Below are positions 1 through 32,000 of a stretch of DNA of 32,000 bases, one piece after another (positions within the stretch are counted from its first letter, which is position 1; every line of letters starts with the position of its first letter). The translations under genes were made by a program, and so were the position numbers. This DNA is from Clostridia bacterium (lineage in GTDB: Bacteria; Bacillota; Clostridia; Oscillospirales; CAG-272). The stretch lies in contig JAFQPI010000039.1 in assembly GCA_017411805.1 (NCBI GenBank), positions 24,942 to 56,941 of the forward strand. The letters run 5' to 3'. Below the pieces are notes generated by a model that searched no databases, had not been told where the DNA came from, and saw nothing but the letters and a program-made list of their open reading frames with translations.

Positions 1-166
1 ACGCTTTCGGTTTCTTTCAATATAATACCATATTTTTCGACAAATGTAAAGTCAAAAATGAAATTTCTTTATAGTTATTTTGAACGAAAATACTTTCGCT
101 TTATAGTTGAATCTGCCAAACACGTAAAAGGAAGATATTTATTTTCGCATTTTTTTGCCCCTTCTA

Positions 167-195
167 TTGCAAAAGTCTTTGAAAAGTGATATAAT
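167..195 (+). promoter_or_regulatory. Sigma-A type promoter upstream of murE-like gene
   Basis: TTGCAA (167-172), 17-nt spacer, TATAAT (190-195) preceded by gTGa (extended -10). It lies 36 nt upstream of the ATG at 231. Confidence 0.6.
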
Positions 196-230
196 TAATT
201 TGTATTTTTATTAAAAAAGGGAACTTAATT

Positions 231-1766
231 ATGTCAGATAAGTTTTATACTATAAGGGATTTTATAAATGCTCTCGATAATTCGGGAATGCTCATGGGAA
301 CCGATATGTGGGATGACTATGCTTCCACAGAGGTCAGCGAGCTCACCTTCGATTCAAGAAAGGTCGTCCCGGGCACGCTCTTTATCGCCAAGGGCGTTCA
401 TTTTAAGGAGGAATATCTTTTCTCCGCTATCGAGAAGGGGGCAGTCTGCTATCTCAGCGATAAGATTATTGCCGATAGAGAGCATTATATCGCCGTGAAT
501 GACATTCGCGGTGCAATGGCACTCGTTGCGCGTATGTTCTACCGCGATCCGCAGCAGCAGCTGACAACCTTTGCAATTACCGGAACAAAGGGTAAGACCA
601 CAACGTCCTATTATCTCAAGGAGATCCTTGATACTTATGCGGCGGAGACCAATACCCGAGAATGTGGATTCATGTCCACCATAGATACATACGACGGTAT
701 CGAGAGGTTTGAATCGACCAATACGACACCTGAGTCTCCCGACGTTTGGCGTCATTTCTCGAACGCGGTGAAATCGGGAATCGAAAACTACGTCGTTGAG
801 GTCTCGGCTCAGGCTCTCAAATATAAGCGAGTCGAATGGGTCAATTTCAACGTAGCTGGCTTTACCAATATTGATAACGACCATATAAGCGACGTTGAAC
901 ACCCCACCTTTGAGGATTATTTCTATTCCAAGCTCAAACTATATGATAACTGCGGTATCGCATGCGTCAATACCGATGATCCAAAGAGCGACGTAATGCT
1001 TGACTATATCGGCGGCAGAGTTCCTGTGATCACGTTTGGTTCGCATGATACGGATACTATCTCCTGCCGAAAGATCGAAACTCTGCCTGACGGTATTTAT
1101 TTCGACGTTGTAACGCCTCTTTGGGAGAGAAGGATGAAGCTGACTATGCCGGGTGAGTTCAACGTAAAGAACGCTCTTTGTGCGATCGCAATGAGCTATG
1201 CCGTCGGAATCCCTCCCGAAACGATGGAGAAGGCGCTCGCGGTCGCGCGCACCGCAGGAAGAATGCAGGTCTTCAAGAGCGAGGATGAAAAGGTCATCGT
1301 TATCGTTGACTACGCGCATAACAAGAACAGCTTCGAGGTGCTTTGCGAGTACGTGTGCCGTACCTATCCCGAAAGAAAGAAGATCGCCTGCTTCGGACTC
1401 CACGGCTCAAAGGCGCAGAACAGAAGAGAAGAGGTAGGAAAGATCGTCGGCTCCTGCTGCGACTACGCCGTTATTTGCGAGAAGGATCCCGCGGACGAGC
1501 CTTTCGAGAAGATCGCGCATGAGATAGGCGTTCATCTTGAAGCTCTCGGATGTCCTTACGATCTTGCGGAGCTCAGAGAGGATGCCATTCGCCGCGCGGT
1601 ATTTGCGGACATCGGAGACAGCGTTATCATGTTCGCCGGAAGAGGAGCGGAAACTCATATGATCCGCCACGGAGGAGTGTATCATTATCCTTCGGATATT
1701 GAATCCACGATAAAGGTTCTTGGAGAATATGATGCAGTCATGGCTGCAAAAAAAGCCTCGGTCTGA
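231..1766 (+). CDS. murE: Mur ligase family, UDP-N-acetylmuramoyl-tripeptide synthetase (MurE-type)
   Basis: 511 aa. N-terminal LTFDSRKVVPGTLFIAKG motif is typical of MurE. P-loop GTKGKTTT, central and C-terminal Mur ligase regions (DYAHN, GRG). RBS AAGGGA upstream. Confidence 0.85.
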   Translation: MSDKFYTIRDFINALDNSGMLMGTDMWDDYASTEVSELTFDSRKVVPGTLFIAKGVHFKEEYLFSAIEKGAVCYLSDKIIADREHYIAVNDIRGAMALVARMFYRDPQQQLTTFAITGTKGKTTTSYYLKEILDTYAAETNTRECGFMSTIDTYDGIERFESTNTTPESPDVWRHFSNAVKSGIENYVVEVSAQALKYKRVEWVNFNVAGFTNIDNDHISDVEHPTFEDYFYSKLKLYDNCGIACVNTDDPKSDVMLDYIGGRVPVITFGSHDTDTISCRKIETLPDGIYFDVVTPLWERRMKLTMPGEFNVKNALCAIAMSYAVGIPPETMEKALAVARTAGRMQVFKSEDEKVIVIVDYAHNKNSFEVLCEYVCRTYPERKKIACFGLHGSKAQNRREEVGKIVGSCCDYAVICEKDPADEPFEKIAHEIGVHLEALGCPYDLAELREDAIRRAVFADIGDSVIMFAGRGAETHMIRHGGVYHYPSDIESTIKVLGEYDAVMAAKKASV

Positions 1767-1849
1767 CGAAGTAGTATAGTTATTTGTAAAAATCATTTGA
1801 GTTTTTGCAAGAAAAGTTTCAAAAAATTGCAAAATCAACGGAATTTTAC

Positions 1850-1878
1850 TTGACAAACCGATCGAAATGGTTTATAAT
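1850..1878 (+). promoter_or_regulatory. Sigma-A type promoter upstream of rpiR-family gene
   Basis: TTGACA (1850-1855), 17-nt spacer, TATAAT (1873-1878). Confidence 0.65.
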
Positions 1879-1918
1879 AACCTTTGAATCTGCGCGAAAA
1901 AATCGGGAGGCAAATTGA

Positions 1919-2782
1919 ATGAAACGCAACCTTATCGCAACGATAGAAGAGGGTATGCCAACCTTTTCTAAAGGACAGAAAAGAATAGCAAATTACATAC
2001 TTGAGCATTACGACAAGGCGGCATACATGACAGCGTCGAAAATGGGAGCTCTTGTCGGAGTCTCGGAATCGACGGTAGTCAGATTTGCCATTGAGCTTGG
2101 ATTTGACGGTTACCCCGATATGCAGAAATCCCTGCAGGAGCTTATCCGAATGAAGCTTACTTCGGTACAAAGGGTCGAGGTCACCAATTCTCTTATCGGA
2201 GAAGGCGACGTCCTCGATAAGATCCTTGTTTCCGATGCCGAAAAGATCCGCCGTACCCTTGAGGAGGTGGATCGCGATGCATTTGAGGCTGCCGTGGACA
2301 AGATCGTGTCCGCCGATAGAATCTATATCATAGGTGTTCGTTCATCCTCGTCGCTGGCGGGATTTCTGAATTTTAATTTCCGCATGATGTTTGATAACGT
2401 CAAGTTCGTTCAGACAACATCGGGCAGCGAGATGTTTGAGCAGATCATGTCCATAGGAAAGAATGACGTTATGATAGCGATCAGCTTTCCGAGATATTCA
2501 AAGAGAATAGTAAACGCAGTAGAGTATGCGCATAATGCGGGTGCCGACGTTATTTCGCTGACGGATAGCCATCAGTCCCCGATCGCGGGCGTTGCCGATC
2601 AGCTTCTGCTTGCAAGGAGCGATCTTGTCTCCTTCGTCGATTCCCTTGTAGCGCCTCTGTCGATAATCAACGCGATCATCGTTGCCGTATCGCGCAAGAA
2701 GATGGATGATATCCGCGTGCGCTTTGATAAGCTCGAAAAAATCTGGGATGAATACGAGGTCTACGATAAGGCGCAGGAGTGA
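1919..2782 (+). CDS. MurR/RpiR family transcriptional regulator (HTH + SIS domain)
   Basis: 287 aa. N-terminal RpiR-type HTH (QKRIANYILEHYDKAAYMTASKMGALVGVSESTVVRFA) followed by a SIS sugar-phosphate-binding fold (IYIIGVRSSSSLA). RBS GGGAGG 8 nt upstream. Confidence 0.85.
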   Translation: MKRNLIATIEEGMPTFSKGQKRIANYILEHYDKAAYMTASKMGALVGVSESTVVRFAIELGFDGYPDMQKSLQELIRMKLTSVQRVEVTNSLIGEGDVLDKILVSDAEKIRRTLEEVDRDAFEAAVDKIVSADRIYIIGVRSSSSLAGFLNFNFRMMFDNVKFVQTTSGSEMFEQIMSIGKNDVMIAISFPRYSKRIVNAVEYAHNAGADVISLTDSHQSPIAGVADQLLLARSDLVSFVDSLVAPLSIINAIIVAVSRKKMDDIRVRFDKLEKIWDEYEVYDKAQE

Positions 2783-2806
2783 ACCTGCCACGTCGGAAAA
2801 TTTGGT

Positions 2807-4072
2807 ATGAATAATTTTGAAAAAACTACGGAAAATATCCGCGTAGCCGTAATAGGCGGCGGCGCTGCCGGAATGGCAGCCGCCGCCTTTGCCGCGTATG
2901 CGGGAGCTCGGGTCGTTCTTTATGAAAAAAACGGCCCCGGTAAAATGGGTTGGAAGCTTGCAATAACGGGCAAGGGAAGATGCAACGTCACCAATGACTG
3001 CACCCGCGATGAGTTTCTTGAGAATATTCCGCGCAATCCGCGCTTCCTTTATGCAGCGTATTCCGCTTTTCCTCCGAGCAGAGTAATAGAGCATTTTGAA
3101 TATCTCGGAGTACCAACAAAGGTCGAGCGCGGCCGCAGAGTTTTTCCCCAGTCTGATAAGGCAAGGGATATCGTCGATGCTCTCGTGCGCGATCTTGAGT
3201 ATTCGGGGGTCAAGGTCATCGGAGGTGCTGTAAAGAACGTGACCAATGAAAACGGAGTATTTACAGTTCATATGACTCACGCCGAAAAACCGCGTGAGTT
3301 TGACCGCGTGATCCTCGCGACAGGCGGAATATCCTACCCGAGAACGGGATCTACGGGCGATGGCTATGGATTCGCAAGATCGCTCGGACATCATCCGACT
3401 GCGCTTACGGCATCTCTCGTGCCTCTCGTGTCGCCCGGAAAGCTATGCCCGTCGATGCAGGGGCTGTCACTCAAGAATACGGCTCTGACGGTCGTTGAGC
3501 GTGAAAACGGTAAGAAGGTATACGAGGATTTCGGCGAGATAATGTTTACCCATTTCGGACTGACGGGGCCTATGGCGCTTTCCGCCTCGGCGAGACTCGA
3601 AAAGATCACTCCGAATAAATATGACGTCCTTCTTGATCTCAAGCCCGCGCTTGACGAGCCTACTCTCGATGCGCGCTTGCTTTCGGATTTTTCAAAATAC
3701 AAGAACCGTGATCTCGCAAATGCACTAGGCGATCTTCTGCCAAGCAAAATGATCATGCCTTTTATTGAAATGACGGGCATTCCGCATGATACGAAGGTAC
3801 ATTCGATAACGAAAGAGATGCGCAGAAAAATGGTTTCCACATTCAAGTCGTTCCGCGTTCCGATCTCGGGCCTGCGTCCGATAAACGAGGCGATCATCAC
3901 CCGCGGCGGTATTCCTACGGACGAGATAGATCCTCGCACGATGCAATCGAAAATATGCGAGGGACTGTACTTCGCGGGAGAGATAATAGACGTTGACGGA
4001 TATACCGGAGGCTATAATCTTCAGATTGCATGGTCAACCGCATTCCTTGCCGGAAATGCGGCGGCAAAGTGA
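2807..4072 (+). CDS. NAD(P)/FAD-dependent oxidoreductase, HI0933/BaiN-like flavoprotein
   Basis: 421 aa. N-terminal dinucleotide-binding motif VAVIGGGAAGMAAA. GKGRCNVTN and C-terminal GLYFAGEIIDVDGYTGGYNLQ are characteristic of the HI0933 family. Confidence 0.85.
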   Translation: MNNFEKTTENIRVAVIGGGAAGMAAAAFAAYAGARVVLYEKNGPGKMGWKLAITGKGRCNVTNDCTRDEFLENIPRNPRFLYAAYSAFPPSRVIEHFEYLGVPTKVERGRRVFPQSDKARDIVDALVRDLEYSGVKVIGGAVKNVTNENGVFTVHMTHAEKPREFDRVILATGGISYPRTGSTGDGYGFARSLGHHPTALTASLVPLVSPGKLCPSMQGLSLKNTALTVVERENGKKVYEDFGEIMFTHFGLTGPMALSASARLEKITPNKYDVLLDLKPALDEPTLDARLLSDFSKYKNRDLANALGDLLPSKMIMPFIEMTGIPHDTKVHSITKEMRRKMVSTFKSFRVPISGLRPINEAIITRGGIPTDEIDPRTMQSKICEGLYFAGEIIDVDGYTGGYNLQIAWSTAFLAGNAAAK

Positions 4073-4171
4073 GATCGTGCTCTTAAAGGCATATTTTGAC
4101 CGGAATAAATAAACATTTTGTAAACAAACGAAAAAACGTGAAACTTTTTGTGATTTTTGGAGTCTTATATT

Positions 4172-4879
4172 ATGATGGACAAAAAATTTACCATGAAAAT
4201 TGCTATTGACGGACCCGGCGGAGCAGGCAAAAGCACTCTTGCCAAAGGGCTTGCAAAGAAGATCGGATTTGCTTACGTTGATACCGGAGCGATCTACCGT
4301 ACGGTAGGTTATGCCGCACGCAGCAGGGGCATCGCGCCCGATGATGCGGAAGCGGTATCTGCTATGCTGAAGGATATCAAGGTCGAGGCAAGGTTCGAGT
4401 GCGGGCGTCAGGACATGTACCTCGACGGCGAATTCCTCGGCGACCGTATTCGCGAGCATGAAATATCCCATTATGCTTCGGCTGTGTCGGCAATTCCCGC
4501 CGTACGCGAGTATCTTTTTGATATGCAGAGAAGCATTGCGGATGAAAATAACGTTATTATGGACGGCAGAGATATCGGAACGGTTATCCTTCCCGATGCA
4601 CAGCTCAAAGTCTTTCTTACCGCAACCCCGGAGGAGAGAGCAATGCGCCGCACGAATGAGCTTATCGAAAAGGGACAGGCCGCAAATTACGAGCAGGTCC
4701 TTGCCGACATCAAAGAACGAGACGAGCGCGACTCGAGCCGCGCGATAGCTCCTTTGAAGCCTGCCGACGATGCGATCATGTTCAATAATACCGGTTTTAC
4801 TCCCGCGCAGTCGCTCGAGAAGCTTCTCGGGATAGTTGCGGACAAGCTCGGTATTACGGAGGCGCAGTATGAAAAGTAA
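4172..4879 (+). CDS. cmk: Cytidylate kinase
   Basis: P-loop IAIDGPGGAGKST. The YVDTGAIYR and RDxxDSxR motifs are typical of Cmk. I placed the start at ATG 4172, after GGAG at about 4159; the ORF-track start at 4157 is a TTG. Confidence 0.9.
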   Translation: MMDKKFTMKIAIDGPGGAGKSTLAKGLAKKIGFAYVDTGAIYRTVGYAARSRGIAPDDAEAVSAMLKDIKVEARFECGRQDMYLDGEFLGDRIREHEISHYASAVSAIPAVREYLFDMQRSIADENNVIMDGRDIGTVILPDAQLKVFLTATPEERAMRRTNELIEKGQAANYEQVLADIKERDERDSSRAIAPLKPADDAIMFNNTGFTPAQSLEKLLGIVADKLGITEAQYEK

Positions 4880-5492
4880 GCTTTATGCGGTTCTGCATTT
4901 TCTTTTGGCAGGTCTGGCGAGGCTTGTCTTCTGCATTTCATGCAAAACGAGAAAGAAGGAACCTCCTCTTTCGGACGGAGCGCTTCTTGTCTGTGCAAAC
5001 CATATTTCGGTCCTTGACCCCGTGCTGATATGCGCGGTACTTAAAAAGCATCAGCCCCGCATCATGGCAAAAAAGGAGCTTTTCAGCGTTCCTTTTCTCG
5101 GTTGGCTCGTGCGTCAGTTGGGAGCTTATCCCATTGACCGCAAGGGCGCAAATGCGGACGTAATTATGAAGACGATCAAGATGCTTGAAGATGGCTATTG
5201 CGTCGGGATGTTCCCTCAGGGAACGAGACGCGCGGGTGTAGAACCCGAGACCACTCCCGTTAAAGCGGGCGCGGGACTTATCGCATCGAGAGCTAAGGCA
5301 AGCGTTTTGCCCATCCATATAAAGACAAAGGATTACCGTATCAAGGCATTCAGAAGGATCAAGATCACGATCGGAGATCCGATCCCTTATGAGGAATACA
5401 CCAAGGGCGGCGAGCTTGAGGGAGATTCGAGAGCAATTACGCAGTACATTTTCGACCGCATCTGCGAGCTCGGACGTGAGGGCGGCAAATGA
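4869..5492 (+). CDS. plsC: 1-acyl-sn-glycerol-3-phosphate acyltransferase
   Basis: Acyltransferase HX4D motif (NHISVLD) and FPQGTR motif. ATG at 4869 overlaps the cmk stop. cmk-plsC-ispH order is a conserved Clostridial arrangement. Confidence 0.85.
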   Translation: MKSKLYAVLHFLLAGLARLVFCISCKTRKKEPPLSDGALLVCANHISVLDPVLICAVLKKHQPRIMAKKELFSVPFLGWLVRQLGAYPIDRKGANADVIMKTIKMLEDGYCVGMFPQGTRRAGVEPETTPVKAGAGLIASRAKASVLPIHIKTKDYRIKAFRRIKITIGDPIPYEEYTKGGELEGDSRAITQYIFDRICELGREGGK

Positions 5493-7540
5493 TGCGCCAT
5501 GAGATAACCGTCGCAAAGCATGCGGGCTTCTGTTTCGGAGTCAAGCGCGCCACAGATATGATCGCTGAAAAAATCCGATCCTCGGACGGTGATCGGATAT
5601 TCACTCTCGGCAAGCTTATACATAACGATACCTATAACGCGGAGCTTGAAGCTTCGGGAGTGAGGGTGACAAGCATCGGTGAGCTTGAAGATCTTGCAAG
5701 GTCAACCCTGTATGGCACACCCGCGACGGTATTTGTACGCGCACACGGAGTAACAAAGGACACAAGCGAGCTTCTGGAGTCTCTTTCGGAAAAGTATTCC
5801 GGCTTTTCTTACGTTGACTGCACATGTCCTTACGTAAAAAAGATCCATCGTATCGCCGCGGAGAATTCCGTTCCAAAGGCAGATGGTGATGAGCCGATAT
5901 TCATTCTTATCGGAGCTCAAGAGCATCCCGAGGTCGTCGGTATAGTCAGTTATTTCGACGGGAAAAGTTATGTCTTTTCAACCGCTGATGAGCTGCGTGA
6001 GGCAATAGAAAAAAGAATATTGCCAAAAAATGACAATACCGTGCCGATTATAGCGGCACAAACCACTCAAAAGTTAACGGAGTGGAAAAATTCATTAAAC
6101 ATTATCAAAAAAGTATATACAAACGCACAAATTTTTGATACAATATGTAATGTTACGGAAATTCGGCAGCTTGAAGCGGAAGAGCTTGCTAAAGCGTGCG
6201 AGACGGTCATAGTCATCGGCGGACGCGACAGCTCAAACACCGCAAAGCTTTACGCGATCTGCAGGGAGAATTGTAATAATACGATCTGCATTTCCGAGCC
6301 GCAAGAGCTTGAAGGAATAATTCCGAGCATCCCACAAAAAGTGGGGATTGTCGCAGGTGCCTCGACGCCCGGCGGCATTATAGAGGAGGTATACAACAAA
6401 ATGAGCGAAATCAAACTCGACAAGGCGGAAATCAGCTTTGACGAAATGCTCGACTCAGCAATCAAAACTTTAAGTTCAGGAGACACCGTTACCGGTACTG
6501 TTATTGCAGTAAACGACGTTGAGATCAAACTCGACCTCGGCGCAAAAGTTACCGGCATACTGACCGCCGATCAGATATCCGACGATGCTTCTCTGAAGCT
6601 GAGTTCCGAGTACAAGATCGGTGACGAGATAGATGTATTTGTTATCCGTGTCAGCGATGTTGACGGATGCGCAACCGTTTCCAAAAAGCGCGCAGATCTT
6701 GACAAGAATTGGCATATCATCGTTGATGCCAAGGAAAGCGGCGAGAACCTTGAGGGTGTTGTTGCCGAGGCTGTCAAGGGCGGCGTAGTAATCAAGCTCT
6801 ACGGCGCAAGAATTTTCGTACCCGCATCGCAGACCACAGTTCCGAAGGGCGGCGACCTTTCCACCCTCGTTGGCCAGACCGTTAAGTTCAAGGTTATCGA
6901 GCTCAAGGGTCAGGGCAAGAGCGCAGTCGGTTCTATCCGTGCGTCCGCAAGAGAAGAGAGAAAGGCTCTCGAGGCTGCATTCTGGGCAGGAATCGAAGAG
7001 GGCAAGTACTACACCGGTAAGGTAAGAGGAATGACCGAGTACGGCGCATTTATCGACCTCGGCGGCGTAGACGGCATGCTCCACAAGAGAGAGATGTCCT
7101 GGAAGCCGATACATAAGCCTGCTGATATTCTCAATATCGGCGACGAGCTTACTGTATTCGTTAAGTCCTTCGACCTCGAGAAGAAGCAGATCACTCTCGG
7201 CTACCGCACCGAGGAGACACATCCTTGGAAGGTATTCAAGTCCCAGTACGCTGAGGGCGACGTTATCGACGTAACCGTTTCCAACATCATGTCCTACGGT
7301 GCATTCGCAAAGATCACCGACGATGTTGACGGCCTTATTCACGTTTCCCAGATCGCTCTTACCCGCGTTGAGAACCCTGCCGACGTTCTTACCTCGGGTC
7401 AGACCGTTACCGTTAAGATCACCAAGATCGACGATGAGCAGCAGAGAGTAAGCCTCTCTATCAGAGCTCTCCTTGAGGAGACCGCTGAGGAGCCCACCGA
7501 AGCTGAGATCGATGACGGCTACGCAGAGGATGCTGAGTAA
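5489..7540 (+). CDS. ispH: Bifunctional 4-hydroxy-3-methylbut-2-enyl diphosphate reductase (IspH) / ribosomal protein S1-like fusion
   Basis: 683 aa. The N-terminal ~290 aa carry IspH motifs (GFCFGVKRA, CPYV, HPEV, DSSNT). The C-terminal ~390 aa contain four S1 OB-fold repeats (G.V..V..-G..V.L pattern). ATGA overlap with the plsC stop. Confidence 0.9.
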   Translation: MMRHEITVAKHAGFCFGVKRATDMIAEKIRSSDGDRIFTLGKLIHNDTYNAELEASGVRVTSIGELEDLARSTLYGTPATVFVRAHGVTKDTSELLESLSEKYSGFSYVDCTCPYVKKIHRIAAENSVPKADGDEPIFILIGAQEHPEVVGIVSYFDGKSYVFSTADELREAIEKRILPKNDNTVPIIAAQTTQKLTEWKNSLNIIKKVYTNAQIFDTICNVTEIRQLEAEELAKACETVIVIGGRDSSNTAKLYAICRENCNNTICISEPQELEGIIPSIPQKVGIVAGASTPGGIIEEVYNKMSEIKLDKAEISFDEMLDSAIKTLSSGDTVTGTVIAVNDVEIKLDLGAKVTGILTADQISDDASLKLSSEYKIGDEIDVFVIRVSDVDGCATVSKKRADLDKNWHIIVDAKESGENLEGVVAEAVKGGVVIKLYGARIFVPASQTTVPKGGDLSTLVGQTVKFKVIELKGQGKSAVGSIRASAREERKALEAAFWAGIEEGKYYTGKVRGMTEYGAFIDLGGVDGMLHKREMSWKPIHKPADILNIGDELTVFVKSFDLEKKQITLGYRTEETHPWKVFKSQYAEGDVIDVTVSNIMSYGAFAKITDDVDGLIHVSQIALTRVENPADVLTSGQTVTVKITKIDDEQQRVSLSIRALLEETAEEPTEAEIDDGYAEDAE

Positions 7541-7560
7541 TTTCTATACGAAATAAAATT

Positions 7561-7592
7561 GGATCTGACTCATATGAGTCAGATCCTTTTTT
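7561..7592. terminator. Bidirectional intrinsic terminator between convergent ispH/S1 and DUF11 genes
   Basis: Perfect palindrome GGATCTGACTCATATGAGTCAGATCC (7561-7586), flanked by an A-run upstream and TTTTTT downstream. Confidence 0.8.
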
Positions 7593-7603
7593 ACTTCTTG
7601 ATC

Positions 7604-8455
7604 TTAAATCGTTCCCGTGATACGAATGACGGCATTGCCGGGTATTACGCCTACCTCGCCTGTTGCGGGATCTCTGACGTAGGTTGCCGCGGGTAGCGTT
7701 ATTGCACCGGGGAGAGATGTGAAGAGACCGCTCGTTTCGTCGTAAGTGTAGTCCGTTCCCTCTGTCCATATATCACCGTTGTAGGTCACGGTGATGTTCT
7801 CGAGAATGGGATCAAAGGTGTCGCTGACCGAAAGATCGGAGGTCACGGGAGCGTTGCCGCGGTTTTCGATAAGAAGGGTGTAAGTCAGCGTTCCGTTTTC
7901 TGCGACCGTCTCGGGCGAGAGCGACTTGAGGATCGAGAGCAGAGGAGTTTCCGCTGCGCTGATCGTTTCGCTTGCGGTAATGTCTCCGAGCGCGCTATTT
8001 CCCGATACTGTGACGCTGTTGGTTATGACGGAACCGACCTCAAGCGGAGCCTGGGAGTTCACGGTCGCGCTGTAGACGATGAAGGATGAGCCTCCAGCGG
8101 GGACGGTTATACCGCCAAGTGTCAGAGGATCGGTGGACGTAACGGTCGGAGGAGCTGTGAGATCACCGTTCACATAGTAAAGCAGAGAGCCCTCGTTGAA
8201 GCTGAGAGGAGTGACCTCGATGCCGTCGGCATTTGTGAATCTGCCGAGATCGTCGGTCAGCGTCAGACCGCTCAGGGTCGTGATACCGCTGTTGCGCAGA
8301 GCGATGACGTAGGTCACGGTCGAGCCGGGGATATACTCCTCGGAGAGCGCGGTCTTGGTGAGTGAAAGAGTCTGCACGATCTCGCCGCTTACGGTATTTG
8401 AAGTTATTGAATTCAAACCGTAAGTCAGAGTCGCGCGGTTGAAGAATGTTGCCAT
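7604..8455 (-). CDS. DUF11 (conserved repeat domain) protein with no recognisable signal peptide
   Basis: 283 aa from ATG 8455, with RBS AAAGGA 7 nt upstream. Two Thr/Ser/Val-rich beta-type repeats carry the DUF11-like signature (TVTYVIALRNSG..., LTYTLLIENRGNAPVT). The N-terminus MATFFNRATLTY is not hydrophobic. Confidence 0.7.
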   Translation of the reverse strand: MATFFNRATLTYGLNSITSNTVSGEIVQTLSLTKTALSEEYIPGSTVTYVIALRNSGITTLSGLTLTDDLGRFTNADGIEVTPLSFNEGSLLYYVNGDLTAPPTVTSTDPLTLGGITVPAGGSSFIVYSATVNSQAPLEVGSVITNSVTVSGNSALGDITASETISAAETPLLSILKSLSPETVAENGTLTYTLLIENRGNAPVTSDLSVSDTFDPILENITVTYNGDIWTEGTDYTYDETSGLFTSLPGAITLPAATYVRDPATGEVGVIPGNAVIRITGTI

Positions 8456-8566
8456 ATCGTTGTCCTTTCGCATGTTTTTTCTTCGGGATTATTATTCCCA
8501 ATAACATTATATGACGGGATTCGAGCAAAAGCGTCAAAAAAGCTTTACCGAATTTTCCTAAAAGAC

Positions 8567-8595
8567 TTGAAATTCCCTTTGAAAGCGAGTATAAT
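8567..8595 (+). promoter_or_regulatory. Sigma-A type promoter upstream of nagB
   Basis: TTGAAA (8567-8572), 17-nt spacer, TATAAT (8590-8595). Confidence 0.65.
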
Positions 8596-8631
8596 ATTAC
8601 TATCAATGTAAAAATGAAAGAGGTACAAATC

Positions 8632-9366
8632 ATGCTTACCAAAGACAGAGTTATCGTTTGCAAGGATTATGATGAAATGTCCCGCCGTGCGGCTGACGTT
8701 TTCGCCGATTACATAAGAGAGAATCCGACCGGAATTCTCGGTCTGGCAACAGGCTCCTCTCCCGAGGGTATCTATACTTGCCTTATCGAGGATAACAAGG
8801 CGGGAAAGATCGATTTCTCGGGCATCAAATCCTATAACCTTGACGAGTATTATCCCATCGAGCCCACCCATGAGCAGAGCTACCGCTACTTCATGAACGA
8901 CCGCCTTTTCGACCACGTCAATATCGACAAGGCAAACACCTTCGTTCCCGACGGAAAGTGCGCTGATCCCGATGCATTCTGCAAGGCATATGACGAGCAG
9001 GTTGCAGCTGCAGGCGGTGTAGGAATCCAGCTTCTCGGAGTTGGACGAAACGGTCATATCGGCTTCAACGAGCCCGGAGATGAGCTCATCGGAGCTACCC
9101 ATCTGACCGCCCTCTGCGAGAGCACCATCGACGCAAATTCCCGCTTCTTCGAGACCCGCGATGACGTTCCGCGCCACGCTATCACCATGGGTATGGACGG
9201 CATCCTTTCCGCAGAGTGCATCGTTCTTGTCGTTTCCGGAAAGGAAAAGCACGAGGCGCTTATGATGCTTCTGAGCGGCAAATACACCACAAACGCACCC
9301 GTAACCCTCCTCCGTTCGCATAAGAACGTATACGTATTCTGCGACGAGGCGGCATACAACGGTTAA
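8632..9366 (+). CDS. nagB: Glucosamine-6-phosphate deaminase
   Basis: GLATGSSP and GVGRNGHIGFNEPG motifs. I chose the start at ATG 8632 (RBS AAGAGG 8 nt upstream) over 8614, which has no RBS. Confidence 0.9.
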   Translation: MLTKDRVIVCKDYDEMSRRAADVFADYIRENPTGILGLATGSSPEGIYTCLIEDNKAGKIDFSGIKSYNLDEYYPIEPTHEQSYRYFMNDRLFDHVNIDKANTFVPDGKCADPDAFCKAYDEQVAAAGGVGIQLLGVGRNGHIGFNEPGDELIGATHLTALCESTIDANSRFFETRDDVPRHAITMGMDGILSAECIVLVVSGKEKHEALMMLLSGKYTTNAPVTLLRSHKNVYVFCDEAAYNG

Positions 9367-9368
9367 TT

Positions 9369-9920
9369 ATGAGCGAATTTTTTGATAAAGTAAAGCTCGA
9401 GGCGGAGACTGTCCTCAGAGAACTTCTCTCCGAGGCAAAACTGAAAAAGGGCGATATCCTTGTTATCGGCTGCTCGACCTCCGAGGTCGCGGGCGGAAGG
9501 ATCGGTAAGGACTCGTCAGCAGAAGCCGCAGAGGCGATCTTCTCGGCAGTCAAGCCAATCCTTGACGAAAAGGGAATATACCTCGCTGCGCAATGCTGTG
9601 AGCACCTCAACCGCGCGCTGATCGTTGAGCGCGAGTGTATGGAGAAGTATGATCTTCCCGAGGTCTGCGTAATGCCGCATCCCCACGCGGGCGGCTCTTG
9701 GGCAACAAAGGTATGGTCGGAGCTTGAATATCCCGTAGCCGTTGAAAGCATTGCGGCTCACGCGGGTATAGATATTGGTCTGACCCTTATCGGTATGCAT
9801 CTTAAAGCAGTTGCCGTTCCCGTCAGAGTAAGCATCTCAAAGATCGGAAACGCAACCATCACCTGCGCCCGTACCCGCCCTAAACTCATCGGCGGATGCC
9901 GCGCTATCTATCCCGATTAA
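9369..9920 (+). CDS. TIGR01440/UPF0340 (YwlG-like) family protein
   Basis: 183 aa. GDILVIGCSTSEVAGGRIG and the CEHLNRALIVER region are typical of the UPF0340 family. The gene starts 2 nt after the nagB stop. Confidence 0.75.
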   Translation: MSEFFDKVKLEAETVLRELLSEAKLKKGDILVIGCSTSEVAGGRIGKDSSAEAAEAIFSAVKPILDEKGIYLAAQCCEHLNRALIVERECMEKYDLPEVCVMPHPHAGGSWATKVWSELEYPVAVESIAAHAGIDIGLTLIGMHLKAVAVPVRVSISKIGNATITCARTRPKLIGGCRAIYPD

Positions 9921-9928
9921 AATACAAA

Positions 9929-9960
9929 AGCCGATTCATTCCTTCGAATGGTCGGCTTTT
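9929..9960 (+). terminator. Intrinsic terminator after nagB/UPF0340 operon
   Basis: Hairpin GCCGA..CATTC-CTTC-GAATG..TCGGC followed by TTTT. Confidence 0.75.
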
Positions 9961-10016
9961 GTCAATTATTAGAGAATATAAAGTTAAAAAAGCGTTAAAA
10001 ATATTTATAAATTCGA

Positions 10017-10046
10017 TTGACATTGATACCTTTGTTATGGTATAAT
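10017..10046 (+). promoter_or_regulatory. Sigma-A type promoter with extended -10
   Basis: TTGACA (10017-10022), 18-nt spacer, TGgTATAAT (TATAAT at 10041-10046). Confidence 0.65.
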
Positions 10047-10078
10047 ATAATATATGTTTTTGTTGGGAGGTCGACGGA

Positions 10079-10894
10079 ATGGAAAGTGCAAAAGCGGTAC
10101 AGCAAAAAACGAAAATCTTTCTGATAACCTCCTGTAAGGGCGGTGTCGGAAAATCGACTGTGGCGGCGAATATCGCTATGGCTCTGGCGAATCACGGCAA
10201 GCGAGTTTTGCTCGTTGATTGTGACTTTTCAAACCGCTCGCTCGATCTTATCCTCGGCTGTGAGGAAGAGGTCGTTTACGATATCTGCGATCTTGTAACC
10301 GGTCGAGCTCCCGCCTCGAGAGTCGTTATGCAGGACGGCAGAGAGGGAAGACTCAATTTTATCGCCGCTCCCCATTTCAAGAAGGATGAATTCACGCCCG
10401 AGCAGTTTGCCGAGGCGGTCGAGGCGGCGGCAAAGGAATTCTTCTGCGAGTACGTTTTCATCGACACCCCGGGTGCGCTCGACGGAACGCTTCCGCTTGT
10501 CTCCAAGGCGGCGGACGGCGCGCTGATCGTCACCTCGCATCAGCCGACAACCGTAAGAGGTGCGGAAAAAACGGGCTATCAACTCGAGGATCTCGGTGTC
10601 AAGGAGCAGTATCTTATAATCAACAGCTATGATAAAAAGGGTGTCCTCGACGGCACAAGTCCCGGTCTCAACTGGCTGATCGACCATACCCACGTGCCGC
10701 TTATCGGCGTTATCCCCGAATCAAAGGAGCTTGAGAAGGCACAAATCTCGGGCAAGCTCGCCTGCGAGATGCGTCGCGACCGCGAAAAGGCACACGAGGC
10801 ATTCGACGAAGTAGCTCGCAGACTCTGCGGAGAGCGTATACCGATAATGTCATATCTTCCCGAAAAAAAGAGAAGAAAACTTTTGTATTCATAA
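10079..10894 (+). CDS. MinD/ParA-family P-loop ATPase (MinD-like)
   Basis: 271 aa. Deviant Walker A CKGGVGKST. By eye it is colinear with MinD (VLLVDCDF, IDTPGA, basic C-terminal tail EKKRRKLLYS). No minC or minE in the window. RBS GGGAGG. Confidence 0.8.
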   Translation: MESAKAVQQKTKIFLITSCKGGVGKSTVAANIAMALANHGKRVLLVDCDFSNRSLDLILGCEEEVVYDICDLVTGRAPASRVVMQDGREGRLNFIAAPHFKKDEFTPEQFAEAVEAAAKEFFCEYVFIDTPGALDGTLPLVSKAADGALIVTSHQPTTVRGAEKTGYQLEDLGVKEQYLIINSYDKKGVLDGTSPGLNWLIDHTHVPLIGVIPESKELEKAQISGKLACEMRRDREKAHEAFDEVARRLCGERIPIMSYLPEKKRRKLLYS

Positions 10895-10930
10895 AAGCAA
10901 CGAAAATTCAAAGCGAAAGGAATGAGATAA

Positions 10931-11347
10931 ATGGAAATAGCTATTGTTGCGCATGACAAGAAAAAAGAACTTATGGCAGAATTTTGTACCGCCTATTGCG
11001 GCATACTCTGCAAGCATAATCTTTACGCTACGAGCATTACGGCAAAATATATTTCCGAGGCAACCGGACTCTATATCGAGCGTCTTCTGACCGGCGACCA
11101 CGGCGGAGAAGAGCAGATCGCCCAGCGAATCGCATATAACGAGATCGACCTCCTCATCGACTTCCGCGATACAGACCCCTCTGTGCTTGTCAACGAACGC
11201 TCGAACGAGCTTCTCCGTCTCTGTGATATGTACAATATCCCCGTCGCTACCAATATCGGTACCGCCGAGGCTCTTATCATCGCGCTTGACCGCGGCGACC
11301 TTGATTGGAGAAACTTCGTAAATCCCCGCACCTCGCGCAGACACTAA
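10931..11347 (+). CDS. Methylglyoxal synthase-like (MGS-like domain) protein, probably non-canonical
   Basis: 138 aa. IAIVAHDKKKELM...LYAT...GGEEQIA...LLRLCDMYNIPVATN is colinear with MgsA. Positions equivalent to E. coli His98 and Asp101 appear substituted (see findings). Confidence 0.75.
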   Translation: MEIAIVAHDKKKELMAEFCTAYCGILCKHNLYATSITAKYISEATGLYIERLLTGDHGGEEQIAQRIAYNEIDLLIDFRDTDPSVLVNERSNELLRLCDMYNIPVATNIGTAEALIIALDRGDLDWRNFVNPRTSRRH

Positions 11348-11365
11348 AAATTTTTTCGCCGCCTC

Positions 11366-11394
11366 TTGACAAAATTCGTTTTGAGGTGTATAAT
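11366..11394 (+). promoter_or_regulatory. Consensus sigma-A promoter of the thrS leader
   Basis: TTGACA (11366-11371), exactly 17 nt, TATAAT (11389-11394) preceded by gTGt. Confidence 0.75.
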
Positions 11395-11399
11395 ATCTT

Positions 11400-11590
11400 G
11401 TAATCAAAAATGCAACGGACATGTCCTTGCGCCATTTCGCCCACAGAGAGGAAGCGCACGCTGAAAGCTTCCGACGAAACCGCAAAGGGTACCACCGCTG
11501 TGTCATTATGCATATTTTTTTAAAGTTATAAAATCGGGTGGAACCGCGCAAACAGCGCCCCGACCGCGATCGCTGTCGGGGCGCGGGTTG
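11400..11590 (+). promoter_or_regulatory. T-box leader (tRNA-Thr sensing) upstream of thrS
   Basis: Conserved T-box sequence AAATCGGGTGGAACCGCGC (11531-11549). Overlapping GC-rich terminator hairpin GCGCCCCGAC...GTCGGGGCGC (11555-11584). Candidate ACC (Thr) specifier in GAAACCG (about 11476-11482). Located upstream of threonyl-tRNA synthetase. I could not fold Stem I confidently by eye. Confidence 0.8.
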
Positions 11591-11740
11591 AGGGAAAAGT
11601 GAAAAGTGGAAAGTGAAAAGTGTCGGAAACTTTTTTCGCTTTGCTCAAAAAGTATTTTATTTAAATAATTTCCGAACAAAGTGAGGAAATTTTCCTTAAC
11701 TTTACACTTTCCACTTTACACTTTCCACTTTTCTCCCCTC
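11590..11740. repeat. Inverted arrays of heptamer NAAAGTG, forming a ~150-nt long-hairpin or MITE-like element in the thrS 5' UTR
   Basis: Left arm is GAGGG + AAAAGTG AAAAGTG GAAAGTG AAAAGTG (11590-11622). Right arm is ACTTTA CACTTTC CACTTTA CACTTTC CACTTTT CTC CCCTC (11699-11740). About 31 potential base pairs with 3 mismatches and one 3-nt bulge. An inner stem TCGGAAA/TTTCCGA pairs 11623-11629 with 11669-11675. Confidence 0.8.
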
Positions 11741-11782
11741 GCCATATATAAAACAGAAATTTATTATTATAGGAGAAATAAA

Positions 11783-13717
11783 ATGAACGTAAAAATCAAT
11801 GCTATCGATTATTCGGTAGAAAACGCATCCACGGTTTTTGAAGCCGCTTCTGCGGCAGGCGTTGCGGCGCGCGAGCACATCGCCGCAAAGGTAAACGGTG
11901 TCGTTTCGGCAATGTCGGCTCCCGTGGGGGAAGGCGACGAGATCGTTCTTCTCACCTTCGCTGATGAAGAGGGCAAGAAGGTCTATCGCCACACCGCTTC
12001 CCACATCCTCGCACAGGCTGTAAAGAGACTTTATCCCGAGACCAAGCTCACCATCGGTCCCGCAGTAGACAACGGCTATTACTACGACTTCGACAGCGAG
12101 ATCTCCTTTACTCAGGATATCCTCAAGAATATCGAGTCCGAGATGAAGAAGATCATGCGCGAAAACCTTCGCATAGAGCGTTTTGAGCTCCCGCGCGCAG
12201 AGGCTATCGCTCTTATGACAGAAAGAGAAGAACCCTACAAGGTTCAGCTCATCGAGGAACTCCCCGACGACGCTGTTATCAGCTTCTACCGTCAGGGCGA
12301 GTTTGTTGACCTCTGCGCAGGTCCTCACCTCTTCTCGACCGCCGCTGTAAGAGCCATTAAGCTGACACAGTGCACGGGCGCATATTGGAAGGGTGACCAG
12401 AACAACAAGATGCTCCAGAGAGTATACGGTATCGCATATCCCACTAAGGACGAGATGAACGCATATCTCGCGGCAGTTGAAGAAGCAAAGAAGCGCGACC
12501 ACAACAAGATCGGCCGTGAGCTCGAATTCTTCACCACAGTCGACTGCGTAGGTCAGGGTCTTCCCATTATGCTCCCCAAGGGCGCAAGAACAATCCAGAT
12601 CCTCCAGAGATTCGTTGAGGACGAGGAGAGAAGACGCGGCTGTCAGCTTACCAAGACTCCCCTTATGGCAAAGCGCGATCTTTACCGCATCTCGGGTCAC
12701 TGGGATCACTACCTTGACGGTATGTTCATCATCGGCGATCCCCACGACGAGACCAAGGAATGTCTTGCAATGCGTCCTATGACCTGCCCCTTCCAGTATC
12801 AGGTATTCCTCAACAAGAAGCGTTCCTACCGCGATCTTCCTATGAGACTGACCGAGACCTCCACCCTCTTCCGTAACGAGGATTCGGGCGAGATGCACGG
12901 TCTTATCAGAGTCCGTCAGTTCACCATTTCCGAGGGTCACTACATCCTTTGCCCCGATCAGCTTGAGGAAGAATTCCGCGGCTGTCTCGAGCTTGCAAAC
13001 TATATGCTCAAGGCTGTAGGTCTTGACGGCGACGTAAGCTACCGCTTCTCGCAGTGGGATCCCGCACGTACCGATAAGTACGAGGGTACTCCCGAGCAGT
13101 GGGAAGAGGCTCAGAGCGTTATGAAGCAGATCCTTGACAATATCGGTCTCAAGTACTCGATCGGTATCGACGAGGCGGCATTCTACGGTCCTAAGCTCGA
13201 TATTCAGATCAAGAATGTACACGGTAAGGAAGATACCCTTATCACCATTCAGATCGATATGCTTCTCGCTAAGAAGTTCGGTATGGAATACACTGACTCG
13301 AACGACAAGCGCGTAACTCCTTACATCATCCACAGAACCTCTCTCGGATGCTACGAGCGTACACTCGCTCTCGTGCTCGAGAAGTTCGCGGGCGCACTTC
13401 CTCTCTGGATGGCTCCCGAGCAGGTTCGTGTTCTTCCCATCGGTGTTGAGCACGAGGAGTATGCAAAGAGCGTTCGCGAAAGACTCGAGGCTGCGGGCAT
13501 CCGTACCGAGGTTGACGCGAGAAACGAGAAGATCGGCTACAAGATCCGTCAGGCACAGCTCGAGAAGGTTCCCTATATGCTCGTCGTCGGCGAGAAGGAA
13601 GCCGCAGAGGGCAAGGTTGCCGTACGTAACCGCGGCGGCGTAGACCTCGGCGCGGTAAGCGTTGACGAATTCCTCCTCAAGGCACTTGAAGAGGTAAGAA
13701 CTCTTAAACTCGACTGA
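11783..13717 (+). CDS. thrS: Threonine--tRNA ligase
   Basis: 644 aa from ATG 11783 (RBS AGGAG 7 nt upstream). N-terminal TGS-like region, editing-domain HTASHILAQAV motif, class II catalytic core and C-terminal anticodon-binding domain. The ORF-track start at 11681 only translates the heptamer repeat. Confidence 0.95.
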   Translation: MNVKINAIDYSVENASTVFEAASAAGVAAREHIAAKVNGVVSAMSAPVGEGDEIVLLTFADEEGKKVYRHTASHILAQAVKRLYPETKLTIGPAVDNGYYYDFDSEISFTQDILKNIESEMKKIMRENLRIERFELPRAEAIALMTEREEPYKVQLIEELPDDAVISFYRQGEFVDLCAGPHLFSTAAVRAIKLTQCTGAYWKGDQNNKMLQRVYGIAYPTKDEMNAYLAAVEEAKKRDHNKIGRELEFFTTVDCVGQGLPIMLPKGARTIQILQRFVEDEERRRGCQLTKTPLMAKRDLYRISGHWDHYLDGMFIIGDPHDETKECLAMRPMTCPFQYQVFLNKKRSYRDLPMRLTETSTLFRNEDSGEMHGLIRVRQFTISEGHYILCPDQLEEEFRGCLELANYMLKAVGLDGDVSYRFSQWDPARTDKYEGTPEQWEEAQSVMKQILDNIGLKYSIGIDEAAFYGPKLDIQIKNVHGKEDTLITIQIDMLLAKKFGMEYTDSNDKRVTPYIIHRTSLGCYERTLALVLEKFAGALPLWMAPEQVRVLPIGVEHEEYAKSVRERLEAAGIRTEVDARNEKIGYKIRQAQLEKVPYMLVVGEKEAAEGKVAVRNRGGVDLGAVSVDEFLLKALEEVRTLKLD

Positions 13718-13726
13718 TTTAAATAG

Positions 13727-13754
13727 AAAAACCACCTCGCTTGAGGTGGTTTTT
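13727..13754. terminator. Bidirectional intrinsic terminator between thrS and mgtE
   Basis: AAAA-ACCACCTC-GCTT-GAGGTGGT-TTTT. Confidence 0.85.
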
Positions 13755-13772
13755 CATATTATGATGATTCTT

Positions 13773-15182
13773 TTATCTTCCGAAATTGAGCAACAGCGCC
13801 CAAGCAAGCCCATAGTAGCTTACAACGGCTACAAGATCGTTTACGGTAGTGATCAGCGGTCCTGATGCCACCGCGGGGTCGATCCCGAGACGGTAAAAGC
13901 ACATAGGTATCGCCGCGCCGGTAAATCCGGATATGGTCATAGCAAACAAAAGAGCAGCCCCAACGCAACCTGCTGTGGTGAATGAAATGTAAGCATCGTT
14001 GCCTCCAATCAGCAAAAGATATGCTCCGACTATCGTAAATGAAAAAATACCCAAAGCGAGACCGTTGAGAAGAGCGACGCGAGTTTCCTTTCCAATTATC
14101 AACATCTGCTTTTTGAATCCTAAGTCATCTTCGCTGCCAAGCACTCTTACTGTGACAGCCAAAGATTGCGTTCCTACGTTTCCTGCCATTCCGAGAATTA
14201 GGGACTGAAAAGCTACTATCATAGGAAGTTCAGCTACCACGCCTTCAAAAAGTCCCACAACGGCAGAAACCCCGAGCCCCAAAAAAAGCAGGATGATAAG
14301 CCAAGGGACTCGCTTTTTCATACTTGCAAGGAGGCTCTCATCTTTTTCTTCCTCGGCACTGAGAGCGGCGAGCTTCGCGTAATCATCTCCCAACTCCTTA
14401 TCGACTATCTCAACAATATCCATAGAGGTGATAACACCCAAAAGGCTGTTGTCCCTTGAAGAAAGAACGGGTATCAGATCCTCAGAGTATCCGCGCAGCC
14501 GCTCTATATTTTCGGATATGCTGTCGGTATCGTAAACGAATGGGAAGTTTGTGTAGATCAAATCCTCAAGCGGCGTATCGCTTCTTGCAATGATAAGCTC
14601 CTTGAGGTCTATTGAACCGTAAAAGCTGCCGTCAACGTCAGAGACGAAAATTGTATGAATATTGTCATTTTCGGCGGCTTCGGCAATAAGTGTCCTCATA
14701 GCCTGCTTTATGGTTATATCACGGCGTACTGAAATATAATTTGTGCTCATCATACCGCCGAACTCATCGTCACAGTATGAATTAAGGAGTTCGATATCCT
14801 CCTTTATATCATCCTCTATAAGTCCGAGGACTTCGCGCTTTACCTCATCGTCAAGGTCTTCGAGAGCTTCGAGAGCCTCGTCAGCGTCCATTTGCTCGAT
14901 GATATCAGCCGCGCGATCGGCATCAAGCGTTGAGAGATAATCGCTTGCGTCTTCAAGGAAGGTCACGATGTCGGACATGCCCTCGTTGCCGAGCACGCGC
15001 AGAAGTCTGTCCTTTTCTTCCGCAGTCAGTTCATCAAGGACCGACGCGATATCGTTGTCATGATAGTCCTCGAGCAGAAGCCCTACTTCTTCATCATCCT
15101 TGCCGCTTCGTATTATATCCAATATATCGCTGCGGTGATCTCTTTCTTCCGATTCAAAAAAACTCTTTTTCTTCATCCTCAT
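13773..15182 (-). CDS. mgtE: Magnesium transporter MgtE
   Basis: 469 aa. Acidic MgtE N-domain, a CBS pair, and a C-terminal 5-TM domain with GNVGTQSLAV and PLITTVNDL motifs. The start could be ATG 15182 or 15176. Confidence 0.9.
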   Translation of the reverse strand: MRMKKKSFFESEERDHRSDILDIIRSGKDDEEVGLLLEDYHDNDIASVLDELTAEEKDRLLRVLGNEGMSDIVTFLEDASDYLSTLDADRAADIIEQMDADEALEALEDLDDEVKREVLGLIEDDIKEDIELLNSYCDDEFGGMMSTNYISVRRDITIKQAMRTLIAEAAENDNIHTIFVSDVDGSFYGSIDLKELIIARSDTPLEDLIYTNFPFVYDTDSISENIERLRGYSEDLIPVLSSRDNSLLGVITSMDIVEIVDKELGDDYAKLAALSAEEEKDESLLASMKKRVPWLIILLFLGLGVSAVVGLFEGVVAELPMIVAFQSLILGMAGNVGTQSLAVTVRVLGSEDDLGFKKQMLIIGKETRVALLNGLALGIFSFTIVGAYLLLIGGNDAYISFTTAGCVGAALLFAMTISGFTGAAIPMCFYRLGIDPAVASGPLITTVNDLVAVVSYYGLAWALLLNFGR

Positions 15183-15293
15183 CCCCCATTTGGTTTGAGT
15201 CTCTGCGAATTAAGTAAATCACAAAATAATGGTATTGTCAATGAAATGTTGATTTTATCAAATAAAATTTTGCGACATATATTTGCGCAGAAA

Positions 15294-15326
15294 TCAAAAA
15301 GACAGTGATGCTAAAACATCACTGTC
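15294..15326 (-). terminator. Intrinsic terminator of the GHL10/membrane-protein operon
   Basis: On the minus strand, GACAGTGATG-TTTTAG-CATCACTGTC is followed by TTTTTGATTT. Confidence 0.8.
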
Positions 15327-15342
15327 CTTATATTGTACCGTG

Positions 15343-15942
15343 TTATTCGGATTTATTTCGTTTTGCGTGTCTTTTTTTGATCTTTTGATTGATTTCAAAT
15401 ACCTTTTTGTAGCAACTCCAGCTCAATAATCCAAAGTTCAATAGTAAGGTAAGCACGAGCCATATACCGCCGATCACAAGGAGGTCAATATGCATTTCGG
15501 AAATGTTCTTTTCGCGGTACGCAATCTGATCATTCTCTGAAATATAAACATTACTACTGTCTGAAATCGTATATATGCGTTGATATAAAAAGCCGATGTA
15601 ATATGTGATGTCGTAGGTATTACCTATTTCCAATTCATCAATATCCATAAGTCCGGTAGGTATAGCAAATCTTTCACCGCTTTGTGCAACAAAAACCTCT
15701 ACGTTGTTTCCGCCGAGTCTGCCCCCGTGCCTGTCCGTGTCGATCTCTTTTAAGACAAAACTGCCGCTATAGGTTTCGGTCGGCAAGGGTTTGAGAGCTC
15801 CGAATACTATTAATAATGCGATTATCAGTAATCCAACCGTAATGAAAGCGTTGAATCCAACGATAACGATAATCGGATCTCGCCGTTTCCTCAATAAGTC
15901 CCTTATATAACCATCAGGTTCTTTTTCGATCCTTTTACTCAT
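15343..15942 (-). CDS. Hypothetical membrane protein (two TM helices flanking a soluble domain)
   Basis: 199 aa from ATG 15942, with an ATGA overlap onto the upstream gene's stop. TM segments IIVIVGFNAFITVGLLIIALLIVFGAL and LLVIGGIWLVLTLLLNFGLL. I recognise no family. Confidence 0.6.
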   Translation of the reverse strand: MSKRIEKEPDGYIRDLLRKRRDPIIVIVGFNAFITVGLLIIALLIVFGALKPLPTETYSGSFVLKEIDTDRHGGRLGGNNVEVFVAQSGERFAIPTGLMDIDELEIGNTYDITYYIGFLYQRIYTISDSSNVYISENDQIAYREKNISEMHIDLLVIGGIWLVLTLLLNFGLLSWSCYKKVFEINQKIKKRHAKRNKSE

Positions 15943-17315
15943 TTCCAACTGATCTCTTTAAGCACGGGAATGAAGTTATCCCTTTCGGTCTTAGTCTCCT
16001 TGACCTCTGCGCCCGAGGTGGGAGAGTAGAAATACTGATAGCAGAAGTAAGCCACGCCGATGCATTTGTCAAGGCTTTCGGTATGCTCGAGGCAGCGTTT
16101 GAGGATGTCCTTGTGCTCAGCCCATTCGTTTTTGCCGCTGCCGGCGTAGTTGTCAACGCCGGATTTTGCCTTGCCGAGAGTCATACCGATCACCATTTTG
16201 ACCTTGTCGGTCTTGATGATGTCGGAGAAAGTCTTGCAGACCTTGACAAAATCATAATTCTGATGCTCAAGTCCGAAATAGACCTGCGGGCAGATGTAAT
16301 CTATGTAGCCTTCGGTCGCGCACCAGGTGTCAACGTCGGCACCGTCGCGGCGGACGTTGTTGATGTTGCCCGCGGGGCTGATTCCGAAGATCATATCGGG
16401 ATTGACCGACTTCGTCATTTGCCAGAGCCCCGAAACGAGCAGATTGAGATTCTCCTTGCGGAAGTTTTCAACAGATTTCTTGCCGCCGTTTTCCTTGTAT
16501 TCCTTGTAAGCCGCGGCGTCGAAGGCGGTCTCGGTGGTGGGGTAGAAGTAATCGTCCATATGCAGACCGTCAACTTCATACTTGAGAAGAATCTCGCGCG
16601 CGCCGTTTATGATGAGTGCGCGGACCTCCTCGTAGGCGGGATTGAGGTAATAATTCGAGCCGTTTGCAACAACGTACTTGCCCTTGGTCTCCTTATCCTT
16701 GTACCATTGCTTGATAAGGTAATCGTTCGATACCGATGCAATCTCACTTGTTGTCATCGCGCGCATCGGGTTGATCCAGGCCTGAACCGAGAGCTTGCGC
16801 TCGTGCGCCTCTTCGATCATAATTGCAAAGGGGTCGTATTTTGCCGTTTTGCCGTAGCTTCCGACGACGTATTTCGACATCGGATAATATTCCGAGGGAT
16901 ACATACTGTCGGCATTAGGGCGTACCTGAACTATGACGGTGTTGAAGCCGCTCGCGGCGACGTTGTCAAGGATCTTATCGAGCATCTTGCGGTAATTTGC
17001 TTCGCTCGTCTGCGCTCCGCCCGAACAGTAAACGCTGTTCAGATCAAACTGCGAGAGCCACATTGCCTTCATATCCTCATAGTTGAGGGGAGTATAGGGA
17101 TTAGTCATGCCTGCCATGGGATCGGTTGTAACCTCCTCTGTGGTTTCTTCTTCTGTAGTAGCTTCTGCGGTCGTTTCAACTGTTTCCGCTTCAGTCGGCT
17201 CGGGCGTTACGTCAGCCTCGATCGCCGAGGTCTCGGAGTCTGTCGCCGGAGTACATCCGGAAAGGGCGAGTATTGCGAGAGCCGCCGAAATTATTTTAAT
17301 AAGCTTATATTTCAT
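15939..17315 (-). CDS. Lipoprotein, glycoside hydrolase-like family 10 (GHL10/DUF187, YngK-like)
   Basis: 458 aa from ATG 17315 (RBS GGAGGA). Lipobox LALSGC. An acidic Thr/Glu linker, then FNTVIVQVRPNADSMYPS...AWINPMR, which is typical of GHL10. Confidence 0.8.
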   Translation of the reverse strand: MKYKLIKIISAALAILALSGCTPATDSETSAIEADVTPEPTEAETVETTAEATTEEETTEEVTTDPMAGMTNPYTPLNYEDMKAMWLSQFDLNSVYCSGGAQTSEANYRKMLDKILDNVAASGFNTVIVQVRPNADSMYPSEYYPMSKYVVGSYGKTAKYDPFAIMIEEAHERKLSVQAWINPMRAMTTSEIASVSNDYLIKQWYKDKETKGKYVVANGSNYYLNPAYEEVRALIINGAREILLKYEVDGLHMDDYFYPTTETAFDAAAYKEYKENGGKKSVENFRKENLNLLVSGLWQMTKSVNPDMIFGISPAGNINNVRRDGADVDTWCATEGYIDYICPQVYFGLEHQNYDFVKVCKTFSDIIKTDKVKMVIGMTLGKAKSGVDNYAGSGKNEWAEHKDILKRCLEHTESLDKCIGVAYFCYQYFYSPTSGAEVKETKTERDNFIPVLKEISWK

Positions 17316-17345
17316 ATTTTTCCTCCGCAAGGTATTACTGACATT

Positions 17346-17374
17346 ATTTTATATCAATTCTGCGAAAAAGTCAA
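17346..17374 (-). promoter_or_regulatory. Sigma-A type promoter for the GHL10 operon
   Basis: Minus strand: TTGACT (17369-17374), 17 nt, TAAAAT (17346-17351). Confidence 0.5.
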
Positions 17375-17422
17375 TAGAAAAGTCGATTAATTCAGATTTT
17401 GACTTTGTTCTTGTTTGGGGTA

Positions 17423-17451
17423 TTGAAATTATCTTATAAATATGGTATAAT
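17423..17451 (+). promoter_or_regulatory. Sigma-A type promoter for the ABC exporter operon
   Basis: TTGAAA (17423-17428), 17 nt, TGgTATAAT (TATAAT at 17446-17451). Confidence 0.65.
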
Positions 17452-17487
17452 AAATATTTGTAAAATAACATTTCAAGAGAGTGAAAA

Positions 17488-19212
17488 ATGAAAAAATTAT
17501 GGAAGTACACAAAGGGATACAGGCGGCAGACCTTCGCCGCGCCCTTTATGAAGCTCGGAGAGGCTCTGCTTGAGCTTTTCGTTCCTCTGCTCGTTGCCGA
17601 GATCATCGACAAGGGTGTCGGAGAGGGCGGTGACAGCGCGCTTGTATGGCGTATGTGCGGACTTATGGTCCTCTGCGGAACCGTCGGAATGATAATCTCG
17701 CTGACCTCGCAGTATTTCTCCGCGCAAGCGGCTGTCGGATTTTCCTGCGCTCTGCGCCGAGATCTCTTCAAGCATACTCTTTATCTTCCCCGTGCGGAGT
17801 CGGATAAAGCGGGCGCATCAGCTCTGCTGACGAGACTTACAGCCGACGTTGACCGTCTGCAGAACGGCATCAACCTCGGTCTGCGTCTGCTCCTTCGCTC
17901 ACCATTCATCGTTTTCGGAGCGGTATTTATGGCTTACGTGACCGATCCCGAAATGTCGCTGATCTTCGCGCTTTCGGTGCCCGCGCTTGCGGTAGTCGTC
18001 TTCGCCATCATCCTTCTTGGCATTCCGATGTTTGCGAAGGTACAGTCGAAGCTCGACAGACTCACACGCCACACGCGCGATAACCTCCGCGGTGTCCGCG
18101 TTATCCGTGCGTTCAACCACGAAAACGAGCAGGTAGATTATTTTGACGAGGCAAACGACTCGCACGCGAAGGAGACCATTTTCGCGGGCAGAGTATCCTC
18201 GCTTCTCAATCCTCTGACCTACGTTATCGTCAATATTGCGATCATTATGATCGTCAAAAACGGCGGACTCGCCGTCGATTCGGGCAGACTTACGCAGGGT
18301 CAGATCATCGCGCTCTATAACTATATGTCGCAGATCCTCGTTGAGCTTGTCAAGCTTGCAAACCTCATCGTAACGCTGACCAAGGCGGGCGCATGCGCAA
18401 AGAGGATCACAAGCGTTCTCTCTATGCCGCTTGAGAGCGACGAGGAGCACGAGACGGTCGAGATCGACGAGACCGCGCCCGCCATCGAGTTTCGCTCGGC
18501 GTCCTTCCGCTACAGAGACAGCAAGGGCGATTCGCTGACAAATATCAGCTTCAAACTTGATGGCGGCAAGCGTCTCGGTGTCCTCGGCGGTACGGGCTCG
18601 GGTAAGACCACGCTCGTCGACCTTATCCCGAGATTCTATGACGTCACGGACGGCGAGGTCCTTATTTACGGCAAGAACGTCAAGGACTATCCCGTAATGG
18701 ATCTGCGCAAGCTGATCGCAGTTGTACCGCAGTCCTCGCATCTTTTTGCGGGTACTGTCGCTGAAAATATGCGTTGGGGCAACCCTGATGCGACGGATGA
18801 CGACATCCGTACCGCTCTCGATGCTGCGGGTGCGCTCGACTTCGTCCTCGCTAAAGAGGGCGGAATCGAGGCTCGCGTTGAGGCAAGAGGCGCAAACTTC
18901 TCGGGCGGTCAGAGACAGCGTCTTGCGATCGCGCGTGCGCTCGTCCGTAAGCCGAAGATCCTCATTCTCGACGATAGCTTCTCGGCTCTCGACTATGCGA
19001 CCGATCTTCGCGTCAGAACCAATATCGCAAGGCTCGAGAATTCTCCCGCAACCGTTATAATTTCGCAGAGGCCCTCTGCCGTAATGGACGCCGACTGTAT
19101 CGTTGTCCTCGATGACGGTGCATCCGCGGGCGTCGGTACTCACAGCGAGCTTATGGAAGACTGCGCCGTTTACCGCGAGACCTACGCAACACAGTACGGA
19201 GGTGAAAACTGA
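17488..19212 (+). CDS. ABC transporter permease/ATP-binding protein (type I exporter half-transporter)
   Basis: 574 aa. N-terminal 6-TM exporter domain. Walker A GGTGSGKTT, signature FSGGQRQR, Walker B ILILDD. Confidence 0.9.
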   Translation: MKKLWKYTKGYRRQTFAAPFMKLGEALLELFVPLLVAEIIDKGVGEGGDSALVWRMCGLMVLCGTVGMIISLTSQYFSAQAAVGFSCALRRDLFKHTLYLPRAESDKAGASALLTRLTADVDRLQNGINLGLRLLLRSPFIVFGAVFMAYVTDPEMSLIFALSVPALAVVVFAIILLGIPMFAKVQSKLDRLTRHTRDNLRGVRVIRAFNHENEQVDYFDEANDSHAKETIFAGRVSSLLNPLTYVIVNIAIIMIVKNGGLAVDSGRLTQGQIIALYNYMSQILVELVKLANLIVTLTKAGACAKRITSVLSMPLESDEEHETVEIDETAPAIEFRSASFRYRDSKGDSLTNISFKLDGGKRLGVLGGTGSGKTTLVDLIPRFYDVTDGEVLIYGKNVKDYPVMDLRKLIAVVPQSSHLFAGTVAENMRWGNPDATDDDIRTALDAAGALDFVLAKEGGIEARVEARGANFSGGQRQRLAIARALVRKPKILILDDSFSALDYATDLRVRTNIARLENSPATVIISQRPSAVMDADCIVVLDDGASAGVGTHSELMEDCAVYRETYATQYGGEN

Positions 19213-21002
19213 TGGCAAAGAATAAGAAAGCCTCCAAGCTTACAAAGTCGGAGCAGAAGTACGTCATCGGACGACTCCTCGGCTTTGCAAAGAGATTCAT
19301 ACCTCTTTTCGTGATCGCATTCATCTTCGCCGCGGCGTCCGCGCTGATGTCGCATTATATTCCCGTTCTCGTCGGCGACGGCATCGACCTTATCGTTGAT
19401 AAGGGTCAGGTCGACTTCGACGGGATCGCAAAGATCCTTCCCGTGATCCTCGCGCTGACTGTCGCGGGCGCGGTGCTCGATTGGTTCGTCAGACTCATCG
19501 CAACCCGTGCGGGTACGATGATCGTCCGCGATATCCGCGCCGAGGCTGTGCGCAAGCTGCAGAAGCTTCCTGTTTCATATTTTGACAGCCACGCTTCGGG
19601 CGATATCCTTTCGCGCATCATCGCTGATACAGACCGTCTTTCAGAAGGTCTGCTGACGGGACTTATTCAGCTCTATTCGAGCGTGCTCGGAATCGTAATC
19701 ACGCTTGTGTTTATGATCATCATCGACTGGAAGGTTGCGCTGATCGTTGCGGTGCTGACTCCTATGTCGATGTTCGTTGCGGGCTTTATCGCATCGAGGA
19801 CATTCTCGCTCTTCAAGAAGAGAACGGAGACCTCTGCCGAGCAGACGGCTCTGATCGATGAATCTGTCGGCGGACGCGACGTTATCACGGCGTTCTCGCA
19901 TCAGAAGGACAGTCTCGCGGCATTCGATGAGATCAACGACCGCTACCGCAAGGTAACGACCCGCGCAGTGTTCTATTCCTCGCTTACCAACCCCGCAACG
20001 AGATTTGTCAACAACCTCGTTTACTGCGGCGTTGCGCTCGTTTCGGCGCTGCTTTCGATCAGCTCGGGAAGCACGATCTCCGCGGGCGGTATCTCTTGTC
20101 TGCTGACCTACGCTTCGAACTACGCCAAGCCCTTCAACGAGCTTTCGGGCGTTGTTACAGAGCTTCAATCCTCGCTTGCAAGCGCGCTCCGCGTATTTCA
20201 GCTTCTCGATGCCGAGGAAATGACTCCCGACACGGAGGATGCCGCAGAGCTCAAGCCGGAGGAGCTTGCGGGTAAGCTCGAGGCACGTTCGCTCGCTTTC
20301 AGCTATACCGACAAGCCCTTTATGGAGAATATGAATTTTTGGGCAAAGCCGGGTCAGAGAATTGCCATAGTCGGTCCTACGGGATGCGGAAAGACAACGC
20401 TTGTCAATCTCTTTATGAGATTCTACGAGCCGACGGGCGGCAATATCGAGGTTGACGGCAAGGATATCTCGAAGGTCACACGCAAGAGCCTGCGTTCCTG
20501 CTTCGGAATGGTCCTTCAGGATACCTGGCTCTCGTCGGGCACTATCCGCGAGAATATTGCGATGGGACGCCCCGATGCTACCGACGAAGAGGTCGAAACG
20601 GCGGCAAGAGCGGCTCACGCACATTCCTTCATCAAGCGACTCCCTCAAGGATATGACACTCCCCTCGGCGAGGACGGCGGCAGACTCTCACAGGGACAAA
20701 AGCAGCTCCTTTGCATCGCCCGCGTAATGCTTTGCCTGCCCCCGATGCTCATTCTCGATGAGGCAACCTCCTCGATCGACCTTCGCACCGAGATCAAGAT
20801 CAATCGCGCATTTGCCAATCTTATGGAGGGCAGAACTTCATTCATCGTTGCCCACCGACTTAACACGATCAAGAATGCCGATTGCATCCTTGTTATGCGC
20901 GACGGTAAGATCGTCGAGCAGGGCAACCACGAAGAGCTTATGTCAAAGAACGGCTTCTACGCCGAACTCTATGGTGCACAGTTCAAGCACGTTGGTGCGT
21001 AA
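19212..21002 (+). CDS. ABC transporter permease/ATP-binding protein (partner half-transporter)
   Basis: 596 aa. TGATG stop/start overlap with the upstream gene. Walker A GPTGCGKTT, signature LSQGQKQL, Walker B LILDEATS. It probably forms a heterodimer with the upstream subunit. Confidence 0.9.
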   Translation: MAKNKKASKLTKSEQKYVIGRLLGFAKRFIPLFVIAFIFAAASALMSHYIPVLVGDGIDLIVDKGQVDFDGIAKILPVILALTVAGAVLDWFVRLIATRAGTMIVRDIRAEAVRKLQKLPVSYFDSHASGDILSRIIADTDRLSEGLLTGLIQLYSSVLGIVITLVFMIIIDWKVALIVAVLTPMSMFVAGFIASRTFSLFKKRTETSAEQTALIDESVGGRDVITAFSHQKDSLAAFDEINDRYRKVTTRAVFYSSLTNPATRFVNNLVYCGVALVSALLSISSGSTISAGGISCLLTYASNYAKPFNELSGVVTELQSSLASALRVFQLLDAEEMTPDTEDAAELKPEELAGKLEARSLAFSYTDKPFMENMNFWAKPGQRIAIVGPTGCGKTTLVNLFMRFYEPTGGNIEVDGKDISKVTRKSLRSCFGMVLQDTWLSSGTIRENIAMGRPDATDEEVETAARAAHAHSFIKRLPQGYDTPLGEDGGRLSQGQKQLLCIARVMLCLPPMLILDEATSSIDLRTEIKINRAFANLMEGRTSFIVAHRLNTIKNADCILVMRDGKIVEQGNHEELMSKNGFYAELYGAQFKHVGA

Positions 21003-21102
21003 ATATAAAATCAAGCAACCTCAAAAATGGGGTTGCTTGGTCATAAAATTTGATCACTAATGATTTTGAACAGAAAAATATACTTTTATTTGTAGGTTGT
21101 AC

Positions 21103-22122
21103 ATGAATAAGAAACTATTGGCAATATTTTATGCAATATTGGCAGCGGCATTATACGCAATAAACATACCGTTATCAAAGTTACTGTTAAATTATATTGA
21201 TCCGACGATGATGGCATCATATCTGTATTTGGGTGCGGGGATCGGGGTCGGTATCTTGTTTCTGATAACAAAAAACAAAGACAAAGAAGTGTACGAAAAG
21301 ATCACCAAAAAGGACTTGCCAAATGTTTTGGGTATGATCGTATTAGATATAGCGGCACCCATATTGCTTATGTTTGGGTTGCTTGACAGTGCATCCTCCA
21401 ACGCATCCTTGCTGAACAATTTTGAAATCGTCTGCACATCTCTTATTGCACTGTTGGTGTTCAAGGAAGCTATTTCCAAGAGGATGTGGTTTGCTATATC
21501 CCTCATTACAATGTCAAGCTTTTTTCTGTCATTTGAGGATATATCGGCTTTCAGATTCTCTTGGGGAGCAATACTCGTGTTATTGGCGACTCTTTGCTGG
21601 GGGCTTGAAAACAACTGCACAAAGAATCTGTCGAAGAAAAATACTTACCATATAGTATTTCTTAAAGGTATCTTTTCTGGACTTGGCTCATTGATCGTTG
21701 CGTTATGCATGAGAGAAAAGTTTGCAATGATAGAGTACTTTGCATTGGCTCTTCTGCTTGGTTTCGTAGCATACGGACTCAGTATATTCTTTTATATTAA
21801 GGCTCAGGGCATCATCGGAGCTTCCAAAACAAGCGCATATTATGCGGTAGCACCCTTTATCGGTACGTGTTTGTCTTTTGTGATTTTCATGGAAAGGCCG
21901 ACTTTAGCATATTTTCTCGGACTTGCCATAATGATCTTGGGAACTGTCATAGTGGTTATTGACACGTTGGCAAAGAAGCACAGTCATACGCATAAGCATA
22001 CCGTTACGCACAGACATAACGGCAGGACTCATTCTCATATGATCGAACACGAACATTTACACAGCCATTATCTGTCTGAACAAAAGCATCGACACCGTCA
22101 TAATAAAGCCGAGATGTGTTAG
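21103..22122 (+). CDS. DMT/EamA-family transporter with a C-terminal His-rich tail
   Basis: 339 aa from ATG 21103. About 10 predicted TM helices in two EamA-like halves. The last ~48 aa contain 15 His. The gene is clearly more AT-rich than its neighbours and uses TTA, ATA and AAA codons freely. Confidence 0.8.
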   Translation: MNKKLLAIFYAILAAALYAINIPLSKLLLNYIDPTMMASYLYLGAGIGVGILFLITKNKDKEVYEKITKKDLPNVLGMIVLDIAAPILLMFGLLDSASSNASLLNNFEIVCTSLIALLVFKEAISKRMWFAISLITMSSFFLSFEDISAFRFSWGAILVLLATLCWGLENNCTKNLSKKNTYHIVFLKGIFSGLGSLIVALCMREKFAMIEYFALALLLGFVAYGLSIFFYIKAQGIIGASKTSAYYAVAPFIGTCLSFVIFMERPTLAYFLGLAIMILGTVIVVIDTLAKKHSHTHKHTVTHRHNGRTHSHMIEHEHLHSHYLSEQKHRHRHNKAEMC

Positions 22123-22171
22123 AATCACCCGGGCTAAACAATAATAACGGTTCCCATTCGATTATATAAAT

Positions 22172-22298
22172 GAAATTTGCCTCGGGCAAATTTCTACCTT
22201 AACCTTTCGCTGAAAGCGAAAGATTTCACTCGCGCGAAGCGCGAATTTCATCTTGCTTCAGCAAGATTTCACATTTCGCCGGCGGCGAAATATTTCAC
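22172..22298. repeat. Array of five distinct perfect hairpins separated by an ATTTCAY linker
   Basis: Hairpins at 22172-22194 (10 bp), 22204-22222 (8 bp, GAA loop), 22230-22244 (6 bp, GAA loop), 22252-22265 (5 bp) and 22273-22291 (8 bp). Linkers are ATTTCAC 22223-22229, ATTTCAT 22245-22251, ATTTCAC 22266-22272 and ATTTCAC 22292-22298. Confidence 0.8.
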
Positions 22299-22308
22299 CG
22301 CGAAGCCC

Positions 22309-22416
22309 GACGGGATTCAGAACCTATATCTGCGCGCATAATTGGGTAATATAATAAAATGCGGATGTAGCGCGCAGATGATTGGTGTCGCGAGCGACAC
22401 CAAGAGGTTCTTCATC
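22309..22416. ncRNA. Candidate structured element, copy 1 (three-helix junction, outer helix partly degenerate)
   Basis: The first 34 nt, GACGGGATTCAGAACCTATATCTGCGCGCATAAT, are identical to copy 2. P2 is ATCTGCGCGC/GCGCGCAGAT (22328-22337 with 22370-22379). P3 hairpin is 22382-22403. P1 is AGAACC/GGTTCT plus 3 more bp beyond a 2x2 internal loop. Strand and expression are unknown. Confidence 0.5.
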
Positions 22417-22422
22417 AAGAAG

Positions 22423-22531
22423 GACGGGATTCAGAACCTATATCTGCGCGCATAATATGTGCGAAACTGACGTGCGGTGATAGCGCGCAGATTTTAGGTG
22501 TTGCGGAGCAACACCTAGAGGTTCTGAATCC
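22423..22531. ncRNA. Candidate structured element, copy 2 (three-helix junction, intact)
   Basis: P1 is 12 bp, GGATTCAGAACC (22427-22438) with GGTTCTGAATCC (22520-22531). P2 is 10 bp (22442-22451 with 22483-22492). P3 is 10 bp (22495-22504 with 22508-22517). Junctions are 2-3 nt. Strand and expression are unknown. Confidence 0.5.
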
Positions 22532-22541
22532 ATACAGATCT

Positions 22542-22581
22542 AAAAAGATAAGAGGTAGCCGAAGGCTACCTCTTATCTTTT
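22542..22581. terminator. Strong bidirectional intrinsic terminator abutting the tRNA-Thr 3' end
   Basis: 15-bp perfect stem AGATAAGAGGTAGCC-GAA-GGCTACCTCTTATCT (22546-22578), flanked by AAAA(A) and TTT(T). Confidence 0.85.
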
Positions 22582-22657
22582 TGGAGCTGGTGACGGGATT
22601 CGAACCTGCGACCTGCTGATTACGAATCAGCTGCACTACCGGCTGTGCTACACCAGC
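22582..22657 (-). tRNA. tRNA-Thr (anticodon CGU), CCA encoded
   Basis: 76-nt cloverleaf on the minus strand. Acceptor GCTGGTG/CACCAGC, D-arm GCAC/GTGC, anticodon stem GCTGA/TCAGC with loop TTCGTAA, T-loop TTCGAAT, discriminator U, then CCA. The T-stem GCAGG/CCCGT has one G-U pair and one A-C mismatch. Confidence 0.9.
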
Positions 22658-22666
22658 GACTTTATT

Positions 22667-22695
22667 ATTATATCACATATGTATAAATTTTTCAA
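22667..22695 (-). promoter_or_regulatory. Sigma-A promoter for tRNA-Thr
   Basis: Minus strand: TTGAAA (22690-22695), 17 nt, gTGaTATAAT (TATAAT at 22667-22672), about 10 nt upstream of the tRNA 5' end. An A-rich tract on the minus strand (22697-22745) lies upstream and could act as an UP element. Confidence 0.7.
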
Positions 22696-22745
22696 GTCTT
22701 TTTTTGAATTTTTATTTTTTTTCTTTTCTTTTTACGGTTTTTTTC

Positions 22746-22774
22746 TTGACTATTTACAAAATATATAGTATCAT
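22746..22774 (+). promoter_or_regulatory. Sigma-A type promoter for the metallophosphoesterase/rsmA operon
   Basis: TTGACT (22746-22751), 17 nt, TATCAT (22769-22774). Confidence 0.55.
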
Positions 22775-22817
22775 ATATTATGAATAACTAATTTCTATCC
22801 ACACACGGAGAATATAA

Positions 22818-23576
22818 ATGAAAATTGGATTTTTTTCCGACCTTCATTGCGGAAGGGAAGAAATTACAAACAACAACCGTTATCCCTCGCGTTCACTCGG
22901 AAAGCTGCAAAAGCTTCTTCTTGATTTTGAAAATATCGGCGTTGATCTCGCGATCTGCCTCGGTGACGTTATAAACGGAAGCGTCAGCCGCGCGGACGAT
23001 ATCGAGCATCTTTCGCGAGTGGCTAAGGTCATCCGCGACAGCTCGGTGCCCGTTCTCGTTATGCAGGGCAATCACGATTTCAAGAATCTTGACGACGATA
23101 CCTTCTATCGCATCTCGGATTTTGTCCGCCCGCCCTTCGTTTGCCGCGCGGATGAGGTGAATCTCATCTTCCTCGATGCCAATTATTGCTCGGACGGCAC
23201 CCGCTACGGCAGCGGCGTCAAGTATAATTGGAAGGATACATATATCCCCGCCGACCAGATCGAGGCTCTGCGCGAGGTCTTTCTGAACGCTCCCGAGGGC
23301 AGCCGCTTCTGGGTGCTTTGCCACCAATGCCTTGATATCGGTGTTGAGGAGAGACATATCGTAAACAATGCCGACGAGGTCCTTTCAGTCATCGGAAACG
23401 AGGGACGCGGAATGGTCGAGTTCGTAATCTGCGGACATTACCATCCGGGTGGCTACAGCATCGATATCGGTACCGAATTCGTAACACTCCCCGCCGTTTG
23501 CACGGGCAAGGAATTCAATCCCGGTACGGCACTCATACTCGATACAGCACATAAACCGAATAAGGGGTTAATATGA
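22818..23576 (+). CDS. Metallophosphoesterase (calcineurin-like)
   Basis: 252 aa. Motifs SDLHCG, GDVING, QGNHD and GHYH. RBS GGAG. Confidence 0.85.
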   Translation: MKIGFFSDLHCGREEITNNNRYPSRSLGKLQKLLLDFENIGVDLAICLGDVINGSVSRADDIEHLSRVAKVIRDSSVPVLVMQGNHDFKNLDDDTFYRISDFVRPPFVCRADEVNLIFLDANYCSDGTRYGSGVKYNWKDTYIPADQIEALREVFLNAPEGSRFWVLCHQCLDIGVEERHIVNNADEVLSVIGNEGRGMVEFVICGHYHPGGYSIDIGTEFVTLPAVCTGKEFNPGTALILDTAHKPNKGLI

Positions 23577-24442
23577 ATCTTTGTGATATCAGAACAATAA
23601 AAGATACAATGGCAATGTTCGGTCTGACCTTCCGCAAGGAATTCGGACAGAACTTCCTGACCGACCGCGAGGTCGTTGCCGAGATCGCAGAATCCTGCGG
23701 CGGACCCAATACCAAGACCGTCCTCGAGATCGGCGCGGGATGCGGCTCGCTGACACACGAGCTTGCTCTTATCTACGAAAACGTCGTAGCTCTCGAGATC
23801 GACCGCGGACTCATCCCGCTTCTCAAATACACGCTCGGCGAACACAGAAATATCAAGGTCATCAACGCAGACGTAATGAAGACCGATATTCCCGAGCTCC
23901 TCGGAGACGCATTCGAGAAGGGCGGCGTTTCGGTCTGTGCAAATCTGCCCTATTATATCACGACTCCGATCCTCCTTGAGCTTCTCGATTCGCGTCTGCC
24001 CTTCGACAGCATCACGGTCATGATCCAGTCCGAGGTCGCCGACAGACTCTGCGCGCTTCCCGGCACTCCGAATTACGGCTCTGTTACGGCGTATCTCAAT
24101 TATTTCGGAACCTGCCGTAAGCTTATGAAGGTTCCCGCGGGCAAGTTCCTGCCTCCCCCCAAGGTCGATTCTGCCGTTGTACGCATTGATCTTTACCGCG
24201 ACCGTCCCTGCAAGCCCACGGACGAGAAGATATTCTTCCGCACGATGCGCGCGGCTTTCGAGCAGAGAAGAAAGACTCTTCCAAACGCGCTTTCCGCGGG
24301 CTTCGGCGAGATCTCCAAGGCTGAGATCACCGACGCGATCCTTTCCTGCGGATTTGATGCAAATATCCGCGGCGAGAGACTGTCGGTCTCCGAATTCTGC
24401 ACTCTTTCGGACAAGCTTTATGAGCTTATCAAAAGCAAATGA
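23573..24442 (+). CDS. rsmA: 16S rRNA (adenine1518-N6/adenine1519-N6)-dimethyltransferase
   Basis: 289 aa. FGQNFL and the SAM-binding EIGAGCGSLT motif, NLPYYITTPIL. ATGA overlap with the upstream gene. Confidence 0.92.
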   Translation: MNLCDIRTIKDTMAMFGLTFRKEFGQNFLTDREVVAEIAESCGGPNTKTVLEIGAGCGSLTHELALIYENVVALEIDRGLIPLLKYTLGEHRNIKVINADVMKTDIPELLGDAFEKGGVSVCANLPYYITTPILLELLDSRLPFDSITVMIQSEVADRLCALPGTPNYGSVTAYLNYFGTCRKLMKVPAGKFLPPPKVDSAVVRIDLYRDRPCKPTDEKIFFRTMRAAFEQRRKTLPNALSAGFGEISKAEITDAILSCGFDANIRGERLSVSEFCTLSDKLYELIKSK

Positions 24443-24455
24443 TTTATGGTGAAAT

Positions 24456-24773
24456 ATGAATAAGACAGAATTTCAAAGAAGTGAAAACCTTTCCTTCGAG
24501 ATAGATGAGACTCTGCAAAGGCGCAAGCCGAAGAATAATAAAGGCTTGGCGGTAGTTATCATACTGCGCTCGCTTATCTCGGTGGTTTTATCCTTGGTGT
24601 TGGCTTTTTCTTTGCTGTGGACGTATGCTTATACGATCCTGCGCGGCCCCAGCGAAGATATGAAGGAACGATTCGTTCTTGCCGCTTGTGAAAAGCCTTA
24701 TACCGAATGGATCCCGCATCTTGTATTGCCATCCGATGAGATCGAGGCAATCAGGGAAAGGCAGGGTGATTGA
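24456..24773 (+). CDS. Small hypothetical membrane protein
   Basis: 105 aa with one central TM helix (LAVVIILRSLISVVLSLVLAFSLLW). RBS GGTGA. Tightly coupled to the next ORF. Confidence 0.55.
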   Translation: MNKTEFQRSENLSFEIDETLQRRKPKNNKGLAVVIILRSLISVVLSLVLAFSLLWTYAYTILRGPSEDMKERFVLAACEKPYTEWIPHLVLPSDEIEAIRERQGD

Positions 24774-24774
24774 T

Positions 24775-25989
24775 ATGTCGTATGCTTTCAAAAAGGGTAT
24801 GACGCGCGGCAGATTGGCATTTATCTGCACGTGGCTTGCGATCTTCGCCGCCGCATTTTTGATCTGGGCTTTCTATCTCGGTAAGGTTACGAATGAACTT
24901 ATGGAGTATGATGCAAAGCATCCTGCTTATACAGCCGAAGAAGTATTCAAAGAGTATTTTGACGGCTCGGATGCCGAAAAGATCGCTTCCTGCGGGAAAT
25001 ATTCTCTTTCGGAGTATGAGGATTATGATGACGTCATAAAGAAGATCGAATCTATGCTTGAGGGAAAGACCGTAACCTACAAAGAGACCTCCTTTGACGA
25101 GAATGAGGCGCGCTACGAGGTCCTTGCGGGAGACGTGGCTTTTGCAGCATTTACCTTGAAGGAGAATGAGGAATCCGACTCAGCCTTCGGACGGCGTGAG
25201 TATGTTCTGTCGGGTATGGAGCTTTTGCTCGCACCCGATTGCGTGGCAAATATCCGAGCGCCGAAAAACGCAATAGTGAAGCTCAATGGGATAGCTCTCG
25301 GGAAAGATCATATGATCGGAGATTATATCGAACTTGACGATGCCGAGTATTTTCCAGTTGACGATCCGGATTCCCGCCTTATGGTTCTTTACCGTGTGGA
25401 AGGATTGTATGCATCTCCCGAGGTGATTGTTACAAACCCGGAAGGGAATATCACTTACGGTGTTGAGTACGATAGGATCAATTCCGTATATGATACCGAG
25501 TTCTCTTATCGAACGATACTCGAGGATATCTTCAACGGTACCTTCAAGGAGCCCGAGGCCCCTAAGCCTCCCGATCCGAGCAACGGCACAACCTCGAAGC
25601 CCGATTCGGATTCCGAGTACGTGGCCTTCTTATATGAGGCAATTACGATATACGAGAAGTATATCCGTCTTACAAATGATGCAAACGACCTTGCCGCATG
25701 GCGTGTACTATCCTACTTCAAGCCCGGAACGGAAATATATTCGGCGCTGATGAGCTATTATAACGATTCCTCCTTCTTCCCTGATAATTATGAGTTTTCC
25801 GACGTCAAGGTAGAGGAGCTCGTTTGGTCCGATGAAACTCATAAAAGCTTTACCTGCTTTTATGAAATGAAAGCGGTAATGTGGATCGGCGGCGAGAATA
25901 ATAAAGTTACAGAGACAGTCCGTTATGCTTTAGAGGTGGACGTCTCCGGAGATAAGCCGCTTATCACATCTTTGAAAAAATCAAATTGA
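24775..25989 (+). CDS. Hypothetical membrane-anchored protein
   Basis: 404 aa from ATG 24775, 1 nt after the upstream stop. N-terminal TM anchor LAFICTWLAIFAAAFLIWAFYLG and a large extracytoplasmic domain. I recognise no family. Confidence 0.65.
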   Translation: MSYAFKKGMTRGRLAFICTWLAIFAAAFLIWAFYLGKVTNELMEYDAKHPAYTAEEVFKEYFDGSDAEKIASCGKYSLSEYEDYDDVIKKIESMLEGKTVTYKETSFDENEARYEVLAGDVAFAAFTLKENEESDSAFGRREYVLSGMELLLAPDCVANIRAPKNAIVKLNGIALGKDHMIGDYIELDDAEYFPVDDPDSRLMVLYRVEGLYASPEVIVTNPEGNITYGVEYDRINSVYDTEFSYRTILEDIFNGTFKEPEAPKPPDPSNGTTSKPDSDSEYVAFLYEAITIYEKYIRLTNDANDLAAWRVLSYFKPGTEIYSALMSYYNDSSFFPDNYEFSDVKVEELVWSDETHKSFTCFYEMKAVMWIGGENNKVTETVRYALEVDVSGDKPLITSLKKSN

Positions 25990-26009
25990 ACCGGTTCGAT
26001 TCATAATTA

Positions 26010-26038
26010 TTGATTTTTTGCGATTTATGTGATATAAT
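26010..26038 (+). promoter_or_regulatory. Sigma-A type promoter for the deacetylase lipoprotein gene
   Basis: TTGATT (26010-26015), 17 nt, gTGaTATAAT (TATAAT at 26033-26038). Confidence 0.6.
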
Positions 26039-26080
26039 AATAGTATTGTTTTTTAGTTTACTAACGAAAGAGAGTAAAAA

Positions 26081-27862
26081 ATGAAAAAAAGAAGTTCAAG
26101 ATTTTTGAGTGCATTTTTGCACACTTCTCGCTCGGCTTTGGCATTTATCATGCTTATTTCGGTAATGCTGCCGATCGTTCTGACCGCATGTAATAATGAA
26201 AGCGGAAGCGGAACGGGTGTGATTGTTGATTCGAACGAGATTTCAACAGGATCTCCCTTCATTCCCGAATCTACCGCGCCCGGCGATGATACGACCGGAG
26301 TTGAAGACGTAACTACAGGTGCTGAAGACGTTACTACCGGCGTCGATGAAGTTACCACGGGAAAGGACGAAACCACAACCGCTCCCGTACCTGATGATAC
26401 GACGTCCCCTGTTCCCGATGATACGACCGCACCCGTGCCGGATGATACGACAAGTGCGCCCGAGGACACTACCGCACCGCCCGAAACTACCGGCCCCGAA
26501 GTCCCCGGCGTAGCTGAAGGCGAGATGAAGTATAACGAGGCTCTCGTACTCGTCGGCAAAGGCAAGTTTATGCAGGCATCCAAGTATCTTGCAGATATTT
26601 CGGTATCCGACGTAAGCTACAGAGAAAAGGCAAAAGCGCTGATCGCAGCCAATACTGCAGGATTTACTACGGCAATTACCGAGGCTGTAACCGAATATAT
26701 GGTAAGATATCAGATCCCCGAGGGTGAAAAATATCTGAATTCGCTTCTCGGCATGGGAATTGATTCCTATGTAAAGGCGGAGGCTGAAAGACTTGAGAAC
26801 TATCGAATTTTCCAGGACGTAAACGTTGAAACCGTTTATTTGAATCAGACTCTGGAGAATATCTATACCCATTGCCTTATTGCATTCCCGGAGATCAATT
26901 TCAAATCAAAATACACCTATCGCAATTGCGGCGACGACTGCCTGACTCCCAATGAATTCAGATATCTTCTGAATCGTCTTTATGATCTTGGATATATTAT
27001 CATCGACGCAAACCTTCTCTATGACGAGGCAAAAGATGCTCCTGTTTACAGCTTGAAGCTTCCCAAGGGCAAAAAACCGCTTGTCTTCACATTTGACGAC
27101 GTAACCTACGATTCCCGTAAGATGGGTAAAGGAATGGTAGATAAGATTATTGTGGACGAGGACGGATACGTTTGCACCTATACCGAGCATAAGGACGGAA
27201 CCGTTGTTGTTTCTTATGACAACGAGCTCTTCCCGATAATTAACTCCTTCGTGCGCGAGCATCCCGATTTCACTTATCACGGCGGCAGAGGAACACTCTT
27301 CTTTACCGGATTTGACGGAATTCTTGGCTATCGCACTCAGTCGAATCCGATAGATGATGCAGAAGCCGCTCTCGGTCTTGACAGAAACGTTGAGATCGCA
27401 AAGGCAAAGGTCGTTGTTGAAGCACTTCGCGCTGAAGGCTGGACTTTTGGATCGCACAGCTATAATCACTCGCATATGACCCGTCTGTCCGCTGAAAAGT
27501 TCAAGTGGGATACCGATACCTGGCTTGAGGAGGTCGGCTCGATCATTGGTGAGACAAAGCTCTTCTGCTGGCCCTTCGGAGATCACACCGATGCAAATTA
27601 CAATTCCAATCTCCGCAAGGGTGAGCTTCATAAGTATCTCTTTGACAGCGGATTTAAGGTCTTCTTCGGCTGCGGCGCTGCCCGCTATCTGGCAAATGAG
27701 CTTGACGGATTGGGAATATTCACCGACCGAAAGGGAATGACAGGAAACGTGCTATACTATATTGATAAGGGATATCAGTCGTATCTGAAGCATTATCTCT
27801 ATCTTATAGATCCCGAGGAAATGTGGGATGAATACCGCCTGCCTTACCGCTATATGAAATAA
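26081..27862 (+). CDS. Lipoprotein with a Thr/Asp/Pro-rich repeat linker and a C-terminal polysaccharide deacetylase (CE4/NodB-like) domain
   Basis: 593 aa. Signal peptide with lipobox LTAC. NodB-type motifs FTFDDV and HSYNHSH. Confidence 0.8.
   Translation: MKKRSSRFLSAFLHTSRSALAFIMLISVMLPIVLTACNNESGSGTGVIVDSNEISTGSPFIPESTAPGDDTTGVEDVTTGAEDVTTGVDEVTTGKDETTTAPVPDDTTSPVPDDTTAPVPDDTTSAPEDTTAPPETTGPEVPGVAEGEMKYNEALVLVGKGKFMQASKYLADISVSDVSYREKAKALIAANTAGFTTAITEAVTEYMVRYQIPEGEKYLNSLLGMGIDSYVKAEAERLENYRIFQDVNVETVYLNQTLENIYTHCLIAFPEINFKSKYTYRNCGDDCLTPNEFRYLLNRLYDLGYIIIDANLLYDEAKDAPVYSLKLPKGKKPLVFTFDDVTYDSRKMGKGMVDKIIVDEDGYVCTYTEHKDGTVVVSYDNELFPIINSFVREHPDFTYHGGRGTLFFTGFDGILGYRTQSNPIDDAEAALGLDRNVEIAKAKVVVEALRAEGWTFGSHSYNHSHMTRLSAEKFKWDTDTWLEEVGSIIGETKLFCWPFGDHTDANYNSNLRKGELHKYLFDSGFKVFFGCGAARYLANELDGLGIFTDRKGMTGNVLYYIDKGYQSYLKHYLYLIDPEEMWDEYRLPYRYMK
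26291..26488 (+). repeat. In-frame tandem repeats encoding the lipoprotein linker
   Basis: Four 21-nt units (TTGVEDV, TTGAEDV, TTGVDEV, TTGKDET), then three 24-nt units (TTAPVPDD, TTSPVPDD, TTAPVPDD) and two degenerate 21-nt units. The units differ at synonymous sites. Confidence 0.8.
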
Positions 27863-27896
27863 TCGAAAAAATATACAATTATTTCTTCGTTTGTTC

Positions 27897-27925
27897 TTGA
27901 CTTTTCATATTATCGGTGATATAAT
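27897..27925 (+). promoter_or_regulatory. Sigma-A type promoter for the anion permease gene
   Basis: TTGACT (27897-27902), 17 nt, gTGaTATAAT (TATAAT at 27920-27925). Confidence 0.65.
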
Positions 27926-27935
27926 ATCGCTTGTG

Positions 27936-27966
27936 TTTTGCACACCCCGAAACGGGGTGTGCAAAA
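27936..27966 (+). promoter_or_regulatory. Perfect 14-bp-stem palindrome at the start of the permease transcript (5' UTR hairpin or operator)
   Basis: TTTTGCACACCCCG-AAA-CGGGGTGTGCAAAA. It begins about 10 nt after the -10 box and ends 25 nt before ATG 27992. Confidence 0.6.
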
Positions 27967-27991
27967 ATTTGTGTCAAATTCGGAGAGATAT

Positions 27992-29143
27992 ATGAATTCA
28001 GCTCATGTAAAACGCGCGCCCCGACTTCATTTGCCGCATATTGATATCGTTCCTTTCATAAAGAAAAACGCGGTCGTTCTTATTGCGTTCTGTGCGGCAT
28101 TGATCACCTCGCTGATCGTTCCGCCCGATGCCGAATACGCGGGATATCTTGATTTCAAGACTCTGACCTGTCTTTTCTGCGTACTCGCGGTCGTATGCGC
28201 GCTCAAGAATATCAACTTCTTCTATATGCTCGCGCGTAAGATCGTACAGTGCTTCAAGACGGCAAAGATCAGCATTCTCGCGCTCGTTTACATCACCTTT
28301 ATCGGCTCGATGCTTATAGCAAACGATATGGCTCTGCTGACCTTTTTGCCCCTCGGATACTTCGTCCTTTCCTCTACGGGAAAAGAGAAGTATATGGCGT
28401 TCACGTTCATCATGCAGAATATCGCCGCAAACCTCGGCGGAATGCTCACGCCCTTCGGAAATCCGCAGAATCTTTATCTCTACTCCTTTTTTAATATCCC
28501 CACGGGCGAGTTTATGTCAATCATGGCTCTGCCCTTCGCCCTCGCCGTCGCACTGATAACGATTTGCTGCCTTATCTTCGTTAAGAACGAGCCTATGGAG
28601 ATCGCCGACGAAAAGCTCGAGCTCAACCCCAAGAAGACGCTCCTTTATCTTGCGCTTTTCGCGCTTTCGATCGCAATAGTATTCAGAGGAATTCCTTATT
28701 TCATCGGACTTCTCGTTATCCCTCCCGTGCTTATCGTCGCCGACAGAAAAGCACTTAAGATGGTTGACTACGGACTCCTCCTGACCTTCGTTTTCTTCTT
28801 CATCTTTGCGGGAAATATGGCGCGGATCGATATCGTCCGCGATTTTCTCTCGTGGCTTCTCGACAAGAACACGCTCCTCGTCAGCACCCTTTCCTGCCAG
28901 TTCATCAGTAACGTGCCCTCCGCGATCCTGCTCTCGCAGTTTACGGATAACTACGCAGATCTCCTCGTCGGCGTCAATATCGGCGGTACGGGAACGCTTA
29001 TCGCATCGCTTGCAAGCCTTATTACCTTCAAGGAATACGCGAGCCATAACCCGGGCAAAACTCTGAAGTATATCGTCACCTTCTCGGCGTTCAACTTCGG
29101 ATTCCTTGCGATACTTACCGCGGTAATGATGATTATTAAATAA
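27992..29143 (+). CDS. ArsB/NhaD-superfamily anion permease (YbiR/CitMHS-like)
   Basis: 383 aa from ATG 27992 (RBS GGAGAG). About 10-12 TM helices. The FGNPQNLYLYS motif is typical of YbiR-type transporters. Confidence 0.75.
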   Translation: MNSAHVKRAPRLHLPHIDIVPFIKKNAVVLIAFCAALITSLIVPPDAEYAGYLDFKTLTCLFCVLAVVCALKNINFFYMLARKIVQCFKTAKISILALVYITFIGSMLIANDMALLTFLPLGYFVLSSTGKEKYMAFTFIMQNIAANLGGMLTPFGNPQNLYLYSFFNIPTGEFMSIMALPFALAVALITICCLIFVKNEPMEIADEKLELNPKKTLLYLALFALSIAIVFRGIPYFIGLLVIPPVLIVADRKALKMVDYGLLLTFVFFFIFAGNMARIDIVRDFLSWLLDKNTLLVSTLSCQFISNVPSAILLSQFTDNYADLLVGVNIGGTGTLIASLASLITFKEYASHNPGKTLKYIVTFSAFNFGFLAILTAVMMIIK

Positions 29144-29148
29144 AAATG

Positions 29149-29178
29149 AAACGGAACGTCCGCGGACGTTCCGTTTTT
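29149..29178. terminator. Bidirectional intrinsic terminator between the permease and ADH genes
   Basis: AAACGGAACGTC-CGCG-GACGTTCCGTTT followed by TTT (A-run on the other side). Confidence 0.85.
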
Positions 29179-29181
29179 GTA

Positions 29182-30186
29182 TTAATCAATTTTTACAAGC
29201 AATTTTCCGAATCTCGAGAGCTTTGACTCCATAAATTCCTCCGCCGCTTCCTCCATGGTCAGCTCGCGATGGATGATCTTTGAGGTATCAAGCATACCCG
29301 ATGCGAGAATGCGGACAGCACGCTCGGTGGTATAGGGATTGATATATGACGTCTTGATCGTCAACTCCTTGATAAAGGCATCGTAGAGCGAGATCGGAGT
29401 GGTCTTTGCCGAATCCGCGACGCCGAACATTACGACGGTCGCGCCGCGTCCCGCAATTGCGAGGGCGGTAAGCTGTGCCGACGTGTTTCCGACGCATTCT
29501 ATGACCTTGTCGACGTTATATTTTGCGGCATAATCTTTGATCTTTTCCGCATCCTTCGAGCAGATGAAGAGGACAGCACCGAGCTCGTATGCGAGCTTTT
29601 CCTTTGTTTCGTCGTATTCAACGACAATGATCTCACCCGCGCCCGCGGACTTGATAAGCTGGATCATGATCGTACCGATCGCGCCGAGACCGACGAGTGC
29701 TACGCGCTCACCGTGACGGACTCCGAGGAGATCTGCGCCTCTCAGACAGCAAGCCACGGGTTCCGCAAGAGCCGCGTCACGGAGCGAGAGCTTTTCGGGA
29801 ATATGATATACGTTTTCAACGGGAGCGTTTATGTATTCCGCCATGCCCTTGACGACGCCGCGGCTGTTTTTGCAGAAAGCTTTTTTGCCGTCCTTGCAGA
29901 ACTCGCATTTGCCGCATCCCCAGTTGGGGTCGACGGTCACGCGGTCGCCGGCTTTGAATTCGTTGACACCCTCTCCGACATCGGATACGATGCCTGAGAT
30001 CTCATGTCCGAGCGCAACGGGGTAGGTCACGGGTCTCGTGTTCTTTTTGCCGCTGACCTTGTGGTGATCGCTTCCGCAGATACCGCAGTACGCTATCTTT
30101 ACTCTGACCTCGCCCGGCGCAAGCTCCTTGAGAGGAAGCTCGCCGACTGCTACGTTTCCGGGTCCGTATAAAACAACTGCTTTCAT
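29182..30186 (-). CDS. Zinc-dependent alcohol/polyol dehydrogenase (MDR family, threonine/sorbitol dehydrogenase-like)
   Basis: 334 aa. Catalytic Zn motif CGICGSDHH...GHEISG, structural Zn cluster CGKCEFCKDGKKAFC, and Rossmann motif GLGAIG. Confidence 0.88.
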   Translation of the reverse strand: MKAVVLYGPGNVAVGELPLKELAPGEVRVKIAYCGICGSDHHKVSGKKNTRPVTYPVALGHEISGIVSDVGEGVNEFKAGDRVTVDPNWGCGKCEFCKDGKKAFCKNSRGVVKGMAEYINAPVENVYHIPEKLSLRDAALAEPVACCLRGADLLGVRHGERVALVGLGAIGTIMIQLIKSAGAGEIIVVEYDETKEKLAYELGAVLFICSKDAEKIKDYAAKYNVDKVIECVGNTSAQLTALAIAGRGATVVMFGVADSAKTTPISLYDAFIKELTIKTSYINPYTTERAVRILASGMLDTSKIIHRELTMEEAAEEFMESKLSRFGKLLVKID

Positions 30187-30198
30187 TATTATTTTCCT

Positions 30199-31056
30199 TT
30201 ACTGCAATGCCGCGCCGATAACTGTGCCGAATTGCGACATCTCGGGAACTATGAAGTTGACTCCAAATGTGGGCGCAAGACTTGCAAGAGTATCGCAAAC
30301 GGGCTTGATCGAGGTCAGATTACCGCACATAACAATGTCCTTGATGCCAAAGGAGCGTGCCGCGAAGATCGACATCATTGCAACCGTCTCGGAGACCATA
30401 TTGAAGATGCCGAGCGCGATATCCTTCTTTGACGCAAGGTCGGAAAGGTTGCCGAAGTTTGATGCGGTAAGATTTTCATTGACGCCCTTGAAGGTGCCCG
30501 ACTTTGAGATATCCTTGATGCGGAGGTCGACTTGACCGAGATCGCCGCCCTCCGAGATCTGCTCGAGGTGCTCGATCGAACCAATGCCGAGCATCTTTCT
30601 TGAGAGACCGAGGATAGTGCCTCCGCCCACGCCCGTACCGCCGAGATAATCGGTGACCGCGCCGTTCTCAGAACGTTTAGCGTGAATGATCGCGGTGCCG
30701 GTTCCGAGGCTTACAACGATAGCGTCATCGAGCCCCGAAAGATAAAGACCGCCGATACCCGTGCTTGCGAATTCGGAAACGCTCTTGCATTCGCGGTTAT
30801 ATATGGTAGATCCGATTGCGCGGCTTCCCGCGCCCGTCATCATGATGCGGTCGATCTCGTCGAGGGATAGCCCGTTCTCAAGAGTGAACTTACCGAACGC
30901 GCCGTAGATCGAGGTCACGGGGTCGGTTGCCTGAACGAACATGGGGGAGAGAAGTCTGCCTCCGGGGGCAAAGCCGACGATTTTCGTCGTGCTTCCGCCG
31001 ACGTCGATGCCGACGACTGTTTTCTTATTATCGGGTTTTATGATGTAATCAGCCAT
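30199..31056 (-). CDS. coaW: Type II pantothenate kinase (CoaW/Fumble family)
   Basis: 285 aa from ATG 31056 (RBS GAGGA). ASKHA-fold motifs GIDVGGSTTKIV, VSLGTGTAI and GGTGVGGGT. By eye it is colinear with staphylococcal CoaW. The alternative ATG at 31095 has no RBS and lies at the predicted transcription start. Confidence 0.75.
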   Translation of the reverse strand: MADYIIKPDNKKTVVGIDVGGSTTKIVGFAPGGRLLSPMFVQATDPVTSIYGAFGKFTLENGLSLDEIDRIMMTGAGSRAIGSTIYNRECKSVSEFASTGIGGLYLSGLDDAIVVSLGTGTAIIHAKRSENGAVTDYLGGTGVGGGTILGLSRKMLGIGSIEHLEQISEGGDLGQVDLRIKDISKSGTFKGVNENLTASNFGNLSDLASKKDIALGIFNMVSETVAMMSIFAARSFGIKDIVMCGNLTSIKPVCDTLASLAPTFGVNFIVPEMSQFGTVIGAALQ

Positions 31057-31101
31057 TCTTCTTGTCCTCACGGCAAAAATTTCATTTTTATTCATACTGA
31101 T

Positions 31102-31130
31102 ATTATAGCAAACTATTGCAAAAAAATCAA
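31102..31130 (-). promoter_or_regulatory. Sigma-A promoter for the coaW-ADH operon
   Basis: Minus strand: TTGATT (31125-31130), 17 nt, TATAAT (31102-31107). Confidence 0.6.
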
Positions 31131-31144
31131 GTCTGTGATATAAT
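31116..31144 (+). promoter_or_regulatory. Sigma-A promoter for the HAD phosphatase gene, interleaved with the coaW promoter
   Basis: TTGCAA (31116-31121), 17 nt, gTGaTATAAT (TATAAT at 31139-31144). Confidence 0.6.
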
Positions 31145-31178
31145 ATTTAAGAAAATACATATAAAACGGAGAAGAAAA

Positions 31179-32000
31179 ATGGCATTCAAGAATCCCGATA
31201 CCGCTATTCTTAACGAAAAAGAACTCTATATCTTTGATATGGACGGCACGATCTATCTCGGCTACAACGTTTTCCCCTTCGCGATCCGCTTCATCAATAA
31301 CCTCCGCGCAGCGGGCAAGCGCGTTCTTTTCTTTACAAACAACGCATCCCACACCTCCGATTTCTACGTTCAGAAGCTCTCGAAGCTCGGTTTCTCTCCC
31401 ACACGTGAGGAGATCATGACCTCGGGCGACGTAACCATCGAGTTCCTCCGCCGCCATCGCGACGGCAAGAGTGTATATCTCGTAGGCACCGACGAGCTTG
31501 TTGAAAGCTTCAAGGACGCGGGTATCAATATGCTCACGGGCGATGAAGAAAAGGCTGACATCGTTGTTACCAGCTTTGACACCACCATGACCTACAAGAA
31601 GATGGACGACGCCTGCCGTCTCGTTCGCGGCGGTGCGGAATATCTTTCCACTCATCCCGATTTCAACTGCCCCACCGAGACAGGATTTATCCCCGACAGC
31701 GGCGCGATCGCGGCATTTGTAACTGCATCGACAGGCAAGACCCCCACCTACTTCGGCAAGCCCTATAAGGAGACCGTTGAGATGATCAGCGAGGCTACCG
31801 GCGTATCTGTTGAGAAGATGTGCATCTTCGGTGACAGACTCTACACCGATATCGCTCTCGGCAAGAAGCACGGCGTAACCGCAGTTCTCGTTTACTCGGG
31901 CGAGACCACTCCCGAGGACGTTGAGGCTGCTACCGTAGCAGAGAAGCCCGACTATGCATTCCCCTCGCTCGACGAAGTCGATCAGGTAATGTTTGGTTAA
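31179..32000 (+). CDS. HAD-IIA family hydrolase (NagD-like sugar/nucleotide phosphatase)
   Basis: 273 aa from ATG 31179 (RBS GGAGAAG). HAD motif I DMDGT, motif II FFTNN, and a C-terminal GDRLYTDI motif. The stop TAA is at 31998-32000. Confidence 0.85.
   Translation: MAFKNPDTAILNEKELYIFDMDGTIYLGYNVFPFAIRFINNLRAAGKRVLFFTNNASHTSDFYVQKLSKLGFSPTREEIMTSGDVTIEFLRRHRDGKSVYLVGTDELVESFKDAGINMLTGDEEKADIVVTSFDTTMTYKKMDDACRLVRGGAEYLSTHPDFNCPTETGFIPDSGAIAAFVTASTGKTPTYFGKPYKETVEMISEATGVSVEKMCIFGDRLYTDIALGKKHGVTAVLVYSGETTPEDVEAATVAEKPDYAFPSLDEVDQVMFG

Follow-up and report, generated by a model that had tools for sequence, protein, structure and literature searches.

The window, i.e., the whole stretch of 32,000 nucleotides that was analyzed, contains an array of five perfect hairpins between an EamA/DMT gene, whose stop codon is located at 22122, and a tRNA-Thr gene. 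Inspection of the sequence places the hairpins at 22172-22291, with stems of 10, 8, 6, 5, and 8 bp. Hairpins 2-5 are each followed by a 7-nt linker (ATTTCAC, ATTTCAT, ATTTCAC, and ATTTCAC at 22223, 22245, 22266, and 22292, respectively), whereas hairpin 1 is followed by TACCTTAAC instead. The initial annotation had described these five hairpins and the ATTTCAY motif after the last four of them, and both the sequence and its predicted fold in comparison with shuffled sequences agree with that description. The strand on which they were described there, however, is the opposite of that of the Rfam family Gut-1, which is the minus strand. The parts of the array are the following:

22172-22194, minus strand: terminal hairpin H1, GAAATTTGCC-TCG-GGCAAATTTC, 10 bp
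22195-22203, minus strand: junction, TACCTTAAC; the minus strand reads GTTAAGGTA
22204-22222, minus strand: hairpin H2, CTTTCGCT-GAA-AGCGAAAG, 8 bp, with the GAA loop on the plus strand
22223-22229, minus strand: linker ATTTCAC (GTGAAAT on the minus strand)
22230-22244, minus strand: hairpin H3, TCGCGC-GAA-GCGCGA, 6 bp, with a C(GAA)G loop of the DNA mini-hairpin type
22245-22251, minus strand: linker ATTTCAT (ATGAAAT on the minus strand)
22252-22265, minus strand: hairpin H4, CTTGC-TTCA-GCAAG, 5 bp (5-7 bp given for the feature), with a 4-nt loop
22266-22272, minus strand: linker ATTTCAC
22273-22291, minus strand: hairpin H5, ATTTCGCC-GGC-GGCGAAAT, 8 bp
22292-22298, minus strand: linker ATTTCAC, the first linker of the array on the Rfam strand
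22299-22308, minus strand: degenerate leading unit, with GCGAAGC at 22300-22306; junction to a displaced tRNA-Thr-like 3' end
22218-22300, minus strand: match to Rfam Gut-1 (RF01706), 51.6 bits against a gathering score of 50

When folded as DNA with ViennaRNA, either strand of the stretch forms all five hairpins. When folded as RNA, the minus strand keeps four of them and the plus strand only some. The z-scores of the folds range from -4.7 to -6.2 on both strands, and none of 200 shuffled sequences was equally stable. The arms of H1 hold part of a forward linker (GAAAT) as well as a linker in reverse (ATTTCA). The latter is the single reverse linker of the window array, which is one-armed; other TGAAAT arrays in the genome of the window (G000) are two-armed. 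To judge from the homologous copies discussed below, H1 is the conserved 3' end of an array subfamily when read on the GTGAAAT strand. The AAGG of the junction is common to the window array and the ends of sister arrays with AGTTAA linkers. A small ORF that starts after it on the minus strand (TTG at 22189) was considered and rejected, as its frame is not kept among copies (indel). The motif GCGAAGC occurs twice on the plus strand, i.e., at 22234-22240 and at 22300-22306. The second occurrence corresponds to a sixth, degenerate unit in the initial annotation; the motif is indeed present, but what surrounds it is the junction of the leading mini-hairpin of the array and the displaced tRNA-Thr end.

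Variability and neighbors of the window locus

The tRNA-Thr gene is located 285 nt upstream of the array on the same strand, and a bidirectional terminator (22542-22582) and two three-helix elements lie in between. At the other side, a terminator-free stretch of 50 nt separates the array from the EamA/DMT stop codon. The only promoter-like site on the minus strand near the array is found at its 3' end and points away from it. The window array is probably transcribed only passively, in the 3' untranslated region of the EamA/DMT gene and up to the terminator at 22542-22582. The EamA/DMT gene itself is variable among strains.

The array is variable as well. At the corresponding locus, it is present with 95% identity in genome G005 and 91% in G022, whilst a remnant of one hairpin is found in G006. 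In G003, G018, and G001 it is missing, and other sequence adjoins the three-helix element. A similar picture emerged from metagenome contigs that encode an identical 252-aa neighboring protein: one of these (L183) equals the window, two others (L185 and L186) also carry the array, and one (L184) does not. In both L185 and L186, the H3 arms TCGCGC/GCGCGA are changed into CCGCAC/GTGCGG, i.e., by two compensatory pairs. Comparison of a filled (G022) with an empty (G003) site revealed replaced sequence rather than a clean insertion, and no target duplication. Likewise, a 19-kb stretch of contig C31 compared with five relatives yielded no clean pair of a filled and an empty site but many multi-copy repeats and rearrangements.

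The initial annotation suggested that the array and the three-helix element form one composite locus. This suggestion is not supported by their distribution: the three-helix element occurs without the array in L184, G003, G018, and G001, and the array occurs without the three-helix element at more than 20 other loci. Since each is found without the other, they are separate modules. At the array-less sites, the reverse complement of the 3' end of tRNA-Thr (GGAGCTGGTGACGGGATTC) stands in front of the three-helix element, and it is a displaced copy of the same 3' end that the window array abuts.

A dispersed family of Gut-1-type arrays

By the criterion of Rfam itself, the window array belongs to Gut-1. 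The match, obtained with Infernal, covers the full model (positions 1-77; E = 1.4e-7), and the array shows the features of the family: four GTGAAAT/ATGAAAT linkers, five hairpins, and covarying stems. In a search of 22050-22800 against Rfam at permissive E values, only a tRNA, Gut-1, and chance miRNA-like matches on the terminator palindrome were found, and none on the three-helix element. Gut-1 was described on the basis of covariation as a probably non-coding RNA, known from human-gut metagenome sequences and from no sequenced organism (Weinberg et al., 2010; PMC2864571), and its Rfam type is Gene; sRNA. The published family and the copies considered here share consecutive short hairpins, covarying stems, (G)UGAAAU linkers, and an origin in gut bacteria. 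However, no copy number or genomic context was given for the published family, nor a function, and no function was found in the literature searched. The copies considered here are multi-copy, are found on both strands, and consist of five hairpins with a GTTAAGG junction and a terminal hairpin; their complete forms adjoin a PF05635 gene, and their status as RNA is predicted only.

Paralogs of the window array with ~80% identity are present in contigs C11, C17, and C71 of the same genome, and copies with 83-90% identity occur in relatives at numerous loci, of which G003 has six or more. An alignment was made of 22 homologous copies from eight species. In the aligned element, which is ~135 nt long, a leading linker precedes four hairpins, after which come the junction GTTAAGGTA and the terminal hairpin GAAATTTGCC...GGCAAATTTC. 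In the resulting five-helix structure, 97.6% of the cells are paired, and changes on both sides of a pair were found in 14 of the 38 pairs (68 cells). None of 500 shuffles reached these values, and in slid controls 32-48% was paired. Double changes occur in five of the eight pairs of helix 1 (H5), in four of the six pairs of helix 3 (H3), and in three pairs of helix 4 (H2); helix 5 (H1) is 98.2% paired, with a closing pair that is CG in 13 copies and UA in eight. The notion in the initial annotation that pairing is kept whilst the stem sequences drift and the linker stays fixed is therefore borne out by the alignment. In three copies (G003_C27, G006_C365, and G011_C64), all four linkers read GTGATAT instead of GTGAAAT, although the hairpins are still homologous. 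That all of them switched together identifies the linker as a specificity element. A PF05635 gene in G006 carries the linker AGTGATATT. At the aligned boundaries of the 22 copies, neither terminal inverted repeats nor target-site duplications, such as would mark a MITE, were found.

The genome of the window is a metagenome-assembled genome (MAG) of 2.46 Mb in 73 contigs, 85% complete and broken at array repeats. It contains 35 Gut-1 matches at E <= 1, nine of which are over the threshold and several of which are at contig ends. A strict scan for at least three TGAAAT motifs spaced 15-36 nt apart detected 15 arrays vs. none in the shuffled genome. In a motif-free scan, i.e., for any 6-mer that recurs every 15-34 nt with distinct perfect hairpins in between, 44 arrays were found, and again none in the shuffled genome. 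Besides TGAAAT, the linker families are AGTTAA(GAT), with ~30 copies, GTATGG, AATGATGAT, CGATATAT, and GTGATATT. Conservation is limited to the linker and the GC-loop-GC core, and stems differ both within and between arrays. With one exception, the TGAAAT and AGTTAA arrays are located between genes. According to counts that rest on approximate gene calls by a crude caller, which missed the EamA/DMT gene, 22 of 30 AGTTAA arrays follow a co-oriented gene, starting 0-64 nt behind its stop codon, and the other eight abut the start of a divergent gene. Many AGTTAA arrays end with an A/T-flanked GC hairpin followed by T-rich sequence.

Within the genus, Gut-1 matches are found in 30 of 38 genomes, with up to 70 per genome and hundreds genus-wide. 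Hence, the arrays are not unique to this locus but recur widely, as emerged from the search in the genome and its relatives that the initial annotation had proposed. Among genomes of GTDB species, ~30 of 120 pattern matches are true hairpin arrays, all of them from MAGs labeled as gut or rumen and mostly Clostridia. These MAGs are assigned to the Acutalibacteraceae, Oscillospiraceae, Ruminococcaceae, Eubacteriales, and Clostridia and are derived from human, ruminant, and bird guts; a few are labeled otherwise (Bacteroidaceae and Akkermansia). A phage origin was also considered and rejected: none of 119 pattern matches in IMG/VR is a true hairpin array, and the single one that passed the filter is a coding tandem repeat.

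Association with PF05635 genes

In other genomes, TGAAAT arrays form part of a larger element that includes a PF05635 gene. Seven complete elements of this kind were found (L072, L086, L107, L124, L144, L147, and L153), and five of the TGAAAT-linked PF05635 loci are located directly behind a tRNA or tmRNA gene. The complete elements share one order: a tRNA-Arg, tRNA-Ser, tRNA-Gly, tRNA-Leu, or tmRNA gene ending in CCA is followed by a terminator consisting of an A-tract, a hairpin, and a T-tract (GAAAAAAGC-hairpin-GCTTTTTT). Next come two to four hairpins with GTGAAAT linkers, then three to four inverted hairpins with ATTTCAY linkers, usually a sigma-70-type promoter, and finally the PF05635 gene. 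A promoter between the array and the gene is seen in L153 and L041. In two further loci, which belong to the genus of the window, L041 (G014) and L042 (G043), ATTTCA arms lie directly upstream of the PF05635 gene, and only the proximal arm is visible because of the contig end. The 115-aa L041 protein scores 90.4 bits on PF05635, and its closest solved relative is an uncharacterized protein with five chains in the PDB entry (2RLD).

The association is not limited to TGAAAT linkers. Repeated 7-mers are present in one or both flanks at ~26 of 30 PF05635 loci in the genus, and at about nine of these they are inverted across the gene. The genome of the window contains three PF05635 genes, each bracketed or preceded by arrays with a linker of its own: one lies between a AATGATGAT arm and its inverse, another has a two-armed GTATGG array in front, and the third (in contig C73) is bracketed by inverted AAATGCA heptads with no hairpins. 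No PF05635 gene is present beside the array at the window locus, and in the 85%-complete assembly no PF05635 gene of the TGAAAT clade and none with AGTTAA linkers was seen. Pure heptads also occur outside the Clostridia, as a PF05635 gene of Ignavibacteriota (L110) is flanked by five GTGAAAT heptads. In a tree, the TGAAAT-linked PF05635 proteins of six genomes group together in a clade with 97/96 support, which also includes a single long-branch interloper and is separate from same-genus PF05635 paralogs with other linkers. The L110 protein falls outside this clade, on a long branch whose placement is unreliable. The tree is consistent with linker specificity of the proteins, a pattern inseparable from co-inheritance, so that it is no proof of such specificity. 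Since related genomes share labels, protein and linker might go together because adjacent DNA was inherited jointly and not because of recognition.

Across the 38 related genomes of the genus, the numbers of Gut-1 matches and PF05635 genes correlate (Spearman rho 0.84; p-values overstate, as the genomes are related). The median number of Gut-1 matches is 0 in the 12 genomes without a PF05635 gene and ~12 in the 26 genomes with one. Nevertheless, G050, G011, and G017 have 4-12 Gut-1 matches and no PF05635 gene. As arrays are found without a cognate gene in these three genomes and in that of the window, which has ~45 arrays, they persist, and perhaps function, without the protein.

The PF05635 family, a family of Avd-like four-helix bundles that holds the partner gene of the complete Gut-1 elements, comprises the 23S rRNA intervening-sequence (IVS) protein and the Avd protein of diversity-generating retroelements (reviewed in PMC10053308). 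The ORFs of IVS are likewise bracketed by inverted repeats. However, in contrast to diversity-generating retroelements and IVS, no reverse transcriptase, template repeat, or rRNA context is found here. None of three features, namely the association with PF05635, the location behind tRNA genes, and the DNA-type loops discussed below, was found in the literature searched.

Possible roles of the arrays

In the arrays of the window's genome, 513 Watson-Crick pairs were counted vs. two G.U and two A.C pairs, and in 38 arrays from other genomes 530 vs. three and six, respectively. Pooled, this amounts to 1043 Watson-Crick pairs vs. five G.U and eight A.C pairs, and G.U is favored on neither strand. 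Structured RNA usually shows several per cent of G.U pairs. The loops, too, are asymmetric: GNA or GNNA loops are present in 153 of 258 hairpins (59%) on the ATTTCA-type strand vs. seven of 258 on the linker-forward strand, and they are nearly always closed by C:G, as in C(GAA)G, C(GCA)G, C(GCAA)G, and C(GTAA)G. Mini-hairpins of the types GCGNAGC and GCGNNAGC are far stabler as DNA than as RNA and need a C:G closing pair (PMC13037366; PMC3201870). Furthermore, the complete arrays have a terminator in front of them, and in several cases the promoter of the PF05635 gene comes behind them. Together, the scarcity of G.U pairs, the C(GNA)G loops, and the position between terminator and promoter favor folded single-stranded or extruded DNA over a dedicated RNA, and the sequences would fit a folded-DNA or protein-binding role better than a free sRNA. 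Other observations point toward RNA. One orthologous pair runs from G-C (G000) via G.U (G022) to A-U (G005) on the minus strand, and the 3'-side bias of 22 of the 30 AGTTAA arrays is what a role as RNA or in 3' UTRs would predict. In RNA, too, wobble pairs may be excluded from very short stems. Also, the curators of Rfam judged Gut-1 to be an RNA (PMC2864571). All in all, we lean toward DNA within the main explanation, at odds only slightly better than even.

The best explanation for the window array, to which we assign a probability of roughly 0.6, is that it represents a gene-less, one-armed copy of a Gut-1-type hairpin-plus-linker intergenic repeat that is abundant in a genus of gut Clostridia. 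This copy, which has a single arm, lacks a partner gene in the assembly, and varies among strains in its presence, is probably a non-autonomous or retired remnant. The heptamer linkers may be a specific recognition motif, most likely for an oligomeric PF05635 protein, and the hairpins would then be sequence-free spacers that fold out and bring the linkers side by side. The pure heptad arrays that flank other PF05635 genes would be equivalent arrays that lack spacers, and an oligomeric PF05635 protein would read a row of three to five heptamers. Such a reading would explain why the linker is conserved, why the spacers are strictly paired but free in sequence, why linkers switch in concert, and why paralogs have linkers of their own. 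Tentatively, and with a likelihood well below even, Gut-1-type arrays may be the cis element of an undescribed module, in which a ring-forming, Avd-like PF05635 protein reads heptamers that are brought together by mini-hairpins folding from single-stranded or supercoiled DNA. This module would settle behind tRNA genes, shed gene-less arrays, and shift its specificity by linker switches, and the window array would be a trans-bound or retired landing pad.

Several other explanations have to be weighed against this one. Gut-1 might be a small non-coding RNA, transcribed from the GTGAAAT strand, e.g., by read-through from tRNA-Thr, and acting in trans, perhaps as a UGAAAU sponge for an RNA-binding protein. 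Such a role would agree with the Rfam class (Gene; sRNA) and the rating by Weinberg et al. as an RNA with covariation, with the strong covariation among the 22 copies and the single pair that passes through G.U on the minus strand, and with the highly transcribed tRNA genes that immediately precede complete arrays. Yet, a strong terminator separates the tRNA gene from the array, both here (22542-22582) and in the complete elements; dozens of copies are present per genome, in both orientations relative to neighboring genes; G.U pairs are nearly absent and no commoner than A.C; loops of the stable type occur only on the opposite strand; and the window copy is missing in a strain with an identical neighboring protein. 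This makes a trans-acting RNA improbable. Against its variant in the initial annotation, a unique sponge sRNA, stands the genome-wide half of the refutation named there: the pattern recurs across the genome and is present or absent among strains, whereas a RAYT gene, the other half, was not found. CsrB and RsmZ, the sponge sRNAs to which the array was likened, also present repeated short single-stranded motifs among hairpins, but GGA motifs are lacking in the array, which moreover occurs in dozens of copies and is not a lone dedicated gene equipped with a promoter and a terminator. The array is not a sponge of the CsrB type, but the underlying idea that binding motifs are repeated among hairpins holds up in a different form, since complete copies adjoin PF05635.

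Alternatively, the arrays might act in cis as RNA, like REP or BOX elements, either as a 3'-UTR hairpin block against 3' exonucleases or as an aid to termination, in which case the PF05635 link would be incidental. The 3'-side position of 22 of the 30 AGTTAA arrays (0-64 nt past a co-oriented stop codon), many with an A/T-flanked GC hairpin and a T-rich end, is what one would expect then, and so is the location of the window array 50 nt past the EamA/DMT stop codon with no terminator in between. However, eight of the 30 AGTTAA arrays abut divergent gene starts, and the strand contained in the EamA/DMT transcript would be the opposite of that which AGTTAA arrays present to their upstream genes. 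Moreover, a nuclease barrier needs neither a conserved 7-nt linker nor a concerted switch to GTGATAT, and the tight adjacency to PF05635 is left unexplained. We therefore consider a cis-acting RNA unlikely. Another option is that the window array is a neutral relic, i.e., decaying selfish DNA with no present function at this locus. Its single arm, the lack of a partner gene in the assembly, its variability among strains, and its location in a recombination-prone spacer with a strain-variable EamA/DMT gene would all fit, but the five stems are perfect, and its orthologs (91-95% identity) changed either in loops only or in stems compensatorily. Such intact, compensated stems indicate continuing constraint or gene conversion from active copies, and complete neutrality seems quite unlikely.

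The least probable explanation by far is a family of the REP/BIME type mobilized by a RAYT (Y1 HUH) transposase. The arrays do resemble REP, BIME, and REPIN sequences in that they consist of short palindromic units with DNA-like hairpins that are dispersed in intergenic regions, often clustered or in inverted pairs of alternating orientation. The likeness noted in the initial annotation stands in this respect, as the 35 Gut-1 matches in the window's genome represent a dispersed intergenic family. It ends at the sequence of the stems and at the transposase. REPs have a conserved palindrome, a 5' GTAG, and an associated RAYT gene, whereas the arrays show the reverse, i.e., variable stems and a conserved 7-nt linker. 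The RAYT gene whose presence elsewhere in the genome had been considered was not detected: a search with PF01797 gave no match in the 85%-complete genome of the window, whereas six control genomes did match. The gene that is actually tied to the arrays is PF05635.

Two other systems bear some resemblance to the arrays. The BOX elements of Streptococcus pneumoniae are modular boxA-boxB(n)-boxC repeats with units of conserved sequence of ~45-60 nt. Like the arrays, they are modular intergenic repeats with a variable number of internal units, a defined end module, and a stable predicted fold, but they have no sequence relation to the arrays, and BOX units are not known to be linked to PF05635. 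DNA mini-hairpins of the types d(GCGNAGC) and d(GCGNNAGC) occur at single-strand replication and priming signals (PMC13037366). However, those signals are single sites in origins of phages and plasmids, whereas the mini-hairpins discussed here form arrays with a conserved linker in dozens of chromosomal copies.

If the motif acts as folded DNA and not as RNA, an orphan RNA family would find its explanation in an orphan protein family, and vice versa. Rfam has listed Gut-1 since 2010 without a function, host, or context. Its hosts can now be named, i.e., gut and rumen Clostridia of the Acutalibacteraceae and Oscillospiraceae type, and to these can be added its copy numbers of up to ~70 per genome, a full-length architecture behind tRNA genes, and PF05635 as a candidate partner. 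In addition, for the annotation of this group, the arrays explain many of the contig breaks in its MAGs.

Linker replacement and the neighbouring protein family

Among the 22 homologous array copies of eight species in alignment A1, three have exchanged the GTGAAAT linker for GTGATAT at all four linker positions, whilst their hairpins are still homologous to those of the window's array:

G003_C27, G006_C365 and G011_C64 (loci L197, L198 and L204): GTGATAT-linker homologues of the window's array

The copy G018_C43 in the same alignment has mixed linkers. The related genome G006 additionally encodes a PF05635 (23S-rRNA-IVS/Avd-like) gene with AGTGATATT repeats in its flanks (L031). In a figure legend of the FLSHclust CRISPR survey, '23S rRNA IVP' is one of the abbreviated names of proteins given CRISPR-association scores (PMC10910872). 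A CRISPR-array finder might have picked up Gut-1-type repeat arrays adjoining PF05635 genes.

Modules between the tRNA gene and the array

In the terminator between the tRNA gene and the array, the flanks (GAAAAAAGC...GCTTTTTTCAAC) are conserved and the stem is variable and covarying. Terminators with these flanks are located as follows:

Window genome (G000), contig C47:130-200, and contigs C43, C55, C67 and C27
Loci L072/L124 and L144/L153

Since identical terminators are found behind different tRNAs or a tmRNA in different MAGs, the terminator appears to be a module that moves with the array or alongside it. Next to the array, a conserved, putatively structured element of ~110 nt is predicted to fold into a three-way junction:

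22309-22531: two tandem copies of the element in the window
Window genome, C26:37146-37437: further occurrence
Helices: P1, GGATTCAGAACC/GGTTCTGAATCC; P2, ATCTGCGCGC/GCGCGCAGAT; P3, ~9 bp

Comparison of 13 copies revealed covariation in P2 and P3, and no match to the element was found in Rfam. One or two copies are present, depending on the strain. Because the first nucleotides of the element are the reverse complement of the 3' end of tRNA-Thr, it looks as if terminator and element together form a unit integrated into the tRNA gene.

The EamA/DMT gene and an antisense promoter-like site

Two features lie at the other side of the array:

21097-22122: EamA/DMT gene
22189-22161, minus strand: promoter-like site TTGCCC-17-TATAAT, matching at 10 of 12 positions

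The gene is present in the window genome, in G005 and on contig L183, and its position is occupied by another gene or by none in G022, G003, L184 and L185. As its codon usage is scored as non-native by the gene caller, it may be a recent insertion. The promoter-like site is built from the terminal hairpin of the array plus flanking sequence and faces the 3' part of the EamA/DMT gene in antisense orientation. Its -10 box consists of flanking DNA and is not kept in other array copies.

Sister arrays with the AGTTAA-type linker

Genome-wide, the window genome contains ~30 one-armed arrays of a sister family with the linker GAGTTAAGAT, for example:

C16:1277-1368
C44:4566-4658
C31:24978-25051

Their end module consists of AGTTTAAGG and a GC hairpin flanked by A/T, and 22 of 30 start 0-64 nt past the stop codon of a gene in the same orientation. 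A survey of 30 PF05635 loci in the genus showed no PF05635 gene with this linker. After the terminal hairpin of many of these arrays in the window genome, a palindromic block, AAAGTTTGATCAAACTTTTCAAAAGTTTG, recurs, with examples at:

C44:4480-4560
C51:17800-17880
C61:14640-14720

The block is composed of AAAGTTT/AAACTTT heptads and may represent a second, heptad-type arm of the AGTTAA arrays.

Follow-up and report, generated by a model that had tools for sequence, protein, structure and literature searches.

The two tandem repeats of ~110 nt at positions 22309-22531 of the window (the whole 32-kb stretch of DNA analysed here) are copies of a widespread tRNA-linked module family that is absent from Rfam. 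Searches against Rfam 15 on both strands, at gathering thresholds and permissively at E <= 10, returned nothing that overlaps the repeats and placed only tRNA and Gut-1 models alongside, in agreement with the initial annotation of this DNA, which had recognised no riboswitch or ribozyme in them. At least ten different tRNA species are followed by the module across gut Clostridia and environmental GC-rich bacteria. tRNA genes are classic landing sites of genomic islands, the junction usually being taken as a plain direct repeat; here, the junction carries a structured module that is conserved and derives from the T-arm of the tRNA itself, at the very place where gene content varies between strains. 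As a recombination site, the module would represent an unrecognised route by which single genes are added beside tRNA genes with no integrase in residence; as an RNA, it would establish a new, tRNA-linked family among structured RNAs. The orphan Gut-1 motif might also gain a first functional context from it.

Module architecture and its tRNA source

The repeats share an identical 34-nt segment (22309-22342 and 22423-22456), spaced by 114 nt, as originally described. Separate folding of each copy, on either strand, reproduced the proposed three-way junction, with z scores between -4.1 and -10.1 relative to dinucleotide shuffles. The P2 arms ATCTGCGCGC/GCGCGCAGAT pair perfectly over 10 bp in both copies, although they cap loops of 31-32 nt rather than the 25-31 nt first reported. 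The two compensated stem differences that distinguish the P3 hairpins of the copies are evident in the sequence, as is the perfect 12-bp P1 of copy 2 (94% over 16 nt); in copy 1 this helix is 83% complementary. The 16-nt terminal inverted repeats, GGATTCAGAACCTATA / TAGAGGTTCTGAATCC, are 94% complementary.

The absence of any neighbouring gene that would explain the element had been a premise of the initial annotation, yet a tRNA-Thr(CGU) gene lies 50 nt from the units. The repeats derive from the T-arm and 3' end of this gene, GGTTCGAATCCCGTCACCAGCTCCA: the identical 5' segment GACGGGATTCAGAACC, previously unexplained, is the reverse complement of the tRNA-Thr T-arm and 3' part with one inserted base, and the repeat start GACGGGATTC[A]GAACCT matches tRNA-Thr GACGGGATTCGAACCT. 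Similarly, the strong terminator at 22542-22581, once proposed as the end of a small RNA, belongs to this overlooked gene as part of a longer palindrome whose outer arm takes in the final 8 nt of the tRNA. Read in the tRNA sense, the locus therefore runs from promoter to tRNA-Thr(CGU), bidirectional terminator and module, and each module consists of an inverted T-arm copy (anti-T-arm), hairpin P3, hairpin P2, a direct T-arm copy (pseudo-T-arm) and the start of the tRNA acceptor strand (Table 1). Helix P1 is the inverted copy paired with the direct one. The latter carries 1-2 extra nucleotides after TTC and then continues with the first nucleotides of the tRNA 3' acceptor strand.

Table 1. Features of the tRNA-Thr(CGU) locus and related sites in the window
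Feature	Position	Strand	Details
Sigma-70-type promoter of the tRNA gene	22667-22695	-	TTGAAA, 17 nt, TG-TATAAT; 11/12 matches
tRNA-Thr(CGU) gene	22582-22657	-	66.9 bits; ARAGORN
Bidirectional terminator palindrome	22535-22589		26-nt arms, 92% complementary; A-tract and T-tract on both sides
Unit 2 of the module	22423-22531	-	127.6 bits
Unit 2, anti-T-arm	22531-22520	-	GGAUUCAGAACC
Unit 2, P3	22517-22495	-	arms 22495-22504/22508-22517
Unit 2, P2	22492-22442	-	arms 22442-22451/22483-22492; 31-nt loop; followed by AUA
Unit 2, pseudo-T-arm	22438-22427	-	GGUUC[U]GAAUCC
Unit 2, tail	22426-22423	-	CGUC
Unit 1 of the module	22309-22417	-	108.9 bits
Unit 1, anti-T-arm	22417-22406	-	UGAUGAAGAACC; degenerate
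Unit 1, P3	22403-22382	-	arms 22382-22391/22394-22403
Unit 1, P2	22379-22328	-	arms 22328-22337/22370-22379; 32-nt loop of a second type
Unit 1, pseudo-T-arm	22324-22313	-	
Unit 1, tail	22312-22309	-	CGUC
Gut-1 RNA motif match and two more hairpins	22172-22300	-	Gut-1 match at 22218-22300
EamA-family transporter gene	21097-22122	+	lower G+C than surroundings
Possible T-arm-like remnant	21062-21071	+	GATTTTGAAC; far side of the EamA cassette
Partial tRNA-Thr copy	8510-8522	+	TATGACGGGATTC, continuing as GACGGGATTCGA; intergenic

Beyond the units, the minus strand carries a Gut-1 (RF01706) match of 51.6 bits against a gathering threshold of 50 (59 bits at locus L003), within an array of short perfect hairpins separated by GUGAAAU spacers, the last of which spans 22194-22172. 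The EamA gene that follows is a strain-variable cassette between the module/Gut-1 segment and a syntenic ABC-transporter gene. On its far side, GATTTTGAAC has the orientation of the pseudo-T-arms and is the sole other GATTYNRAAC in the window, which weakly suggests a T-arm-like remnant; a site analogous to it is present in L008. A 12-13-nt copy of the tRNA-Thr T-loop-to-acceptor segment, 14 kb off and in the same orientation (8510-8522), may be an old repeat. A 13.8-kb island between 8522 and 22309 was considered and dismissed, as this interval has no compositional signal and its ABC-transporter genes are syntenic in relatives. The window holds no copies of the module beyond the two.

Conservation, covariation and strain variation

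In every homolog, the direct copy is prolonged by the 3' end of the cognate tRNA, as far as CCA and beyond. Matching tails were found for tRNA-Thr, Arg-ACG, Arg-CCG, Ala-CGC and Pro-CGG, with identity to the cognate tRNA over 8-24 nt in 13 units at these 5 different tRNAs; overall, the tRNA-identical tail varies in length from 4 to 24 nt, and the distance between the tRNA end and the pseudo-T-arm is always 135-149 nt. A direct repeat of this kind is what remains when DNA inserts site-specifically into a tRNA gene. A genome-wide scan anchored only on P1 recovered three true elements, all of them 51-52 nt after a tRNA gene, the other 16 of its 19 matches being unrelated. Discarded as well were a P2-only pattern, which yielded solely chance matches in GC-rich phages, and many metagenome matches that proved to be coding or fortuitous (e.g. 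L038, L061, L097) or to reflect convergent tRNA genes (L070).

This linkage bears on whether the units are a classical MITE, that is, a ~105-bp non-autonomous DDE transposon whose terminal inverted repeats of 12-16 bp resemble a T-arm by chance. The size, the 94% complementary 16-nt termini and the similar interiors at different tRNA loci would all suit such an element. However, neither repeat end is bordered by a target-site duplication, copies are not dispersed and number only two in the window, and no transposase gene was found nearby. Moreover, every copy sits at a fixed distance behind a tRNA gene, or at a site where that gene has been lost (L109), with a tRNA-specific tail, and the left repeat is frequently degenerate while the interior is conserved. 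We reject this explanation as quite improbable. Two further candidates were set aside: an invertible DNA switch, since all 19 units analysed below hold a single orientation relative to the tRNA (anti-T-arm, P3, P2, pseudo-T-arm), and a hammerhead or other small self-cleaving ribozyme, whose core (e.g. CUGANGA ... GAA ... UH) does not fit junctions of UC, a variable 2-4 nt and AUA, and for which Rfam gave no match.

A covariance model built from close homologs collected 19 units in 14 loci. In this alignment, which was fitted to the model's own structure, 93% of cells are paired and both sides have changed in 16 of 33 pairs; P2 and P3 reach 97-98% pairing, with both-side changes in 14 of 20 pairs. 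None of 500 shuffles equalled this pairing and covariation, and sliding the partners by 1-3 columns lowered pairing to 28-49%. Conservation extends to the junction nucleotides CUCU and AUAUA and to the P2-loop motif CAGUUUCGCA..AAUUAU. The compensatory changes, taken initially as a sign of selection on structure, thus extend to many homologs. They are nonetheless weaker evidence for an RNA than was assumed, because the helices contain hardly any G-U pairs and the adjacent terminator palindrome evolves alike, its changes being likewise all Watson-Crick and fully compensated. All-Watson-Crick compensated change, which in the units includes transversion swaps such as C-G to G-C, is also the expected product of templated correction of DNA palindromes. 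Among 374 P2 and P3 cells of the Clostridia-type units there are 5 G-U against 3 A-C, so no strand asymmetry is apparent, and an assignment of strand from these counts was abandoned as they are too few and balanced.

The same pattern would be expected of a neutral relic, namely a tandem duplicate of the terminator and the 3' region of the tRNA, without function and in decay, that stays palindromic only through templated (quasi-palindrome) mutation; the fully Watson-Crick helices, the transversion swaps and the similar behaviour of the terminator all accord with it. Yet loci with scrambled spacers and terminators differ hardly at all in P2, in the junctions and over most of the P2 loop, and other tRNAs as well as distant GC-rich bacteria show this architecture again. 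A relic is highly improbable.

The tail marks the precise point beyond which close strains differ in their DNA. The alleles comprise one unit, two units and a hybrid, 4 of 10 contigs break within the tRNA or the terminator, and the interval from the module to the syntenic ABC-transporter gene contains EamA, a GNAT gene, a 348-aa gene or nothing. Units are tandem or stacked in L074, L113, L115 and L111; L115 has a second terminator copy between units and L111 an 85-nt insert flanked by 23-nt repeats. The pieces stacked at pseudo-T-arm sites are extra units, a second terminator plus unit, the 85-nt insert and single-gene cassettes. At the same time, none of the orthologous tRNA-Thr loci examined lacks the module, even where the neighbouring protein is only 78% identical, with P2 and P3 kept or compensated, and no tRNA locus without it (an empty site) was encountered among the loci examined.

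The GC-rich relatives, which have no Rfam match either, form arrays of tRNA-Ser, module, 1.3-4.3 kb of cargo, partial tRNA and module, and two direct repeats CGGTGGCAA adjoin the tail. Neither a cargo protein nor a recombinase beside the modules is shared by these contigs, and no integrase domains were detected in them. Here, the consensus fold is more stable in the tRNA sense than in the antisense (alifold, -61.7 versus -49.8 kcal/mol), and one-sided changes are of the G-U type in the tRNA sense at 10 positions versus 4. No terminator separates tRNA and module; a hairpin with a T-run comes after the module instead.

Function as a DNA site or as an RNA

Our best explanation, which we put forward tentatively, is that the module is non-autonomous, of the att type, and acts mainly at the DNA level in an insertion hotspot beside a tRNA gene; accretion or unequal exchange would have produced the tandem copies. 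The unit would be the site or element that marks and feeds this hotspot on the 3' side of the tRNA gene, its T-arm-like sequence being used by a recombinase encoded elsewhere. A repeat unit of ~165 nt (T-loop to 3' end, terminator and module) may have been duplicated by tandem integration or by unequal exchange between T-arm and pseudo-T-arm, and a later internal deletion could account for the 114-nt period of the window. P2 and P3 would serve as a conserved cis-acting structure, either as protein-binding sites or as a folded single strand like that of integron attC. The tRNA-derived repeat, the tRNA linkage, the strain variation, the tandem loci, the GC-rich arrays and the all-Watson-Crick helices speak for the att-type reading, as does the general principle that partial tRNAs flank integrated elements and that later arrivals push earlier ones outward (10.1101/2020.12.28.424599). 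This reading comes near the initial ideas of a recombinase target site or a small, non-autonomous mobile element.

Several observations weigh against the att-type reading. Pfam scans of the neighbouring genes in the window (18 ORFs) and at L008, L022, L033, L036, L044, L054 and L089 detected no integrase or other recombinase; no empty site or excised form was seen; and neither Clostridia-type nor GC-rich modules matched phage, plasmid or IMG/VR collections. Retention of the module at all orthologous tRNA-Thr loci examined argues for long-term constraint rather than a scar. A simple att repeat also leaves the inverted T-arm copy, the conserved junction nucleotides and the P2-loop motif unexplained, and the G-U bias and missing intervening terminator of the GC-rich relatives fit an RNA.

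The main alternative, serious if unlikely, is a structured non-coding RNA in the tRNA sense, which would form part of the tRNA 3' trailer by terminator read-through and, in the GC-rich relatives, be directly co-transcribed. Its anti-T-arm could pair with the T-arm and 3' end of the tRNA or with the decoy pseudo-T-arm (P1), so as to control or safeguard tRNA folding and processing, or the module could provide a tRNA-like processing signal for the Gut-1 array. The conserved, covarying three-way junction, the conservation of junction and loop nucleotides, the persistence at orthologous loci, the same-strand Gut-1 match and the fold stability, G-U bias and downstream T-run hairpin of the GC-rich family all support such a transcript. 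On the other hand, at all Clostridia-type loci a transcript from the tRNA promoter would meet a long perfect intrinsic terminator before reaching the module, and the interval has no promoter-like site. G-U pairs are nearly absent there and without strand bias, and the variable tail and the strain breakpoints at it resemble DNA rearrangement.

A small RNA from the plus strand, either a 3' UTR belonging to the convergent gene or the product of a separate promoter, ending at the bidirectional terminator and antisense in its 5' part to the tRNA T-arm and 3' end, is improbable. The symmetric terminator would indeed stop plus-strand transcripts right after unit 2, the folds (z = -4.1 and -10.1) are as stable as those of the minus strand, and complementarity spans the entire tRNA 3' end in L008, L022, L084 and L108. 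Nevertheless, no plus-strand promoter-like site occurs between 22104 and 22746, the antisense segment is locked in P1, and the complementarity, of 10 to 25 nt, varies among close strains. If the module acts as an RNA, the plus strand, on which the element was first described, is probably irrelevant, since the tRNA, the Gut-1 model and the GC-rich relatives, which make up the entire context, all favour the minus strand.

A joint and more speculative proposal, which we regard as somewhat doubtful, is that the module is either the cis site of a new tRNA-anchored, phylum-spanning, integron-like cassette-insertion system or a new class of T-arm-mimicking and T-arm-sequestering tRNA-trailer RNA, the Clostridia-type junction and the GC-rich tRNA-Ser arrays forming one undescribed family either way. 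In the integron-like variant, the folded junction of inverted and direct T-arm copies would itself be the recombination site, with the recombinase supplied in trans.

Comparison with known systems

CIME-type elements of Streptococcus ICEs are non-autonomous integrative elements at tRNA genes. Tycheposon arrays in Prochlorococcus exemplify the general principle of integration arrays at tRNA genes (10.1101/2020.12.28.424599). With these and with tRNA att sites the module shares a direct repeat of the adjacent tRNA 3' part, tandem accretion, varying cargo beside the repeat, target tRNAs that are mostly single-copy C34 isoacceptors and, for some elements, the lack of an integrase of their own. It differs in its unit of only 110-165 bp, in the inverted T-arm copy and two conserved hairpins, in the 1-2 extra T-loop nucleotides of the direct copy, in having no integrase beside the repeats and in its vertical retention across a genus-level clade.

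REP/REPIN sequences occur as hundreds of dispersed copies together with a RAYT gene. Like them, the module consists of intergenic hairpins after terminators that persist in place for long and change by compensated, all-Watson-Crick substitution; unlike them, it is low in copy number, strictly tRNA-linked and endowed with tRNA-specific tails. In IS200/IS605 hairpin ends, PATEs and the TnpB omega-RNA, a hairpin scaffold is followed by a target-identical flank. The module similarly joins a hairpin-rich scaffold to ~10-25 nt identical to the flanking target and lies 3' of a short fixed motif, in this case TTC of the T-loop. In contrast to those elements, no tnpA/tnpB gene or remnant and no dispersed copies accompany it, and its other end carries a copy of the target's downstream sequence.

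tRNA-like RNAs (the bacterial Y RNA YrlA, viral tRNA-like structures and mascRNA) resemble the module in a T-arm sequence (near-)identical to that of a cellular tRNA. Yet the T-arm of the module is locked in a duplex with its complement, its 'loop' has 8-9 nt instead of the canonical 7, and there is neither a D-loop partner nor an acceptor stem, nor any Rfam match; no Ro-family gene was present among the ORFs scanned. The Gut-1 RNA motif (RF01706) was listed in 2010 (Weinberg et al., PMC2864571), and our literature search on its function, or on a module of this kind, found nothing past that listing. Gut-1 adjoins the module on the same strand and in the same gut Clostridia, both comprise perfect hairpins after terminators, and a tRNA-Arg(ACG) gene with its terminator immediately precedes one Gut-1 seed member. 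It is nevertheless a separate motif of short hairpins with GUGAAAU linkers, absent at the module loci L008, L105 and L022.

Integron attC sites, of ~60-140 nt, conserve structure over sequence and are defined by R/L boxes (RYYYAAC / GTTRRRY) and extrahelical bases. The module likewise conserves structure over sequence at a comparable length, its imperfect inverted repeat closes a variable, sometimes branched centre and has unpaired bases inside the closing stem, and it lies 3' of single-gene cassettes that form arrays. Its P1 arms, GGATTCAGAACC / GGTTCTGAATCC, do not fit the R/L box consensus, even though unpaired central positions exist. Unlike an integron, with its intI, attI and Pc, the module locus has none of these; its array is headed by a tRNA gene and its closing stem is tRNA-derived.

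Two folded units behind a tRNA-Thr gene

The two tandem units of the initial annotation were recovered: they share an identical 34-nt segment at a spacing of 114 nt, and no further copy occurs in the 32-kb window. The P2 arms pair over 10 bp with no mismatch in either copy, the two stem positions at which the P3 hairpins differ are each compensated, and P1, which closes the junction, pairs without mismatch in copy 2 against 83% complementarity in copy 1. Folded alone, each unit yielded the same three-way junction on both strands (z −4.1 to −10.1 against dinucleotide shuffles). On the other hand, the claim that no neighbouring gene explains the element did not stand, as a tRNA-Thr(CGU) gene had been overlooked; what had been taken for a strong terminator is indeed a palindrome, but one that overlaps the 3′ end of this tRNA, with A- and T-tracts on both sides. 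In the tRNA sense (minus strand), the locus therefore runs promoter, tRNA, terminator, unit, second unit and Gut-1 RNA. The window also encodes threonyl-tRNA synthetase, 9 kb from the tRNA gene.

Features of the locus (window positions)
Feature	Position	Strand	Remark
Copy of tRNA-Thr T-loop-to-acceptor segment	8510-8522		intergenic, GACGGGATTCGA
Threonyl-tRNA synthetase gene	11681-13717		
ABC-transporter gene	19212-21002		
T-arm-like remnant	21062-21071		GATTYNRAAC
EamA gene	21097-22122		G+C ~0.40-0.47
Gut-1 array	22172-22300	-	
Gut-1 RNA	22300-22218	-	Rfam, 51.6 bits (threshold 50); opposite side of units from tRNA
Unit 1	22309-22417		
Identical segment, unit 1	22309-22342		
P3 hairpin, unit 1	22382-22403		
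Unit 2	22423-22531		
Identical segment, unit 2	22423-22456		
P3 hairpin, unit 2	22495-22517		
Terminator palindrome	22535-22589		26-nt arms
tRNA-Thr(CGU) gene	22657-22582	-	ARAGORN and Rfam
tRNA promoter	22695-22667		sequence motif, near-consensus

On the plus strand each unit opens with GACGGGATTC[A]GAACCT, which is, but for one inserted base, the tRNA-Thr segment GGTTCGAATCCCGTC in reverse complement. In the tRNA sense, each unit consists of this inverted copy (anti-T-arm), UC, P3, 2 nt, P2 with a 31-32-nt loop, AUA, a direct copy with an extra nucleotide after TTC (pseudo-T-arm, GGUUC[U]GAAUCC) and CGUC. P1 is an inverted partial T-arm copy paired with a direct partial copy of the same T-arm; a classical MITE, which would take these arms as terminal inverted repeats, is highly improbable.

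The terminator stem differs wholly in sequence among strains with identical tRNA and neighbour protein (the window versus strain contigs L003 and L008); in the window and its orthologs the palindrome is perfect, takes in the last tRNA nucleotides and is always fully compensated. At the homologous locus L105, and degenerately in the window, it runs on into an inverted copy of the tRNA 3′ end, so that the 3′ part of the tRNA, terminator and anti-T-arm form one long quasi-palindrome. Downstream of terminator and modules, the Gut-1 array comprises 5-6 short perfect hairpins with GUGAAAU linkers. Gut-1 recurs at L003, L024, L103, L113 and L115 (further homologous loci), and in the 2010 seed alignment arrays again lie behind terminators, one of them directly behind a tRNA-Arg(ACG) gene. 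Since the linkers of these seed arrays change midway from GUGAUAU to AUAUCAC, the array is overall a large interrupted palindrome, a layout more suggestive of a DNA-level or protein-binding repeat than of a classical small RNA. Analogous hairpin arrays with other linkers were observed behind the modules of other species, namely in L033, a rabbit Clostridia MAG locus (3150-3320, minus strand; linkers UGAUG, second half CAUCAU), and in L114 (1-120; linker GAUGAUAUAC), which suggests that linker-plus-hairpin arrays form a broader class with Gut-1 as one member.

Alleles, orthologs and relatives at other tRNA genes

Comparison of 10 contigs encoding an identical downstream protein revealed several alleles. 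L001 and L002 carry two units; L003 and L004 have one unit plus Gut-1 and a different distal flank, and the species-representative genome (L024) has one unit, with a P2 loop of unit-1 type, plus Gut-1. L008 harbors a single hybrid unit (unit-1 P2 loop, unit-2 P3) without Gut-1, whose pseudo-T-arm extends through the entire tRNA 3′ end (..AATCCCGTCACCAGCTCC). In four of the 10 contigs the sequence breaks off within the tRNA or its terminator, as expected where co-occurring strains differ.

Orthologous tRNA-Thr loci, reached via homologs of the neighbouring phosphoesterase (78-91% identity), carried the module wherever examined. L113 and L115 have two units each, and L111 has a unit, an 85-nt insert between 23-nt repeats (ATATAGGTTCTGAATCCCGKCAC) and a degenerate unit. 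The tRNA and module of L108 are together inverted with respect to their neighbours, and the pseudo-T-arm reproduces the variant T-loop of its own tRNA (GGGTTC[GT]AAATCCCTCCATCAGCTCCAAAA), while L109 has lost the tRNA and kept module and terminator. A second, diverged terminator between the two units of L115 indicates that the ancestral repeat unit, ~165 nt long, extended from the T-loop and took in the 3′ end, the terminator and the module; internal deletion would then have shortened the period to 114 nt in the window and to 129 nt in L113.

When 185,579 species genomes were scanned with a pattern that fixed the P1 arms alone, 19 stretches matched, of which three are true elements: L024, from the window's own species, L022, from a goat-cecum Clostridia MAG, and L033. 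They lie 51-52 nt behind genes for tRNA-Thr(CGU), Arg(ACG) and Ala(CGC), respectively, in the same relative orientation; in L022 and L033 the P2 and P3 sequences are entirely different and the fold is unchanged. A metagenome scan added L051 and L074 at tRNA-Arg(CCG), the latter with two tandem units, and L084 at tRNA-Pro(CGG). In all first units the pseudo-T-arm lies 135-149 nt from the tRNA 3′ end and, after a 1-2-nt insert behind TTC, matches the cognate tRNA exactly over 8-24 nt, sometimes past CCA. Separately, long perfect palindromes with T-arm-like arms, capped GGATTTTGAACC ... GGTTCAAAATCC, were seen in Saprospiraceae (L027, 2391-2485), Prosthecobacter (L028, 3400-3495) and Abditibacterium (L029, 1254-1352) MAGs; no tRNA was found in L027 or L029, the two scanned.

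The metagenome scan further uncovered ~45 GC-rich environmental loci, mostly at tRNA-Ser (CGA, GCU, GGA, UGA) and also at Gln(CUG), Tyr, Glu(CUC) and possibly, in one case, Arg(CCG). None matched an Rfam family, and they share the layout of the Clostridia type: the tRNA is followed by a spacer of ~55 nt, then by an inverted copy of the T-arm or 3′ end that carries one base more (GGGGGGATTC[C]GAACC), by a 60-200-nt interior that is conserved and contains multiple hairpins, and finally by the 3′ part of the tRNA in direct copy, starting from the same T-loop position. The two copies pair as a closing stem in most single-sequence folds; behind the tail come a conserved hairpin with a T-run and the direct repeats CGGTGGCAA x2. 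Several contigs show a repeating array of tRNA-Ser, module, 1.3-4.3 kb of cargo, partial tRNA (starting from the anticodon or variable arm) and module; in the tRNA-Ser(CGA) arrays of five metagenome contigs (L036, L053, L054, L079, L101), a conserved ~330-nt non-coding block stands behind every full or partial tRNA. The cargo is diverse (M23 peptidase, DUF169, Fic, baeRF and methyltransferase genes), with no integrase domain found and no protein common to different contigs. A module-like segment was also noted on the minus strand of contig L042 within a Tyr-Gly-Thr tRNA operon, between tRNA-Tyr (5455-5539) and tRNA-Gly (5112-5186), made up of GGATTCAGAACC, then hairpins, then ATCCACCCCCC, which directly repeats the 3′ part of tRNA-Tyr; given this location, it must be co-transcribed with the tRNAs.

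Covariation of the helices

A covariance model built from 10 close units recovered 19 units in 14 loci. Paired cells amounted to 97.9% in P3, 96.8% in P2 and 86% in P1, with both-side changes at 7 of 10, 7 of 10 and 2 of 13 pairs, respectively, counts that are biased towards the structure by fitting the alignment to the model. None of 500 shuffles matched the values for the whole structure, and pairing fell to 28-49% once partners were slid by 1-3 columns. P1 is often unpaired at three central positions, with GAUGAAGAACC as a frequent anti-T-arm variant. Independent single-sequence folds of 13 sequences, among them L108 and L109, nevertheless produced this junction every time.

A structured RNA in the tRNA sense, which such pairing would fit, is the main, if doubtful, rival to a DNA-level element. 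The GC-rich loci support it weakly, through alifold energies (−61.7 kcal/mol in the tRNA sense versus −49.8 antisense) and one-sided changes of G-U type (10 positions versus 4); a plus-strand antisense small RNA is, for its part, very unlikely. However, two points limit the inference of an RNA: G-U pairs are nearly absent and without strand bias (5 G-U and 3 A-C among 374 cells of P2 and P3), and helix swaps are often transversions without intermediates, such as C-G to G-C in 7 of 19 sequences. The terminator palindrome behaves in the same all-compensated manner across strains, and templated correction of DNA palindromes would produce such a pattern without selection on an RNA. The most improbable reading is that of a neutral relic. 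Counting against it, hardly any variation is seen in P2, in the junctions (CUCU, AUAUA) or in most of the P2 loop, whereas the surrounding spacers and terminators are scrambled.

A variable slot and the nature of the module

The ABC-transporter gene is syntenic in L008, L103, L105 and L115. The slot from its terminator to the module varies in content: it holds EamA and Gut-1 in the window, only Gut-1 in L103 and L115, a GNAT gene in L105 and L111, and in L008 a gene for 348 aa without Pfam family. The EamA gene, missing or replaced in these five loci, has a G+C content below its surroundings, and homology between strains ends within the tail (the tRNA 3′ nucleotides after the pseudo-T-arm) or just after. 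The T-arm-like remnant at the far side of the cassette, the sole other match to its motif in 32 kb and also present in L008, is weak, post hoc evidence. One DUF2971 gene and one MmeI-type restriction-modification gene lie in the distal flank of L022. Finally, the exact 12-13-nt copy of tRNA-Thr located 14 kb from the tRNA, oriented as the pseudo-T-arms and with no inserted base, could be an old att repeat or chance; synteny and composition of the window gave no support for an island boundary there.

Site-specific insertion at tRNA genes in general yields features such as those seen here (10.1101/2020.12.28.424599): a direct repeat specific to the tRNA, breakpoints at the tail, stacking of units and inserts, and arrays with partial tRNAs. 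We therefore tentatively favor an att-type, non-autonomous module that acts at the DNA level and marks a hotspot of insertion. Tandem integration may have produced the pair, as may unequal exchange of the T-arm with the pseudo-T-arm, in either case with a later deletion. Four things are not explained by the att-type reading: that a T-arm copy is inverted, that hairpins and a loop motif are conserved, that the module persists vertically, and that no recombinase gene lies near it. The first three would follow from a folded single-strand recombination site. The Rfam comparison proposed in the initial annotation placed the element outside Rfam 15, and no description of it was found in the searchable literature. 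That it is something new, either a tRNA-anchored cassette system with a folded T-arm-derived site or a new tRNA-trailer RNA family, is unlikely but a genuine possibility. The known kind to which the module is akin is that of att-type repeats and non-autonomous elements at tRNA genes, and the analogue of the proposed folded site is the integron attC site.
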